In this document: positions 1 to 64,000 of the stretch, one piece after another | Position numbering within the stretch: the first letter of the stretch is position 1 | Layout: each line of letters begins with the position of its first letter | IMG/VR virus record: IMGVR_UViG_3300020577_010124 | Location: 1-64,000 of that record | Direction: 5' to 3' (one strand) | From: a virus | Lineage: Duplodnaviria > Caudoviricetes | Length of the DNA stretch: 64,000 bases | Made by a program: the position numbers and the translations under genes | Notes under the pieces: model-generated | The model's database searches: none | The model's input: the letters and a program-made list of their open reading frames with translations, nothing else | Told to the model about the DNA's origin: nothing

Positions 1-2773
1 CGACGAAGGCGGAGCAGGAGGCGAAGGCTTTGCTCTACCTGAAGGTAACGAGCCAGCTAGCGTTCCTGTAGCAGCTATGGCACGCATTACTCCTGAGATG
101 ATTAAGAAGGCAACTTCTGACTTCAAGGAGAAGAATGCAACATGGTCCCTCGGAGCTATCTCTCCTTACACTGGCTCAACTGACGTAACGAAGTTAAGCA
201 GCAATAAGTTCCTATGCCTTGATACGGGTAGAACTTATGAAGTTCATGCAGCGGGCGTAAGTAGCAATGGTAAGAAGTCTGTATTTGCTGAATGGCGTTT
301 CGAGGCTATTCCTCTAACCGAAAGTTGCCCAAGCTGCCGTCGTAAGAAGGTTGCATTTGCGGGCGCTCTCAAGGCTCACGGACTAGCAGAAGACGTATTC
401 GATGCAATGCAGCTTGAAGAAAAGGGCAAGACCATTCTAGCTATGAAGGCTAAGGGATTGTTCAATAATGTCAAGACCGCATCGGCTACTCCATCTATAC
501 TTTCTGGTCTTAAGAAGACTGCTGGATTCGGAGATAAGTTCCCAATCGAAACTTGCCGAGCAAAGATTGCTCGTAAGTTCGGAGAGAACGCTCTTGCTAT
601 CAGCGGTCCATGCGAAGGCGAGAATCTAGCAGATTGCGTATGCAAGAAGCTTTCAACCGCTGGTGTTTACTCTAACAGCATTGCAATCAAGGTTGCGTCT
701 GTTTGGGCAAAAGAAGATCAGATGGTTGAATGCGTAGAAGATTTTGTACGTACTGGCCTAGCAATGAAGAAAGCATGCTTTGTTTGCGACCAAATCAAGG
801 CTAAGTATGCTCAGTTTGATGATAACCTAGCTGAAGAACTCGGTTCCCCAGCTAGTGATCCAATGGCTCCAACTCCTCAAGACGGCGGAGCGCCATCTCA
901 TGATCCAATGAGCGGCGGTCCTGAGTCTCATGACATTGATCCATTTGCTCAAGATGGCGGCGACCCAATGGCTGCCGATCCTCATGGCGCTGCTCCTACA
1001 GATCCAGCAGGCGAACCTCCTTCCCCAGCACCATCTCCAATGGGAGGCGGCATGGGTGGCGGAACAATATCAGTAGAACTTCCATTGGATGTTCTACAGC
1101 AGTTTGAAGGAGCTATTGACCAAGCTAAGGGTCAAGCTCCTGGCGCTCAAGCTCCTGGGCAATCTATGCCTGGCGCAGCGCCTTCGGCTCATGGCCTTGA
1201 CGGAGCAGGAATGGGCGGCGAGTCAGTAATAGAAATGCCAGCAGGCGCTTCTCAGCAACTAGATCAAGTAGCAGACCAAGCTCTTAATACAGCAGTTGAT
1301 GTTGTAGACGGAGTAGAGAACGTCGTAGACGACACTCTCGGACAGCCTTCGGGCGGCGAGGGAGAAGACATCGGCGGCGGTTCTAGCGAAGGCGGACTTC
1401 CTGGCGACATAGGTTCTGAAGGCGATTCAGCCCCAGAATCTGGCGAAACAGAAGTTGGTTCCGACTCTGGAAATCCATTTGGTGGCGACGAAGGTAAGGA
1501 CGAATCTTCCGAGGGTGGCGACGAGGGTTCTCATAAGGAACACTCTAACGAAGGACATTCGGAAGAAAATGGAGAAGAAAAGAAGGAATCTAAGCCTGAC
1601 TTCATGAATAAGGAAGGCGACGAGTCTGAAGAGGAACACGCAATGGCGCAAGCACAGTCAGCAACTAGAGCATTCAAGAGAGGAAAGATTTCCTCAACTG
1701 GCGAGATCAATCTTGATCTAAGCGGTGTAATGAGCGTTCTTGCTAAGCAAAACAAGCTTGCTTCTGAAGTAAGTGTTAAGAATGTCCAAGACGACAAAGA
1801 CATAGGCACGATTAGCGACGGTTCAACGATAGGCCATGAACAAAAGTTTGATGCGGCTGATCCTGATGTATTCACAGGCGATGCAACAATGGGCGGAGAG
1901 AAGGATGCTGGCTACGACAACGATAAGCCAAAGGCTTCTTTCAACTCAGGTGGAGCAGAGATGGGTCATGAAAAGGAACAAGGCTATACCGCCGAGAAGC
2001 AACATCAAATAACAGACAATCATCGATCAACGGCTGCTTCTAGCTCAACTAAGAGCCGCACGGCTGCCCTAGCAGATAGACTTGTTGCAAATGCTACAAA
2101 GACTGCTAGCGATAAGAAGCTAGAAAATGTCAAGCCTGTTCAAGAAGATGGCGATATAAAGCCATATGCAGCAAATAAAGATAACCCAAAGAGCGGTAAT
2201 CCTATTACTCCTCAAGAGTCTGCCGACATTGGCAAGATAGAAGCTGGCGACTCTAGCTTCATGGGTCACGAAAAAGAAACACTAACTAGCGTACCAAAAG
2301 AATCTAACTCTGCCCCAAGTATTCCTGCTGGCGGCGGAAAGAATCCTAAGTACGATACTAAGAATGACGCTGAAAAACAAACAGCACATAAGGGAACAGT
2401 AATCGCCCGTGGCGATGCTGAGTCTTCGGCGGCTCGTAAAGAGGCGGCTACAAGAATCGCAGGACGTAAACTCAAGGCTGGAATGATCGAAATAGGAAGC
2501 TTGTCTTCTGAAATCGAAAAACTATCTCGCTACGAGCAATCCGACTTGAAGGATATTGAAAACGCATTATTCGGAGCTTCCAAGAAAGGACTCGACACTG
2601 TTGCGAAGGGTTCGGAAAAGGCCTTGGTTATATCCGAAAAGAGCAATCAACGTAAAAATGCTCTAGAAGAATTGAAGGATTCTATTCAGGGAATGTTTAC
2701 TCTAAATAAGCAAGCAGACTCTGCGGACGATAACCCAATCACCGAAGTTCGTAGAACAAACAATCGTAGATAA
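1..2773 (+). CDS. Large acidic low-complexity head protein, probable scaffold/core protein (5' truncated by window)
   Basis: Frame is open from position 2 (DEGGAGGEG...) into the ORF-track ATG at 77. Pro/Gly/Glu-rich disordered middle, MGHEKE-type repeats, helical C-terminus; directly upstream of decoration and MCP genes. Confidence 0.55.
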   Translation, partial: DEGGAGGEGFALPEGNEPASVPVAAMARITPEMIKKATSDFKEKNATWSLGAISPYTGSTDVTKLSSNKFLCLDTGRTYEVHAAGVSSNGKKSVFAEWRFEAIPLTESCPSCRRKKVAFAGALKAHGLAEDVFDAMQLEEKGKTILAMKAKGLFNNVKTASATPSILSGLKKTAGFGDKFPIETCRAKIARKFGENALAISGPCEGENLADCVCKKLSTAGVYSNSIAIKVASVWAKEDQMVECVEDFVRTGLAMKKACFVCDQIKAKYAQFDDNLAEELGSPASDPMAPTPQDGGAPSHDPMSGGPESHDIDPFAQDGGDPMAADPHGAAPTDPAGEPPSPAPSPMGGGMGGGTISVELPLDVLQQFEGAIDQAKGQAPGAQAPGQSMPGAAPSAHGLDGAGMGGESVIEMPAGASQQLDQVADQALNTAVDVVDGVENVVDDTLGQPSGGEGEDIGGGSSEGGLPGDIGSEGDSAPESGETEVGSDSGNPFGGDEGKDESSEGGDEGSHKEHSNEGHSEENGEEKKESKPDFMNKEGDESEEEHAMAQAQSATRAFKRGKISSTGEINLDLSGVMSVLAKQNKLASEVSVKNVQDDKDIGTISDGSTIGHEQKFDAADPDVFTGDATMGGEKDAGYDNDKPKASFNSGGAEMGHEKEQGYTAEKQHQITDNHRSTAASSSTKSRTAALADRLVANATKTASDKKLENVKPVQEDGDIKPYAANKDNPKSGNPITPQESADIGKIEAGDSSFMGHEKETLTSVPKESNSAPSIPAGGGKNPKYDTKNDAEKQTAHKGTVIARGDAESSAARKEAATRIAGRKLKAGMIEIGSLSSEIEKLSRYEQSDLKDIENALFGASKKGLDTVAKGSEKALVISEKSNQRKNALEELKDSIQGMFTLNKQADSADDNPITEVRRTNNRR

Positions 2774-2806
2774 GAAACACAGATAACAGTTTAGGAGAAT
2801 TTTCAA

Positions 2807-3376
2807 ATGGCTCTAATCCCAAAGTATCATACAGCAGTTGCAATGTTCGCAATTGACCCAGCAGACATTACCTCCCTCAATGCGGGCGGTGCAGAATCTA
2901 CCTATGCCATCTATCAAGGAATGGTTGTAGGCTTGAATAGCTCAGGCTATGTCAAGAAAGCAAGCAACTCTCAGTTGCCACTTGGCCTCGCAGGCGACTC
3001 GCTCGCTGTTGCAGGCGGTCACATGCCTTATCAAGCTGACCTCATTATCAACCCAGCAGGCGGAAAGAAGTCTACTCAGAACCGCGTTTCTGATTACTTC
3101 AACGAAACCCTCGGTTCGGGTCTAATGAGCGTCTATATCGTCGGTGGAGAATTCTACACCGATATGTACGTCTCAGGTGCAGCCTTTGTCGTAGGTACCG
3201 CAGTCAAGGCATCTAACGCAACCCCAGGTAAAGTAGATATGTCTGGTTCTACCAGCATTGGTTACTGCACCACGGTTGTAGCAGGTTATCCAAGCGGCGT
3301 TCCTGGCGCAATCAACGCAGTTGATTACTCCATGCCTCTTGCAACCAGCTTCATGTCTTTCGTTTTGTCCGTCTAA
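2807..3376 (+). CDS. Putative capsid decoration/cement protein
   Basis: 189 aa, beta-rich (GMVVGLNSSGYV..PLGLAGD..GEFYTDMY), strong RBS (AGGAG), located between scaffold and MCP. Confidence 0.6.
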   Translation: MALIPKYHTAVAMFAIDPADITSLNAGGAESTYAIYQGMVVGLNSSGYVKKASNSQLPLGLAGDSLAVAGGHMPYQADLIINPAGGKKSTQNRVSDYFNETLGSGLMSVYIVGGEFYTDMYVSGAAFVVGTAVKASNATPGKVDMSGSTSIGYCTTVVAGYPSGVPGAINAVDYSMPLATSFMSFVLSV

Positions 3377-3481
3377 TACTTAGATGGATTGTCTTAGAAG
3401 ATAGTTTCTTCTAGGAAAAGGGAATTGTGATTCTAGGACTTATCAAGAAAGAGTATCTAGAGAACGATCAAGGAGATTCAA

Positions 3482-4384
3482 ATGGCATTTGTAAAGTCAA
3501 ACAACAACGAGCAGCAAGAGATGGTAATTGCTCAAGCGCTCGAAACTGACGAGGGCCGTACAGCACTCGCTCAGGCAATGGTCGAGCCAATCCGTCGCTC
3601 GCTCGAATATCAGGCTGTCGGTCGTAAGCTTCTAATGGTTGATGAGTTGCCTCAGGGCGCTCTTGCTCGTTACGAGCGCGACGTTGCGGCAATCGCATTC
3701 GTCGTCTCCCGTAGAGGCGCAGTACCTGACCAGATCCAAGAAGGCGATGAGATTCTCGTCCCAACTTGGGAGATCGCTGCTAACCCAACGATCCGTCTTA
3801 GCGAAATCAAGGCTCGTCGTTTCTACATCGTAGACCGCGCCCAGATCAAGGCTAAGGAAGCTATACAGAAGGAAGAGGACGAGCAGATTTTCTCTGCCCT
3901 AATCCAAGCCGCTGTACAGCGCGGTGATCAGAAGGTCACCGTCTCTGGTGGTGCGCTAACCCCAGCAAGTCTTAACACTGCATTCCGCGAAATTGAGCAG
4001 CACGATCTCGTCTGCACCAAGGTCGTAATGCATGCTAACCGCTATGCTGACGTTCGCTTCTTCAACGGCGGTGGTGGTTCTACTAACACTACTCGCTTCT
4101 ACGACGAAGCAACTACGAGAGAGATTCTTACAACTGGTCTTTACGGCCACTTGTGGACGGCTGACCTCCACGTAAGCTCTCGTATGGACCCTCAGTACGT
4201 TCTATGCGTTGCATCTCCTGATACAGTAGGTGCATTCCCAATCCGTCAGGACATCACTGTTCTACCAGCAGATGATCCTAAGAAACTACGTCTCGGTTGG
4301 GTTATCTACGAGGAAGTCGGCGTTGCCGTTATCAACGACTACGCAGTAAGCCTCATCCAAGTCTCTGGCGTTGGTACTACCTAA
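3482..4384 (+). CDS. Major capsid protein, HK97/encapsulin-like fold
   Basis: 300 aa, strong RBS (AAGGAG), biased codon usage, followed by a terminator. Pattern ALAQAMVEPIRRSL..RKLLMVDELPQGA..YERD..KEED..GWVIYEEVG is typical of large-phage MCPs. Confidence 0.85.
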   Translation: MAFVKSNNNEQQEMVIAQALETDEGRTALAQAMVEPIRRSLEYQAVGRKLLMVDELPQGALARYERDVAAIAFVVSRRGAVPDQIQEGDEILVPTWEIAANPTIRLSEIKARRFYIVDRAQIKAKEAIQKEEDEQIFSALIQAAVQRGDQKVTVSGGALTPASLNTAFREIEQHDLVCTKVVMHANRYADVRFFNGGGGSTNTTRFYDEATTREILTTGLYGHLWTADLHVSSRMDPQYVLCVASPDTVGAFPIRQDITVLPADDPKKLRLGWVIYEEVGVAVINDYAVSLIQVSGVGTT

Positions 4385-4428
4385 TCTTCTGATTCTACTA
4401 ATGGTATTTAGTCAGCCACAATGACTAG

Positions 4429-4461
4429 GAAGGGTTGTCCGAAAGGGCAACCCCTTCTTTT
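4429..4461 (+). terminator. Rho-independent terminator after MCP
   Basis: gaagggttgtcc-GAAA-gggcaaccccttc followed by tttt. Confidence 0.8.
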
Positions 4462-4472
4462 GACGATAATAT

Positions 4473-4546
4473 TGCGGAGTAGAGAAGTGGTCATCTCGCT
4501 AGCCTCATAAGCTGGAAATCGTGTGTTCGAATCACACCTCTCGCTA
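4473..4546 (+). tRNA. tRNA with CAT anticodon (Met, initiator-like features)
   Basis: Cloverleaf: D stem GAGA/TCTC, anticodon stem CTAGC/GCTGG with loop CTCATAA, T arm GTGTG-TTCGAAT-CACAC. Acceptor stem has one extra base; no encoded CCA. Confidence 0.9.
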
Positions 4547-4557
4547 CTAATACCCCT

Positions 4558-4609
4558 CCAAGGAGCGATCCTTGGCTCGACGCTCGCAGCAATGCGGGCG
4601 TTTATTTTT
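4558..4609 (+). terminator. Tandem GNRA hairpins / terminator after tRNA
   Basis: ccaagga-GCGA-tccttgg, then cgctcgca-GCAA-tgcgggcg-tttattttt. Confidence 0.7.
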
Positions 4610-4624
4610 GTCGATATTCAATTC

Positions 4625-6025
4625 ATGAAGTTTATCAACAAAACGAAGAACACAGTACAACTTGACGATATCAACCTTTCAATATCATATAACGATGGAT
4701 TGCCTCAAGAAATAGACACGCAATCAGTAAAGAAGAGTTTTGCTTTTCAAAACATGATATCTTTAGGCGGTTTCGAGGTTATTGAAGCCTCTGACGACCG
4801 ACTTGAAAAAAACTTATTCAAAACTAGTAAGAAGTACGAAAAGCCAGAAAAAGTTGAAATTAAAAGATTTGATAGTAGTGCGAACATAGAAACGATTGTT
4901 AGGGGTCATTTTTATGAATCTAGCGGCTATGCTAAGGTCAATCGTAATCTTGTTCTAAATCTTGCAAGACAGGGTATAGGAGTAGAAATAGATCCTATTT
5001 CAATGCGACACAACGATTTGAATGAAGTTGAAGCTCGCATGTTGTCTATGTTCAGAAAACCTATGGGAAAAGACGCTATACTTATTGATAGCGTTATTCC
5101 AACTCATTGCCAAGCAAATAGCCAGCCATACAAGATACTCTATACAACAGCAGAATCGGTTGAAGTTCCTAGACAGTTTATAGACTCAGCTAATCAATAC
5201 GACGAGCTATGGGTAACAAGTAGCTTTTCCAAGCAAGCATATGAAAGAAGCGGTTATGTAGGCAAAATATATTTAATGCCACCCATTATAAATAAATTCT
5301 TGTACAAGGAGCAAGTTGCGCCTTATGAGTTCCGTCCAAAGCTCTCTGGATTTGTCTTTACAAGCGTCATGACATGGGGATACAGAAAAGGCTCAGATGC
5401 CCTAATTAAAGCCTTTTCCAGAGCATTTTCAGACTCTGACGACGTAAGCCTTGTTCTGCTGGTTGCGGAGAGATCCAAAGCCAAGAGAGAGGCTATCAAA
5501 AAAGAAATTAATTACCTAACAAATTATAAATTATCTACACACAAAATTTTATTGTGCCATAAAAACGTTCCTGAATATCAGATGCCGTCCTTCTACAAGG
5601 CTTCCAATGTATTCGTTCTTCCTTCAAGGGGAGAGGGTTTTGGTATCCCGTTCTGCGAAGCTTCTCTTTGCGGTCTTCCAGTTATATCAACTCGGTATGG
5701 CGGGCAGATGGATTTTTTGAATGACGAAAACTCAACCTTGGTTGATATTGACACGATAGAGCGACCTAAAGACGGAGAGACAGGAATTCATTATTGGGAC
5801 AATCAGCCATTTCCTAGTTTGAAATCCGATAAGTTCATAGATAACCTGGCTGAATCCATGATTTTTGCGCGGAAAAACTACGAACTTATAAAGAGCAAAA
5901 ACGTTTTGCTTCAAAATGCTATAACTAGTCGCTTTAGCGGAGAGGTTGTAGGGAAGACGGCTAAGAGCATACTGGACATAGCTTGGAAAGGAATAAAAAA
6001 TGATAGTGTTTCTAAATCCAACTGA
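4625..6025 (+). CDS. GT-B glycosyltransferase (GT4-like) with extra N-terminal domain
   Basis: SGYAKVNR, DELWVTS, RKGSD, FVLPSRGEGFGIPFCEASLCGLPVIST motifs. Start moved to ATG 4625 because the ORF-track start overlaps the tRNA. Confidence 0.85.
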   Translation: MKFINKTKNTVQLDDINLSISYNDGLPQEIDTQSVKKSFAFQNMISLGGFEVIEASDDRLEKNLFKTSKKYEKPEKVEIKRFDSSANIETIVRGHFYESSGYAKVNRNLVLNLARQGIGVEIDPISMRHNDLNEVEARMLSMFRKPMGKDAILIDSVIPTHCQANSQPYKILYTTAESVEVPRQFIDSANQYDELWVTSSFSKQAYERSGYVGKIYLMPPIINKFLYKEQVAPYEFRPKLSGFVFTSVMTWGYRKGSDALIKAFSRAFSDSDDVSLVLLVAERSKAKREAIKKEINYLTNYKLSTHKILLCHKNVPEYQMPSFYKASNVFVLPSRGEGFGIPFCEASLCGLPVISTRYGGQMDFLNDENSTLVDIDTIERPKDGETGIHYWDNQPFPSLKSDKFIDNLAESMIFARKNYELIKSKNVLLQNAITSRFSGEVVGKTAKSILDIAWKGIKNDSVSKSN

Positions 6026-6608
6026 TAGAACAATAACAATTTGCGATAAAATCGTAACAGTATATTCTTGGTCGCAAACGAAAACTCTCAAATCTATTCT
6101 AAGCGGTAACAATGTAATTTATGTTACTGACGCTGTTGAGACTTCAGGAGAAGAGGTTCTGCAAGTCATACAAGAATCAATGACAGAAGACGACCTAGGC
6201 GATCAGACTATAGTAGCAAATGAACAGTTGTATTTTCATACAACTCAAAGCGGAGCAATGATGGTATCATATGCTAATAAGGTATATACCTTCAAGGGAG
6301 CGGGAGATTTAAGAAAGATACAAGACCTTCCAGAAGGCCTACTAGAAAACTGCTCATATGTTGTTGACGGAATGAAGAGCGGTTTGTTTGAGATCGTTGG
6401 AGAAGAAGAAAAGAATCAAATTCTAGAAGAAGTAAACGCAAAGAAGACAGATTTTCATAACAAGAAGAACAACATTCTTGTTGATAGCGGCGTTTCTGCT
6501 TCTGACGCAGCAGAAGGTAAGAAAGGTAAGTTTAGCGCTAAGGGTAGTGTTGACGACCCAATTGAGATTGATCTATCTCCTGGCGCTGGCTTCAAAAAAG
6601 GTTACTAA
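6000..6608 (+). CDS. Hypothetical protein (shares small domain with the 4625 and 50229 proteins)
   Basis: 202-aa ORF with RBS, overlapping the upstream stop. Confidence 0.6.
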   Translation: MIVFLNPTDRTITICDKIVTVYSWSQTKTLKSILSGNNVIYVTDAVETSGEEVLQVIQESMTEDDLGDQTIVANEQLYFHTTQSGAMMVSYANKVYTFKGAGDLRKIQDLPEGLLENCSYVVDGMKSGLFEIVGEEEKNQILEEVNAKKTDFHNKKNNILVDSGVSASDAAEGKKGKFSAKGSVDDPIEIDLSPGAGFKKGY

Positions 6609-7418
6609 ATGAAGATTGCAATACTGAATTTTGAACAACCTTGGCACGTACTTGCTTCTACAAGCCTTATTAGAGGCTTGAAGCATGCTTATCCGTCAGC
6701 CTCGATTTCATTCTTTGTAAGTCAAGAAAGTTTTCCGATTATTCAATTCAACAAGAGCGTTGAAGCCATAAGCGGTTATATATCCCCAAATATTGAAAAG
6801 TTTGATTTAGCCATCAATATGAGTCCCAGTCTTGAGGCTTGTAATTTTATGACAGAGATCCCCTCTGTTGATAAAAAGGGCTTTACTGAAAAACTAGGTT
6901 CTGTAACATCGCTTAATGCTGATGCTGATGAATATTTTTCTATCATGCATAATGGTAACAAAAGCGAGAGGCATGCGCTACAGGTTATTTTTAGACTTTG
7001 TGGCATGACATGGAAGGGCGAAGGGTATGACCTTGCATACTTTCCTAAGAATAAAACAAATAGAAAGAAGACGGGCATCGCCATATCTCACGATCCTCTT
7101 AGAACGTTTGTAAAAAACAACCTAAAGCTAGAAATGACAGATATTTGGCATGTTCCTATGAAGAAGAATCTTTTCAAGAGGATGGACGAGATAAATCGTT
7201 GCATGTATATACTGACGGATGATTTATTTACTCTTCATGCCTCTATCGCATTGAGGAAGAACGTTGAGTTCTTAGATGTTATAGGATTGAACACAAGGCT
7301 TGAGTTTTTTGGAAGAGGAAATTACTATAGGATATCAGATGGAGACTGGCGAGTTCAAATGGAAAAAGACGGAGTTGAAGAAAACCTACGATCGACCGAA
7401 GAAGCGTGTGACGTATGA
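6609..7418 (+). CDS. GT9 (heptosyltransferase-like) glycosyltransferase, divergent
   Basis: MKIAILNFEQPWHVLASTSLIRGLKHAYPSASISFFV and TDDLFTLHASIALRK resemble WaaC/WaaF N- and C-terminal motifs; the canonical GD is replaced by WH. Confidence 0.65.
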   Translation: MKIAILNFEQPWHVLASTSLIRGLKHAYPSASISFFVSQESFPIIQFNKSVEAISGYISPNIEKFDLAINMSPSLEACNFMTEIPSVDKKGFTEKLGSVTSLNADADEYFSIMHNGNKSERHALQVIFRLCGMTWKGEGYDLAYFPKNKTNRKKTGIAISHDPLRTFVKNNLKLEMTDIWHVPMKKNLFKRMDEINRCMYILTDDLFTLHASIALRKNVEFLDVIGLNTRLEFFGRGNYYRISDGDWRVQMEKDGVEENLRSTEEACDV

Positions 7419-8163
7419 GCCTTCAATGATGGGATTTCAGCCAATCTACGGAGATGGGAAATACGTAAGAGTTGCAATATTAGATAGTGGTTGTCCTATT
7501 CATAATGATATTAGTACAGATCCTCATAAGTGCGCAAATTTTACAACAAGCGGAAGTCTTTTTGATGTTTACGGACATTCAACTGCTATTGCAGGATTGA
7601 TAGCTTCCAAAAATCATAGTTTGCAAGGATTTGCCCCACTAACAGATTTATACTTTGGTAAGTGCTTGTTGGACTCAGATGGCAATGGAGAGTTCAACTC
7701 TGTTATACAATCAATCTTTTGGGCAATTGTTCGAGAAGTTGACATAATCGTTATGGCGTTTGGAACGACTAAAGAGAATCCAAACCTTCATGACGCTATA
7801 AAAAAAGCCAATCGGTGCGGTATAGCGATTTTTGCAGCAGCAGGCAACTATGCTACAAGAACAAGAGATGCTGATTTTCCTGCCCGATATGACGAGGTTT
7901 TTTCGGTAGGATATGCTAATAATATAACGAGTAATGAAGTTGTTCGAGTTGACGGTAAAGCTAGAGGTATCGTTCTTCCTCTACAAGAGTTTGAAACAAC
8001 ATTTGTCGATTCTAAATTTGCAACCATGAGCGGTAGTAGTATGCATACAGCAGCAGTTGCAGGAGTCGCAGTATTGGCATTTCAAAAATTAAGAAAGAAT
8101 GGAAGTAATATAAAGAACCCTCAACTATTGTATGACGAGATTGGTCGTCTTTCTCAAAAATAA
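7339..8163 (+). CDS. Subtilisin-like S8 serine protease
   Basis: VAILDSG (Asp), YGHSTAIAG (His), AAAGN (oxyanion Asn), SGSSMH (Ser). Likely start ATG 7339. Confidence 0.9.
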   Translation: METGEFKWKKTELKKTYDRPKKRVTYEPSMMGFQPIYGDGKYVRVAILDSGCPIHNDISTDPHKCANFTTSGSLFDVYGHSTAIAGLIASKNHSLQGFAPLTDLYFGKCLLDSDGNGEFNSVIQSIFWAIVREVDIIVMAFGTTKENPNLHDAIKKANRCGIAIFAAAGNYATRTRDADFPARYDEVFSVGYANNITSNEVVRVDGKARGIVLPLQEFETTFVDSKFATMSGSSMHTAAVAGVAVLAFQKLRKNGSNIKNPQLLYDEIGRLSQK

Positions 8164-8175
8164 CAGGAAGTCTTA

Positions 8176-11100
8176 ATGCCTCATGTTCCTCGTAACAAAT
8201 GCTGTTTCCCTAATGCTAACGAGATCATTTACGATCCGTCAGTTTTGGGCGATTGGAGCAATGTTGATCCAGGAACAGTTGAGCATGCTCTTGATATACT
8301 TGCTGATAGACTTACAGAAGTTGAGTTGCATGGTGGACCCGTTGATGCTTCAGATGTAGCTTATGAGCCAAACTCTCTCGCTTGCTGGGAAGGAAGTAGT
8401 GATCCAGGCAATGTTGATGATGCCCTAGATCAACTTGTTCTTAGAGTTTGCGATCTTGAATCCTTAGCTATAAATCAACTATCTGATGTAAATATAACTA
8501 ACGTTCAAAATCAAGATACGCTTATTTATGATACAGCAACTCATAAATGGGTAAACGTGCCTAGCGCTGTTGGTTCGAGCGGCTATTCTGGTTACGCTGG
8601 CAATTCAGGATATTCAGGTTACTCGTCAACAAGTGGCTTTAGTGGCTATTCTTCTAATTCAGGATACTCAGGCTATTCAGGATCTGGGGTTTCAGGATTT
8701 AGTGGTTATTCGGCAGTTGGTACAAGCGGTTTTTCTGGATACTCTGCAACATCAGGATTTAGCGGTTATAGTAGTCACAGTGGTTTTTCTGGATACTCTG
8801 CAACATCTGGTTTCTCGGGTTACTCTTCTACTTCAGGTTTTAGTGGATATAGTTCACAATCTGGATTTAGTGGCTACATTGGTACTTCAGGCTTCTCTGG
8901 TTATATTGGTCAAAGTGGATTCTCTGGTTATGTAGGAGTATCGGGCTTCTCTGGTTACTCTTCTACTTCTGGCTTTTCTGGATATTCTTCAACGTCTGGT
9001 TTTAGTGGATACTCAGGAAAATCTGGTTTCTCAGGCTATAGTTCTGCGTCAGGATTCTCGGGCTACATCGGACAAAGTGGATATTCAGGTTTCAATGGTC
9101 AATCAGGATATTCTGGATATAGCGGTTTTAGAGGAACACAGTGGTATACAGGCCCTGATTTTGGATCATTTGATCAGAACACAGGAACAGCAGGTGATTT
9201 CTTTTATGATTCCACTACTGGAATTATCTGGCAAAAGATAGATAATGTTCCAACATGGGTTCAACTTGCTAACACTTCAGGCTTCTCTGGTTATAGTTCT
9301 GCTTCAGGGTTTTCAGGGTATTCTGGAAAGTCAGGATTCTCAGGGTATTCAAGTCAAAGTGGTTTCTCTGGTTACATAGGTTCGAGTGGATTCTCTGGTT
9401 ACTCTTCAACATCTGGCTTTTCAGGTTATTCAAGCACTTCTGGCTTTAGTGGATATAGTTCACATTCTGGCTTCTCGGGATACTTAGGCCAAAGTGGTTT
9501 TAGTGGTTACAGTTCGCAATCAGGTTTCTCAGGTTACAGTTCTACTTCAGGATTCTCTGGTTATAGCGCAACAAGTGGTTTTTCTGGATACTCAAGTACA
9601 TCGGGATTCAGTGGATACTCTTCAACGTCTGGCTTTAGCGGATACAGCGGTCGTTCAGGAATAAATGGAGCGACAGGACTATCTGGATTTTCTGGCTACC
9701 AAGGTATTTTTGGTGGTGATAGTTTTGTTTATGAGTATCTTGAAGGTGGAGTATCAGGATCTGGCCCATTCCCAGGCGTTGTAAATTGGGAAACAAGCCC
9801 AGGAAATACAACGCCCTCTGTAAGTCTAGCGCTTTATATAGGCATTAATACTTATGACTATAATGGTGCTGATGTTACTAATTGGATAAATAGCTTAGAT
9901 GATTCAACAAATAGCATTCGTGGATCAATTAGAATATTTGCTATTGATAATTCTGCCAAGTTTGCAGATTTTCAAATAACAGGTAATGTAACTGTTGACG
10001 GAGGAAATACGTGGGGATTGTTTATCCCCGTTGTTCCTGTTGTTTCTAATCCAAGCGATACTCCATTTGTTAATGGAGATATTGTAGTTGTATCGTTTAC
10101 AAGAGCAGGAGATGTTGGATCAACAGGAGCAACGGGGCTGAGTGGTTTCTCTGGATATTCCTCAGTTTCAGGTTTTTCTGGTTATTCAGGTAGATCAGGA
10201 TTCAGCGGTTATTCTTCAACATCAGGTTTCAGTGGCTATTCAAGCGCTTCAGGATTCAGCGGTTATAGTTCAACATCAGGCTTTAGTGGTTATGTTGGCT
10301 TGAGTGGTTTTTCTGGTTACATTGGTACATCAGGATTCTCAGGGTATATTGGATTAAGCGGATTTAGTGGTTACATTGGTACATCAGGATTTTCAGGGTA
10401 TATTGGCTTGAGTGGCTTCAGCGGATATTCAAGCGCCTCAGGGTTCTCTGGTTATAGTTCTGCTTCAGGTTTCTCAGGATATTCAAGCGCATCTGGCTTT
10501 AGTGGATATTCTTCTACGAGCGGTTTCTCTGGTTATTCAAGCGCATCTGGCTTTAGTGGTTACAGTTCAACATCTGGATTTAGCGGATACTCAAGTGCCT
10601 CTGGTTTCTCTGGCTATCTTGGACAGTCAGGTTTTAGTGGCTTCGTTGGTATTAGTGGATTTTCTGGTTATAGTTCAACTTCAGGCTTTTCTGGATATAT
10701 TGGAACGTCAGGATTCTCAGGCTATATAGGGTTGAGTGGTTTCTCTGGTTATTCTTCAACTTCTGGTTTCAGTGGATATTCTGGTAAATCAGGATTCTCA
10801 GGGTATGTTGGTATTTCTGGTTACAGTGGCTATTCAGGAATGTTTGGGGGAGATAGTCAGCCGTATTTCTTTAGCACTACAACTGCCGACACCGATCCAG
10901 GTAACGGGTTTATAAGATTCAATAACTCAACTTATTCTTTAGCGAGCGTTCTTGTTATTGATCCAATTAATGCTGACGGAGTTGATATAAGCACATGGAT
11001 TAGCAGTCTTTGTACTTCTACCAATCCTATAGCTGGAAATCTAAGAATAGTACATCGTAATAATTCTTCTGTTTTTGTTGACTATTTATTAACATATGCT

Positions 11101-14100
11101 GGAATAGATTCTGGGGTTGGATTTTATGATGTACAAATAACATATGCAACTGGCAATGGAACATTTAGTAATAATGATCCAGTCATCATATCGTTTTCAA
11201 GATCTGGAAATTTGGGAGATTCAGGATTCTCTGGTAATAGCGGATTCTCTGGATATGTTGGTCAATCAGGATTTAGCGGCTATTCAGGTAAGAGCGGCTT
11301 CTCTGGTTATGTTGGTCAATCAGGATTCTCTGGATATAGTTCTGCTTCAGGATTTAGTGGTTACTCAAGTGCATCTGGTTTTTCGGGATATATAGGAACA
11401 AGTGGATACTCAGGATTTGTTGGAGTATCAGGCTTCAGCGGTTACATAGGTTTAAGCGGATTCTCTGGGTACATCGGAAGTTCAGGTTTCTCTGGTTACG
11501 TTGGATTAAGTGGATTTAGCGGCTATGTAGGATTGAGCGGATTGAGCGGATTTAGTGGCTACAGTTCAACATCAGGTTTCTCAGGATACTCTTCAACATC
11601 AGGATTTAGTGGTTATTCAGGAACATCTGGATTCTCTGGATATATTGGTCAAAGTGGATATTCAGGTTTTGTTGGACAATCAGGCTTTTCTGGTTATATA
11701 GGCTTGAGTGGTTTTTCAGGTTTTGTTGGACTTAGTGGTTTCTCAGGCTATTTGGGGTTAAGCGGTTTCTCAGGTTACTCTTCAACTTCAGGTTTTAGCG
11801 GTTATTCTTCCGCTTCAGGTTTCTCTGGATACTCTGGTCAATCAGGCTTTTCTGGTTATATTGGAACTAGTGGTTTCTCAGGATACTCGGGAGTTTCAGG
11901 TTTTAGCGGATATAGCGGCAGATCTGGATATTCTGGTTATTCAGGCATGTTTGGCGCAGATAGTATGCCTTATCTGTTTAATACAGCAACAGATAATAGC
12001 GATCCAACCACAGGACATTTGCATTTTGATGGCACTGATTATTCTACAGCAACAGTTTTGTATATTTATGGTACAAATAGAGATGGAATTACTATTTGGA
12101 ATTGGCTTACTGCATGGGGAGCTTCTACTAATACTCCTAAGAGCTATGTGCGAATTGTTAAGCAAGGAGACTCTTCTGTATTTGTTGATTTTGCAGTAAC
12201 TGACGTATTGCAACCAAATGGATATTTCATTGTAGCAATTGACTATGTAACAGGAATAACAACAGGATTTAACGCCGAAGATCCTCTTATTGTTACATGG
12301 ACTAGGGTTGGAGATGTTGGTTTTAGTGGTTTCTCTGGATATTCTGGTTTCAGCGGATACTCAGGTAAATCAGGTTTTAGCGGTTATAGTTCAGCTTCTG
12401 GTTTCTCTGGATATCTAGGACAGTCAGGTTTTTCAGGTTACTCTTCTACTTCAGGCTTTAGTGGTTACTCAAGCACATCAGGTTTCTCTGGCTATTCTTC
12501 AACATCAGGTTTCTCAGGATATTCAAGCACTTCAGGATTTAGTGGTTATAGTTCAACATCAGGGTTCAGCGGATATATAGGTTTGAGTGGGTTTTCTGGC
12601 TATGTTGGGCTGAGCGGGTTCAGTGGTTACATTGGGTTATCAGGCTTTAGCGGTTATAGCGGAAAATCTGGTTTCTCAGGTTACATTGGACTGAGCGGAT
12701 TCTCTGGATATAGCTCAACTTCTGGCTTTAGCGGTTACTCAGGTGCGAGTGGATTTTCAGGTTACTCAGGAATCTCTGGCTTTAGTGGCTATTCAGGAAC
12801 TTCAGGCTTCTCAGGTTACAGTGGTAAGTCAGGTTTCTCAGGATACAGCGGTACGAGCGGCTTCTCAGGATACTCTGGGGCTTCTGGTTTTAGTGGATAT
12901 AGCTCTACATCTGGTTTTAGCGGTTACTCATCTCTTTCAGGTTTCTCTGGCTATAGTTCTACATCTGGTTTCTCAGGCTACTCGTCAACATCTGGATTTA
13001 GTGGATACTCAAGTTTGAGTGGTTTTTCTGGTTACTCCTCAACGTCTGGATTCTCAGGATACTCAGGAACATCAGGTTACTCAGGATATAGTTCAACAAG
13101 CGGCTTTAGTGGATACTCTTCAGCGTCTGGTTTCTCAGGTTACTCAGGAATAAGTGGATTCTCTGGATATAGCGGTAAATCAGGCTTTAGTGGTTATGTA
13201 GGCTTGAGTGGATTTAGCGGTTACTCAGGTTTAAGTGCGTATAGCGGCTATAGTGGTACGAGTGGTTACTCAGGTTATTCAGGATTATTTGGAGGAAACT
13301 CTCAGCTATTCAAATTTAGTACCGCTCCTGCTTCGGGAGACCCTGGCGATGGATATTTTGAAATAAATGACGCGGTAGATGCTGCTAATACAATTTGTAT
13401 AAGCGCTATAGACGCTAATGGACAAAGCGCCTTTGGCTTCCTTCAACTAATGGACGCTTCAACTAATCCTAAGAAGGGATGGTTGAAATTCTATTCTCTT
13501 TCAAATCAGTCAAGATGGTGGCTTACAAGAATAAGCGCACCAACCATAAACGGAACAACATATTATCAACTTACCGTTGATCCTATAGATTGGCCTGGAG
13601 TTTTTACATCTTGGGATGATAATGAGCTTGTAGTTGCGACATTTGTTACAACTGGCGATTCAGGTTTTTCAGGATATAGCGGACGCTCAGGATTTAGCGG
13701 TTACTCTGGTACTGTTGGAGCCTCTGGATATAGTGGTTATATAGGACTGTCAGGCTTTAGTGGTTATATTGGAACAAGCGGATTCAGCGGTTATATAGGA
13801 CTGTCAGGTTTCAGCGGCTATTCAGGCAGAAGTGGTTTCTCTGGATATAGTTCGACTTCAGGATATTCAGGTTACTCAGGTTCAATAGGATTATCTGGTT
13901 TTTCTGGTTATAGCTCGCTGTCTGGGTTTAGCGGATATTCATCAAGATCAGGATTTAGTGGTTATTCTGGTCTTTTTGGAGGAAGCACGGTTGAGTTCTT
14001 TATTAACGTTACAGATCTGTCTAGCCCTGTCGCTGCTGGCTATGTATATACAAGTGGAGATGCAGATTTATCAGATGTAGCAAATCTTTGGGTATCGCCA

Positions 14101-15864
14101 ACAAGCGCTGCTGGTGCAGACGTAACTAATTGGCTATTATCATTCAACACAACTACGCTTTTTAATAGAGGCCAGTTAAGAGTAAGCAAAATAGGTGATT
14201 CTAATAGCTTTGCAATATATAACGTATCTCATGGTATAGATGATTTTGCAGGAGCTTCAGCATCATTTGTTTTGTATTTAGATTATTTATCTGGTAATAA
14301 TGTTTTATCATTTGTAAACGATGAAAAAGTAATACTTTCATTTAGCATGACTGGTTTCTCAGGTTTTTCTGGTTACTCCTCAACATCAGGTTTTTCAGGT
14401 TACAGTGGTAAATCGGGCTTTAGTGGCTATTCTAGTACAAGTGGTTTCTCAGGTTATTCAGGAAATAATGGACTTTCGGGCTTCAGCGGTTATTCTGGAA
14501 TAAGTGGCTTCTCTGGATATTCAGGTGTATCAGGTTTCTCGGGATACTCAGGAGCCAGTGGATTCTCAGGATATAGTGGTAAGTCAGGTTTCTCAGGATA
14601 CAGTGGAACGAGTGGTTTCTCAGGTTACTCTGGACTTTCTGGCTATTCAGGCTATTCCTCAACATCTGGTTTCTCTGGATACTCTTCAACCTCTGGTTTT
14701 AGTGGTTATAGCTCAACTTCAGGTTTCTCAGGATATTCAGGCCAATCAGGTTTCAGTGGTTACTCTTCGTTGTCTGGATTCTCAGGATATTCTGGTCTAA
14801 GTGGATTTAGTGGTTATTCGGGCTTAGTCGGACTTTCAGGTTTCTCAGGCTATTCAGGAGCATCAGGCTTTAGCGGATATTCAGGACAAAGTGGATTCAG
14901 TGGCTATATAGGGCTTTCAGGTTTTAGTGGCTACTCTTCTACTTCAGGCTTCTCGGGTTACAGTTCTACTTCAGGTTTTTCAGGCTATAGTGGTAAGTCT
15001 GGTTATAGCGGATTTATAGGATTAAGTGGGTTCTCGGGTTATAGCGGTATGTTTGGCGGCGATAGCCAGCCTTACTATTTCAATAGTTCGACAACAGATA
15101 ATCCTGGCGCAGGATATGCTTCATATGGAAACTCCGCTACGCCATCTCTTGTTACGCTGCTATGGTTGGATGCAGTTAATAGCGATACCGTAAATATTGT
15201 TAGTTGGATTGTTGCATTGCAAGAAAGCAGTAGTAGTCCAACAGGTATACTACGTCTTGTAAAACGCAATAATAGTAGTGTTTTTGCAGACTACAAGATA
15301 AGTTCTCAACTATATCAAGATCCAAGTGCAGGCGCTGCTATAGGAATAACCGTTAGCCACGTAGTCAGCAATGGAACATTTTCAAACAACGATCCAATTA
15401 TTGTTACTTTTGCTAGAACAGGACTTTCTGGTTATTCAGGTTATAGCGGAACAAGCGGTTTTAGTGGATACTCAGGAACATCAGGATTTTCAGGATATTC
15501 TGGTAAATCAGGTTTCTCAGGCTACAGTGGTGGTTCAGGCTTCTCAGGATACAGCGGAGCAGGACAAAGTGGATTCTCAGGTTATTCTGGACCTGTAGGA
15601 AGTTCAGGTTTCTCAGGTTATTCTGGAACAAGTGGATTCTCAGGCTATATAGGTTTGAGCGGTTTCTCTGGTTATAGCTCCGCTTCAGGTTTTAGTGGAT
15701 ATTCTTCAACATCTGGCTTCAGCGGTTACTCAGGAATTTCGGGCTTCTCAGGATACAGCGGTAAGTCTGGATTCAGTGGATATTCAGCAGTTTCAGGATT
15801 CTCAGGTTATTCAGGCTGGGGAAATCCTTCTGCCGCAGTCTTCGCTTATTCAACATTTACATGA
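8176..15864 (+). CDS. Giant SGFSGY-repeat collagen-like fibre protein with six inserted ~125-aa globular domains
   Basis: 2562 aa. Long tracts of 9-aa SGFSGYxxx units; N-terminal V..ALD.L repeats and an LSDV..LIYD..KW.N motif; knob domains near 9700, 10840, 11945, 13285, 13970 and 15050. Confidence 0.75.
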   Translation: MPHVPRNKCCFPNANEIIYDPSVLGDWSNVDPGTVEHALDILADRLTEVELHGGPVDASDVAYEPNSLACWEGSSDPGNVDDALDQLVLRVCDLESLAINQLSDVNITNVQNQDTLIYDTATHKWVNVPSAVGSSGYSGYAGNSGYSGYSSTSGFSGYSSNSGYSGYSGSGVSGFSGYSAVGTSGFSGYSATSGFSGYSSHSGFSGYSATSGFSGYSSTSGFSGYSSQSGFSGYIGTSGFSGYIGQSGFSGYVGVSGFSGYSSTSGFSGYSSTSGFSGYSGKSGFSGYSSASGFSGYIGQSGYSGFNGQSGYSGYSGFRGTQWYTGPDFGSFDQNTGTAGDFFYDSTTGIIWQKIDNVPTWVQLANTSGFSGYSSASGFSGYSGKSGFSGYSSQSGFSGYIGSSGFSGYSSTSGFSGYSSTSGFSGYSSHSGFSGYLGQSGFSGYSSQSGFSGYSSTSGFSGYSATSGFSGYSSTSGFSGYSSTSGFSGYSGRSGINGATGLSGFSGYQGIFGGDSFVYEYLEGGVSGSGPFPGVVNWETSPGNTTPSVSLALYIGINTYDYNGADVTNWINSLDDSTNSIRGSIRIFAIDNSAKFADFQITGNVTVDGGNTWGLFIPVVPVVSNPSDTPFVNGDIVVVSFTRAGDVGSTGATGLSGFSGYSSVSGFSGYSGRSGFSGYSSTSGFSGYSSASGFSGYSSTSGFSGYVGLSGFSGYIGTSGFSGYIGLSGFSGYIGTSGFSGYIGLSGFSGYSSASGFSGYSSASGFSGYSSASGFSGYSSTSGFSGYSSASGFSGYSSTSGFSGYSSASGFSGYLGQSGFSGFVGISGFSGYSSTSGFSGYIGTSGFSGYIGLSGFSGYSSTSGFSGYSGKSGFSGYVGISGYSGYSGMFGGDSQPYFFSTTTADTDPGNGFIRFNNSTYSLASVLVIDPINADGVDISTWISSLCTSTNPIAGNLRIVHRNNSSVFVDYLLTYAGIDSGVGFYDVQITYATGNGTFSNNDPVIISFSRSGNLGDSGFSGNSGFSGYVGQSGFSGYSGKSGFSGYVGQSGFSGYSSASGFSGYSSASGFSGYIGTSGYSGFVGVSGFSGYIGLSGFSGYIGSSGFSGYVGLSGFSGYVGLSGLSGFSGYSSTSGFSGYSSTSGFSGYSGTSGFSGYIGQSGYSGFVGQSGFSGYIGLSGFSGFVGLSGFSGYLGLSGFSGYSSTSGFSGYSSASGFSGYSGQSGFSGYIGTSGFSGYSGVSGFSGYSGRSGYSGYSGMFGADSMPYLFNTATDNSDPTTGHLHFDGTDYSTATVLYIYGTNRDGITIWNWLTAWGASTNTPKSYVRIVKQGDSSVFVDFAVTDVLQPNGYFIVAIDYVTGITTGFNAEDPLIVTWTRVGDVGFSGFSGYSGFSGYSGKSGFSGYSSASGFSGYLGQSGFSGYSSTSGFSGYSSTSGFSGYSSTSGFSGYSSTSGFSGYSSTSGFSGYIGLSGFSGYVGLSGFSGYIGLSGFSGYSGKSGFSGYIGLSGFSGYSSTSGFSGYSGASGFSGYSGISGFSGYSGTSGFSGYSGKSGFSGYSGTSGFSGYSGASGFSGYSSTSGFSGYSSLSGFSGYSSTSGFSGYSSTSGFSGYSSLSGFSGYSSTSGFSGYSGTSGYSGYSSTSGFSGYSSASGFSGYSGISGFSGYSGKSGFSGYVGLSGFSGYSGLSAYSGYSGTSGYSGYSGLFGGNSQLFKFSTAPASGDPGDGYFEINDAVDAANTICISAIDANGQSAFGFLQLMDASTNPKKGWLKFYSLSNQSRWWLTRISAPTINGTTYYQLTVDPIDWPGVFTSWDDNELVVATFVTTGDSGFSGYSGRSGFSGYSGTVGASGYSGYIGLSGFSGYIGTSGFSGYIGLSGFSGYSGRSGFSGYSSTSGYSGYSGSIGLSGFSGYSSLSGFSGYSSRSGFSGYSGLFGGSTVEFFINVTDLSSPVAAGYVYTSGDADLSDVANLWVSPTSAAGADVTNWLLSFNTTTLFNRGQLRVSKIGDSNSFAIYNVSHGIDDFAGASASFVLYLDYLSGNNVLSFVNDEKVILSFSMTGFSGFSGYSSTSGFSGYSGKSGFSGYSSTSGFSGYSGNNGLSGFSGYSGISGFSGYSGVSGFSGYSGASGFSGYSGKSGFSGYSGTSGFSGYSGLSGYSGYSSTSGFSGYSSTSGFSGYSSTSGFSGYSGQSGFSGYSSLSGFSGYSGLSGFSGYSGLVGLSGFSGYSGASGFSGYSGQSGFSGYIGLSGFSGYSSTSGFSGYSSTSGFSGYSGKSGYSGFIGLSGFSGYSGMFGGDSQPYYFNSSTTDNPGAGYASYGNSATPSLVTLLWLDAVNSDTVNIVSWIVALQESSSSPTGILRLVKRNNSSVFADYKISSQLYQDPSAGAAIGITVSHVVSNGTFSNNDPIIVTFARTGLSGYSGYSGTSGFSGYSGTSGFSGYSGKSGFSGYSGGSGFSGYSGAGQSGFSGYSGPVGSSGFSGYSGTSGFSGYIGLSGFSGYSSASGFSGYSSTSGFSGYSGISGFSGYSGKSGFSGYSAVSGFSGYSGWGNPSAAVFAYSTFT

Positions 15865-15907
15865 TAGGTTTTCCGATAGTTAATAGTATTCTTTTGAGGT
15901 AAAATAA

Positions 15908-16315
15908 ATGCCAGCAAATACCAATCCAATATTTACACTAACACCACAGTTTACTCCTGTTGCTTTGTCTGCCGCTGACACAGGAATGGGAACTTCTGCT
16001 CCTACCAATAAAGCAACTCTAGTAACAGGAGGCGCTAACGGAACAAGAGTTGATGGAGCTTCTTTTATGGCAACAGCGCAAAGCTCAAATGCCATTATTC
16101 GAATTTTTTATGTTGTTTCGACAACTTATTATTTGATTGGAGAAGTTTCAGTAACAGCTACAACTCCAAGTAATACAGTGCAAACAGCCAGCGCTGTATG
16201 GCGACCTAATATAACCCCATTTGTTGTTGGTAACGGCCATACTCTTGTGTTTACTTTTTCAGTTAGAAACAGTGCTGAATCATGGATTGGACAGGCTTTT
16301 GCGGGTGACTACTAA
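15908..16315 (+). CDS. Small beta-rich virion protein, putative fibre-tip adaptor
   Basis: 135 aa, RBS GAGG, MPANTNPIF...GTRVD...GDY, follows the fibre gene. Confidence 0.5.
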   Translation: MPANTNPIFTLTPQFTPVALSAADTGMGTSAPTNKATLVTGGANGTRVDGASFMATAQSSNAIIRIFYVVSTTYYLIGEVSVTATTPSNTVQTASAVWRPNITPFVVGNGHTLVFTFSVRNSAESWIGQAFAGDY

Positions 16316-16327
16316 TCGAGGTGTTTT

Positions 16328-16732
16328 ATGGAACAAAGTTTTTATGGCTTTGCTCAGCCAAATCCTGCAACAAACCTAGAAACATTTGGCATAACCATCG
16401 GTGGTGGCGGCGTTATAACTACAGGTTCTAAGGGATACACTAGATTGCCAGCCGCAGGAATAATTACAAAAGTAACGTTACTTGCAGATCAATCAGGAAC
16501 AATAGCTTTAGATATAAAAAAATGTAATTACAAATCTTTTCCAACAACCACTTCTATTTGTGCTTCTAGCAAGCCAACTCTTTCTTCAGCACAATCTTAT
16601 GAAGATTTTAGCCTAAAAGGATGGAACACACAGGTTAATGCTGGTGATGTTATAGAGTTTGTTGTTGATTCAGGAACGACTCCTGCAAACATTACGCAAG
16701 TATCGCTAATCGTAGAAATGATAAGGAGATAA
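16328..16732 (+). CDS. Jelly-roll-like fibre-associated protein
   Basis: ITTGSKGY..P..G.IT.V.LLADQSG.I..DI.K..KPTLSS pattern, as seen at phage fibre ends. Confidence 0.5.
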   Translation: MEQSFYGFAQPNPATNLETFGITIGGGGVITTGSKGYTRLPAAGIITKVTLLADQSGTIALDIKKCNYKSFPTTTSICASSKPTLSSAQSYEDFSLKGWNTQVNAGDVIEFVVDSGTTPANITQVSLIVEMIRR

Positions 16733-16734
16733 GA

Positions 16735-17058
16735 ATGGCAGACAATACAAATGAAGAAGTAGTGAATTTTGTTTCTCAAAGAATTCATAATAGAGCAGAA
16801 ATCTTGAGAGCGCTTTATGCTTTATTGAAAGATGATGTAATCAAGTGGCAGCAAATTTCTTCGCTTGTTCCTTCTGATAACGAAGTGATTCAAGAAGCAA
16901 GGCCTGGCGTAACAAATATGACCAATAGTGAACTTATTGGTTTTATGACGCTTGCTCAAGGATTGGTTCAAACAGTTGAAGATACTCAAACTCAAGCTTT
17001 GGTTGCTAGAACTTGCGTTAGAAGTTTGGAAGTTACGATTTCTTTGCCAAGAAACTAA
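16735..17058 (+). CDS. Hypothetical helical protein
   Basis: 107 aa, strong RBS (AAGGAG). Confidence 0.6.
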   Translation: MADNTNEEVVNFVSQRIHNRAEILRALYALLKDDVIKWQQISSLVPSDNEVIQEARPGVTNMTNSELIGFMTLAQGLVQTVEDTQTQALVARTCVRSLEVTISLPRN

Positions 17059-17070
17059 TAGGAATTTTAT

Positions 17071-18165
17071 ATGGCTTTTACAGAACGATATGTAACAACA
17101 TCAGGTTCTTCTAGCAATGGAGGAACTAATGATACAACAGATGCTTGGGATTTTCAAACAGGCTGGCAATCTGTCGGTCTAGGTATACGACTTAATGTAA
17201 AAGCAGGAACATATAACTTGAACTTTGGAGGAGTTGGCATAACAAATGGAGGTACCGCTCCAACGGCTGCTTCTCCTGCTTGGATTAGAGGATATACCAC
17301 AACCCCAGGCGATTTGGTTTATTCTAGAGATTCAAATGGAAATCTTGTAACTACAGGCATGCCAACTATTAATCTTTCTGCGCAAGATCGCTTACAAACA
17401 GTTGCATGTGTTATGCTTGAAGGACTTAATATATCAGGAAGCAGATCAAATGAACTTATGTATGTTGGAGGATATGCATGGATGTATAATTGTAAAATCC
17501 TCAACAACTATAATACAGGTTTTTCTGTATCCTCTGCTATTTCGGTTGGGGATTTTGCCCAAACCATAGTTGGATGTGATTCTATAAAAACTGGCACTGA
17601 TGCAGCTTATTCAATTATTGCTAATGCTGGAACTAGTATAGTTGGTTGTAAAATTACAGGAGCAGCGGGAATCGCAATTTGCGTATTTTCTGGATGTTTT
17701 GCTGTTATTGATTGCGTTATTTACGATTCTACTATAGGCGTGCAAATAGCGTCAATTTCCTTTGGTCAAAGCCCTTGTGTTTCAAACAATACGTTTTACA
17801 ACTGTACTACATGCGCAATAGATCTTCCAAACTCGGGCAATATGCCTTATTGTAATATAGCTTTGGTAAATAATCATGTAACTGATTGTAACCGATTCTA
17901 TAATAACAACTATACATCAGTAACTCAATTTACGATGATTAAAAATAGAACAAGAGACAATACAAACGCAGATGTAAATGTTGGAGATTGGCCTGCAAAA
18001 GATGCTCTAACAGTTGATAACGGAAATGCAACTAGTGATTATGTAAATGCTACTAGTAAGAATTTCTTTTTGAAACCAACTGCCGTTGGAAGATCAACAG
18101 GATTGATGAGATATAGAGATGTGGGAGCTATGCAGTCGCCTTCCTCATCAAATAGTGTTTTCTAA
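17071..18165 (+). CDS. Parallel beta-helix (pectin-lyase-like) protein
   Basis: Stacked N/C-rich coils (NCKILNN, GCKITG, DCVIYD, NNTFYNC, NNHVTDC); TERYVTTSG start and DVGAMQ end. Confidence 0.6.
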   Translation: MAFTERYVTTSGSSSNGGTNDTTDAWDFQTGWQSVGLGIRLNVKAGTYNLNFGGVGITNGGTAPTAASPAWIRGYTTTPGDLVYSRDSNGNLVTTGMPTINLSAQDRLQTVACVMLEGLNISGSRSNELMYVGGYAWMYNCKILNNYNTGFSVSSAISVGDFAQTIVGCDSIKTGTDAAYSIIANAGTSIVGCKITGAAGIAICVFSGCFAVIDCVIYDSTIGVQIASISFGQSPCVSNNTFYNCTTCAIDLPNSGNMPYCNIALVNNHVTDCNRFYNNNYTSVTQFTMIKNRTRDNTNADVNVGDWPAKDALTVDNGNATSDYVNATSKNFFLKPTAVGRSTGLMRYRDVGAMQSPSSSNSVF

Positions 18166-18203
18166 GTTGAAGGTTAACTGGTCAAAAATTAGTATAAATT
18201 GAC

Positions 18204-20057
18204 ATGCCATCAGCAGTAAAAATAGTAAGAACTTTGAAAGAGCTTGTAGATGTAGCCGTCTCGTCTCCGAGCAGCGGACAAGCTCTTGTATATAATTCAA
18301 CAACCCAAAAATGGGAGAACGCTAACGTTTCAGGAACAGGAGACGGTAGTAGTGGTTTCTCAGGATATAGCAGTCGTTCGGGTTTTAGTGGTTATTCAAG
18401 TACATCAGGTTTTTCTGGTTATAGTTCTACTTCTGGCTTTAGTGGATATAGCTCAACAAGTGGGTTGTCAGGTTTTAGCGGGTACTCCGCCGCAAGCGGA
18501 TTTTCTGGTTATAGTGGCAGATCAGGAGCAGGCGGCGCTCCAGGTCCGCAAGGGTTTCCAGGCGGAGATAGTTTATATATTTTCTACAATGATAATCACG
18601 CAGGAGTTGATCCAGGTGAAGGATATTTTACTTCTGATGATGGAGATTTTACATCAACAAGTGCTCTTAATTTTAGTTATACAGATGGACTCGGAACAAA
18701 TGTAATTGATTGGGTTAGAGCGCTTGATGATAGTACAAATAGTATAAAAGGTGTTCTTCGATTTTATACTATTGGCGATTATACGCAATATGTTGATTTT
18801 TATATTACTGGGGTTCTGACGGATCATACAACCTATGCGACTCTTCAAGTAGGTTTCTCAAGCGGTACATTAGCATCTGCGCCTCCCGCTGAAACTGAAA
18901 TGATTGTTAGTTTTGTAAGAATAGGAGATTCTGGTCGTAGTGGCTATTCTGGTTATAGTGGTAAATCAGGTTTCTCTGGATATTCAGGTGCAGGAGGATC
19001 AGGTTTCTCTGGTTATAGCGGAGCAGGAACTTCTGGTTTTTCGGGTTATTCTGGTAATGGTAGCTCAGGTTTTAGTGGTTATTCAGGCGCTGGTGGTTCT
19101 GGATTTTCAGGTTATAGCGGAGCAGGTGGATCTGGATTTAGTGGTTACTCTGGAACAGGTATATCAGGTTTTTCTGGTTATTCAGGAGGGGGAATTTCGG
19201 GCTTTAGTGGTTATTCTTCTATAAGCTCAAGCGGTTTTTCGGGATATTCTGGCACTGGTGGATCAGGATTCTCGGGATATTCTGGCGCTGGTGGTTCTGG
19301 CTTTTCAGGTTATAGTGGAGCAGGCGGATCTGGATTTAGTGGTTACTCTGGAAATGGAATAAGCGGTTTTTCAGGTTATTCAAGCGTTGGCGTATCTGGA
19401 TTTTCAGGTTATTCTGGCCAAAGCGGTTTTTCAGGCTATAGTGGTAGGTCTGGCTTTAGTGGTTATAGTTCTATTTCAGGTTTTTCAGGTTATTCAGCAG
19501 CGTCAGGTTTTAGTGGTTATAGCGGAAAGAGTGGATATTCAGGTTATTCTGGGCTTTCTGGTTTTAGTGGTATGTCGTCTTCTACAACTCCTGCTTATGG
19601 AGAAATACTTTATACAGGCGATGGAGTTAGCGGTTGGACTTATGATGGTTCGGGAGATTGGGACGTAATAGATGGTCTTGGAGCGGGATCGTCTTCTTCA
19701 ACAACTTTATCAACATCTTCGATTACTGCAAACTCTAGCGGAGCTTTTTTAGTAACTTGTAGTCTTTCTTTTAGAGCTACTTCAGAGGAAGATTCCTATA
19801 TATTTGCTATATTCAAGAATGGCTCTGTAACAAATATATCTACAAGAAATTGGACAGAATATAACAATGGAGCTACTTCTTATTTTTCTGTATCTCTAAC
19901 AGGTATTCTTGTTCTAGCTGCCGATGACTATATAGAGGTTCGAGCTAAAAATCTAACCGATACAGACAATATTAATCTTTGGAGAGCCAATTTTGCGCTT
20001 TCTGCGATTGGTTCTAGTTCTGATAGTTCTTTGTCAGCACTATGGTTTATGGGGTGA
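18204..20057 (+). CDS. SGFSGY-repeat fibre protein with C-terminal BclA-C/C1q-like domain
   Basis: Same N-terminal anchor motif, one knob domain, repeats; C-terminal AYGEI..SITANSSGAFLVTCSLSF..FAIFKNG..SLTGILVLAADDYIEV pattern. Confidence 0.7.
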   Translation: MPSAVKIVRTLKELVDVAVSSPSSGQALVYNSTTQKWENANVSGTGDGSSGFSGYSSRSGFSGYSSTSGFSGYSSTSGFSGYSSTSGLSGFSGYSAASGFSGYSGRSGAGGAPGPQGFPGGDSLYIFYNDNHAGVDPGEGYFTSDDGDFTSTSALNFSYTDGLGTNVIDWVRALDDSTNSIKGVLRFYTIGDYTQYVDFYITGVLTDHTTYATLQVGFSSGTLASAPPAETEMIVSFVRIGDSGRSGYSGYSGKSGFSGYSGAGGSGFSGYSGAGTSGFSGYSGNGSSGFSGYSGAGGSGFSGYSGAGGSGFSGYSGTGISGFSGYSGGGISGFSGYSSISSSGFSGYSGTGGSGFSGYSGAGGSGFSGYSGAGGSGFSGYSGNGISGFSGYSSVGVSGFSGYSGQSGFSGYSGRSGFSGYSSISGFSGYSAASGFSGYSGKSGYSGYSGLSGFSGMSSSTTPAYGEILYTGDGVSGWTYDGSGDWDVIDGLGAGSSSSTTLSTSSITANSSGAFLVTCSLSFRATSEEDSYIFAIFKNGSVTNISTRNWTEYNNGATSYFSVSLTGILVLAADDYIEVRAKNLTDTDNINLWRANFALSAIGSSSDSSLSALWFMG

Positions 20058-20059
20058 AA

Positions 20060-20875
20060 ATGGGACTAAATAGTGGCTATATTGGTATTGATAAACGAAC
20101 AACGAAAGCTGGCGTTATCAGTTCTCAAAAGCACTACCTTCAAAGAATTGGAGGCTCGTTTAGTTCTGCTCTTTTTACTCCAACCAATCAATCTGGGTTA
20201 TTGCTTTGGATGGATTCATCTAATCTTGGACTTGCTAATAATGATGCAGTAAATGCTTGGAATCCTCGCGGCGGAGATTCTGCTCAATCTGCAAATATTG
20301 TAGGCTCTCCAAGTCCAACTTATAAAACTGCTGTTTTGAATGGACTAGGAGTTGTTGAATTTGTTGCAGGAGAAGGAAGAGTTCGAGGGGTGCTTACTGA
20401 TACAGGAACAACTTATACTATAGTTGCTTTGGCTAGATTAACAACTGGAAGTGCTAATAGAGTGTTTTCTGGTGTTTATATGCCTCGTAACTGGCTTCTT
20501 GGCTGGCATGCTTCTAAAAGTGTTCTAACAGGATATGCAGGTGCATTTCTTGATCCTGGCGGTAGCGCAAATGATACTAATTGGAGAATTATTTCTTTTA
20601 CTCAATCAGGATCTTCAGGAATATTATATGAGTTTGGGGTATCTACTGGATCAAGTTCTGGTCTTACTGATAGACTAGGAGATAAGTTTGCCTTTAGCGG
20701 ATATGATGCCTCTGGAACTTTAGAGACAACTTCTTGTCAAATTGCTGAGTTTATTGTATATAATAGCGCATTAGTTACGCTTGATAGGCAAGTAATTGAG
20801 GGTTATGTTGCTTGGAAGTGGGGCTTAAATTCCAGTCTTTCTGTTAGTCATCCATATTACGGCGGTCCACCATAA
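20060..20875 (+). CDS. ConA/LamG-like lectin-fold protein
   Basis: FTPT..SGLLLWMD..PTYKT..LNGLGVV.F..IAEFIVYN.AL...RQVIEGYVAWKWGL. Confidence 0.65.
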   Translation: MGLNSGYIGIDKRTTKAGVISSQKHYLQRIGGSFSSALFTPTNQSGLLLWMDSSNLGLANNDAVNAWNPRGGDSAQSANIVGSPSPTYKTAVLNGLGVVEFVAGEGRVRGVLTDTGTTYTIVALARLTTGSANRVFSGVYMPRNWLLGWHASKSVLTGYAGAFLDPGGSANDTNWRIISFTQSGSSGILYEFGVSTGSSSGLTDRLGDKFAFSGYDASGTLETTSCQIAEFIVYNSALVTLDRQVIEGYVAWKWGLNSSLSVSHPYYGGPP

Positions 20876-21204
20876 TGCCACAAACATTCAAATCAATATG
20901 TAGTAATCTTTCTTCAACATCTCTTACGAGTTTGTATACTGTAGCTTCGTCAACAACGGCCATAGTAAAGAGTTTGTATATTGGAAATGTTGACGCTTCA
21001 AACTCGTCAACGATTGACGTATGTATTCGAAAAAGTGGCGGCGGAGCCGATGTTTACATTATCAAAACGGCTCTAGTTCCAATACAATCTTCTTTGCAAG
21101 TTATTACCGAACCTATAGTTTTAGAGGATGGAGATGTATTAAAGGTAAAAGCTGCTGATTCTAATAGACTAGACGTATCGCTTTCGTACTTAGAGATAAC
21201 CTAA
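20875..21204 (+). CDS. Small virion beta-protein
   Basis: LYTVASSTTAIVKSLYIGN..IVLEDGDVLKV..SYLEIT, a common fibre-associated small protein pattern. Confidence 0.55.
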   Translation: MPQTFKSICSNLSSTSLTSLYTVASSTTAIVKSLYIGNVDASNSSTIDVCIRKSGGGADVYIIKTALVPIQSSLQVITEPIVLEDGDVLKVKAADSNRLDVSLSYLEIT

Positions 21205-22193
21205 TGCCAACAACGCAAACTATTTCAATCAATCTTGGAACTCCTTTTGCTGGACTTGATCTTGCTGCTCAGCTTATCAAATCAGACGGAACCAATATAA
21301 CTTCTCTTATTACGGATGGCTTTGTTGAAATCGGAGAAGGCTTCTATATTTGGGAGTACACGAACTTTCCTACGAATTTTCGCGGAGGAGTAAAGTTTTA
21401 TGATCAAGCAGATACATCCAAGGTAATCTCGTTCATTGACACAGAAAGCTTGTCAACTGCTTGCGGATGTAACGAAGCCTGCGTTACTGACTTCGATACT
21501 AAGTTTGAAATTACATATGAAGATCAACCATCTTTGACTTTTTATGCCGTTCTCTTTTCTGCCCAAGAACCAAGCAAGGCCTGGAAAGTGTCAACAGGCA
21601 CGTTTGAGACATACACCTTAGCGGCCCAAAGCTCTTTTGTTATACCGCTTGCCGAAGATTCTCAAAGAATTGGATGGTATAGCTATACAATCAATGACTT
21701 GACTAATATCCCTATCGTGGTAGGAAGTGAATATTATTCTATAGAGGTTTGGCGACAAAAAGGCGCGTCTCCAAGTAGAAATATAGATTGTCTTGCAGGA
21801 ACGCTAAAAGTCTGTTGGGGCAAAGCGAATAGCGAGTTTTTGGAGATTGCCAAGAAAGTATGGGAATATGGAACTCGAACTCTTACAAGCTCTGCCATAA
21901 CTCCTCAACAGATTTGGGAGTATACTTCAAGAACGCTTACAGCAGGCGGCGTAGTGGACTGCGATTTTACGCAACTTGAACAGCATATTTTGGCAGCTAT
22001 ACTTGTTTCTACAGGAAAAACTCTTGACGAGCTTACGAGAGTAGATCAAGAATTGGGCGCAAGCATAGATAAGACTTTTGAGCTTTTGAAGACTTGTTGC
22101 GCAGCTAAAACACATAACTTGCCAAACGTACAAACTCCTCGTATTGGTCCAAGAGGATCAAGAGGTGGTAATCCTGGCATAAAGTTTGGATAA
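21204..22193 (+). CDS. Virion-associated protein; N-domain paralogous to 43366..43773
   Basis: Shared LAAQL..DGT..FVEIG.G.Y.W.Y..FP..FRGGVKFY; two (V/I)WEY..RTLT repeats. Confidence 0.55.
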   Translation: MPTTQTISINLGTPFAGLDLAAQLIKSDGTNITSLITDGFVEIGEGFYIWEYTNFPTNFRGGVKFYDQADTSKVISFIDTESLSTACGCNEACVTDFDTKFEITYEDQPSLTFYAVLFSAQEPSKAWKVSTGTFETYTLAAQSSFVIPLAEDSQRIGWYSYTINDLTNIPIVVGSEYYSIEVWRQKGASPSRNIDCLAGTLKVCWGKANSEFLEIAKKVWEYGTRTLTSSAITPQQIWEYTSRTLTAGGVVDCDFTQLEQHILAAILVSTGKTLDELTRVDQELGASIDKTFELLKTCCAAKTHNLPNVQTPRIGPRGSRGGNPGIKFG

Positions 22194-22254
22194 GTAGTGT
22201 AGACATTCTGTGTTGTTGACAGTCTTCCGATATACTTTATACGGAAACTGAAAC

Positions 22255-25200
22255 TTGAATACAGACCCACGAAAAATTAAATATTCGATTGTTATTCCTA
22301 CCTACAATCATCTTGAAGATTGTCTCAAGCCTTGCCTTGAAAGCATAATCAAGTATACTGACTTGTCAAATGTTGAAGTTATCATTGTGGCAAATGGCTG
22401 CAATGATCGTACTTCGCAATACGTAAATAGCTTAGGCGATCCGTTCAAACTTATTTGGATGGATAAGCCTTCAGGTTACATAAAACCAACGAACGAAGGT
22501 ATACGCCAATCAAAAGGCGAGTATATCGTATTGCTCAATAACGATATTGTGCTTTGTAATCAACAAAAAAACGTTTGGCTTCAAATGCTAGAGAAGCCAT
22601 TTGAAAATCCTAAAACTGGCATATCTGGACCATACAAAGATATTAGATTTGCTTGGGATGATAACAAAATAACGTTTCGTCAACACTATATGGTTTTTTA
22701 TTGCGCAATGGTGCGAAAGCAAACGTTCCAAGAGCTAGGTTTGCTGGATGAAGGATTTGGTCTTGGATATGAAGAGGATATTGATTTTTGTATACGCTTG
22801 GAAAACTCAGGTCTATCTTTGGTTCAAGTTCCAGAAGATATGCATTATGATCTAAATATTACAAAAGATTATTTGATTCATAATCCAAATATCAATACCA
22901 AATTCCCTATTTATCACAAAGATAAGATAACTTTTCAGGAAATTACACATGACAGCACTAGAGAGCCAAATCTATTGCTAAGGAAACATCAAATGATCCC
23001 TAAATATTCGATTATCATTCCAACATATAACCATCTCGAAGATTGTTTGAAGCCTTGTCTTGAAAGCATAATCAAGCATACGGATCTTACCAACGTAGAA
23101 GTTATCATTGTGGCAAATGGATGCACAGATGGTACAAGAGACTATGTTCATAGTTTAGGGCATCCTTTTAAGTTGTTGTGGATAGACGAACCTTCGGGAT
23201 ATACTAAATCAACTAACGAAGGCATCAAAGTCGCTATGGGCGAGTATGTCATACTTGTTAATAACGATATGGTGTTCTTGTCTCAAGAAAAGAGTCGTTG
23301 GATTTCGATGCTAGAGGCTCCATTTTTGTCAGATAAATCAGTTGGTATAACAGGCGCAGCAAAGAACTTTCATGAAGAAACTCAATTCAACTTTCTGTTG
23401 TTCTTTTGTGTTATGATTAAGTGGGAGACAATCAAGAAATTCGGATTGCTTGACGAGATATTTAATCCTGGATATGGAGAAGATATTGATTATTGTTGGA
23501 AGCTTCATAATGCAGGTTTGAAGGTTGTTCAAGTTCCAAATGATGCTTCATTCTCCAAGGTTCGAGACGCAGAAGATCATGTTATTTATTTTCCGATATG
23601 GCATAAATCAAGCCAGACAGTTCATAGCGTACCAGGATGGTCGGAAATAGTTGCGAGAAACGAAAGAATACTTATGGATAGATACGGAAAATACCCTAAT
23701 AGAAGAATACTCCCTGAATGGGAAAAAGCTCTCGATGCAGGGCAAAAAATAGAAGCTGAACTCAATGAAAGAACCAAACTAACTGTTGTTAGCAAAGAGT
23801 CTTTGGACGGTATTTTCCGTGATGAATCTGTTGTTGCCAATTCTGTCAAGAAAGATAGACCAATCATTTCTTCTTATAATGACATCTATTCTTATGTTTT
23901 AGATGTTGGTTCTAAGCATGCAGGCTTTTTTGGAGCTAAATATACAGGAGGATATTGTCTACAACAAAACCCAGAAGAGATAAGTCGTTTTCTTTTTGAT
24001 TTCAAAGATCTTGATATAAAGAACTATTTGGAGATTGGATGTGCAGACGGAGGTGTTACGAGACTTCTTTGCGACGTTCTGAAAATAGAGAATGTTTACA
24101 CTATTGACCTTGGATGGAAAGACGGCGACAATCCCAATTCTTATAGAGATGGAATAGACAATCTAAAGAATTCGGGCAAGATAAACATTTTTAGAGGCAA
24201 TAGTCACTCTAAAGAAGCAGAACAATTCCTAGAGGAATCAGGTAAGCAGTTTGATGTTATTTTTATTGACGCTGACCATACTTTTGAAGCTGTAATGAGA
24301 GATACCGCTCTTGCCGTAAAATATGCAAAGCCAAATACTATTTTTGTTTATCATGATCATGCATTTGTTGAGGGAGTTTATCGCTTCTTCCAACACCTAC
24401 TTAAGCCAAATGAGTTCAACTTGACGTTTATAAACGATTATGTACACTCAGATCCTCAAGTCCGAAAGGGACTGGCTGTTTTTCGTTTTGAAGGTAAGCC
24501 TCAAACTCAAAAGCCAAAGGTCTACGATTGCTTTACGTTCTATAATGAGTTTGATTTGCTTGAAATACGTTTGAACGAACTAGATAGCGTTGTTGATAAG
24601 TTTGTTCTTGTAGAAGCCAAGCATAGTTTTCAAGGCAAACCAAAGCCTCTCTATTTCAGAGACAACAAAGAGCGATTCAAAAAATTCTTACACAAGATAG
24701 AGCATGTTATTGTTGATGAGTTTCCTCCAACAGATAATCACTGGCACCGAGAACATTTTCAGCGAAACGCTATTGTTCGAGGATTGAATGGTTGTAAAGA
24801 CAATGACATTATCATTATCTCAGATGTTGACGAGATACCTAGAAGCAATGTTATTGAAAGATACAATCCTGCTCATGGTATTGTAAATCTTGCTCAAGAT
24901 GTTTTTTACTATTATTTCAATTGCAAATGTCATAATAATTGGGTTCAACCTAAGATATTGACATATGCTATTCTAAAAACAACAAGTCCAGAAGAAGTTC
25001 GACATCTTCATGGTAAGGCTCATCTTCCATTGATGGAAAACGCAGGATGGCATTTTTCTTACTTAGGTAATGTTGATTGGATTATCAATAAGATAGAGTC
25101 TTTTAGTCATACAGAATACAATACAGACGAGTTCAAAAACAAAGAGCATGTTCTTCGTTGTATCGCTAACGGTAAAGATTTGTTCAATCGCTTCGATCCT

Positions 25201-28200
25201 ACATTTGTAGAAGTTGATGATAGTTTTCCTGAATACCTCAAAGATAATCTTTTGAGATTTGCCTCTAAAGGACTAGTTAAGTCTCTTGGTTCTAATCAAC
25301 TACCTGAAGGATGGTTTGGGGATAAGGATATTGAAGTTTATAGAAAGATAGTATCTTTCTTGCCCGAAGGAAGCTCAATGGCAGAAGTCGGTGTATGGAA
25401 GGGTAGATCTTTGTGTTCTTTGGAAGATATTATAAAGAACAGATCTCTTAGCGTTACTGCTGTTGATAATTTTGCAGGATCTATTGCCGAATCTGTTATT
25501 GCTGAAATGGCGCAAAAAGAAAACATCAAGCTAACATTCCAAAAGAATATAATCAACTATGGTTTACAAAACAACATTGTAGTTATTGATAAGCCGTCTG
25601 AAGAAGCAGCCAAACTGGTTGCTGACGATTCTTTGGCTTTGATTTTTATTGATGCAGATCATACTTATGATAGCGTATCTCAGGATATTTCTTTCTGGCT
25701 TCCAAAGCTAAAAGCAGGCGGAATAATAGCAGGCCACGATTTTATGTATTCGCCTGGCGTTCGTCAAGCTGTTATTGAATGGTTTGAGGGTAAGTTCACT
25801 GTTGATGGTAACATATGGTATGCAGGTAAAGAGTCTGTAAAAATTCCATCTCCTAAGAAAACTCCTAAATATTCGATTGTTATTCCTACCTATAACCATC
25901 TTGAAGATTGCTTGAAACCTTGTCTTGAGAGTTTGAAAAAGTATACAGAACTATCAACAGTTGAGGTTATTGTTGTAGCTAATGGATGTACAGATGGTAC
26001 AAAAGCTTATGTTGAAAGCCTAGGCGATCCATTTAAGCTTATCTGGATGGACAAGCCTTCGGGATACATAAAGCCAACGAATCTTGGCATCAAATCTGCC
26101 AAAGGCGAGTATGTAATTCTGCTTAATAATGATACCGAACTAAATCCTCAGCATAAAAATTTCTGGATTGACATACTTGAGAAGCCATTTATTGACAACC
26201 CTTCGGTTGGTATTTCTGGCCCAAGAAAAGCTTGGAATGAATGCGTTGAGCATGAATATTTAATTTTCTTCTGCGTTATGATGAGAAGATCATTGTTTGA
26301 AGAAATAGGATTACTTGACGAGTCATTTGGAATTGGATATCATGAGGATATTGATTTTTGTATCAATGCTCAAAAGGCTGGGTATAAACTCGCCGAAGTC
26401 CCTTATGATGTAACATATACCAAAGAAAACATGGGCAATGAGGGTAGAGACTGTCCATTCCCTATGAGACATGCGGGAGGTTCTACCTTCTGGGAAATCT
26501 ATCATAATCGCCAAGAAGAAAGACTAAAAGCAAATACTCAGCGACTACTTGAAAAATATAAACCCCATCCAAGAGTTTATGATTGTTTTTCATTCTTCAA
26601 TGAGCTAGACGTACTTGAGATACGACTGAATGAACTAGATAGCGTTGTTGATAGATTTGTTTTGGTAGAAGCAAGGTATACCCATCAAGGGCAGCCTAAG
26701 CCTTTATATTTTGAGCAAAACAAAGAACGATTCAAAAAATTCTTACACAAGATAGAGCATGTTATTGTTGATGATTTTCCTGAAACAGATGATACATGGG
26801 TACGAGAACCATATCAGAGAAATTGCGCCTATAGAGGTCTTAAGAATTGCAAAGATAATGATATAATCATTCTCTCTGATATTGACGAGATTCCTAGAGC
26901 TAGCGCTGTTAAACAGTATAAACCAGAAATGGGGTTGACATGCATACAGACAAATCTGTATTCATATAAATTAAACTACCTTTGTCCAATAAAGTGGTAC
27001 AAGCTTCGTATTTTTACCTTTGCTGAAATCAAAGGAGGCGATCTTCAGCAGTTTAGAGGAAGTCGAGATTACGATTACAAAACAACGATTGAGAATGGCG
27101 GATGGCATTTTAGTTTTATTGGTAATAAAGAGCATATTATTCAGAAAATTGAAAGCTATGCTCACGTAGAATTCAATAATGATGAAGTAAAGAACGATCA
27201 AAACGTTGCTAATGCTATCAATAAAGGACAAGATGTATTTGGTAGGGGTATTCAGTTTACCGCTGTAGAGATTGACGATTCGTTCCCTCAATTTGTACGC
27301 GATAATTTAGAGTATTACAAGAGTAAAGATCTTATAGCAGAAACTAAAACTAAATTGCAGAAGTTCCATGACATTCTATTAGCTTCTAACTGGGGAGTTT
27401 TTAACGAGATATACAATCTAGATGTATATAAAATGGAAGAAAAAGATGTTAGAAACAAAACAGTTATAGACGTAGGTGCTTTTCATGGGCATTTTGCTTT
27501 TAGAGCTTTAGAGATGGGAGCTAATAGCGTTTATTGTTTTGAGCCTCAACCAGATAATTATGTTCGCTTTATTCGCAACTGTGAAGCATATGTTTCTATT
27601 TATGGAGATAAGCCCAAGGTTGATGCAAATAATCTTGCCGTATGGGATGGTTCTTGTCCGCAAATGAATATTTCCGCAAGCGAGGATGGAAGTTGTTTTT
27701 GGGGAAATAGAGATACAAAAACGGTATCATGCGTTTCTTTGAATGAAGTTATGAAAAACATAGGCTTCTCTGGCGATATGGTTTTGAAACTAGATTGCGA
27801 AGGAGCAGAGTTTGAAATACTATACAATTCAAGCGCAAATATGATAAAGAGATTCTCTATCATATATCTAGAGATACATGATAATCTTAATCCTAAATAC
27901 ATAAACAAGAGCAAAGAGCTTTTGGGTTATATGGCAAACCTAGGCTTTGTTGTTGAAAGCATTGGACCTCAAGCTGGATGGTTTGGCGCAGACGGCTCAT
28001 TTACTCCTGCCCCTGTTATATGCGTCAAGTTGCGAAATACGTATCCATCTAAAGATGAAATAACTATTGGATATATAGATCATGACCAAGAGGTTTTTAG
28101 TAAATATCTAAAGCCAAGCCTTAGCAAGTCAGGTGTTTCTAGTATTTCAGTTTCTTCACAATCTTCGGGAGCAAAAAGTTACAACAAGATTTTGGATGAA

Positions 28201-31200
28201 GCTAAGACGAAGTACGTTTTGTTTTTGCATCAAGACGTTGGATTTGGTCCTGGATTGATTGAGGCGATAGAAAAATCAATAGAAGCGCATCCTAATTTTG
28301 GCGCAATGGGAATAGTTGGATTTGATTTTGCTAACAATACAATATGGTCAAGTCCAGATGTTTGTAAAGAAGTTGAAAGATTTGACGCATGTTGCTTGCT
28401 TGTAAATAAAGAGCATGGAATCAGATTTGATGAAAAGACTTTTGATGATTTGCATTTCTATGTTGAAGATTATTGTATGCAGACAATAGCTAGGGGTCTT
28501 AAAAACTACACGATGGCCTATCCGTCTTGGCAGTTTGACGAAGACGAAAGCTTCGATGTAAACAAGAAGTACATGAAGCATATTGGTAGTACCTACAAAA
28601 AGGCTGGTAATAAGATGTGGGGGAAATATGGAGAACATAGCCATAAATTCGCGGAAAAATGGAATAATCGACCAAAATACTCCATTATCATTCCTACCTA
28701 CAACCATCTTGAAGACGCTCTAAAGCCCTGTATCGAAAGTCTTTCTAGACATACAGACCTTTCCAACGTAGAGGTTATAGTTGTTGCAAATGGATGTGTA
28801 GACGGCACAAGAGACTATGTAAATTCTCTTGGAAATCCATTCAAGCTTCTTTGGATAGAAGAGCAAGCAGGATATACTCGCGCAACCAATGAGGGTATCA
28901 AAATCGCTAGAGGCGAATACATCATTCTACTCAATAATGATGTATATTTGCTAGATTATCAACAGAAGAACGAATGGATAGATTTGCTTGTTGAACCATT
29001 TCTGAAAGATTCCAAAGTTGGAATAACTGGACCTCTCAAGGGGCAATGTCCTTATAGAGATGCAGATAAGATCCCAGGCGACGATTTTATGATTTTCTTT
29101 TGCGTAATGATGCGAAAGAGTTTGTTCGATCAGATTGGCTTATTGGATGAGGATTTTAGTCCAGGGGCGGGCGAGGATACCGAGTTTAGTTGGAGAGCAA
29201 TTGACGCTGGATATAGCCTTGTTCAAGTTCCTCATAATGATAGTAATTTGCATGGAGCTACCAAGTATGCTAAAGGTATGTATCCAATGTTTCATCATTC
29301 AGGAAAAACAAGAGGCGATGACTTTGAGAGAGTCAAAATCAACAATGTTAAGTTACTTCAAAAGCTAAAAACAAAGAATCTGCGTATTCAATTTACTAAA
29401 GGCCATAAGCTAGATGGATTCTTTACAGCAGACATGGACAACCCTTTAGCGAATCTTATGCTTGACGCAAGAAAAATCAATCTTGCTAATGATAGCGTTA
29501 TTGAAATCATTTGCGACAAGTTCTTGGAGCGTTATTCTGAAAACGAGTTGTTTTCTGCCCTTTCAGAATGTCATAGAGTTTTGGTTTGTAAGGGCAAGGT
29601 TTCTTTGTCAACAAATGACGGAGGTAAGGATGTTTTTGTAAGTAATCTTTTGCGAGTTGGTTTTGTTGATGTAAAAGCAAACTACTCTAACGGAGTTACT
29701 TGGGTAAGCGCTACCAAGAAGGCGATTGATAAGCCAAAGGTTTATGATTGTTTTTCATTTTTCAATGAACTAGATTTGCTTGAGATACGATTGAATGAAC
29801 TAGGTCCATATGTTGATCATTTTGTTCTTTCAGAAATGACAGTAACTCATTCTGGCAAACCAAAGCCATTGTATTTTAACGAGAACAAAGAACGTTTCAA
29901 AAAATTCTGGCACAAGATAATCCATGTCATTGTTGATGACTGTCCAGACGCTAGCGACCCTTGGATAAGAGAGCATTTTCAAAGAGACGCAGTTGCTAAT
30001 GGTCTAGTCAAATGCAAAGACAACGATATCATAATCGTTTCAGATCTTGACGAAATCCCTAGAGGCTCGAAGATATCTCAGTATAAAGATCAAAAAGCTT
30101 GGATGTTCTTTGAGCAACATCAATACAACTACTATCTAAATATGAGCGTTGGCGTAAGTCCAATTACGCCAGGCACGTTCAGTCGTATAACAACATATAA
30201 GGCGTTAAAAGATATAGGTCTAAAGCCTACTGCTTTGAGATATGCTGAATGTATGGAGTCTGATAGAATTCCAGACGGTGGATGGCATTTTAGCTGGATG
30301 GGTGGGGCTGCAAACATAGTTACCAAACTAGAGTCTTGGGCGCATCAAGAACTAAATCGTCCTGAGTTTAAAGACGTACAAAAGATAGAAGATAACATAG
30401 AAAATGAAATTGAAGCTTTAGGCAGACCTGACGCTCCCCATAAACCCAGGTTCGTTGAAGTAGATTCAACGTTTCCTAAGTTCATTATTGATAACAAGCA
30501 ATCGTTTATAGACAAAAAACTAATAAAGGTTTGTAACGCAAAGCCAAAGGTCGCTATTGTAATGCCTTACTATAATGACTCTGAGCTTTTGGTCCGCTCG
30601 GTTATGGGAATAGTTGGACAGTCTTTTAGAGATTGGACATTGTTCTTGGTTGATGATGGATCTCAAGAGGATAAGAAGGCTAGAAAGGTTCTTGGTCAGC
30701 ATGTTGACAAAAGAATCGTAATAATAGATAAGCAAAACGGAGGCGTAAGTTCTGCAAGAAATGTTGCGCTAGAAAGGATACGATCTGACGGATCGTTTAC
30801 TCATGTTGCTTATTGTGATTCTGACGACATATGGACTGAAGGATATTTGCAATCTCAAGTCAATCATACGCAATTTTGCGATTTTAGCTATTCTGAAGTA
30901 GAACATGAGTACGATAACGGCTCGAAGGCATATCCAATAGGTATATTAAATCCTGACGAGTATCCTGGACTTGAGTACATGAAAAGTGCTGCGTTCATTT
31001 TTATATCAAGTGTTGTTCATAAGGTAAAGTGTTTGTCGGTTGGAGATTTTGATAGCTCAATCAACTCTATTGAAGATTGGGATATGTGGGTTCGTATGGC
31101 TAAGGAAGGCTATTCTTTCAAAAAGAATAAGTCTGCCAAAATCATTTATATTGTGAAAACTCAAAGCAATATGGCTTCCAAACGAACTCCTGAAATCTTT

Positions 31201-31227
31201 GAAAGATTCAAAAAAAAACACTTGTAA
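22255..31227 (+). CDS. Multidomain glycosyltransferase/methyltransferase polyprotein
   Basis: Four KYSI.IPTYNHLED GT2 domains, a terminal GT2, a GT2-like domain (ITIGYIDHD..LHQD), three VYDCF.F.NE.D.LEIRLNEL..SD.DEIP..GWHFS GT17-like domains, two LEIG/EVG..FIDADH MTases, an FkbM-like MTase (IDVGA..KLDCEGAE) and a degenerate MTase. Start codon (TTG) uncertain. Confidence 0.9.
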   Translation: MNTDPRKIKYSIVIPTYNHLEDCLKPCLESIIKYTDLSNVEVIIVANGCNDRTSQYVNSLGDPFKLIWMDKPSGYIKPTNEGIRQSKGEYIVLLNNDIVLCNQQKNVWLQMLEKPFENPKTGISGPYKDIRFAWDDNKITFRQHYMVFYCAMVRKQTFQELGLLDEGFGLGYEEDIDFCIRLENSGLSLVQVPEDMHYDLNITKDYLIHNPNINTKFPIYHKDKITFQEITHDSTREPNLLLRKHQMIPKYSIIIPTYNHLEDCLKPCLESIIKHTDLTNVEVIIVANGCTDGTRDYVHSLGHPFKLLWIDEPSGYTKSTNEGIKVAMGEYVILVNNDMVFLSQEKSRWISMLEAPFLSDKSVGITGAAKNFHEETQFNFLLFFCVMIKWETIKKFGLLDEIFNPGYGEDIDYCWKLHNAGLKVVQVPNDASFSKVRDAEDHVIYFPIWHKSSQTVHSVPGWSEIVARNERILMDRYGKYPNRRILPEWEKALDAGQKIEAELNERTKLTVVSKESLDGIFRDESVVANSVKKDRPIISSYNDIYSYVLDVGSKHAGFFGAKYTGGYCLQQNPEEISRFLFDFKDLDIKNYLEIGCADGGVTRLLCDVLKIENVYTIDLGWKDGDNPNSYRDGIDNLKNSGKINIFRGNSHSKEAEQFLEESGKQFDVIFIDADHTFEAVMRDTALAVKYAKPNTIFVYHDHAFVEGVYRFFQHLLKPNEFNLTFINDYVHSDPQVRKGLAVFRFEGKPQTQKPKVYDCFTFYNEFDLLEIRLNELDSVVDKFVLVEAKHSFQGKPKPLYFRDNKERFKKFLHKIEHVIVDEFPPTDNHWHREHFQRNAIVRGLNGCKDNDIIIISDVDEIPRSNVIERYNPAHGIVNLAQDVFYYYFNCKCHNNWVQPKILTYAILKTTSPEEVRHLHGKAHLPLMENAGWHFSYLGNVDWIINKIESFSHTEYNTDEFKNKEHVLRCIANGKDLFNRFDPTFVEVDDSFPEYLKDNLLRFASKGLVKSLGSNQLPEGWFGDKDIEVYRKIVSFLPEGSSMAEVGVWKGRSLCSLEDIIKNRSLSVTAVDNFAGSIAESVIAEMAQKENIKLTFQKNIINYGLQNNIVVIDKPSEEAAKLVADDSLALIFIDADHTYDSVSQDISFWLPKLKAGGIIAGHDFMYSPGVRQAVIEWFEGKFTVDGNIWYAGKESVKIPSPKKTPKYSIVIPTYNHLEDCLKPCLESLKKYTELSTVEVIVVANGCTDGTKAYVESLGDPFKLIWMDKPSGYIKPTNLGIKSAKGEYVILLNNDTELNPQHKNFWIDILEKPFIDNPSVGISGPRKAWNECVEHEYLIFFCVMMRRSLFEEIGLLDESFGIGYHEDIDFCINAQKAGYKLAEVPYDVTYTKENMGNEGRDCPFPMRHAGGSTFWEIYHNRQEERLKANTQRLLEKYKPHPRVYDCFSFFNELDVLEIRLNELDSVVDRFVLVEARYTHQGQPKPLYFEQNKERFKKFLHKIEHVIVDDFPETDDTWVREPYQRNCAYRGLKNCKDNDIIILSDIDEIPRASAVKQYKPEMGLTCIQTNLYSYKLNYLCPIKWYKLRIFTFAEIKGGDLQQFRGSRDYDYKTTIENGGWHFSFIGNKEHIIQKIESYAHVEFNNDEVKNDQNVANAINKGQDVFGRGIQFTAVEIDDSFPQFVRDNLEYYKSKDLIAETKTKLQKFHDILLASNWGVFNEIYNLDVYKMEEKDVRNKTVIDVGAFHGHFAFRALEMGANSVYCFEPQPDNYVRFIRNCEAYVSIYGDKPKVDANNLAVWDGSCPQMNISASEDGSCFWGNRDTKTVSCVSLNEVMKNIGFSGDMVLKLDCEGAEFEILYNSSANMIKRFSIIYLEIHDNLNPKYINKSKELLGYMANLGFVVESIGPQAGWFGADGSFTPAPVICVKLRNTYPSKDEITIGYIDHDQEVFSKYLKPSLSKSGVSSISVSSQSSGAKSYNKILDEAKTKYVLFLHQDVGFGPGLIEAIEKSIEAHPNFGAMGIVGFDFANNTIWSSPDVCKEVERFDACCLLVNKEHGIRFDEKTFDDLHFYVEDYCMQTIARGLKNYTMAYPSWQFDEDESFDVNKKYMKHIGSTYKKAGNKMWGKYGEHSHKFAEKWNNRPKYSIIIPTYNHLEDALKPCIESLSRHTDLSNVEVIVVANGCVDGTRDYVNSLGNPFKLLWIEEQAGYTRATNEGIKIARGEYIILLNNDVYLLDYQQKNEWIDLLVEPFLKDSKVGITGPLKGQCPYRDADKIPGDDFMIFFCVMMRKSLFDQIGLLDEDFSPGAGEDTEFSWRAIDAGYSLVQVPHNDSNLHGATKYAKGMYPMFHHSGKTRGDDFERVKINNVKLLQKLKTKNLRIQFTKGHKLDGFFTADMDNPLANLMLDARKINLANDSVIEIICDKFLERYSENELFSALSECHRVLVCKGKVSLSTNDGGKDVFVSNLLRVGFVDVKANYSNGVTWVSATKKAIDKPKVYDCFSFFNELDLLEIRLNELGPYVDHFVLSEMTVTHSGKPKPLYFNENKERFKKFWHKIIHVIVDDCPDASDPWIREHFQRDAVANGLVKCKDNDIIIVSDLDEIPRGSKISQYKDQKAWMFFEQHQYNYYLNMSVGVSPITPGTFSRITTYKALKDIGLKPTALRYAECMESDRIPDGGWHFSWMGGAANIVTKLESWAHQELNRPEFKDVQKIEDNIENEIEALGRPDAPHKPRFVEVDSTFPKFIIDNKQSFIDKKLIKVCNAKPKVAIVMPYYNDSELLVRSVMGIVGQSFRDWTLFLVDDGSQEDKKARKVLGQHVDKRIVIIDKQNGGVSSARNVALERIRSDGSFTHVAYCDSDDIWTEGYLQSQVNHTQFCDFSYSEVEHEYDNGSKAYPIGILNPDEYPGLEYMKSAAFIFISSVVHKVKCLSVGDFDSSINSIEDWDMWVRMAKEGYSFKKNKSAKIIYIVKTQSNMASKRTPEIFERFKKKHL

Positions 31228-32009
31228 TCGGTCGCAATTGGAAGTTCTTGGATTACTTGGTTCCATGCGTTGATAGCATTCTTAGTTACAACGACAATGT
31301 TGATCTAATAGTAGTTGACAGCAAATCTTCAAGATCAGAAACAATCAAGGCCTATTGCAATCGCCTATTGAAGCATGGCGATATTCGAGGCTTCATTCAG
31401 TCAGATAAAAACTATCTTGGTAATCTATGGAAAGTCAATAGCTATCTAAGTCATATTTTTGAGCAATATGACTATATTTGTATGACAGATTTAGATTTGA
31501 AGATTGTTTCGCCTACGAAAAACTGGCTAGAAAAACTGACCAATATACTAGATAGACGACAAGATATAGGGGCGGTATCAATTGATTTTGAACCGATGCC
31601 ACCTATATCTGATCATTTTGTCTTTGCTAAAGATCATCCAGAGCTAAAGATTGAAGGGGAAGATTTTTGGAACATGCTTACGGACGGATGGTTTTATACA
31701 GTTCGTAAATCTGATTTTATGGAATATCTACGTAATAGTAATGGACAGATGGGGCCAGGCATGCATGGCTATAACGAGTTTTGCTATTCAAGAGGTAAGA
31801 TGATAGGAAGAACCAATATCATTGCCACTCATTATGGATGGTTGAGATACGATAAGGAATGGAAGTCCGCATACGACGAATGCGGAATTGATTTCAGACT
31901 AGAAACTTCAGATCGTAACAATCATTCATATCTTGAGTTACAAGGCAACTGGAATGGTCGAACAGCTATGCCTACAAAAGATTCGTTTACAATGAATGGA
32001 GACTTATGA
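31203..32009 (+). CDS. GT2-like domain, probably joined to the polyprotein by a -1 shift at an A9 run
   Basis: The -1 frame is open from 31203 and reads KTLVIGRNWKFLDYLVPCVDSIL..LIVVDS..MTDLD; there is no ATG or RBS before it. Confidence 0.7.
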   Translation, partial: KIQKKTLVIGRNWKFLDYLVPCVDSILSYNDNVDLIVVDSKSSRSETIKAYCNRLLKHGDIRGFIQSDKNYLGNLWKVNSYLSHIFEQYDYICMTDLDLKIVSPTKNWLEKLTNILDRRQDIGAVSIDFEPMPPISDHFVFAKDHPELKIEGEDFWNMLTDGWFYTVRKSDFMEYLRNSNGQMGPGMHGYNEFCYSRGKMIGRTNIIATHYGWLRYDKEWKSAYDECGIDFRLETSDRNNHSYLELQGNWNGRTAMPTKDSFTMNGDL

Positions 32010-32974
32010 AAATAGTTGTAACTGGCGGAGCGGGGTTTATTGGTTCAAATTTTATTCGATTACTTCTTCGCGCTGATAAATCAGTAAGAGTTGTTAATGT
32101 TGATAAGCTTACTTATGCAGGAAGCCTTGCTTCGGTTTCTGATTTAGACCCCAATAGACACTCCTTAATACTTGCAGATATTTGCGATAAATCAGGAATG
32201 TCTTCTATAATAGAACAAGGCGATGTTGTTGTTAATTTTGCGGCAGAAAGTCATGTAGATAATTCTATTGCAAATGCTAACGTGTTTTTAGAAACAAACA
32301 TAACAGGAGTTCAAAATCTTCTTACAGTAAGTCGAGAAAAAGAAGCCGCTTTGTTTTTGCAAGTTTCTACAGACGAAGTGTATGGTTCCTTGGATTATCA
32401 CCAATGCTCTTCTAAAGAAACCGATGTTCTTATTCCTTCTTCTCCTTATAGCGCTTCTAAAGCAGCAGGCGAGATGATGTGCTTTGCTGCCATGAAAACA
32501 TATGGGCAACCTGTAATCATAACAAGATCCTCAAATAACTATGGACCTTATCAATATCCTGAAAAAATGATTCCTCGGTTCATAACTAATCTCATGCGAG
32601 GAGAAAAAGTTCCCTTGTATGGAAACGGAAAGAACGTGCGAGATTGGATTTTTGTTGAAGATAATTGCGAAGCAATTCTGTCCGTTATCTATGATGGCGT
32701 TGTTGGAGAAATTTATAACATTGGTGGCGGCAATGAGTTAATGAATTTTGAACTAACCCAAATGATTCTTGAGCATATGGGAAAGGATAGCTCGTCCATA
32801 GAATATGTAAAAGACCGCCTTGGACATGATTTGCGATACTCTGTGGATTCTTCTAAGATAAAGCAGCTTGGATGGAAGCCTAAAACAGATTTTCATGAAG
32901 GTTTGGCAAAAACAATACAGTGGTATAAGACAAATACAGAATGGTTGCGTCTTCTTTCTGAAAGAAACATATGA
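32006..32974 (+). CDS. rfbB: dTDP-glucose 4,6-dehydratase
   Basis: GGAGFIG, DKLTYAG, AAESHVD, STDEVYG, YSASK, RDWIFVED, DRLGHDLRY. Confidence 0.97.
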   Translation: MKIVVTGGAGFIGSNFIRLLLRADKSVRVVNVDKLTYAGSLASVSDLDPNRHSLILADICDKSGMSSIIEQGDVVVNFAAESHVDNSIANANVFLETNITGVQNLLTVSREKEAALFLQVSTDEVYGSLDYHQCSSKETDVLIPSSPYSASKAAGEMMCFAAMKTYGQPVIITRSSNNYGPYQYPEKMIPRFITNLMRGEKVPLYGNGKNVRDWIFVEDNCEAILSVIYDGVVGEIYNIGGGNELMNFELTQMILEHMGKDSSSIEYVKDRLGHDLRYSVDSSKIKQLGWKPKTDFHEGLAKTIQWYKTNTEWLRLLSERNI

Positions 32975-33795
32975 AATACCTAATCGTTGGCAATGGATAC
33001 CTTGGAAATCAGATAGCAAAAGCTCTTGACGGAGTTGTATGTACTGAAAAAGTTACAACTCAAAGTTCAATCAGCAGCTATATTTGGAGCCATCAACCAG
33101 TTTGCGTAATCAATTGCGTTGGTAAAACTGGTAAACCAAATGTTGATTGGTGCGAAAGCAATCAAGAAGAAACGTTCTTTTCGAATGTTGTTGTTCCTAG
33201 TTACATATGGAACGCTTGTAATCAATTTAAAGTAAAGATGGTTCATATTGGTAGTGGCTGTATCTATAGTGGCGATAATGAAGGTAAAGGATATTCAGAA
33301 GAAGATGTTCCAAATTTTGACGGAAGCTATTATAGTTGGACTAAGATTGTTTCAGAGAGATTTTTGAAATCCCATGACGTACTTCAGCTTCGTATTCGTA
33401 TGCCAATGAGCGATGAATATAACCCAAGAAATCTAGTAACCAAACTGCTTGGTTACAAAAAAGTTTTGAGCGAACCAAACTCAATAACATATGTTCCTGA
33501 TATGATTGAGGTACTGCGTCAGCTTTTGGATAAAGACGCTACAGGCATTTATAACGTTGTAAATAAGGGACCAATGCTGCATCCTTCGATAATTGATACG
33601 TATAAAGCGTTGACAGGAAATACTGATTTGCTTTATGAAATCATTGGACTTCAAGAGCTTGATAGTTTGATTGTCGCAAAGAGATCAAACTGCGTGTTGT
33701 CTATAGATAAATTGGAAAAACTTGGGATATCTATGCCAGAAGCTAAAGATGCCGTTTATCGTTGTATTTCTAAATACGTAGAAAGCGAGAAGTAA
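32971..33795 (+). CDS. NDP-4-keto-6-deoxyglucose 3,5-epimerase/4-reductase (NRS/ER / RmlD-like)
   Basis: GNGYLG, GKTGKPNVDWCE, GCIY, EED.PNF.GSYYS.TK, LRIRMP, NPRNLVTKL, PNSIT. Confidence 0.85.
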   Translation: MKYLIVGNGYLGNQIAKALDGVVCTEKVTTQSSISSYIWSHQPVCVINCVGKTGKPNVDWCESNQEETFFSNVVVPSYIWNACNQFKVKMVHIGSGCIYSGDNEGKGYSEEDVPNFDGSYYSWTKIVSERFLKSHDVLQLRIRMPMSDEYNPRNLVTKLLGYKKVLSEPNSITYVPDMIEVLRQLLDKDATGIYNVVNKGPMLHPSIIDTYKALTGNTDLLYEIIGLQELDSLIVAKRSNCVLSIDKLEKLGISMPEAKDAVYRCISKYVESEK

Positions 33796-33796
33796 T

Positions 33797-34534
33797 ATGA
33801 AGGGAGTATTGTTGGCGGGCGGCTCAGGTACTCGATTGTTGCCTCTTACAAAGGTTACAAATAAGCATCTGTTACCAGTTTATAACAAACCAATGATTTA
33901 TTATCCACTCAATACATTGAAAAGCATGGGTATTGAGGAGGTTTTGATTGTCTCGGGACGAGATCATTGCGGACATATTCTTCAGCTTCTAGGAAGCGGT
34001 AAAGAGTTTGGCATGAGCATTTCTTATGAAATCCAAGAAGAGGCAGGAGGTATTGCTCAGGCTCTAAGTCTTGCCGAAGGATTTGCAAAAGGAGATAATA
34101 TCGCAGTTATACTTGGAGATAATATCTTTGAGGATAAGTTTGATATAAGCGATTTTCAACTGCGATCAAAACAAGAAGGCGCTCGTCTTTTTTTGAAAGA
34201 GACAACTAATCCAGAGCGATTTGGAGTTGCTCAAATCGTTAAAGACGAAATTATTTGCGTTGTTGAGAAGCCTAAAACCTATGTTTCAAATCTTGCGGTT
34301 ACGGGATTGTATATTTACGATCAAAGCGTGTTTCATTTTATTAAAGAACTTCGTCCTTCTAAGAGAGGCGAGCTTGAAATAACAGATGTGAACAACCGCT
34401 ATATACAACAGGGTACGGTAAGTTTTCGCATGGTTCATGGAGAGTGGACCGACGCAGGCACGTTTGAAAGCCTTCATCGAGCTAATATTTTAGCCAAAAA
34501 CATTTCGGAACAATCTAATGAATTTGTCTCATAA
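33797..34534 (+). CDS. rfbA: Glucose-1-phosphate thymidylyltransferase (short form)
   Basis: LAGGSGTRLLPLT..NKHLLPVYNKPMIYYPL, GDN, EKP, RGELEITD, WTDAGT. Confidence 0.97.
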   Translation: MKGVLLAGGSGTRLLPLTKVTNKHLLPVYNKPMIYYPLNTLKSMGIEEVLIVSGRDHCGHILQLLGSGKEFGMSISYEIQEEAGGIAQALSLAEGFAKGDNIAVILGDNIFEDKFDISDFQLRSKQEGARLFLKETTNPERFGVAQIVKDEIICVVEKPKTYVSNLAVTGLYIYDQSVFHFIKELRPSKRGELEITDVNNRYIQQGTVSFRMVHGEWTDAGTFESLHRANILAKNISEQSNEFVS

Positions 34535-35945
34535 GAGAATGGCATTGTGTCTATCAGGGCAAGCAAGGGCAGTCAAGGCTTGTCTTTCGTCTATTCAGGA
34601 TTGCATAATAAAACCATTTGGTCACGTTGATGTTTTTATACACACATGGTTTGTTGATAAATACTCTACTGATAAATTCAACGTTAGCGGTCTAGAGACT
34701 TCAAATGTTTTTGATTGCTCTTTGCAAGAATATCTTGATTGCTATAATCCAGCTTCAGTAGCAATAGAAGATTTTGCTCGTTCTAAATATTTTCATTGTA
34801 ATAATCTATCAGATAGAGTTAGAATTGCTTTTTATGTTATTCATAAAAGTAATCAAGTAAAAAGAGAATATGAAATAGAGAATAATCTTAATTATGATTA
34901 CGTAATTCGATGTCGAACTGATTTGAAGTTTGAAAGAAGACTTACAGAACAAGATCTTGAGTGCGTAAATGATGGTTCTATTTTGATTCCGTCTATGCTA
35001 GATTTTGGAGGAGTTAACGATCAGTTTGCTATTGGAACGCCTACAAGCATGAATAAATATGCGTCTTTGCATAATCGTTTAGACAAGTATCTATTTGTAG
35101 ACGGATTACCTTATGATCCAGAACGGCTAATGAAACATCATATTAATTCTATGAATCTTGAGCTTCATAGATTTCGTTTTGATTATAGTATAGTCAAGAA
35201 AAGTATGAAGTATCCGCCAGGAAAAGGATACATAGTAACTGACACGCCAGAAGTCAAAAAGTATTTGACAATGCAGAAAGATTCTTATGACAGTCAAGGT
35301 TCTCATTGGACAGTAAATGCTAAAGATTATGTAGTTGGTAGTTATGAAGCTCATAATCGTTGGGCAGACTATGACTTGTTATTATTCAAAGGTTTTGATA
35401 CAAAAGGCTTGGTTGCTTTGGAGTATGGATGTGGACCAGGTCGAAATCTGATTCGTTTCAAAGATCGCTTTAGTCGCATAGACGGCGTTGATATTTCTTC
35501 AGTTGTTTTGGACAAAGCAAGAGAAAACTTAGAACACGAGCATTTGCCTATACCAAATCTTGTTCTTTCAGACGGCAAAAGTATTGACAGAGATGATCAT
35601 TCTTATGACGTTGTGTTTTCTGTGATATGTATGCAGCATATATGTGTTCATGAGATTCGATACAATATTTTCAAAGAGATATATAGAGTTCTGAAGCCAG
35701 GTGGATATATGTGTATCCAGATGGGTTTTGGCGGAAAATATGTCGAAATAACATGGGCCAAGTATAAAGAAAACTGCTATGACGCAACAGCAACAAACGG
35801 TTTTTATGATGTCTCGATTGAGAATGAAGACGAGCTAAAACGAGATCTTTACGAGATAGGTTTCAAGAATTATAAGTCCGATATTGCTCAGACAGGGCCA
35901 GGCGATAATCATAGAAACTGGATTTGGTTTCAAGTACAAAAGTAA
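34518..35945 (+). CDS. Putative glycosyltransferase-like domain fused to class I SAM methyltransferase
   Basis: N-terminal ALCLSGQAR..DVFIHTW..YDYVIRCRTD..NDQFAIG; C-terminal LEYGCGPGR..GVDIS..RVLKPGG. Confidence 0.75.
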   Translation: MNLSHKRMALCLSGQARAVKACLSSIQDCIIKPFGHVDVFIHTWFVDKYSTDKFNVSGLETSNVFDCSLQEYLDCYNPASVAIEDFARSKYFHCNNLSDRVRIAFYVIHKSNQVKREYEIENNLNYDYVIRCRTDLKFERRLTEQDLECVNDGSILIPSMLDFGGVNDQFAIGTPTSMNKYASLHNRLDKYLFVDGLPYDPERLMKHHINSMNLELHRFRFDYSIVKKSMKYPPGKGYIVTDTPEVKKYLTMQKDSYDSQGSHWTVNAKDYVVGSYEAHNRWADYDLLLFKGFDTKGLVALEYGCGPGRNLIRFKDRFSRIDGVDISSVVLDKARENLEHEHLPIPNLVLSDGKSIDRDDHSYDVVFSVICMQHICVHEIRYNIFKEIYRVLKPGGYMCIQMGFGGKYVEITWAKYKENCYDATATNGFYDVSIENEDELKRDLYEIGFKNYKSDIAQTGPGDNHRNWIWFQVQK

Positions 35946-35953
35946 GGAAATGC

Positions 35954-36988
35954 ATGACTTCTCAAGTAGACGTAACAGTTGAAATATCAACAAAAGACAG
36001 ATATTACACGACCTTGCCAATCGCTCTTGTTTCAGTAGCGAATCAAACATACAAGCCTAAAAAGGTTCTTGTTTTTGACGACGGAGAGGGAAAAGATCTT
36101 AGAGAAGATCCGCTTTATTCTAGTATCTTTGCCCTATATGCTTCTAAGAATATAGATCTAGTTGTTATGTTTGGGCAAAAGAAAGGCCAAGTTCATAATC
36201 ATCAGGGCGCTATTTCTTTAGCAACAACTGAATGGATTTGGCGAATAGACGACGACGATGCGCCTGAAGCAAATGTTCTAGAAAAAATGGTTCGTCATAT
36301 TCGAGACGACGTTGGAGCTATTAGCGGTTTAGTTCTTGTTCCAGGCGAGTTTAGCGAAGATATGGGAGAAGGGTCTGGTAAGATAGAAGATATTTTTACA
36401 AAGCCTCATATCCAATGGTTCAAGTTTTCAGGGGTCAAAGAAGTTGATCATCTAAATAATACCTTTCTATTTCGCAAATCAGCAGTTAAGCATGGTTATT
36501 GCATGGAGTTATCACCCGTAGGTCATAGAGAAGAGACTATGTTTACCTATGAGATAAAACTAGCAGGATACAAGCTTCTTGTTGATTCTGAGGCGGTCAT
36601 TTGGCATCTTCGTTCTCCGAAGGGTGGTATTCGATCTTATGAGCATGCATTCTTTTGGGACCATGACGAAAGAATATTCCAAAGAAAGCTTGAGGAGTAT
36701 GGGGTCAAATCGAAGCTAGAAAAACTTATTGTTTTAGATTGCGGACTTGGAGATCATTATGCTTTCAAAATGATGCTACCAGAAGTCAAAGAAAAATACA
36801 AAGACCAAAACCTTGTTCTAGCAGTATGTTATCCAGAAGTCTTTACTGACGAGAATGTAAGACTTATCTCAATTGCTGAAGCAAAGACTCTTGAGAAGAA
36901 TATGGATAAGCATAATGTCTATAAATTTATGATGGATAGAAATTGGACAGGTCGCCTTGTAGACGCATACAGAAAGATGATACTATGA
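35954..36988 (+). CDS. GT2 glycosyltransferase fused to GT9-like N-terminal half
   Basis: VTVEISTKDR..VFDDG..RIDDD..HREET; C-terminal LDCGLGDH..CYPEVF. Start ATG 35954 with RBS. Confidence 0.8.
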   Translation: MTSQVDVTVEISTKDRYYTTLPIALVSVANQTYKPKKVLVFDDGEGKDLREDPLYSSIFALYASKNIDLVVMFGQKKGQVHNHQGAISLATTEWIWRIDDDDAPEANVLEKMVRHIRDDVGAISGLVLVPGEFSEDMGEGSGKIEDIFTKPHIQWFKFSGVKEVDHLNNTFLFRKSAVKHGYCMELSPVGHREETMFTYEIKLAGYKLLVDSEAVIWHLRSPKGGIRSYEHAFFWDHDERIFQRKLEEYGVKSKLEKLIVLDCGLGDHYAFKMMLPEVKEKYKDQNLVLAVCYPEVFTDENVRLISIAEAKTLEKNMDKHNVYKFMMDRNWTGRLVDAYRKMIL

Positions 36989-37470
36989 AAAGAATAATAA
37001 TTAGCCCTTATTCAAAGAAGCTTAGAAAACTCAAGGCTTCAGATCCAGATAAAACAAATCCTAAGAACTATCCGTTTTGGAAGCTTGTTGTAGCTAAACT
37101 AAAAACCAAAGGATATCATGTTATTCAAGTTGGAGTTGCTGGCGAAGAATCAATAGGTGCAACAGAGGTTAAGCTAAATCTAAGTCTAAAAGAATTAACA
37201 GAACTTCTTATGACTTGTGATACTTGGGCTTCTGTGGATAACTTTTTTAACCATTTTGCTACTTATAATGGCAAACGAGGGGTTGTTGTTTTTGGTCGTT
37301 CAGATCCTGAAATTTACGGATATGCTGAAAACATAAATTTGCTAAAAGATAGAAGCTGTCTTCGTATGGATCAATTTGGTTTGTGGGAATCTGACGAATT
37401 CAGAAGAGATGTTTTTGTAGACTCAGATGTTGTCGTAGAGGCTATAGAAAAACTCTCAGAGCAAAAATAG
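36985..37470 (+). CDS. GT9-like C-terminal half
   Basis: KNYPFW..VIQVG..LSLKEL..SVDNFFNHFA..GVVVFG; ATGA overlap with the upstream gene. Confidence 0.75.
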   Translation: MKRIIISPYSKKLRKLKASDPDKTNPKNYPFWKLVVAKLKTKGYHVIQVGVAGEESIGATEVKLNLSLKELTELLMTCDTWASVDNFFNHFATYNGKRGVVVFGRSDPEIYGYAENINLLKDRSCLRMDQFGLWESDEFRRDVFVDSDVVVEAIEKLSEQK

Positions 37471-37536
37471 AAGGAAAACGGATAGTTCTAGGTAAATATT
37501 AGTATCGTTTATAGGTACTTTACCTAGGAAGAATAC

Positions 37537-39381
37537 ATGCCCTTTTCAGTACGAGTCCCCGACTCTCTTACGGAACAATCAGACGTAAGTATTTTGTCCC
37601 CAACAGAGGGGCAAGGTTTGATATTTAATCAAACAACTGGCAAATGGGAAAATAGAATTGTAGCAGGAACGTCAGGCTATAGCGGCTACTCTGGATCAAG
37701 TGGTTTTTCTGGTTACAGCGGCAATTCAGGATATTCAGGTTACATTGGCATATCTGGTTATTCTGGTTATTCTGGTAGATCTGGTTTCTCTGGCTACAGT
37801 TCAGTTTCAGGTTTTTCTGGTTATAGTTCAGCTTCAGGCTTTTCAGGATATATTGGTCAAAGTGGTTTTTCTGGCTATAGCGGTAGATCAGGTTTTAGCG
37901 GCTATTCTGGTATAGGAACCTCTGGGTTCAGTGGTTATAGCTCATTATCAGGATTTAGCGGTTATTCAAGTACAAGTGGATTTAGCGGTTATAGTTCAAC
38001 CTCTGGCTTCTCTGGTTATATAGGTCTATCAGGTTTCTCAGGTTACATAGGCCTATCAGGGTTCAGTGGTTATTCTTCTACAAGTGGTTTCTCTGGATAT
38101 TCTGGTCAGTCTGGATTTTCTGGCTATATTGGAATATCAGGATTTTCAGGCTATAGTTCCATAAGTGGTTTTAGCGGCTATTCAGGACAATCAGGATTTA
38201 GTGGTTACATTGGTGTTTCAGGATTTTCTGGCTATATTGGGACAAGCGGTTTCTCAGGCTACTCTTCGGTTTCTGGTTTTTCAGGATATAGTTCTCAATC
38301 AGGATTCTCGGGATACTCAGGTAAATCAGGTTTTTCTGGTTATTCAGGATTAACTGGTCTTTCTGGTTTTAGTGGTTATAGTTCTTTGTCAGGATTTAGT
38401 GGTTATTTAGGACAGTCAGGTTTCTCTGGATATTCAGGCGCAGGTTTCTCAGGTTTTTCTGGATACTCTTCAACATCTGGATTTAGTGGTTATAGTTCGA
38501 TTTCAGGATTTTCAGGATACTCTGGAATAATAGGTAGTTCAGGATTTTCTGGATATGTTGGAACTTCAGGGTTCTCGGGATACTCAGGTTTTAGTGGATT
38601 AGATGGTAATGATGGAGCATCAATAGTTTGGAAAGGCGACTATAATAATGGTTATGCTTATTACCATATTAATGATGCTGTTTACTATCAAGGTAATGCA
38701 TATATATGTATAGGAGGAAGCGGTCTTCAAGGCATTAATCCAACAGATACTAATTTTTGGGGCTTAATGGCGTTGGGTGGAGCGTCAGGTTTTAGTGGAT
38801 ATTCTGGAAGTACGGGAACAGATGGAGGTTCAGGATTCTCTGGATACTCTTCAACATCAGGTTTTAGTGGATATTCTGGTAAGTCAGGATTCTCTGGTTA
38901 TTCTGCATCATCAGGATTTTCAGGTTACTCAGGCGCTGGATTGAGTGGCTTTTCTGGATATTCCTCAGTAGGGTTGTCGGGTTTCTCAGGATATTCAGCA
39001 ACAGGATTAAGTGGATTTAGTGGCTATTCGGCAACAGGTCAATCAGGCTTCAGTGGATATTCAGGAGCAGGTTTGAGTGGATTCTCGGGTTATAGCTCAA
39101 CTTCTGGTTTTAGTGGTTATTCAAGCGTTGGATTGAGTGGTTTTTCTGGATATTCAGGCGGTACAGGTACTGATGGAAATTCGGGATTTAGCGGATATAT
39201 TGGATTTTCAGGTTTTAGTGGATATTCTGCGATAGGAAATTCAGGATTTTCAGGGTATAGCGGTATAGGAAACTCTGGTTTCTCAGGTTTCAGTTCTATA
39301 TCAGGTTTCAGTGGTTATTCGGGCGGAGGCGGCGGTGGAGTTAGTATGGCTTTTGTAATAGCTATGGCTACAGCTTTGTGA
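37537..39381 (+). CDS. Third SGFSGY-repeat fibre protein with carbohydrate-binding-like insert
   Basis: Anchor motif, repeats, WKGDYNNG..Y..NDAVYYQGNAYIC..W insert, C-terminal AFVIAMATAL. Confidence 0.7.
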   Translation: MPFSVRVPDSLTEQSDVSILSPTEGQGLIFNQTTGKWENRIVAGTSGYSGYSGSSGFSGYSGNSGYSGYIGISGYSGYSGRSGFSGYSSVSGFSGYSSASGFSGYIGQSGFSGYSGRSGFSGYSGIGTSGFSGYSSLSGFSGYSSTSGFSGYSSTSGFSGYIGLSGFSGYIGLSGFSGYSSTSGFSGYSGQSGFSGYIGISGFSGYSSISGFSGYSGQSGFSGYIGVSGFSGYIGTSGFSGYSSVSGFSGYSSQSGFSGYSGKSGFSGYSGLTGLSGFSGYSSLSGFSGYLGQSGFSGYSGAGFSGFSGYSSTSGFSGYSSISGFSGYSGIIGSSGFSGYVGTSGFSGYSGFSGLDGNDGASIVWKGDYNNGYAYYHINDAVYYQGNAYICIGGSGLQGINPTDTNFWGLMALGGASGFSGYSGSTGTDGGSGFSGYSSTSGFSGYSGKSGFSGYSASSGFSGYSGAGLSGFSGYSSVGLSGFSGYSATGLSGFSGYSATGQSGFSGYSGAGLSGFSGYSSTSGFSGYSSVGLSGFSGYSGGTGTDGNSGFSGYIGFSGFSGYSAIGNSGFSGYSGIGNSGFSGFSSISGFSGYSGGGGGGVSMAFVIAMATAL

Positions 39382-39388
39382 GGATTAT

Positions 39389-39982
39389 ATGAAGAGATTA
39401 TTAGGAACAGATGTTAGCGGCAGTTACGCTTTTAGTGCAGCAGGTAAGACCGTGACATTTTCTGGTTTATCTTACACTATAACTTTAGCTAATATTTTAC
39501 TCATAACAAATGTTACCGCTAATACTATCATTTATAATTTTGCAGATCCAACAAACGGGGCTGCTAGTTTCAATAATAACATATTGACATTGGATTATGA
39601 TACGACTTCAATGGCTGATGGAAATGTATTACAGATATATCTTGATCTTGAAAGCAATGAAGAGAGCTTGCATGCTTTGTTAAGAAGAATGAACAAGTTG
39701 CTTGAAAGCAATGCAGTAGTCGATAGCTCTTTAAGACAAAGAGTTGTTGTTGAAGCGGCTCCAACAACTGCTGTAACTTTAGCTTCGGCTCCAACAACTG
39801 CTGTTACAAATACTACTGGTTTTGGTACAGCATATACAATAAACACCCCAACAAGCCCTTATGGACAAGTTTCATCTAACGTATTGGCTGTTTACGAAGC
39901 CCCAGTAGATCAGCGTTGGAGAATTGTTGATGCGGCAAGAACGGCCTATGCAGTTGGAATTAGACAGAATTTGACGTTTTGA
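39389..39982 (+). CDS. Fibre-associated protein
   Basis: ILLITNVTANTIIYNFADP..LTLDYDTTSM...LQIY pattern; APTTAVT repeated twice. Confidence 0.55.
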   Translation: MKRLLGTDVSGSYAFSAAGKTVTFSGLSYTITLANILLITNVTANTIIYNFADPTNGAASFNNNILTLDYDTTSMADGNVLQIYLDLESNEESLHALLRRMNKLLESNAVVDSSLRQRVVVEAAPTTAVTLASAPTTAVTNTTGFGTAYTINTPTSPYGQVSSNVLAVYEAPVDQRWRIVDAARTAYAVGIRQNLTF

Positions 39983-40000
39983 TTTTGGAGAATACATTAG

Positions 40001-42847
40001 ATGGCACTTACAAATAAGCTACAAAAAATCGTTGACCTTCCAGTATTTGAATGGTTGAGGTTTGCTCCTACGGCAACAGCAGCCCCGTCTGGTCTTTGTG
40101 CAACAGACGATCTTGGCGGAAGGTTTATGTATTACTTAGTAGCCTCAACTTTTTATAGATATGATCTTTACTCAGATTCATGGCAAGTTTTGGCTCCACC
40201 GAATACGGCTCCTGCTACTTTGATGACAATGAAATATAGCAAGTATTCTGGATATAGAGGACAAGCCATTGCAGGTGGCGCTTCTACGATAACATTAGCA
40301 GGTCTACGGAATAACTTACTTGTTGGACGGACTATTAAGATACTTACTGGAACTGGTGCTGGACAATCAAGAACAATATCATCAATTGCTGAAGCTGTTA
40401 TTGCTGATTTTGGCGTTGTTACTTCAGCCGCAGTCGCAAGCATTGGTGATTCAACAAAGAGATGGAGAATTAATCAATGGGAAGGCTATCAAGTTAGACT
40501 TGTTTATAGTACAGGCCAAACTCAGATAAGAAAAATTCTCTATAATGACACGACTACTTTGTACTTTAATGATACAAACTATCAAGCAATAGATTCATTT
40601 AATAATACTGGTTTCTCGGTAGTCGCTCCTTATGCTGCTCCTATTACAACCGCTGGTTCTCAGACTCACTATGTTATTGAATCTTCTGTTGCAACTGTAA
40701 ACTCTGCTTGGGATACTCAACCTGACAATACTTCTAAGTACCTCATTCAGAGCGGCGGCATTTTTATGTTTTCTTCCGCCGCAGGCGCTCCATTTTCTTC
40801 TTTCCAATGGTACGACATTTTAGCTGATACATGGTATTCAAGAACCGCCATCGGCGGACTTCTTTTGGCTGCCTTTGGTACAGATGCAGCGTTGGATAGA
40901 ACTGGTGAAGTTGGCGGAGCTTTCTTGTCAGGAACATCTTCTGATACTGGTACTGCAAGAACTCTTATTGATTCAACGCAAACAATGACATATGATAGAT
41001 ATGCAAACTACCAAATAAGAATTACAGGCGGAACTGGAATAGGTCAAAAGAGAAGAATAGTTGCAAATAATGATACAACATTTTGGATAGAACGAACTTG
41101 GGATGTAACTCCTGATAACACTTCAACATATTCAGTATATGGAGATACTGATAAGATATGGCTTATGGGAAATGGTAGCTCATGCATGTTTCAGTATTCT
41201 GTTGATTTAGATTCTTGGGCAAGTGGTCCAATTTCTGATGGTGGTGTATGTAGAAATATGTGCGCAACTCTAGTCGGGGGAAGTTCGATTCCTCCTGAAG
41301 AGGGCATAGCTATAACTTCGATTGTTAGAACAACAAGCGGTATAGCAAGCGGCGCAGTTAACGCTGCTGGAACAAACTATATTGTAGGAGATTTGGTTAC
41401 CTGTTCAACTACTGGTACCCTTGGCAGATTTTATGTTACTGCTGTAACAACAGGTGGAGCAGTAAGTTCATTGCAACTTGCGGCATCTGGATCTGGATAT
41501 TCTAACGGTTCTTCTGCAACCACAGGCGGTACTGGATCTGGTTTAACAATAACTTTGACTGTTGGAACTACAGGCCTTGTAACAACGGCTATTAACCATA
41601 ATTTCCAGATAGGACAAACAGTTACTATATCAGGATGCGCTACAGATGTTACATGGAACGGAAACTTTACTATTACAGGAAGCGATGCTCTTACAACTTT
41701 CTCCGTTTCTGGATCGGGAACATCCGCCAGCCCTACAGCGGCAAACTCTCAATCAACTACTGTGATTGTTGATGCTTGTCAAAACTGGATAACAAATGAG
41801 CATGTAGGTAAAGTTGTAAACCTAAATACCGCAGGTGTTTCTCCTACTACTCAGTCAAGAAGAATTACTGCTAATACGGCAACAACGCTAACAGTGGCAA
41901 CTATCGTTGCAGGCGTTAACGGTACTTCAAGATATAACATACAGTCTATTCATGGATTTGGAGCCTATCAGACTAATAAGATTCCAGCAAGAGGCAACTC
42001 TGGCTGGGCAACCGCTGGTACGGGCACAACTCTTACAGATTCAACTAAGGCTTGGACTATTAACCAATGGCTTAACTGTAGAGTTAGAGTTATTTCTGGA
42101 ACTGGCGTTGGAAATGAAGCTGCAATTACGGCTAATAGTCCAACTGTTCTTACTGTTGCCTCATGGCCTAATGCAACTCCTGATACTACCTCTAAGTACG
42201 TAATTTTGGATTCATTTGGTATAGCGACTTCAGGTGCTTTGAATACAATCAATGATACTGCTAAGAACTGGACTACGAATATCCTAGCAGGTAAGAGAGT
42301 TAGAATTATTGCTGGAACAATAGCTGGCTCTGAAGCCGCTATTACGAGCAATACTGCTACAGCTATTACTACTACTATTGGTACTCCTGACGCTACATCT
42401 GCGTATGTCATATATGATCCTCCTGCTCGATCTACAGGAACTAGTTTGAACTGGTTATTTGGATTAAGTAATACTACCAACAAAGGTAAATGGATTATTT
42501 CCTCAAGAGGCGGCGGTTCAAATGCGTTTGATATTTATGATATAACAACAAACCGTTGGGATATCACGCCGTTCTTTGATACGCAGACTGAAACGCAATC
42601 AACAGGAAGCATGTATACATATGACGGCGCAGATACTTTGTATTTTACGAGAGACAATACAGGTCGTATATTTGCTTTGAGCTTGGAGAACTTTACGATA
42701 GTTCCATGCGCTACAACTCCATATGCTCAAGGTACGGCTATTATTGGAAATAGAATGGAAGTTATAGAAACCGAGGACGGTTTGCAGTATATTTATGTTA
42801 TGAGACATTCGGGACAGGAATTCTGGCGAACTCTCAAATTTTGGTAA
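40001..42847 (+). CDS. Large Thr-rich virion protein: kelch-like propeller blades interrupted by repeated beta-domains (putative adhesin)
   Basis: FYRYD..DSW, QWYD..DTW, DIYDI..NRW blades; about six DS(T).W..N...V.I..GTG.G...I..N....PD.TS.Y repeats. Confidence 0.55.
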   Translation: MALTNKLQKIVDLPVFEWLRFAPTATAAPSGLCATDDLGGRFMYYLVASTFYRYDLYSDSWQVLAPPNTAPATLMTMKYSKYSGYRGQAIAGGASTITLAGLRNNLLVGRTIKILTGTGAGQSRTISSIAEAVIADFGVVTSAAVASIGDSTKRWRINQWEGYQVRLVYSTGQTQIRKILYNDTTTLYFNDTNYQAIDSFNNTGFSVVAPYAAPITTAGSQTHYVIESSVATVNSAWDTQPDNTSKYLIQSGGIFMFSSAAGAPFSSFQWYDILADTWYSRTAIGGLLLAAFGTDAALDRTGEVGGAFLSGTSSDTGTARTLIDSTQTMTYDRYANYQIRITGGTGIGQKRRIVANNDTTFWIERTWDVTPDNTSTYSVYGDTDKIWLMGNGSSCMFQYSVDLDSWASGPISDGGVCRNMCATLVGGSSIPPEEGIAITSIVRTTSGIASGAVNAAGTNYIVGDLVTCSTTGTLGRFYVTAVTTGGAVSSLQLAASGSGYSNGSSATTGGTGSGLTITLTVGTTGLVTTAINHNFQIGQTVTISGCATDVTWNGNFTITGSDALTTFSVSGSGTSASPTAANSQSTTVIVDACQNWITNEHVGKVVNLNTAGVSPTTQSRRITANTATTLTVATIVAGVNGTSRYNIQSIHGFGAYQTNKIPARGNSGWATAGTGTTLTDSTKAWTINQWLNCRVRVISGTGVGNEAAITANSPTVLTVASWPNATPDTTSKYVILDSFGIATSGALNTINDTAKNWTTNILAGKRVRIIAGTIAGSEAAITSNTATAITTTIGTPDATSAYVIYDPPARSTGTSLNWLFGLSNTTNKGKWIISSRGGGSNAFDIYDITTNRWDITPFFDTQTETQSTGSMYTYDGADTLYFTRDNTGRIFALSLENFTIVPCATTPYAQGTAIIGNRMEVIETEDGLQYIYVMRHSGQEFWRTLKFW

Positions 42848-42859
42848 TGAGGATTAAAG

Positions 42860-43330
42860 ATGATTGTAGCAATTTATGCATATAATGAAAATGGGAAAGT
42901 ATATATATCAACAACACTTCCTCCAAATCTATCTGCGTTACCGACATTTGATTTGTATGTATCTATTCCTTGTCCTTATGTTTTTGTGGATGAGTTGATG
43001 TTCTCTTTACAGAACAATCCAAATCAGGACTATGTTTACCGACTATTGATAGACGTTCCGCTAGAAGTTATAGGTTCTTTTCCTATTGAAAATGGTAAAG
43101 TTGTTGCAAGTGTATGGCTATATCCTGAAGAATCGGGCAGTTTGAGTTTTTCTTTTACCCCAGTTGAAAGCAACAGCGTAAATACTGTTGTTGCAATTGA
43201 TCCTCCGCAACCTATTGATGTAAAAAAGCTGAAAGACTTTTCTGATATTTACTCAAACTCTGTCAAAAAACTTGGAACAGTTAACAAGATTTTGGCAATC
43301 AAAGTAATAATCAGAATAGCGGTTGGATAA
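42860..43330 (+). CDS. Hypothetical protein
   Basis: 156-aa ORF with RBS GAGG. Confidence 0.55.
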   Translation: MIVAIYAYNENGKVYISTTLPPNLSALPTFDLYVSIPCPYVFVDELMFSLQNNPNQDYVYRLLIDVPLEVIGSFPIENGKVVASVWLYPEESGSLSFSFTPVESNSVNTVVAIDPPQPIDVKKLKDFSDIYSNSVKKLGTVNKILAIKVIIRIAVG

Positions 43331-43365
43331 GAGGATTTATTGTCTATTTTCATAACAGGTGTACT

Positions 43366-43773
43366 ATGTCTTATTATACCCTTTCAACTTCTATCGCGCT
43401 AGGCACTAGTAAAACTGGATTGGTTTTAGCTGCTCAATTATTTGATACAAATGGAACTGATGTAGGAACACTTCTTACAGAAAAGTTTGTAGAAATTGGA
43501 CAAGGTAACTATCTTTGGACATATAGCTATTTCCCAGCAGGATTTAGAGGTGGTGTAAAGTTTTATAATCAAGCGGACCTTACAAAAGTTCTTGCTGCTA
43601 GCGCTATAAATCCTGAAGAAGCAGAGACTGTTAAGAATCTTGAAACAACAGTTAACTCTCCTAGACAAATATCCGTAACTGCTCCAACCATTTCTTCTGG
43701 AAACCTTACTATTACTCAAGCAAATTCTTCAGGGACATATAGTGGTATGAACTTGAAAACAGGTGTAAGATAA
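43366..43773 (+). CDS. Paralog of the N-domain of 21204..22193
   Basis: Clear visible sequence similarity over ~75 aa. Confidence 0.65.
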   Translation: MSYYTLSTSIALGTSKTGLVLAAQLFDTNGTDVGTLLTEKFVEIGQGNYLWTYSYFPAGFRGGVKFYNQADLTKVLAASAINPEEAETVKNLETTVNSPRQISVTAPTISSGNLTITQANSSGTYSGMNLKTGVR

Positions 43774-45056
43774 TGCAAAGAATCTATATTGAATATCAAA
43801 TATCTGGCGTTTATACCAATGCTTTCTCAGTAAAACTGGCTTCGGTTGACGGAACCTACGGTATCAAAAAGCAAGACGGTACAGTTATTGTAGCTAGTGG
43901 TACATCTGTATTAAATCCATCAACGGGTATTTATGAATACAGTTTTGAAGAAGATGAAAATATAACTTACACAGCTTCCTGGGAAATTGTTCCTATAGAG
44001 GGAGATCTTCCTGTATACTCAACTCAAACAGTTGGTCCATTTTCGCTAACAACTTCCGTAAAAGCTGTTGCGGATATGCGAGGAGAGTTTGTTCAAGGAA
44101 CAACAGGAACTTTATTTCTAAGCCTTGCAGACATACATAGCAATCCTATTACTGCTAGCTCAATTACAGTATCTATATCAAATGCTTCAGATGTTGTTGT
44201 TACCGAGGTATCTCCTGATTTTATCAAGTCTGGTTTTTATGCTTTTGATTGGGATGTTCCGACAACAATCGACCCAGGAGCTTATACTGTTACGTGGAGT
44301 TATACGGCAGATGGAATAAATAGCGTAGAGCTTCAAAGCATTATTGTATCTGCTCCAGGAGATTCAACATATGCTATGTCTCAAATGTATGGGGCAAGAA
44401 TAAGCGATCTTAGAACAGCTTTGACTCAGATGATTTGTTGTGCGCAAAAGATCCCTGTTTATCATGAAGAGGGAATTCCTGATGCTGATAATGTAAAGTT
44501 CAAATTTACATTCCCTCAGTGGAATCAAGCTTATGGAACTCGAATATATAGAAATAACAAACTTGTTGAGAATGGAATTTCTATTAACTACTTTCGAGGA
44601 TATGTTGTATTTGATGAAGCGGTTTCTGATTTTGATGTTATTCATGCAGATTACAATTTCCGTTGGTTCTCTGACGAAGACCTAGACAGATTTTTGTCTA
44701 ACGCATTGCATGTTATCAATTCGTATCCTGCTCAAACGCATTTCGATCTGTTCTATCTTCCAGATAACTATATTGCTGCGTTGCTTTATGGAGCAGCAAA
44801 AGACGCAATCAGAGAGTTGCTTATGTGCTTGCAGTTTCAGCAGCCTCAGCAAGTATTTGGTGGTTCAGAAGCTGCGCAAAAAGCCTTCTCAAACATGGAA
44901 ACTCTTAAGAAGAACTACGAAGAAGAATTCGTTAGACTCCTTGAAATCAAGAAGTTTGGAAAGTATCCTCGAATCAAGACCGTTACAGTGCCTGAGTTCA
45001 CTTTGCCAGGCGGACGTTCAAGATGGTTCAGATATATGTTTGGCGGCGGCTCATAA
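43773..45056 (+). CDS. Putative neck/head-completion protein with Ig-like N-terminal domains
   Basis: Two Ig-like segments (TGIYEYSF..YTASW; SGFYAFDW..GAYTVTW), then helical FSDEDLDRFL..ALHVIN..LLYGA connector-like region. Confidence 0.45.
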   Translation: MQRIYIEYQISGVYTNAFSVKLASVDGTYGIKKQDGTVIVASGTSVLNPSTGIYEYSFEEDENITYTASWEIVPIEGDLPVYSTQTVGPFSLTTSVKAVADMRGEFVQGTTGTLFLSLADIHSNPITASSITVSISNASDVVVTEVSPDFIKSGFYAFDWDVPTTIDPGAYTVTWSYTADGINSVELQSIIVSAPGDSTYAMSQMYGARISDLRTALTQMICCAQKIPVYHEEGIPDADNVKFKFTFPQWNQAYGTRIYRNNKLVENGISINYFRGYVVFDEAVSDFDVIHADYNFRWFSDEDLDRFLSNALHVINSYPAQTHFDLFYLPDNYIAALLYGAAKDAIRELLMCLQFQQPQQVFGGSEAAQKAFSNMETLKKNYEEEFVRLLEIKKFGKYPRIKTVTVPEFTLPGGRSRWFRYMFGGGS

Positions 45057-45073
45057 TAGCCGACAATATTGGT

Positions 45074-45451
45074 ATGGAAAACAAAAGCAAACCTACATCA
45101 AAAGAAATGCTCGAAAAGATGCGTAAGCTTGGCATAGACAAAGAGGTTGAATTCTACTTTGTTCCTTCTCAAGAATTGAGAAATAGAATTGCAAGAGGCG
45201 GAGATCCTATTCTTGATCAGCTTCCAGAATCTGCCAAGAAGATTATACTTACTTGCCCGCCAGGCAAAGGCATATCTCAATATAACCAAATGGTCTTGAA
45301 ATACATTGAGGGAACTCTTGATAAAAGAAACTCATACGTATTCGATCTTGGCGAGATTCGTGTGCAAAATGCTAACGAACTTATGATAAAATGTCTTAAC
45401 AGATCTGTCAATAACGAAATCAAAGGACTTACTTATAAACCGACCGAATAA
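45074..45451 (+). CDS. Hypothetical protein
   Basis: Likely start ATG 45074, after the upstream stop. Confidence 0.55.
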   Translation: MENKSKPTSKEMLEKMRKLGIDKEVEFYFVPSQELRNRIARGGDPILDQLPESAKKIILTCPPGKGISQYNQMVLKYIEGTLDKRNSYVFDLGEIRVQNANELMIKCLNRSVNNEIKGLTYKPTE

Positions 45452-45504
45452 GAAGTGCTAGGCGTACTAGTTTTATTGAGTAATTCCGAGATACATGCGG
45501 TGAG

Positions 45505-45568
45505 AAACCTTCCTGATTGCGAGTCCAATGATAGACCCGCACCCTTATAAAAAGGGTTAGGAAGGTTT
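45505..45568 (+). ncRNA. Candidate structured cis-RNA (three-way junction) in the phoH leader
   Basis: P1 45505-16/45557-68 (12 bp), P2 45518-25/45534-41, P3 45542-46/45552-56. Confidence 0.5.
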
Positions 45569-45610
45569 TACACTTTAAGCATCCTCTATTTTTGTTTCAA
45601 AGGAGCGATA

Positions 45611-46426
45611 ATGGCAAGAAAATCAAAGCACAAGAAGGTCAACGATAGTTTTGTTATGGCCGAAAATAGCACTTCTAAATTGTTAGTTGCTGTCAGTGCA
45701 AGAAATGCTGGGCAGAAAAAAGCTCTTAAAGCTATTGCAGACAATCAAGTAACATTTCTATATGGAGCGCCAGGTACTGGCAAGACCCATTGTGCCGTAG
45801 GTTATGGTATTCAAGAAATGCTCAAGGGAACTTATGAGCGAGTCATTTTTACTAGACCCTATGTTGAAGCTGGTGAAAAGCTTGGATTTTTGCCAGGCGG
45901 ATTTGATAGTAAGTTTGCCCCTTTCGTTATGCCTCTATATGAAGTTGTTTCTGATTATCTTAGTCAAGATGAAATCAAAGCCATGATCGAAGATAAGCGA
46001 ATCATTGTCTATCCTCTTGCATATATGAGAGGAGCTACATTCAAAAAATCATTTATTGTTGCTGACGAAGTTCAGAACTCTACAATGCAACAGATGCGAA
46101 TGATGCTTACTCGTATCGGAGAAGGTACGAAGATTGTTTGCACGGGCGACGTAGAGCAGTCCGACCTTGGTTCAAGAGTAAATGGTTTGGCAGACGCTAT
46201 TGAGCGACTTCCTGGCGTTGAAAATCTAGAGTTTGTTGAGCTTGGTTATGATTCTTGCGTAAGAGAGAAGATTGTTTCTGATATTGACCGTAGATACAAG
46301 TCTAAGCCATTCCTTAGCGCTGACGATTTGGCTAAGATACAAGAAGAAAATCTTAAGAATAATGGTAAATATAGGTCTAATGCAGAAGAAGCTCTCGGAG
46401 ATAATGAGGGAGACGACTCAAACTGA
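45611..46426 (+). CDS. phoH: PhoH-family ATPase
   Basis: GAPGTGKT, RPYVEAGEKLGFLPG, LAYMRGATF, DEVQN, GDVEQSDL. Confidence 0.97.
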   Translation: MARKSKHKKVNDSFVMAENSTSKLLVAVSARNAGQKKALKAIADNQVTFLYGAPGTGKTHCAVGYGIQEMLKGTYERVIFTRPYVEAGEKLGFLPGGFDSKFAPFVMPLYEVVSDYLSQDEIKAMIEDKRIIVYPLAYMRGATFKKSFIVADEVQNSTMQQMRMMLTRIGEGTKIVCTGDVEQSDLGSRVNGLADAIERLPGVENLEFVELGYDSCVREKIVSDIDRRYKSKPFLSADDLAKIQEENLKNNGKYRSNAEEALGDNEGDDSN

Positions 46427-46521
46427 CGATTTAAGAAAAGGCGCATTAGCCTCTCATTCCTGCAAGTCTTGAAGGAGTGAGAGCTTTTGCGTTGGAAGAG
46501 GTAGATAAGGAGAACAAGGGA

Positions 46522-49500
46522 ATGAAGGTTACTGACTTTTTCAAGCGAATCAAGGCCAGCCTATTTACGGAGGCTCAACTTCGTCGTTTTATCAACGACG
46601 ATATTCCTCTTAATCCAAAAGAGCCTTTTCCTGCAAAAACGCCGCCTGTTGTAAAAAAGCCAGCCCCTAAAGCTGTTGTTCCTTTTGCTCCAACTCCATA
46701 TGAGCCTATGCCTGCTCCTGCTAATAAACCAGCAGTCATGCCAAGTCCTCAAGTTGCTCCAATTTCGCAACCTCAACAAAGCCAACCAACAGAACAAGAG
46801 CTAACTCCTCGCCAACAACAGTTTGCGACTCTGTTGCAACGACTTTATGATAAAGAACTAAATAACGAACTCAATGGCCTTGATCCTATTGAAAAGGCTG
46901 AGTTTGATTATGACAACTTTAATCGCTCTTTCAAATCTAATGTTCTTCGAAAACTTCCGCCAGAAAACAGAGAAGACATGGTTGTTGCGATGGATGTCTT
47001 TTTGCAAAAACTCAACAAAGACCAAGGCGGTTTTAGTAAAAATGAAATCATGAGTCTTTTGAGAGACGGATATACAAATATTCTAAACTCTACAAAGCCA
47101 ACAAAAGACGGATCGCCTGATATCAAAAGCGTTCACAATAAGTTCTTGCGAGAGTTTGGAACGCAACCAACTTTCAAGCCGTATATACGAGAGTTTCTAG
47201 AGAATATTGCTAAAGAACAGATGCCAGGAGAATCTTCTCCTATTATGCGTCAAGTTGCTGTTCCTAATAAGTTCCCAGATCTAAGCGAACAAGTTGTTCG
47301 TGGTCTTATTTATTTTGAAGGCGCAGAGAAACTTCGAACATGGCCGCATTTCTTGCAAAATGAAAACAACGAGAAAATGCTCGACCGTATTGTTGAAGAT
47401 ATTGTCAAATCCGCCAACATCAATCGAGAGCAGCTTTCTACCAACTTCCTTCAATCGTATCTTGGCTTGGGCGGCGGTCAGTCTAATAACTCTCAGGCTA
47501 ACCTTCGACGCTTCTATCAGCTATTTATTGACAATAATCTGAAGGACAAGAATATTGATCCAGTAGAGATTCAGAGACGGCTCAACACCGTTGACCCTAA
47601 CTCTCCAAATCAGAGACTGGCTGTACATGATATTATCAAGTTTGTTAATAGCACTCTATTCATGCCCGACAAGTATGGCAAAGAATATATTGTCAAGTAT
47701 ATGCTTTCCAGAAAACCTGGCGAGCTACGAAAAATCCTTAAGCAAAATGGCGCAACTCCAGAAGATATCGCTTCTATTATGACGGTACAAGGGGAAGAAG
47801 GTCAAGAGCAGGTCCAGATACGCAAAGACCAAGGTATCAATACAAGCAGAAATCAACAAGTTGTTCGTCCATATTTGAAGCCAATCTCAGAATATATTGA
47901 TACTCTCATAACTTCTCAAGATGAAGACTTCTTTGATTGGTGTGCAACAGAAGCCTATCGAGATTATGGTAGAGGTATGCAATCTATAACCAGAAACGCT
48001 CCAAGAACTAAGGGAGAAAATGGCGAGGATATTGCCTACGACTTTGCAGACGAAGATCAGCATGGTTTTGGAGATGATTCTGATGATGTTGACAATGATA
48101 GAGACGAGTTTGCAGAACAAAACAGTCTTGGCGAAGACGAGGGCGAAGAAGACGTTAAGAGAGTTATGTCTAATGAAGGTCTTCCTGCCGAGGAAGTTGT
48201 TCCAGACGAAAATGCAACAGTTAAGCCAGAACAACTAACAAGTTTCTTTGACAACTACAAGAAGATTAGAGCTTTGTATGGCGATATAGCAACTGCTATG
48301 GACCGACAGTATTTGTCTTCTTTATCTAAGATGTCTGCTGCTCCTCAAGCAAAAACTGACGAGGAAGGCGGAGAGGAAGAGGGCGGCGGTAGTGTTTCTA
48401 GAGAATCATTGTTGACCATTCTGCAAAAGCAGGCACTATACAAAATGCTTTTCAGTCTTTCGGACAAGCGCATGGCTGATTTTTTCGGAACGTCACACAA
48501 TGGTATTCCTGTTACGGATACTCGTCTTCTTTCTATTATCAATCAAGATTGGAATGAACTAGTTAGACCATATGACTTGGCAAAAGAATTAGATCTAACC
48601 ATGAACAATCCGATCATCGCTCAAACTGTACAGAGAGCTTTGAATGACGGTTTAGGATTGGCTGGCGGCAAGACGCAAAGCAATACTCCCGAAGGAATGT
48701 ATCGAGCGATATTTGGAGATCCAGGCAAGCAAGACGCTGCTAATCTAACAGTCAGAATGTGGATTCGTTTGAATAACTTTGAAAACTTGTTATTGAGTCC
48801 TGAGATTGCGGGTAAACATGGAAAAGAAGCTTTGGTTTCTTTCCTTGATATGGTTGGTATGGACAAGAGAGTTATTCGCTTGGGTTCTTTGCTTTCTAAG
48901 AGTAATGCTGCTGGTATAAATGACAAGATTGAATACTTGACCGAACTTGTTAGAAGAGGTTCTATAACCGATTTTACCGAGGACCAAATAGAGAACATGA
49001 GCATAGACGAGCTTTCGTCTGTGTTTGGTCGTGTACGTAGAGAACTAGAAGGTTTCTATGGAAACTCGGCGATGAAGCGTCAGGCTATTATGGATAGTCC
49101 TACGATTACAGATCAAGATATTGCAGAAGTCGGAGCTTCGCTAGGAATACGATCTAAGAAAGATTTCCAGAATGCTCCAACTGCTAAAGCAAATGCTGTT
49201 ATCAAAGGCATATATACTTCTGACCGATACGAAAAAATCAAGATGCAAACAGAAGAAGACGAAAGCCTTCGTACATATTTGAAAAACGGAATTAAGAAGA
49301 GAAGTGAAACGGACGAGGCTATTCTTCCTAAGCTTGGACTAGATACTTACTTGGATATTGATAATCTACCAGGACGTAGAGTTCAGCAGATAGCTCAAGT
49401 CTACTATCCTGACGTTTATCAAGCTTTTAGAGCAGGGAAGCTCAAGTCCGTTGGAGAGAGCGCAAAGCCTCTAGAGAATACGTTTAAGAAGACACTTTCA

Positions 49501-50034
49501 AGCTATGTATCTGCTAATCCAAAACTACTTCAAGTATTGGGCTATCCTTCTATGGACGAGTTCAATGATTTCTTGAAGAAGTCAACGGGAGACGATCTAT
49601 CAAAGCCAATGGAGAAGATTTTGTCTCGTAGCGGCGAGCTTGAACAAATGAAGCCAGGCCCATTGCGAGAGGTTATGAATACTTACAACAGATACTTGTC
49701 TGTTAGAGACTTCTCGCAGAATCCTGACCAAGCAAGACTTGGCGTTGCTTTGAAGCATCATATCCACAACAACTTGATAAAGCCTGACGAAACAAAGGGT
49801 TCGGTTCCTACAGGAATGTTGAATCAAGCTCTTGTCTTTGCTAAGATTCTTGATCTTCCAAAGAAGCAAGTTGCGGCCAAACTCAGAATGCTTAGTTTGA
49901 AAAAGATTGCATCACAAAAGCGCTATAATGCTCTCGTTCAATTGAGGTACCGATTTGCTCAGCGTAGTGTCGATACAACTATGCTAGACCAACTGATAGC
50001 GAAAGTGCTTGAAGATGCCAGAAGATTCGACTAA
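46522..50034 (+). CDS. Large helical hypothetical protein, possible internal head protein
   Basis: About 1170 aa from ATG 46522 (RBS AAGGAG); Pro-rich N-region, acidic tracts, KxA motifs near both ends. Confidence 0.5.
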   Translation: MKVTDFFKRIKASLFTEAQLRRFINDDIPLNPKEPFPAKTPPVVKKPAPKAVVPFAPTPYEPMPAPANKPAVMPSPQVAPISQPQQSQPTEQELTPRQQQFATLLQRLYDKELNNELNGLDPIEKAEFDYDNFNRSFKSNVLRKLPPENREDMVVAMDVFLQKLNKDQGGFSKNEIMSLLRDGYTNILNSTKPTKDGSPDIKSVHNKFLREFGTQPTFKPYIREFLENIAKEQMPGESSPIMRQVAVPNKFPDLSEQVVRGLIYFEGAEKLRTWPHFLQNENNEKMLDRIVEDIVKSANINREQLSTNFLQSYLGLGGGQSNNSQANLRRFYQLFIDNNLKDKNIDPVEIQRRLNTVDPNSPNQRLAVHDIIKFVNSTLFMPDKYGKEYIVKYMLSRKPGELRKILKQNGATPEDIASIMTVQGEEGQEQVQIRKDQGINTSRNQQVVRPYLKPISEYIDTLITSQDEDFFDWCATEAYRDYGRGMQSITRNAPRTKGENGEDIAYDFADEDQHGFGDDSDDVDNDRDEFAEQNSLGEDEGEEDVKRVMSNEGLPAEEVVPDENATVKPEQLTSFFDNYKKIRALYGDIATAMDRQYLSSLSKMSAAPQAKTDEEGGEEEGGGSVSRESLLTILQKQALYKMLFSLSDKRMADFFGTSHNGIPVTDTRLLSIINQDWNELVRPYDLAKELDLTMNNPIIAQTVQRALNDGLGLAGGKTQSNTPEGMYRAIFGDPGKQDAANLTVRMWIRLNNFENLLLSPEIAGKHGKEALVSFLDMVGMDKRVIRLGSLLSKSNAAGINDKIEYLTELVRRGSITDFTEDQIENMSIDELSSVFGRVRRELEGFYGNSAMKRQAIMDSPTITDQDIAEVGASLGIRSKKDFQNAPTAKANAVIKGIYTSDRYEKIKMQTEEDESLRTYLKNGIKKRSETDEAILPKLGLDTYLDIDNLPGRRVQQIAQVYYPDVYQAFRAGKLKSVGESAKPLENTFKKTLSSYVSANPKLLQVLGYPSMDEFNDFLKKSTGDDLSKPMEKILSRSGELEQMKPGPLREVMNTYNRYLSVRDFSQNPDQARLGVALKHHIHNNLIKPDETKGSVPTGMLNQALVFAKILDLPKKQVAAKLRMLSLKKIASQKRYNALVQLRYRFAQRSVDTTMLDQLIAKVLEDARRFD

Positions 50035-50227
50035 GACAGAAGAGGCTCCGATACCTAGATTTGTGTTTGTCTGCGCCTTTTGCAGATCCCATGATAGCTC
50101 TCCGTCTATTGAGTTCAACTTTGGCGATGCCAAGGTTTATAGCTATTGCAAATCATGCAAGAAGATGAATGAGATGGACTTCTCAAAGACGATGCCTTCT
50201 TCATATCCAAAACCAAGGCGAATATGA
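50015..50227 (+). CDS. Small zinc-ribbon protein
   Basis: CAFC...CKSC. Confidence 0.6.
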   Translation: MPEDSTKTEEAPIPRFVFVCAFCRSHDSSPSIEFNFGDAKVYSYCKSCKKMNEMDFSKTMPSSYPKPRRI

Positions 50228-50228
50228 G

Positions 50229-50822
50229 ATGTACATAATCAAAAATATATCAGCAAGCGAAGTAACACTAAATGATCTTCATATTATGCTTGGCAAGGGC
50301 GAGCAGGTAGATGTTGATATGGTTTGCTCTCGTTATATAGCTGAGCAATCCGCCATTCTCAAACAAAACATAAGATCAGGCGCTTTGAGAGTTATAATGA
50401 AGGACGACCATAGAGGTACGGTCCAGATCAAAACCGCAGAATACGCTCCTCCGCCTCCTCCAATGGTTCATAAGCAAGATAACAGCGATGTTATTGACGC
50501 GGTAAAGCAGCTTGAAGCAAAGCTTGAAAAACGATTGGAAGAGAAAGTTACGGCTGCTCAACAGCAACAGCCTCAAATAGACCCAGCTTTACTTTCTCAA
50601 GCGCTTGCAGCTATTCAAGGCCTTGTCAATCAAGCAGGAAAGGCTGTTCCTTCTAAGGAAGAAAACCCCTCGGAAGAGGTTAGCGAGAGAGTTGTAGACA
50701 TACATAAAAGAACCTTGGACAGATTGGCAGGAAATGCTCAAAGTAATGTAAAACATACAGAGCAAATATCCGATAATAGTAGTGTACAAAAGAATATTGA
50801 CGAACTCGAAGGACTGCTGTGA
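50229..50822 (+). CDS. Coiled-coil protein, candidate actin partner
   Basis: N-terminal shared small domain, polyPro linker, coiled coil, amphipathic C-terminal helix (NIDELEGLL). Confidence 0.55.
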   Translation: MYIIKNISASEVTLNDLHIMLGKGEQVDVDMVCSRYIAEQSAILKQNIRSGALRVIMKDDHRGTVQIKTAEYAPPPPPMVHKQDNSDVIDAVKQLEAKLEKRLEEKVTAAQQQQPQIDPALLSQALAAIQGLVNQAGKAVPSKEENPSEEVSERVVDIHKRTLDRLAGNAQSNVKHTEQISDNSSVQKNIDELEGLL

Positions 50823-51643
50823 AAGACGAAGAAATTTACAAACAATTAGAAGAACTATGCAAAGATCGAATAACCATAATATCTCATTGTGGATACGATA
50901 AGGAAGGCCAATTTATTAGTTGGTCTGATCTATTTAATCATTCGGTTTTTGACGGCATGATGCTTTCTGATGGATATATAGAAAAAAGATCCGAATCTAG
51001 TTCTGCAAGATTTAGATTATCTTGTAAATATGAAGAATTTGCTCGATGCTTTGCGAATTATACAGGAATAGGTAAGAATATAAATTTAGCATCACATAGT
51101 TACTCTGATAAGAGAACAAATAAAACATATACTGGATATCGTTTAGATTCTAAATCAAATTATGAATTTGTTTTGCAACATACTCGATGGTACCCGAATG
51201 GAAAGAAAATTGTGCCGAGAGACATAATTTTGGATAGAACTACGTTATTATGGTGGTATCTTGGCGACGGTCATTTGAATAAAAAGAAGGCTAGACCAAA
51301 TTATAGACGAGTTGTATTATCTACTCAAGGATTTGTTAATGAAGATATTGATTTTCTAAAATCTAAAGTTGTCGAAAAATTTGGCGAAGATTCTGTCTAC
51401 ATAGAAAACCGAAATATAATCATTGGAAGAAAAGCTCTTTGTAAATTCGCAAAAGAAATGGGCAACAAAAGTCCAGTAAATTGCTACCAGTACAAGTTTG
51501 ATTTTGGGCCATATGTTGATGAAAACTATTGGGAAAAGAGTTTTGAGGATAGACCGCTGAAGTACATAAATGAATACAGACGAAAGAATAAAGTTAGAGA
51601 GTTAAAGTATACAGAGAAAAGGGAGATTAGTCATGATAAGTAG
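50819..51643 (+). mobile_element. Free-standing LAGLIDADG homing endonuclease
   Basis: Two motifs FDGMMLSDGYI and LLWWYLGDGHL, WYPNGKKIVP, LSTQGF; more AT-rich than its neighbours; overlaps both flanking genes. Confidence 0.85.
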
Positions 51644-52706
51644 AGTGGTAGGAGCCGACATCGGCACGATGTTTTTTCAGGTTGCCGAGATGGAGAATGG
51701 TAACTTAAAAGTAAAGAACACAAGAAATGCTTTTGTCGAGCTTCCAAAGACAGACGACGTTGAAGATACCCTTCAGCGAAACAACTGGCAATATATCAAA
51801 GACGGAGATAGCTATTTCGTAGTCGGAGAGGACTGCGTAAAGGTTGCCAATATTTTTCCAGGCAAAGTTGAAATTCGTCGGCCAATGGCTGACGGAGTTT
51901 TGAACAAGAATGAAGATAAGAAGCTTATTGTTCTTGCTGAACTTGTAAAAGCTTCTATTGGGCAAGCTCCCGACGACAACTCATGGGTATGTACATGCGT
52001 TAGCTCTGATTCGGTAGACGGATCGGCTGATTCTACATTCCATAGAAATCGAGTTATGGCGTTGTTCACTCGTCTTGGCTGGAAGGTCAAGGTTATTGAA
52101 GAGGCTCATGCTGTTATTCTAAGCGAAAGGCCAACGATTGTTGAGGAAGACGGAACGATTGTTCCTTACTCTGGCATCGGTGTAAGTTTTGGCGCTGGAC
52201 GAGCCAACTGCTTGCTGGCCTATAAGGGCTTGCCTGTTATTGGAATGAGCGTTGCTCGAAGCGGCGATTGGATTGATAAGCAAGTCTTTGAGCAGACAGG
52301 AGTTGCTATATCGCAAATCATCTCTGCCAAGGAAAGAAAGCTTGATTTTGACGCTCTAGACGATAGCGACGACGTAGTTTTTGCTCTTAATGCATACTAT
52401 GACGCAATGATTGAATATGTCTTCAAACATTTCGGTAAAAAGTTCCAAGAAGTAAAGAGTCAGTTTAACCAACCCCTTGATATTGTAGTCGCTGGCGGAA
52501 CCTCGATGCCTAAAGGTTTTTGTCAGAAACTAGAGAAAATAGTAATGGGTCTTAATCTGCCTTTCAAAGTCAAGGAAGTCAGACACGCAAAAAGTCCAAG
52601 GAATGCCGTAGTTGAAGGTTTGCTAGCTCAAGCAATGATAACTCAAAAGAAAGAGTCGCAGAACCTTCCGCAAGCTCAAGACCCAATTGATAAACTCTTG
52701 ACTTGA
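51633..52706 (+). CDS. Actin-like ATPase (volactin-like clade)
   Basis: GADIGT (phosphate 1), IEEAHAV (connect 1), SFGAG (phosphate 2), GDWID, AGGTS (adenosine), RRPMADGVL. Confidence 0.85.
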   Translation: MISRVVGADIGTMFFQVAEMENGNLKVKNTRNAFVELPKTDDVEDTLQRNNWQYIKDGDSYFVVGEDCVKVANIFPGKVEIRRPMADGVLNKNEDKKLIVLAELVKASIGQAPDDNSWVCTCVSSDSVDGSADSTFHRNRVMALFTRLGWKVKVIEEAHAVILSERPTIVEEDGTIVPYSGIGVSFGAGRANCLLAYKGLPVIGMSVARSGDWIDKQVFEQTGVAISQIISAKERKLDFDALDDSDDVVFALNAYYDAMIEYVFKHFGKKFQEVKSQFNQPLDIVVAGGTSMPKGFCQKLEKIVMGLNLPFKVKEVRHAKSPRNAVVEGLLAQAMITQKKESQNLPQAQDPIDKLLT

Positions 52707-52718
52707 CGAGAAAGCTAA

Positions 52719-53447
52719 ATGGGATATGCAACTCCACAACAAGTATACGACATCATAGCTCAGTCTCTTACCAGTGCAACTAATAGAGTCGTAAACGGGC
52801 AGCCTGTCCCCCTTGTAAATTTCGGTAGAGCCAAAGATAGCAACACTATCCCTGATAGCGTTGTCTATCAGGCTATAAGCTGGGCAAGCGACCAAATCGA
52901 CGCTGGCATAAGCGAGCTATACGTTACTCCGTTGTGCGAAAAGACAGATCTTGAAATAAGACTTCTTGCTGACATCGATCCTTATAATGACGCAATCAAT
53001 GTTACTAAGGCTACAGTCCTAAATCCTGGCGATACTTTGGTATTTATTGATTCCTTGGGAGAAGAGCGTCATATTGTCAGCGCTGTTACCGACGCAAATA
53101 CCATTGAGCTAGCCGAACCAATCTTGGGTATCTACCATAAAGAAACAACGAGGATCTTGCGAGTAAAGTTTCCTCCAAGTGTAAATCTGATGTGCGCTAG
53201 ACTTGCCGCGGCAAATCTCTACGATAAGTATTTTTCTGCGCAAGCAAATCCAGATAAGACTGAATACGGCAAGACTCTTAGAGGTTGGGCTTTGTCAGAT
53301 CTCAATTCTGTTATCAATGGTATCATTATTCTCAACGGTCAGAAGAGAATAGGGCGTAGATTCTACAATCCAAATCTTAGCGATCGTTATGGCCTACCTC
53401 CATTGGATAAGGACTTCAACATCAAGATGGACGGAGGAGATAGATGA
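52719..53447 (+). CDS. Head-tail adaptor (Mu gp36/DUF1320-like) with inserted domain
   Basis: MGYAT..AISWASDQIDA..Y.TPL..PPSVNLMCARLAAANLY..ALSDL. Confidence 0.7.
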   Translation: MGYATPQQVYDIIAQSLTSATNRVVNGQPVPLVNFGRAKDSNTIPDSVVYQAISWASDQIDAGISELYVTPLCEKTDLEIRLLADIDPYNDAINVTKATVLNPGDTLVFIDSLGEERHIVSAVTDANTIELAEPILGIYHKETTRILRVKFPPSVNLMCARLAAANLYDKYFSAQANPDKTEYGKTLRGWALSDLNSVINGIIILNGQKRIGRRFYNPNLSDRYGLPPLDKDFNIKMDGGDR

Positions 53448-53683
53448 AAAACGATCTCTCTAAGTTTATTGGAGCTATAGACCAAGTGGCTCGGTTGAAC
53501 GGCAAGGAAATACGAGACAATATTTTTTCGCAAAAGACTGTGATTAGCAAAACTCCCGAAGAGGCCATGAAGAGAGCAGCCTACGAGGACTATCTTAAGA
53601 CAGGAAAGGCTCATTCGGTTGAGCATGCAAGAGAGATATGCGACGAGTTTATTAGAGACGTTTTGAAGAAGGCAACTGAATGA
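53444..53683 (+). CDS. Hypothetical protein
   Basis: 79 aa, RBS GGAGG, ATGA overlaps at both ends. Confidence 0.6.
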   Translation: MKNDLSKFIGAIDQVARLNGKEIRDNIFSQKTVISKTPEEAMKRAAYEDYLKTGKAHSVEHAREICDEFIRDVLKKATE

Positions 53684-54585
53684 TTGACATACTTGAAAGC
53701 GTAAGAAGAACGGTTTACCGTTGGGTCAATACGACTGTCCCTCTAACGACAGACGCAGCCTTTGGCGGTACTACGCTCAAAGTAACTTCTTCTAATCGCT
53801 TTCGAGTTGGCGACGAGGTTGCTTTGCATGACGGAGTAAATGGAGAGCCAGGCCTTCGTATCGCAGAGATTCCAGATCGTAATACAATCATACTAGAAAG
53901 TCCTATCAAGACGATTGCGGGTTGGAGATCTACCGCAAACGGAATGCTTACCAAGACCTATGACGGTCAGTTTATTCAAGCTATCTACATTGGCGAGCCA
54001 GACGTTATTCCAGCCTATCCAGCTATTACTATCATGGGGCAGAAGAGAACGTCCGAATGGTTTACTCTTGAAACTACCAAAGAGAGATACAGCCTACAGA
54101 TTGTTATTTATGCGCACAACGATAATCATGAAGCTGCCTACAGAATGGTTTCGCAAATCGCTAATATCATTCAGCTTGGCTTGAAAAAGAACGTTTTCCC
54201 TCTTGTTGGTCCATATGAAACGGTAAACGTTATTGCCGACGTAAACGGCGGAGACGAGTTTATCAAGGTGGCTGACTCTTCTAAGTTCCAATGCGAGAAC
54301 AAGATTCTTCTTGAGAACCGCTATCGAGCAGAAGAGCTTCGAGTAGCAGAAATTGTTGATCCAACGACTATTCGAGTTTGGCCTAATCCATACAATGACT
54401 TTCTTGTAAGCGAGCAGACTAAGGCGATTATCCTAAGTCGCTTTATCTACAATTCTTGGCCTAGCGATATTGATTACGGATTCAAGTACAAAGGTACATT
54501 GCTTCATGCAGCAAGCATTTCTTGGTTCGCGGAAGAACAGGAAATACAGACTCGTCATGGATGGTCGGACCCTCAACTCTCATAA
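53680..54585 (+). CDS. Putative tail terminator/completion protein with two inserted domains
   Basis: IYIGEPDVIPAYPAITI..YSLQIVIY..IDYG..LHAASISW; position between adaptor and tube. Confidence 0.6.
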   Translation: MIDILESVRRTVYRWVNTTVPLTTDAAFGGTTLKVTSSNRFRVGDEVALHDGVNGEPGLRIAEIPDRNTIILESPIKTIAGWRSTANGMLTKTYDGQFIQAIYIGEPDVIPAYPAITIMGQKRTSEWFTLETTKERYSLQIVIYAHNDNHEAAYRMVSQIANIIQLGLKKNVFPLVGPYETVNVIADVNGGDEFIKVADSSKFQCENKILLENRYRAEELRVAEIVDPTTIRVWPNPYNDFLVSEQTKAIILSRFIYNSWPSDIDYGFKYKGTLLHAASISWFAEEQEIQTRHGWSDPQLS

Positions 54586-54588
54586 ACT

Positions 54589-54891
54589 ATGTGGTACAAG
54601 CAAGCAAATCATCCTTACTTTGATATAGGGCATAAACCGTCCAAGGGTAGTCCTACTTTCTTGTGGTGGTGGAATAACGGTCTTCAAGTTCAACAAACAG
54701 AAGATCCTAACTATGGTCATTCTCAAGCAGTAGATCATGCTATTGCAAGCGCTCCTGGTTTTTGTAAAGGTCGTTACGATCCTGTAACTAATATGATTAG
54801 CATAATGGCAATACAAGGAATACCAGAAGGCTGTGCTGATGCTCTTAAGGCTAAATGGCCTGGCGCTCATATCCGAGTATTTCGTAGGTAA
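54589..54891 (+). CDS. Hypothetical protein starting MWYKQA
   Basis: 100-aa ORF in operon context. Confidence 0.6.
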   Translation: MWYKQANHPYFDIGHKPSKGSPTFLWWWNNGLQVQQTEDPNYGHSQAVDHAIASAPGFCKGRYDPVTNMISIMAIQGIPEGCADALKAKWPGAHIRVFRR

Positions 54892-54937
54892 TGTCGATAT
54901 CCTGTTAGCCCCGTAAGGCTATAAAGGAGACGTTCCT

Positions 54938-55387
54938 ATGCAACTATGCGAAAAATTCAATTTTGCCGCCAAGCTTCTTGTTGAAGCTAATCTCGAAAGA
55001 CAAGAAAATATTATGAGAGAGAATCCGACGCTTGGACCTAAAGCGTTGGCAAAAGAATTTTGTACAGTTAAATTATCTTCAGGTCGAAGAAGCGGAACTT
55101 CATATACAGCAATTGATTTAGCGGTTTCGTTCTTTAAGAAACCACTTATACTTTGCGCAAATGAAGCAATGGCTAAGCTTTTGAAGAAACAAATAGCTGC
55201 CAAAGATTCAAATAATTCTTATGTTGTTTGTTCTGTATTTAATAATCTTACAATGCAAGGTCTATCTCCTGATGCTGTTATCATAGATGGCGCAGGGATG
55301 GTTCCTTCATCTAGGATAGAAGATATATACGATATGTTCAAAATATCAGTTGTCAATGCTCAGGGTTGTTTTATATTTTTGGGGTAA
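54938..55387 (+). CDS. Small degenerate P-loop-like protein
   Basis: GRRSGTS (Walker A lacking Lys), AVIIDG (Walker B-like); RBS AAGGAG. Confidence 0.5.
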   Translation: MQLCEKFNFAAKLLVEANLERQENIMRENPTLGPKALAKEFCTVKLSSGRRSGTSYTAIDLAVSFFKKPLILCANEAMAKLLKKQIAAKDSNNSYVVCSVFNNLTMQGLSPDAVIIDGAGMVPSSRIEDIYDMFKISVVNAQGCFIFLG

Positions 55388-56559
55388 TGATGAAAATACT
55401 TACAATTGGCGCTTCGCCTTATTTGTTTGTCCGTAATGGACGCATGCATGCAGATATTATTGAATCGCTTATAGCTGACGGTCATGAAGTATCGTCGGCT
55501 GTTTGGCATCATGACGAAAGCTATTTTATGCCTTCTGAAGAGGGCATCCATTCCTATGAAAAATACGGAAAGGCTATTTGTCAACTCTATCCGTTTACTC
55601 CTAAAACAGAAGAAGCCTCTCCTTTTGTTTACGAGCTAATGAAAGTAGTCCATCCAGAGATTGTTATAACCGTTGGCGACTATAAGGATACGAATTTCAT
55701 TTTTGCTATCAAGGCAATGTATCCAACGCTGTTCAAGTGGGTAGCTATTTATACTTTTGATTGTCCTGGTATTACTCAGAGCGCTAAAGAAGCTTTTGAG
55801 TATACGGACTATTGTATTTCTACGTCTCCGTTTGGCTTGAAAGAGCTTATGTCTTTTGCGAATGTAGAAGGCGAGTATTTCCCTTATGGGCCTGACCATA
55901 GCAAGTTTTTTGCTACTAAGCCCATATCCGAAAGAGATTCGGTTCTTTGTAGCTCAAGGAACGCTCAATCGAGCAATATCCCAGCCTTTGTAAATGCTAT
56001 AGCTAAACAAGACGTAAAAGCGGTTATTCATACAAATATGTACGATGTTGGCGATTACAACCTTGAAGCGGTCAAAGCTCGCTATGGGGCAAATAAAGTC
56101 GTATTGCCAGAATACTATTGTTCTATAAAGGAAGGCTTGACCGAAAATGGCATGACCGATCTATATAACAACAGTAAAATTATAGTAGATTGTTCTATTA
56201 AATCAGCTACAGGACTTTCCTTGCTGGAAGGCATGGCATGCGGTTGTATTCCAGTCGGTCCTGCATATGGTATGATTGGGGAAATAATATCTCATATGCC
56301 AGAGGAATTTAAGTGCGCTATACCGTATAATATCTTTGTAGGACAAAACGAAGAGGAATTTGCAATAATTTCTCCCACAAACTTGTATTCAGTTTTGTCT
56401 TTTATACTACGATATGATCCACAAACCATGATTAGGGCAAGTAACGCCGCCATAGATGTATCGAAGAAATTCTCGAATACAGCTTTTATTGACAACCTAA
56501 AAAGAGTTCTTGAAAGAGTTCGTTCTGCCAAGCAAACATTGGTTCTAGATTCCCTGTAA
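55387..56559 (+). CDS. GT-B (GT4-like) glycosyltransferase
   Basis: PYGPDHSKF, SSRNAQSSN, LYNNSKI..SATGLSLLEGMACGCIPV. Confidence 0.8.
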   Translation: MMKILTIGASPYLFVRNGRMHADIIESLIADGHEVSSAVWHHDESYFMPSEEGIHSYEKYGKAICQLYPFTPKTEEASPFVYELMKVVHPEIVITVGDYKDTNFIFAIKAMYPTLFKWVAIYTFDCPGITQSAKEAFEYTDYCISTSPFGLKELMSFANVEGEYFPYGPDHSKFFATKPISERDSVLCSSRNAQSSNIPAFVNAIAKQDVKAVIHTNMYDVGDYNLEAVKARYGANKVVLPEYYCSIKEGLTENGMTDLYNNSKIIVDCSIKSATGLSLLEGMACGCIPVGPAYGMIGEIISHMPEEFKCAIPYNIFVGQNEEEFAIISPTNLYSVLSFILRYDPQTMIRASNAAIDVSKKFSNTAFIDNLKRVLERVRSAKQTLVLDSL

Positions 56560-56685
56560 AATATACCGCCCGTAGAAGGAGTTTAGAAAGCCCTATTGAA
56601 CAAAGAGGGAGACTTCGCATTGTTATTGAAGTTAATCTTTAAGAACAAGGCATTGGACACAGTTTAGAACGAGGAGTCAACAACA

Positions 56686-57117
56686 ATGGCGCTTTCTAGC
56701 AACGTAATTAGCGGACAAGATTATTTGAGTATTGCGACATATTACGCCAATGCGCGCGCAAGCAACCTTGGCTCTGTCGAGTACATCTATGACGCTGTGT
56801 ATAAGATTGTTCTTTCGACGCAATTCTATCCAACTATTGACTTGATCAATGAGTTTTGGACGAGCTACCAGATTAATGCAGACATTTACCGTTCCCCGTC
56901 TACATATCTAAGCGCCGTAAGAGCTATCAACAACCACGTAGTAAATCGAGCAGGATCGACTGTAGAAGATTTGAATGACTATCTAGCAGACGAATCTCTA
57001 CAAGTACCTCTTGGTTGGGCAGAACTATGCAAATCTACAGGCGTTCTCGTATGTAGAGCATATATTCAGGGACATCCTACGGCATATGGCGACGGTACGG
57101 CTACGCCAGTTTGCTAA
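56686..57117 (+). CDS. Hypothetical tail-region protein
   Basis: 143 aa, strong RBS (GAGGAG), precedes the tube gene. Confidence 0.6.
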   Translation: MALSSNVISGQDYLSIATYYANARASNLGSVEYIYDAVYKIVLSTQFYPTIDLINEFWTSYQINADIYRSPSTYLSAVRAINNHVVNRAGSTVEDLNDYLADESLQVPLGWAELCKSTGVLVCRAYIQGHPTAYGDGTATPVC

Positions 57118-57157
57118 TGTCTATTTCGCTTACTGTTTATAGGAGTTTAAGGTAATA

Positions 57158-58221
57158 TGCCTATTCCAACCGCATCAATGGGCTTTATGGGTTCCGTCCG
57201 TTTTAACGGCGGTACTATAGGCCAGGAAATTCTCGTAAGAGCCTTATCTTGCGATATTAGAGCAAAGCAAGATATTGATTATCCAGACGTTGTTGATAGT
57301 CGTATTGACAATACTCTATATCAAATTAAGCCAAGAATCGTTGAAGGCAACTGCGAACTCCCCCTCGTTCATGAAGGCATCGCCACTGGAACAAGCAAGG
57401 CTTGCAACCCAGCAAATAATCTAGCTAAGAGACTTTGGGAAATTGCGGCAAAGAGAGATCAAACAGGTAGACTTGTAAATCAATTCAACGTTGACGTTCG
57501 TTATACAGACAATACAGCGTACAGATATCCAAATTGCATCATAAACTCAATGAAGGTCAGCATTACCCAATCTGACTTCGTTAAGATCAACTTCAATGTT
57601 ATGGGTGGAGCTAACGTCACCGACAGCGTTCGAGAGGCCTTGACAACTGACCGCGACCCAACTTTCCTAGCACCTGCTCGTATCGTTACATGGAATGACT
57701 TTAGAATAAACGTTTTCATTCAAGAAGCGGGAATTACCCTTCCAGGTTCATATATACGTTCCTTTGATGTTGAACTTAACAACAATGCAGATCGTTTCTA
57801 TACCTTGAACGGCAAACTAGTTCCACAGGATATTACTGCTCGTAAGAGAACCATATCGGGCAACCTTGCTCTTATGGGTTTCTCTGCTAAGCAGTTCCAC
57901 GATTTCATTTATAACAATCAGTCCCGCTATACTTCTCAATCTAAGATTGCATTTGGTTATACGCTTGGAAGCGCTACCATCCCATATTGGGCTACGGCGC
58001 TTTGGGGCGTTATCTTCCAAATCGAGGAAGTCCAAATTGGTAACGATATAATCGAAACCAGAATACCATTTAGAGCGCTTGGAGACTGCGAGAACGATTA
58101 CGAAGCAATCTCACTCGGAGCGGACAACCAGAGCGTAGATACTGCCCCAACCAACGGTTCGTTTGGCGGTCCTACTGCTCCAACTTACTTCCGCCCACTT
58201 ACATCTTTCAATCCGCTATAA
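57158..58221 (+). CDS. Tail tube protein (two-domain type)
   Basis: Two similar halves (SCDIRAKQ..RIVEGN / SFDVELNNN..RKRTISGN); upstream of chaperones and tape measure; followed by a hairpin. Confidence 0.75.
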
Positions 58222-58265
58222 TCTAAGCGGACAATAATCAAAAAGACGATATGTACATAGAGCAT

Positions 58266-58301
58266 AGCCATCGCCAGCGCGGTGGCTTATGTTCTTGTTT
58301 T
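58266..58301 (+). terminator. Hairpin/terminator after tube gene
   Basis: agccatcgc-cagc-gcggtggct then a T-rich tract. Confidence 0.55.
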
Positions 58302-58318
58302 CCTCAAAGGAGAAGTTA

Positions 58319-58774
58319 ATGGCAAAATCATTGCTAGTAAAGGGCGACGAACTAGTAACTATTACCGTATTCTATCAGTCCAAACAGAATAAGTTTGGCA
58401 TACGGCAATTCAAAATTCTAGAAGAGCAAGCAGCCAAGGATTTGCTCGCAAAAGGATCGACCGACATAGACTCTATTACTACAAAATGGACTGTTCCAAC
58501 TTGGCATACCAACAACTATTTAGTTCGCTCTTCAACGTTTTATAGCCCCAGCGAAGGCTTAAATAAGCTTGATTTCTCTAAATATCAAGACAACCTATTC
58601 AAGACTTGTTTGAAGGAATGGGATATTGAAGACGATGAAGGCAAGATAGTTTCTCTCAATCCAGATACCATAGGATCATTGCCAACCGTAATAGCTAATG
58701 CTCTATTGGATAAGTATGATAACTGCCTCAGACTTGAGGATGATGATAAAAAAAAATCATTGACGATGCCGTAA
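58319..58774 (+). CDS. Tail assembly chaperone (gpG-like)
   Basis: RBS AAGGAG, LKEWDIED.EG..V.L..I..LP motif, ends just after an A9 run. Confidence 0.8.
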   Translation: MAKSLLVKGDELVTITVFYQSKQNKFGIRQFKILEEQAAKDLLAKGSTDIDSITTKWTVPTWHTNNYLVRSSTFYSPSEGLNKLDFSKYQDNLFKTCLKEWDIEDDEGKIVSLNPDTIGSLPTVIANALLDKYDNCLRLEDDDKKKSLTMP

Positions 58775-58992
58775 AATATTTTACTGGCAAATATGAATCA
58801 ACAGAAGGTTTTCATGAGTCAATATACGAGCATATCTTAATGTCAGAATACAAATGCTCAGTTGAATATGTAAAGCAACTCCCTATCAAAAAGTTTACTG
58901 AACATATTTTGATATGCATGACTAAGAATAAGATAAATATGAAACAAATGGAAGTATTTGCGGGCGCAGGAATGATTAGGAGCATGGTATGA
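58750..58992 (+). CDS. -1 frameshift extension of the chaperone (gpGT-like), absent from the ORF track
   Basis: -1 frame reads KKIIDDAVKYF..EYKCSVEYVKQLPIKKF..MV-stop and its stop overlaps the next ATG. Confidence 0.8.
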   Translation, partial: KKIIDDAVKYFTGKYESTEGFHESIYEHILMSEYKCSVEYVKQLPIKKFTEHILICMTKNKINMKQMEVFAGAGMIRSMV

Positions 58993-59399
58993 ATGTTTTT
59001 GTAAATAAGAATGCAGAAATAGTTGTCACGATATTTACCTACCAAGACCCTAGCGGAAAGATCTCTGCTTGGACAAAGAACCTGCCAGAAATGCAACCAA
59101 AAGAAGTCGATTCTACGCTGGTTTCAAAAAATGAGGTAGTGTTCAAAGTGCCTGGCTACAAAGAAAACTCTGAACTTTTGGATTCTGCGGTAGAGTTTGA
59201 TCAGTCAGGTAAAATGCGAATCGTTTCAAGTGCTTTGACTTTCAACAGGTTTACCAAATTGTTGAAGAGATGGGATTTCAAAGACCAGGACGGAGCTATC
59301 GTGCCTGCCAATTCTGAAAATGTGGCTTTGCTGGAAACGGTTGTAGCTCAGATTATCGCCCGAGATCTGGAAGCACAGCTTGTATCTCAAAGCGCATAA
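58989..59399 (+). CDS. Second chaperone paralog
   Basis: FKVP..LLKRWDFKDQDG.IVP..ENV..L aligns with the 58319 protein. Confidence 0.7.
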   Translation: MNVFVNKNAEIVVTIFTYQDPSGKISAWTKNLPEMQPKEVDSTLVSKNEVVFKVPGYKENSELLDSAVEFDQSGKMRIVSSALTFNRFTKLLKRWDFKDQDGAIVPANSENVALLETVVAQIIARDLEAQLVSQSA

Positions 59400-59532
59400 C
59401 GACTGGATTTGCCGTCCGTTAGGGTTTTCCGAGCGGAGCGAGACTAGTCTTTGGGTTTGATTCCGTGGGATGTAGGACTTGGCCGTTTTTTGAGCTAGAC
59501 TTTGCCAAGCCTTCCATCAAAGGAGTCAACCA

Positions 59533-60006
59533 ATGCTTGCCGAATCCATTATGCGAAGCTCGTCCATGCCAATGCCTGTCCGAAAGGCGGCTTCTACCTA
59601 CGTTTTCGCTGACATCATGCTCGACATGGCTTTCTGGGGTATGTCGCTGATTACGGCTGGAATAGCTCTTATTTACGGAAGCGCCGTAATGGGATTTGTT
59701 GAGGGGTTGTTCTGTTTCGGCTTCTATTCTCTTGGTCTTGGCATTATCTGGTTTGCCATCAATGTTCTTTCGTTGATTGGCCTCCCCAGAGTGTTTGTCA
59801 AGGGATTTGGATGTTTTATCGTTTTCTTGCTGATGACTTCGGTTTTCTCAACCGTCAAAAGCGTTGATGCATGGCACCATGCTCCTGGTAGCGTCTACTT
59901 CAAGACCGAACAGCAGAAAATTGACGATTATGATAATTGGTGTCGTTCTCAAGGTATGCATGTTTACACAATCGAAGAGATGAGAGGCGGACCCATCAAG
60001 AAGTAA
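59533..60006 (+). CDS. Multi-pass membrane protein (moron-like)
   Basis: About three hydrophobic segments, own RBS (AAGGAG), spacer upstream, terminator downstream. Confidence 0.7.
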   Translation: MLAESIMRSSSMPMPVRKAASTYVFADIMLDMAFWGMSLITAGIALIYGSAVMGFVEGLFCFGFYSLGLGIIWFAINVLSLIGLPRVFVKGFGCFIVFLLMTSVFSTVKSVDAWHHAPGSVYFKTEQQKIDDYDNWCRSQGMHVYTIEEMRGGPIKK

Positions 60007-60030
60007 GCTGACATTTCAGGTAAATCTGAA

Positions 60031-60066
60031 AAGGCCGCCCTCTGATAAAGGGTGGCCTTATTTTTT
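60031..60066 (+). terminator. Rho-independent terminator
   Basis: aaggccgccct-ctgataa-agggtggcctt-atttttt. Confidence 0.8.
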
Positions 60067-60103
60067 GGCGTAATTTAGAAAGGAACCCCTATAAGGTAAA
60101 TAC

Positions 60104-63100
60104 ATGGCTGAAGGCGTATCAAAAGACCAATTCAAGTACGTACTCGATCTTCTCGTCCAAGTCGGCGTTATCAATGCAGATCAAGCAAAAACGGCGATAA
60201 AGAACGTTGGAGATTCTGTAAAAGACACTGACCAGAAAATGGGCAAGTGGCAGGCGACCATTACAACGGTCAACTCTGCTCTTGGACAGATGGGACAGGT
60301 TGTAGGTAAGGTAGGAGCGGTCTTCGGCGCAGAAGGTTTGAGTATTGGAAATGCTGTTTCCATTCATTACAAATACAACCAGGCTATTACCACAACTTAT
60401 AACCAGATGCAGAAGTTTGGTTATACTGTTCAAAACTATGAAGGCCTCATAACAAAACTTCGTTCAAGTTATAAGGGAACATACGAACAGACTATTCAGC
60501 TAGCTGCTGCTTTTGAGAAAGGCTTTTCTTTTACTGGCCCCCAAAAGATGGCTGGTATATTGAGTTCAGTTAGAGATGTAACAGGCAACAATGTTGAGGC
60601 TATGGCTTCCTTTGTTGGAGAGTTGCAAGGTATTGCTTCGGCAAACCCTCTCTTTGAAAAACTACTCAATAACTTTGATACAGACGTTATTGCAGAGCGT
60701 AATAAGGATATCAAGTCCTTTGCTCTTGATATGGCTCTTGCTGGCAAGCTAAGCGATCAGCAGATCAAAGCCCTTCAAGTCTTTGTCAATGGACGACCAA
60801 AAGATAAAGAGTCCTCAGATCGTTTGGACGCGATGAACTCGGAAAATCTTGCTGTTCGTAAAATCCGTAACGAATGGGAAAACATAAATATGGAAGTTGG
60901 CAATAAGCTAGCTCCATATCTAGTTCAAATAGGTGATTATCTAGAAAAGCATAGCGCTCTTGTTACTGCCATTGGCGCAGGATTCATGGTAGTATCAGCA
61001 GGAGTAGGCCTTATATCAGGCGGCTTGTCTACGGCTCTTGCGATGGGTACTCGTCTTGCTGAACTTAAGAAACTTTGGCAAACTCAATCAGCGGTAGGTC
61101 AAGCTGTTTCGGCTGGCGGAAAATACGCTGGTTTTGGTCAAATGGCAGGCACTGGCCTTCGAGCAGGCGCGGGCGGGTTGGCTGCTTGGGGTGCAGGCTC
61201 TTTATATGATAACTTTGCTGGCGCAAGACATGAAGGTTATTCTGATGATAGTTATTTTGGCGGAGTTGCTAATGAGCTAGGAAGAACTGGAACACAAATA
61301 GGAGCGGGCGCTGCTGTTGGCGGTGTGCCTGGCGCAATTGCTGGCGGAGCTTTGAACTTAGCTTCTAGTATTCCTGAAGTATTCAAGAGAGAATGGGATA
61401 TTGGTAAGAATGTTGGCGGAAACTTGATGGAAGAAAGCCGCCAGCGTAGCGCCGTTAATAGAGTAGACGGAAATGGTATTAAATTTGAACTCGCCAAACA
61501 GTCTCAAAAAGTAGCAGACGCTGACCATTGGTGGGTAAGTTCCAAAACTCTTGAAACCGAGAAGCAAAAGCTTGTTGTTCTTACTGAGCAATATCATCAA
61601 AGCTCAGAGTTTGGCGAGACTCTGAAAAGAAACAAAGCTTATGAAGATCAAGTAACAACTGCTATAACTGAACAAGTAAAAAAGCAAGAGCAAGAAACAA
61701 AGACTACAAAAGATATGGCCGATTTCTTGATCCGAGTAAATCAAGAAATGAAGAGCTATAATCAACAGTTGGAAATAGCTTCGACTCTTACTAGAACATC
61801 TAACGAACTGCTTAAGGCAAGAGCTAATCTTATTGGTGCGTCTGGCGGTAGCGCTATCGGCGTTCAAGACGAAGCTTCTAAGGCAAAGGCTAGACTAGAA
61901 TCTGAAATGTCTATAAATGCTCAGATCATTCAGAGAACAAGAGCATTACAAGAAGAGGGCGAAAGCAAGTTTGGTTCTGGAAAGAATATCTCAGCAGGCG
62001 AAAGAGCAGCCGCGGAAAAAGTAAGAGAGGACGCTTTGGCTTCTCTTAGTCCAGACGACACTTCTGCTGGTGAGAAGTATAGTAAGATCATGAATGACTA
62101 CTTTAGTAAGGTTGGCTATAGCGCTGATTATACGGCTGCAAAGATCGACCAGCTTACGACGAGTCAAACCGAAAAGTATAAGAAGCTTGCTGATATAAAT
62201 ATCGAAGTCGCCGAAACGAATAAGCCTCAGATTGAAACGCAAGAGAAGATAAACTCGGCTCTTGAAGCTCAGATATCTTTGGTTGATAGCGCAGGTATGG
62301 GTTTGAAGGCTCAAGTTGGCGCTCGCAAGCAGCTAATGGATCAGATTGGTCAAGAGATAGGTTTGCTCAATGAGCAAGCTTCTTTGTTCCAGCAGGCTCT
62401 TAGAGACGCGCAGCAAAAAGAGAAGTTTGCCAAGAGCGAAGAAGAGGCCCGACAAGCAAGAGCGGAAGAAAGACAGTACGGAAACAAGCTTCTAGATTTG
62501 GACGTAAAGAGAACTCAGCTAATGCAGAAGCAAGCCGAAATCAGCAAGTCTATGAGAGAAGGATGGATTAGCGCTATCTCTGCTATGACGACGGGCGCTG
62601 GCGTATTTACAAGAATCGTTATAGACCAAAATAAGAGACTTGGTAATCTTCAGTTTGCGGCTCCTGATAGACTAGCAACTCTTCGAGGCGGCGGTATTCT
62701 AGGCGGTCGAAGCGAGTCGGCTCAATGGTCGCCTGGCGGTTTTAGAGAAGGCGCAGCAGGCGGATATGAGAAGAACGTACTAAGCAAGTATGGAATGGCT
62801 CCTGGCAATACTATACAGGATATGGCTAAGGGTGTAATGAACTATCAAACAACGGTTGGTTCTCAAATGTCACCAGCCGCTGCTACTATCAATGTTGGAC
62901 CTCAAGGAACGGCAGAAATAACAACTGCCATTACTGAAGGCTTTGCTAAGGCTGGCGAAAAGCAAAAGGAAGCTAGCCGCAGTTCGACTCAGAGTTTTAT
63001 GTTTGATAAGTCTCAAATAGACGAGATAAAGAAGTCCCTTACCGACGCTCTTGTTGCAGCAGCAAAAGAAGCAAAGGCCGCAGCTATCAAAGAAATAAAC

Positions 63101-63112
63101 TCAGGACGATAA
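60104..63112 (+). CDS. Tape measure protein
   Basis: 1002 aa, Ala/Gly/Gln-rich helical protein with a hydrophobic mid-segment and coiled coils, downstream of the chaperones. Confidence 0.8.
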   Translation: MAEGVSKDQFKYVLDLLVQVGVINADQAKTAIKNVGDSVKDTDQKMGKWQATITTVNSALGQMGQVVGKVGAVFGAEGLSIGNAVSIHYKYNQAITTTYNQMQKFGYTVQNYEGLITKLRSSYKGTYEQTIQLAAAFEKGFSFTGPQKMAGILSSVRDVTGNNVEAMASFVGELQGIASANPLFEKLLNNFDTDVIAERNKDIKSFALDMALAGKLSDQQIKALQVFVNGRPKDKESSDRLDAMNSENLAVRKIRNEWENINMEVGNKLAPYLVQIGDYLEKHSALVTAIGAGFMVVSAGVGLISGGLSTALAMGTRLAELKKLWQTQSAVGQAVSAGGKYAGFGQMAGTGLRAGAGGLAAWGAGSLYDNFAGARHEGYSDDSYFGGVANELGRTGTQIGAGAAVGGVPGAIAGGALNLASSIPEVFKREWDIGKNVGGNLMEESRQRSAVNRVDGNGIKFELAKQSQKVADADHWWVSSKTLETEKQKLVVLTEQYHQSSEFGETLKRNKAYEDQVTTAITEQVKKQEQETKTTKDMADFLIRVNQEMKSYNQQLEIASTLTRTSNELLKARANLIGASGGSAIGVQDEASKAKARLESEMSINAQIIQRTRALQEEGESKFGSGKNISAGERAAAEKVREDALASLSPDDTSAGEKYSKIMNDYFSKVGYSADYTAAKIDQLTTSQTEKYKKLADINIEVAETNKPQIETQEKINSALEAQISLVDSAGMGLKAQVGARKQLMDQIGQEIGLLNEQASLFQQALRDAQQKEKFAKSEEEARQARAEERQYGNKLLDLDVKRTQLMQKQAEISKSMREGWISAISAMTTGAGVFTRIVIDQNKRLGNLQFAAPDRLATLRGGGILGGRSESAQWSPGGFREGAAGGYEKNVLSKYGMAPGNTIQDMAKGVMNYQTTVGSQMSPAAATINVGPQGTAEITTAITEGFAKAGEKQKEASRSSTQSFMFDKSQIDEIKKSLTDALVAAAKEAKAAAIKEINSGR

Positions 63113-63113
63113 A

Positions 63114-64000
63114 ATGGCTAATATATGCTTAGGTAATTTACTTCCAAGCAGCGTTCTTGCCTACGACAATATAGATCTAATACCCAATGGATTTATACCC
63201 GAAGTCGGCGTTACGGCAAGACATGCGCCCGCCTCTCAGACAGGCCAAATTACTGAGCGCGAAAAGATAAAGCTTCTTCCCGCAGATCGTTTGTATGCTG
63301 AGTTTTGGTTTGGAGTAAGAACTAGAATAACAGGCACGAACTTGGGAGACGCAGGGCAAGGAGCTTTTGCTGCCCTTGGCTTTCTTGGAGGAGGAGCAGG
63401 CGCTGTTATTGGAAGCGCTTTGGCTTGTTCTCTTACGGGAGACGCAGAGCGAACAATATCAAAGTTTGTTTTCCATGTCTGCGATTCCGAGTCTCGTCTT
63501 AATAGAGAAATCGTTCTTACCGCAGATAATATAAAGACAAAGACAATAACTCTTCCAGATTATGTTATAGCTGTTTTGGGAGTCACGAAGGCTCCAATTG
63601 AGTTTGTTACGCCTACTACCCCTCTTTCTCAAGCGCAGATAGACCAAGCCAAGGCTATACCGCCAGACGAAATAGAGCAGAGGTTGGGTCGAAGAGTTGA
63701 TCCAGATAAACTTACAGATAGCGATATGCGGGTATTGCTCAATATACAAGAGTTGAATGAGTTGGAAAACCTAGGCAACTCGCATAGAGCCATTCGAGGA
63801 TGGGCGCATAGCGCAGACGGACAGATTCAAGCGACATTCAAAAACTTTAGCTACTCTGACGCTGGTAATCTTTTTGAGAAGATCGTAAGAGATCCTCGTA
63901 AGAATAAGTATCGAGCAGATAACGAGTTTGATAGAGATAAGGGAAACTGTTTTTGGAACGGCAGCACCGACGATCTAACAGACAAAACCATAAGCTTTGT
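63114..64000 (+). CDS. Hypothetical tail-tip region protein (3' truncated; absent from ORF track)
   Basis: ATG 63114 with AGGA RBS; frame MANICLGNLLPSS... is open to the window end. Confidence 0.7.
   Translation, partial: MANICLGNLLPSSVLAYDNIDLIPNGFIPEVGVTARHAPASQTGQITEREKIKLLPADRLYAEFWFGVRTRITGTNLGDAGQGAFAALGFLGGGAGAVIGSALACSLTGDAERTISKFVFHVCDSESRLNREIVLTADNIKTKTITLPDYVIAVLGVTKAPIEFVTPTTPLSQAQIDQAKAIPPDEIEQRLGRRVDPDKLTDSDMRVLLNIQELNELENLGNSHRAIRGWAHSADGQIQATFKNFSYSDAGNLFEKIVRDPRKNKYRADNEFDRDKGNCFWNGSTDDLTDKTISF

Follow-up and report, generated by a model that had tools for sequence, protein, structure and literature searches.

The cytoskeletons known from phages are the tubulin PhuZ, which occurs in nucleus-forming jumbo phages, and, in prophages and plasmid-like phages, a few actins of the ParM/Alp type; in the ParM system ParR docks on ParM through its C-terminal tail. 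PhuZ is a phage-encoded polymer that has been proposed to serve large-phage reproduction and capsid traffic (PMC8314001, PMC9067925). The volactin family is represented in Haloferax volcanii by VolA (HVO_2015), which forms dynamic filaments in vivo with tips touching the membrane, and the study describing it lists the volactin binding partner as unknown (PMC10869688). In the literature we searched we found no account of volactin filaments built by phages, and the word “actin” is absent from the text of a 2026 jumbo-phage review.

The DNA analysed here (the window, 64 kb) forms the first part of a 170-kb IMG/VR record with an estimated completeness of 34%, and its source is a fragment of an uncultured phage with a genome of roughly 500 kb. 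The capsid protein of the record (3482-4384) has its closest cultured relative in that of Bacillus phage G (52% identity), a phage in which no volactin was found, and this capsid type therefore does not require volactin. The window carries a gene for a volactin-family protein, volA, in a cassette whose genes abut or overlap each other and the neck genes with almost no intergenic DNA (Table 1). The open reading frames for the Zn-ribbon protein, the partner, the endonuclease and the actin were all re-found where the original prediction had put them, and its claim of a phage-encoded actin among neck genes is borne out by the phage neighbours and by synteny in related contigs. Only 13 nt separate the volA stop codon from the start of the next gene, an order that is syntenic in 17/17 contigs. 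The product of this next gene matches Phage_Mu_Gp36 weakly (E 5.5e-4, Pfam), as it does the head-tail adaptor family phrog_195 (E 6e-4, PHROGs), and neither it nor the neck protein encoded at 53680-54585 had a match among GenBank phages. Because all genes in the window lie on one strand, the position in a neck operon says little about the timing of expression.

Table 1 Features of the volA cassette and of the glycosyltransferase gene next to the capsid gene.
Feature	Position	Strand	Basis
Small Zn-ribbon protein	50009..50227	+	Two CxxC pairs, weak Zn_ribbon_Elf1 match
Partner protein, 197 aa	50229..50822	+	In 17/17 related contigs, AF2 model, hhalign
Free-standing LAGLIDADG homing endonuclease, mobile insert	50819..51643	+	PF03161, phrog_11023
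volA, volactin-family actin-fold ATPase, 357 aa	51633..52706	+	PF25216 full length, AF2 model, Foldseek
Head-tail adaptor-like neck protein	52719..53447	+	Weak Phage_Mu_Gp36 and phrog_195 matches
GT4 glycosyltransferase adjoining capsid gene	4523..6025	+	GT domain by Pfam

The volA product matches the Pfam family Volactin (PF25216) with E 1.9e-62 (212.1 bits, cut-off 35) over profile positions 3-321 of 321, with the same outcome in a six-frame search of the DNA, whereas the match to MreB_Mbl (PF06723) is partial and its 21.2 bits fall under the cut-off of 27; the resemblance to volactin rather than MreB, originally put forward from motifs, is thus clear. The H. volcanii protein belongs to the same Pfam family, and phage VolA is about 31% identical to haloarchaeal members. 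No Pfam match to StbA/ParM, Hsp70 or sugar kinases was obtained at E 0.01, and VolA, the partner and the Zn-ribbon protein all lacked a family in PHROGs. The AF2 model of VolA (pLDDT 95.5, pTM 0.92) contains all four actin subdomains, and the top 50 Foldseek matches are all MreB, MamK, BeeR, actin or Arp (E 1e-15 to 1e-12 for MreB, MamK and actin), with neither Hsp70 nor sugar kinases among them. MamK and MreB are the nearest solved structures by both profile and fold (TM 0.62-0.72), the profile search of PDB sequences giving MamK (5LJW) at 1.3e-13, then MreB at 4e-9, then FtsA, with EutJ also matched. Judged from sequence and model, it is confirmed that VolA is a true volactin-family actin and groups with neither Hsp70 nor sugar kinases.

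Every actin-fold motif listed in the original prediction is found in the translation, namely DIGTM, RNAFVE, VVGED..ANIF..E.RRPM..GVL, GVSFGAGRANCLLAY, ARSGDWID and VAGGTSMPKGF, and the residues D9, G11, T12, E157, G187, G189 and G288-G289-T290 show no or almost no variation among 61 VolA homologues. The phosphate-2 motif of VolA, GVSFGAGRAN, belongs to a type, S-F-G-A-G-x-x-N, that we derived as family-typical from the homologues and that is present in most of 150 representatives. The Asp that other actins, MamK and MreB included, have in phosphate-2 is Ser in VolA (SFGAG), which is true of the whole family including the archaeal members; H. volcanii volactin has a SFGAGM-type motif, and the pattern [GA][ILF]SFGAGM[VT] picked up haloarchaeal, Archaeoglobaceae and Planctomycetota members. 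Nor do the surroundings resemble those of MreB or MamK: the neighbours of volA are phage genes, with no MreC/MreD/RodZ or magnetosome genes nearby.

A maximum likelihood tree of 96 rows, obtained with a quick search and with E. coli MreB and FtsA as an outgroup on a long branch, separates the volactin family, VolA included, from MreB and FtsA with 99% SH-aLRT, as the original prediction would have it. The window's clade falls inside a 41-row clade (97%) that also contains the haloarchaeal clade. VolA groups with Planctomycetota, its closest cellular relatives, and not with archaea, and the archaeal clade is nested within viral diversity. The actin-like protein of 'Ca. Uab amorphum' was considered as a relative and rejected, being a different, eukaryote-like actin. 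At least 529 IMG/VR stretches encode a VolA relative, but tblastn of VolA against 50,697 GenBank phage records gave only two matches, both in uncultured phages.

The block of Zn-ribbon, coiled-coil partner, volactin and head-tail adaptor genes is kept in all 17 related viral contigs, in which volA, with 54-88% identity against 40-79% for the neighbouring structural genes, is better conserved than the rest of the block, showing at the level of sequence comparison that it is under strong purifying selection. Homing endonucleases and inteins target the volactin gene. The LAGLIDADG gene in the window (PF03161, E 6e-18; phrog_11023, E 2e-20) is present in five of the contigs (L002, L003, L005, L006 and L014), and in the other 12 about 15-30 nt separate partner and actin; setting it aside, as was done originally, was right, since it is a mobile insert and no part of the system. 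The proposed Zn-ribbon protein is likewise supported: read as 72 aa from TTG 50009 or as 70 aa from ATG 50015, in a gene overlapping the end of a 1185-aa gene, it has four Cys in two CxxC pairs kept in 17/17 contigs and a weak match to Zn_ribbon_Elf1 (E 0.004). It is weakly similar to a Zn_ribbon_8 gene of another phage lineage (hhalign E 0.008), and its linkage to the cassette is confined to the window's clade.

In the AF2 model of the partner a folded N-domain (residues 1-60, pLDDT 94-98) is followed by a disordered linker rich in Pro, by two helices (85-112, 119-136) and by a helix at the C terminus (184-196, ending NIDELEGLL), which agrees with the predicted layout of a coiled-coil protein with a polyPro linker and a tail. 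As modelled, the N-domain has five strands, with three short helices between the fourth and the fifth, an arrangement other than ribbon-helix-helix. The domain had no match among solved structures by Foldseek or VIA-align: with the whole partner model, Foldseek gave no match at E 0.001 (best, the prophage protein YqbF, E 0.65) and VIA-align matched only generic coiled coils to residues 82-144, with Z below 5.

The linkage between actin and partner extends far beyond the window's clade. In another phage lineage the gene that precedes volactin encodes a homologue of the N-domain (hhalign probability 93.8%, E 1.8e-7), a relation seen only with the N-domain profile and hhalign: the full-length partner profile had no match in LR745208, LR756511, phage G or the rest of the 170-kb record, and BLASTP of the partner against the LR745208 neighbour gave none. 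Of 75 viral loci, 57 have the N-domain in a gene upstream of volactin, and in 44 that gene is at position -1. The pair of partner and actin is also found in cellular Planctomycetota, beside ExbB/ExbD and a TPR protein, with a partner that is 26% identical to ours (E 6e-6). Because this setting is non-viral, the partner is not specific to capsids and does not in itself imply a capsid cargo. A similar helix, first acidic and then hydrophobic, closes the product of the upstream gene in G-like phages, other phages, Planctomycetota, haloarchaea and Archaeoglobaceae, with tails in other lineages ending ...ALKALRKKK, ...ADLLSNL or ...LLDRVATLLGRN, and this short helix is likely an actin-docking tail. 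H. volcanii volactin also follows a partner gene ending in a short C-terminal helix, but the haloarchaeal partner is a membrane protein of about 300 aa, unlike the soluble phage partner with its new N-domain and coiled coil.

A weak likeness to the partner N-domain is seen in the N-terminal extension (residues 36-93) of the GT4 glycosyltransferase encoded next to the capsid gene. The N-domain profile matched this protein by hmmsearch with E 0.012, hhalign of the domain against the segment gave E 0.0065 with 55 in-register columns, and a structure search of the Atlas with the N-domain ranked a viral GT4 cluster second, with a low TM. A domain shared with the protein at 6000-6608 is not supported (hhalign E 0.22).

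We propose that the cassette encodes a two-part cytoskeletal module, a VolA filament and the 197-aa adaptor, with a role in organising virion assembly, a reading to which we give a probability of about 0.55. VolA would bind and hydrolyse ATP and polymerise into dynamic filaments in the infected cell, as judged from its family membership, since the H. volcanii member forms such filaments in vivo. The partner would be the VolA adaptor, at least dimeric through its coiled coil, with helix 184-196 docking on the actin in the manner of the ParR tail on ParM and the folded N-domain holding a cargo or a site. The module would be made together with the late virion genes, and we think it probable that, late in infection, these phages assemble actin filaments of their own. 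In two unrelated phage lineages the cassette directly precedes the neck genes, which suggests a role in arranging virion assembly in space, as does the possible N-domain copy on the glycosyltransferase adjoining the capsid gene; in the other lineage the gene after volactin resembles the Gp37 and SP10 tail terminators (Atlas score 0.91), which we note as a lead only. A phage of about 500 kb has a large cell to fill, in which the filament could place or move capsids or the sites of assembly; positioning of capsids is plausible, and any specific cargo is speculative. PhuZ offers a parallel as a phage-made polymer, but it belongs to the tubulin superfamily and VolA is an actin; a search of the 170-kb record for tubulin genes found none, and there is no evidence of a phage nucleus for the present phage.

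An unlikely alternative is that the filament pushes or positions phage genomes, either replicating DNA or a plasmid-like carrier state, with the partner binding the DNA as an adaptor of the ParR or AlpA kind. Type II partition systems and AlpC/AlpA of Corynebacterium prophage CGP3 (PMC4446434) do share the layout, in which a mobile element carries a gene for an actin-like ATPase together with one for a small adaptor that docks on the filament; moreover, an N-terminal HTH of the ParB type is present in some members of the volactin family (P0178), and the Lys/Arg-rich partner tails of the other phage lineage could bind DNA. The tail in the window's clade is acidic, however, the partner N-domain is modelled as something other than the ribbon-helix-helix of such adaptors, and the adaptor gene lies upstream of the actin gene. 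The compactness of the cassette leaves hardly any room for a centromere, and between 45400 and 53600 we found no iteron- or centromere-like array, only two-copy repeats at chance level. No sequence relation to AlpC or ParM showed in the PHROG and StbA searches, and the cassette sits among structural rather than replication genes of a huge lytic-type phage.

We consider it quite improbable that the phage actin instead alters the shape, size or division of the host cell and so makes room for very large virions. A phage of this genome size needs a large cell, volactin and MreB shape cells, the rod-to-disk transition being under the control of volactin in the archaeon (PMC10869688), and the Planctomycetota relatives keep the pair in chromosomal settings. 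Takeover genes, however, are usually early and away from structural genes, while this cassette overlaps neck genes in two lineages, and the partner in the window's clade lacks the membrane segment that the archaeal upstream protein has; a cell-shape role of the H. volcanii kind is not expected.

Closteroviruses use an Hsp70 homologue in virion assembly, and a gene between head and neck genes in two lineages, with its unusual SFGAG phosphate-2 motif, could by analogy encode a non-filamentous assembly chaperone for neck or tail, but this is very unlikely given that sequence and fold place VolA with the filament formers MamK, MreB and actin and find no Hsp70 likeness, that its 357 aa include no substrate-binding domain, and that filaments are known from the archaeal member, whose motif is the same.

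Returning to the module of VolA filament and adaptor, an extended reading would be a widespread phage assembly-line cytoskeleton with swappable adaptors that share one docking tail and differ in their heads (a soluble N-domain or a membrane anchor), the capsids and their modifying enzymes, such as the glycosyltransferase tagged with the N-domain, being gathered on the filament. We regard this extended reading as unlikely. As its corollary, the archaeal cell-shape volactin may have descended from, or been exchanged with, a viral pool, since the tree places archaeal members inside the diversity of the viral ones.

Volactin, whose description as a protein of archaeal cell shape dates only from 2024, is common in uncultured phages, where its gene combines very strong constraint with a modular partner and a position at the boundary of head and neck genes. 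If filaments and docking are confirmed, very large phages would have a second, actin-based route for organising the infected cell, and the volactin family would gain a defined binding partner.

VolA, the 357-aa actin-fold protein of the window, belongs to the volactin family. It covers the whole Pfam Volactin profile (PF25216, cut-off 35 bits) with an E-value of 1.9e-62 and 212 bits, whereas MreB_Mbl reached only 21 bits, under its cut-off of 27. This bears out the original prediction, which had preferred volactin over MreB from a list of sequence motifs, every one of which was found in the translation. The AlphaFold model of VolA is very confident (pLDDT 95.5, pTM 0.92) and its 50 best Foldseek matches were all MreB, MamK, BeeR, actin or Arp chains; Hsp70 and sugar kinases, a grouping with which was to count against the prediction, did not occur among these 50. 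When solved structures were ranked by a VolA profile built from 61 homologues, MamK came first (E 1.3e-13), followed by MreB (4e-9), FtsA and EutJ.

The residues D9, G11, T12, E157, G187, G189 and G288-G289-T290 of VolA vary little or not at all. At phosphate-2 the motif is S-F-G-A-G-x-x-N in place of the D-x-G-G-G-T-T of other actins, a family-wide trait of volactins that the haloarchaeal members retrieved by pattern have too. A family member from Haloferax volcanii builds dynamic filaments in vivo (PMC10869688), so the substitution does not speak against polymerisation.

A maximum-likelihood tree of 96 rows, taken from a quick search and given MreB and FtsA as outgroup, set the volactin family cleanly apart from both at 99%, in line with the predicted affinity. 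The window's clade (100%) is joined by one viral contig and a Planctomycetota clade (99%); the 41-row clade (97%) around them also takes in the archaeal clade, which sits among viral lineages. With this outgroup the basal branches are viral volactins, and the nested archaeal clade is haloarchaeal and Archaeoglobaceae. The topology hints at virus-archaea exchange of volactin, but the long outgroup branch leaves the position of the root uncertain.

The family is widespread: a word-indexed search gave 862 relatives, an exhaustive search 810 clusters at 50% identity (202 of them at or below 1e-30), a pattern scan of IMG/VR at least 529 stretches encoding relatives, and a species-genome scan 296 relatives in Halobacteria, Archaeoglobaceae, Thermoplasmatota and Planctomycetota. 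Among GenBank phages only 2 of 50,697 records match the window's VolA, both from uncultured huge phages, and there is no PHROG family for it. Some homologues have further architectures: P0178 bears a ParB-type HTH ahead of its volactin domain, P0209 joins the domain to a Wzz/GNVR/ParA-like tyrosine-kinase module (1160 aa), and P0136 consists of two volactin domains in tandem (729 aa). The literature mentioning volactin concerns archaea or consists of general reviews, the word phage appearing only in a Haloferax study; searches combining actin with huge-phage or jumbo-phage topics gave nothing on the family, and the word actin is absent from a 2026 jumbo-phage review.

The window makes up the opening 64 kb of an IMG/VR virus record of 170,562 bp, estimated to be 34% complete, which implies a genome of roughly 500 kb. 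Its major capsid protein shares 52% identity with gp27 of Bacillus phage G. No volactin-family gene was found in phage G and the neck proteins adjoining VolA had no match among GenBank phages; the likeness to G is confined to the head. No tubulin gene was found in the 170 kb of the record.

Features of the window around VolA, with identities over the 17 related viral contigs
Feature	Position	Strand	Identity to window	Matches and remarks
Major capsid protein	3482-4384			phrog_2522 E 3e-65
PhoH	45611-46426			uninterrupted
1185-aa protein	46477-50034			Pro-rich and acidic low-complexity stretches; no Pfam or PHROG match
Zn-ribbon protein, 72 aa from 50009 (TTG)	50009 or 50015 (ATG) to 50227	+	34-68%	
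Partner, 197 aa	50229-50822	+	21-57%	
LAGLIDADG endonuclease, 274 aa	50819-51643	+		PF03161 E 6e-18; phrog_11023 E 2e-20
VolA, 357 aa	51633-52706	+	54-88%	
Adaptor-like protein, 242 aa	52719-53447		40-71%	13 nt past VolA; weak Mu Gp36 and head-tail adaptor matches
301-aa neck protein	53680-54585		41-79%	
Siphovirus-type tail tube	57157-58221			Phage_tube_2

The four ORFs between 50009 and 52706 abut or overlap one another, and the Zn-ribbon gene overlaps the end of the 1185-aa gene. The predicted conservation of this neighbourhood was found in all 17 related contigs (up to 498 kb), which preserve the order PhoH, large variable protein, Zn-ribbon, partner, VolA, adaptor, further neck genes, GT4 and tube, with VolA the most conserved gene in each. 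In close relatives with a VolA identity of 79-88%, the 1185-aa protein reaches only 24-32%; it evolves fast but holds a conserved position. The profile of the 301-aa neck protein also matches residues 49-149 of the adaptor-like protein (E 2.3e-5), and the two neck genes therefore have a homologous segment in common. In contig L018 (IMGVR_UViG_3300045125_000158) the match to each block gene is broken into two or three shifted segments, which looks like indel-rich assembly error and not gene decay. The phoH genes of four other contigs (L007, 1125-2939; L008-L010, 2150-3967) match as two separate segments (residues 1-60 and 26-257) with some 950 nt between them, suggesting an intron, intein or endonuclease insertion.

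The LAGLIDADG endonuclease is present in 5 of the 17 contigs, and a gap of a few tens of bases separates partner and VolA in the 12 without it; this marks it as a free-standing homing endonuclease that invaded the junction, and the original prediction rightly set it aside. Homing endonucleases and inteins are usually found in phage genes of high conservation, and inteins with LAGLIDADG or HNH domains split many more distant VolA homologues near the phosphate-2 region.

In the AlphaFold model of the partner, residues 1-60 (the N-domain) are well predicted (pLDDT 94-98) as four short strands, three short helices and a fifth strand. Next come a Pro-rich disordered linker, three helices (85-112, 119-136, 158-168) and, at the C-terminus, a helix at 184-196. 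Its conserved parts are the N-domain and the last nine residues, NIDELEGLL. Around distant viral volactins (70 loci, mostly of a second phage lineage) a module recurs, with proteins of ~460, ~183 and ~228 aa, volactin, a ~375-aa protein, a Zn_ribbon_8 protein and a ~1400-aa protein; locus L055 (3356-12973), L093, L061, L042 and about 50 further viral loci carry it. No Pfam or PHROG family covers its large proteins, and some loci hold a ferritin/Dps-like gene between partner and volactin (L093, 5303-5947). Over the N-domain, the partner of the window is a homologue of the ~228-aa family (hhalign probability 93.8%, E 1.8e-7), and none of the other module neighbours is related to the window's neck genes. 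A gene matching the N-domain profile lies upstream of volactin in 57 of 75 viral loci, directly adjacent in 44, and downstream in none, so that the predicted linkage extends beyond the window's clade. Partner and actin are therefore the one linkage surviving between two differing phage contexts. The gene after volactin in the second lineage resembles Gp37/SP10 tail-terminator proteins (language-model features, 0.91, a lead only), and the pair again stands directly before neck genes.

Remodelling of host shape by VolA is possible, although it fits less well with the late-gene setting and a soluble partner. ParMRC-like positioning of DNA by VolA and the partner, for which the ParB-type HTH fusions of some family members speak, is weakened by the setting of the cassette among structural genes, by a partner N-domain model that does not look like ribbon-helix-helix and by the lack of any repeat array found. 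The neighbours of VolA in fold and sequence speak against a non-filamentous chaperone.

The pairing of volactin with an upstream partner also occurs in cells. In one Planctomycetota locus, a cellular setting, ExbB and ExbD lie close by, volactin comes after a 202-aa protein that shares 26% identity with the partner of the window (E 6e-6), and genes for a TPR and a DUF2071 protein follow. The N-domain was not found in Haloarchaea and Archaeoglobaceae, where the upstream gene encodes a membrane protein of about 250-300 aa. In every group the upstream protein has a similar C-terminus, in which a short amphipathic helix comes after acidic residues: ...NIDELEGLL in the window's clade, ...DVMDKADLLSNL in Planctomycetota, ...LDDAASALKALRKKK in other phages, ...VLGSLLDRVATLLGRN in haloarchaea and ...DILEVTKALKSIEG... 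in Archaeoglobaceae. From these endings we infer a putative common actin-docking tail on interchangeable heads.

The only hint at a cargo, a weak one, comes from the GT4 glycosyltransferase beside the capsid gene, residues 36-93 of which align in register with the N-domain (hmmsearch E 0.012, hhalign E 0.0065, and a low-TM Atlas structural neighbour). A third N-domain copy, in the 6000-6608 protein, was not supported. The N-domain in cellular Planctomycetota partners argues against a capsid-specific reading. If the likeness to GT4 is real, the N-domain would be a targeting domain in common, possibly for the capsid.
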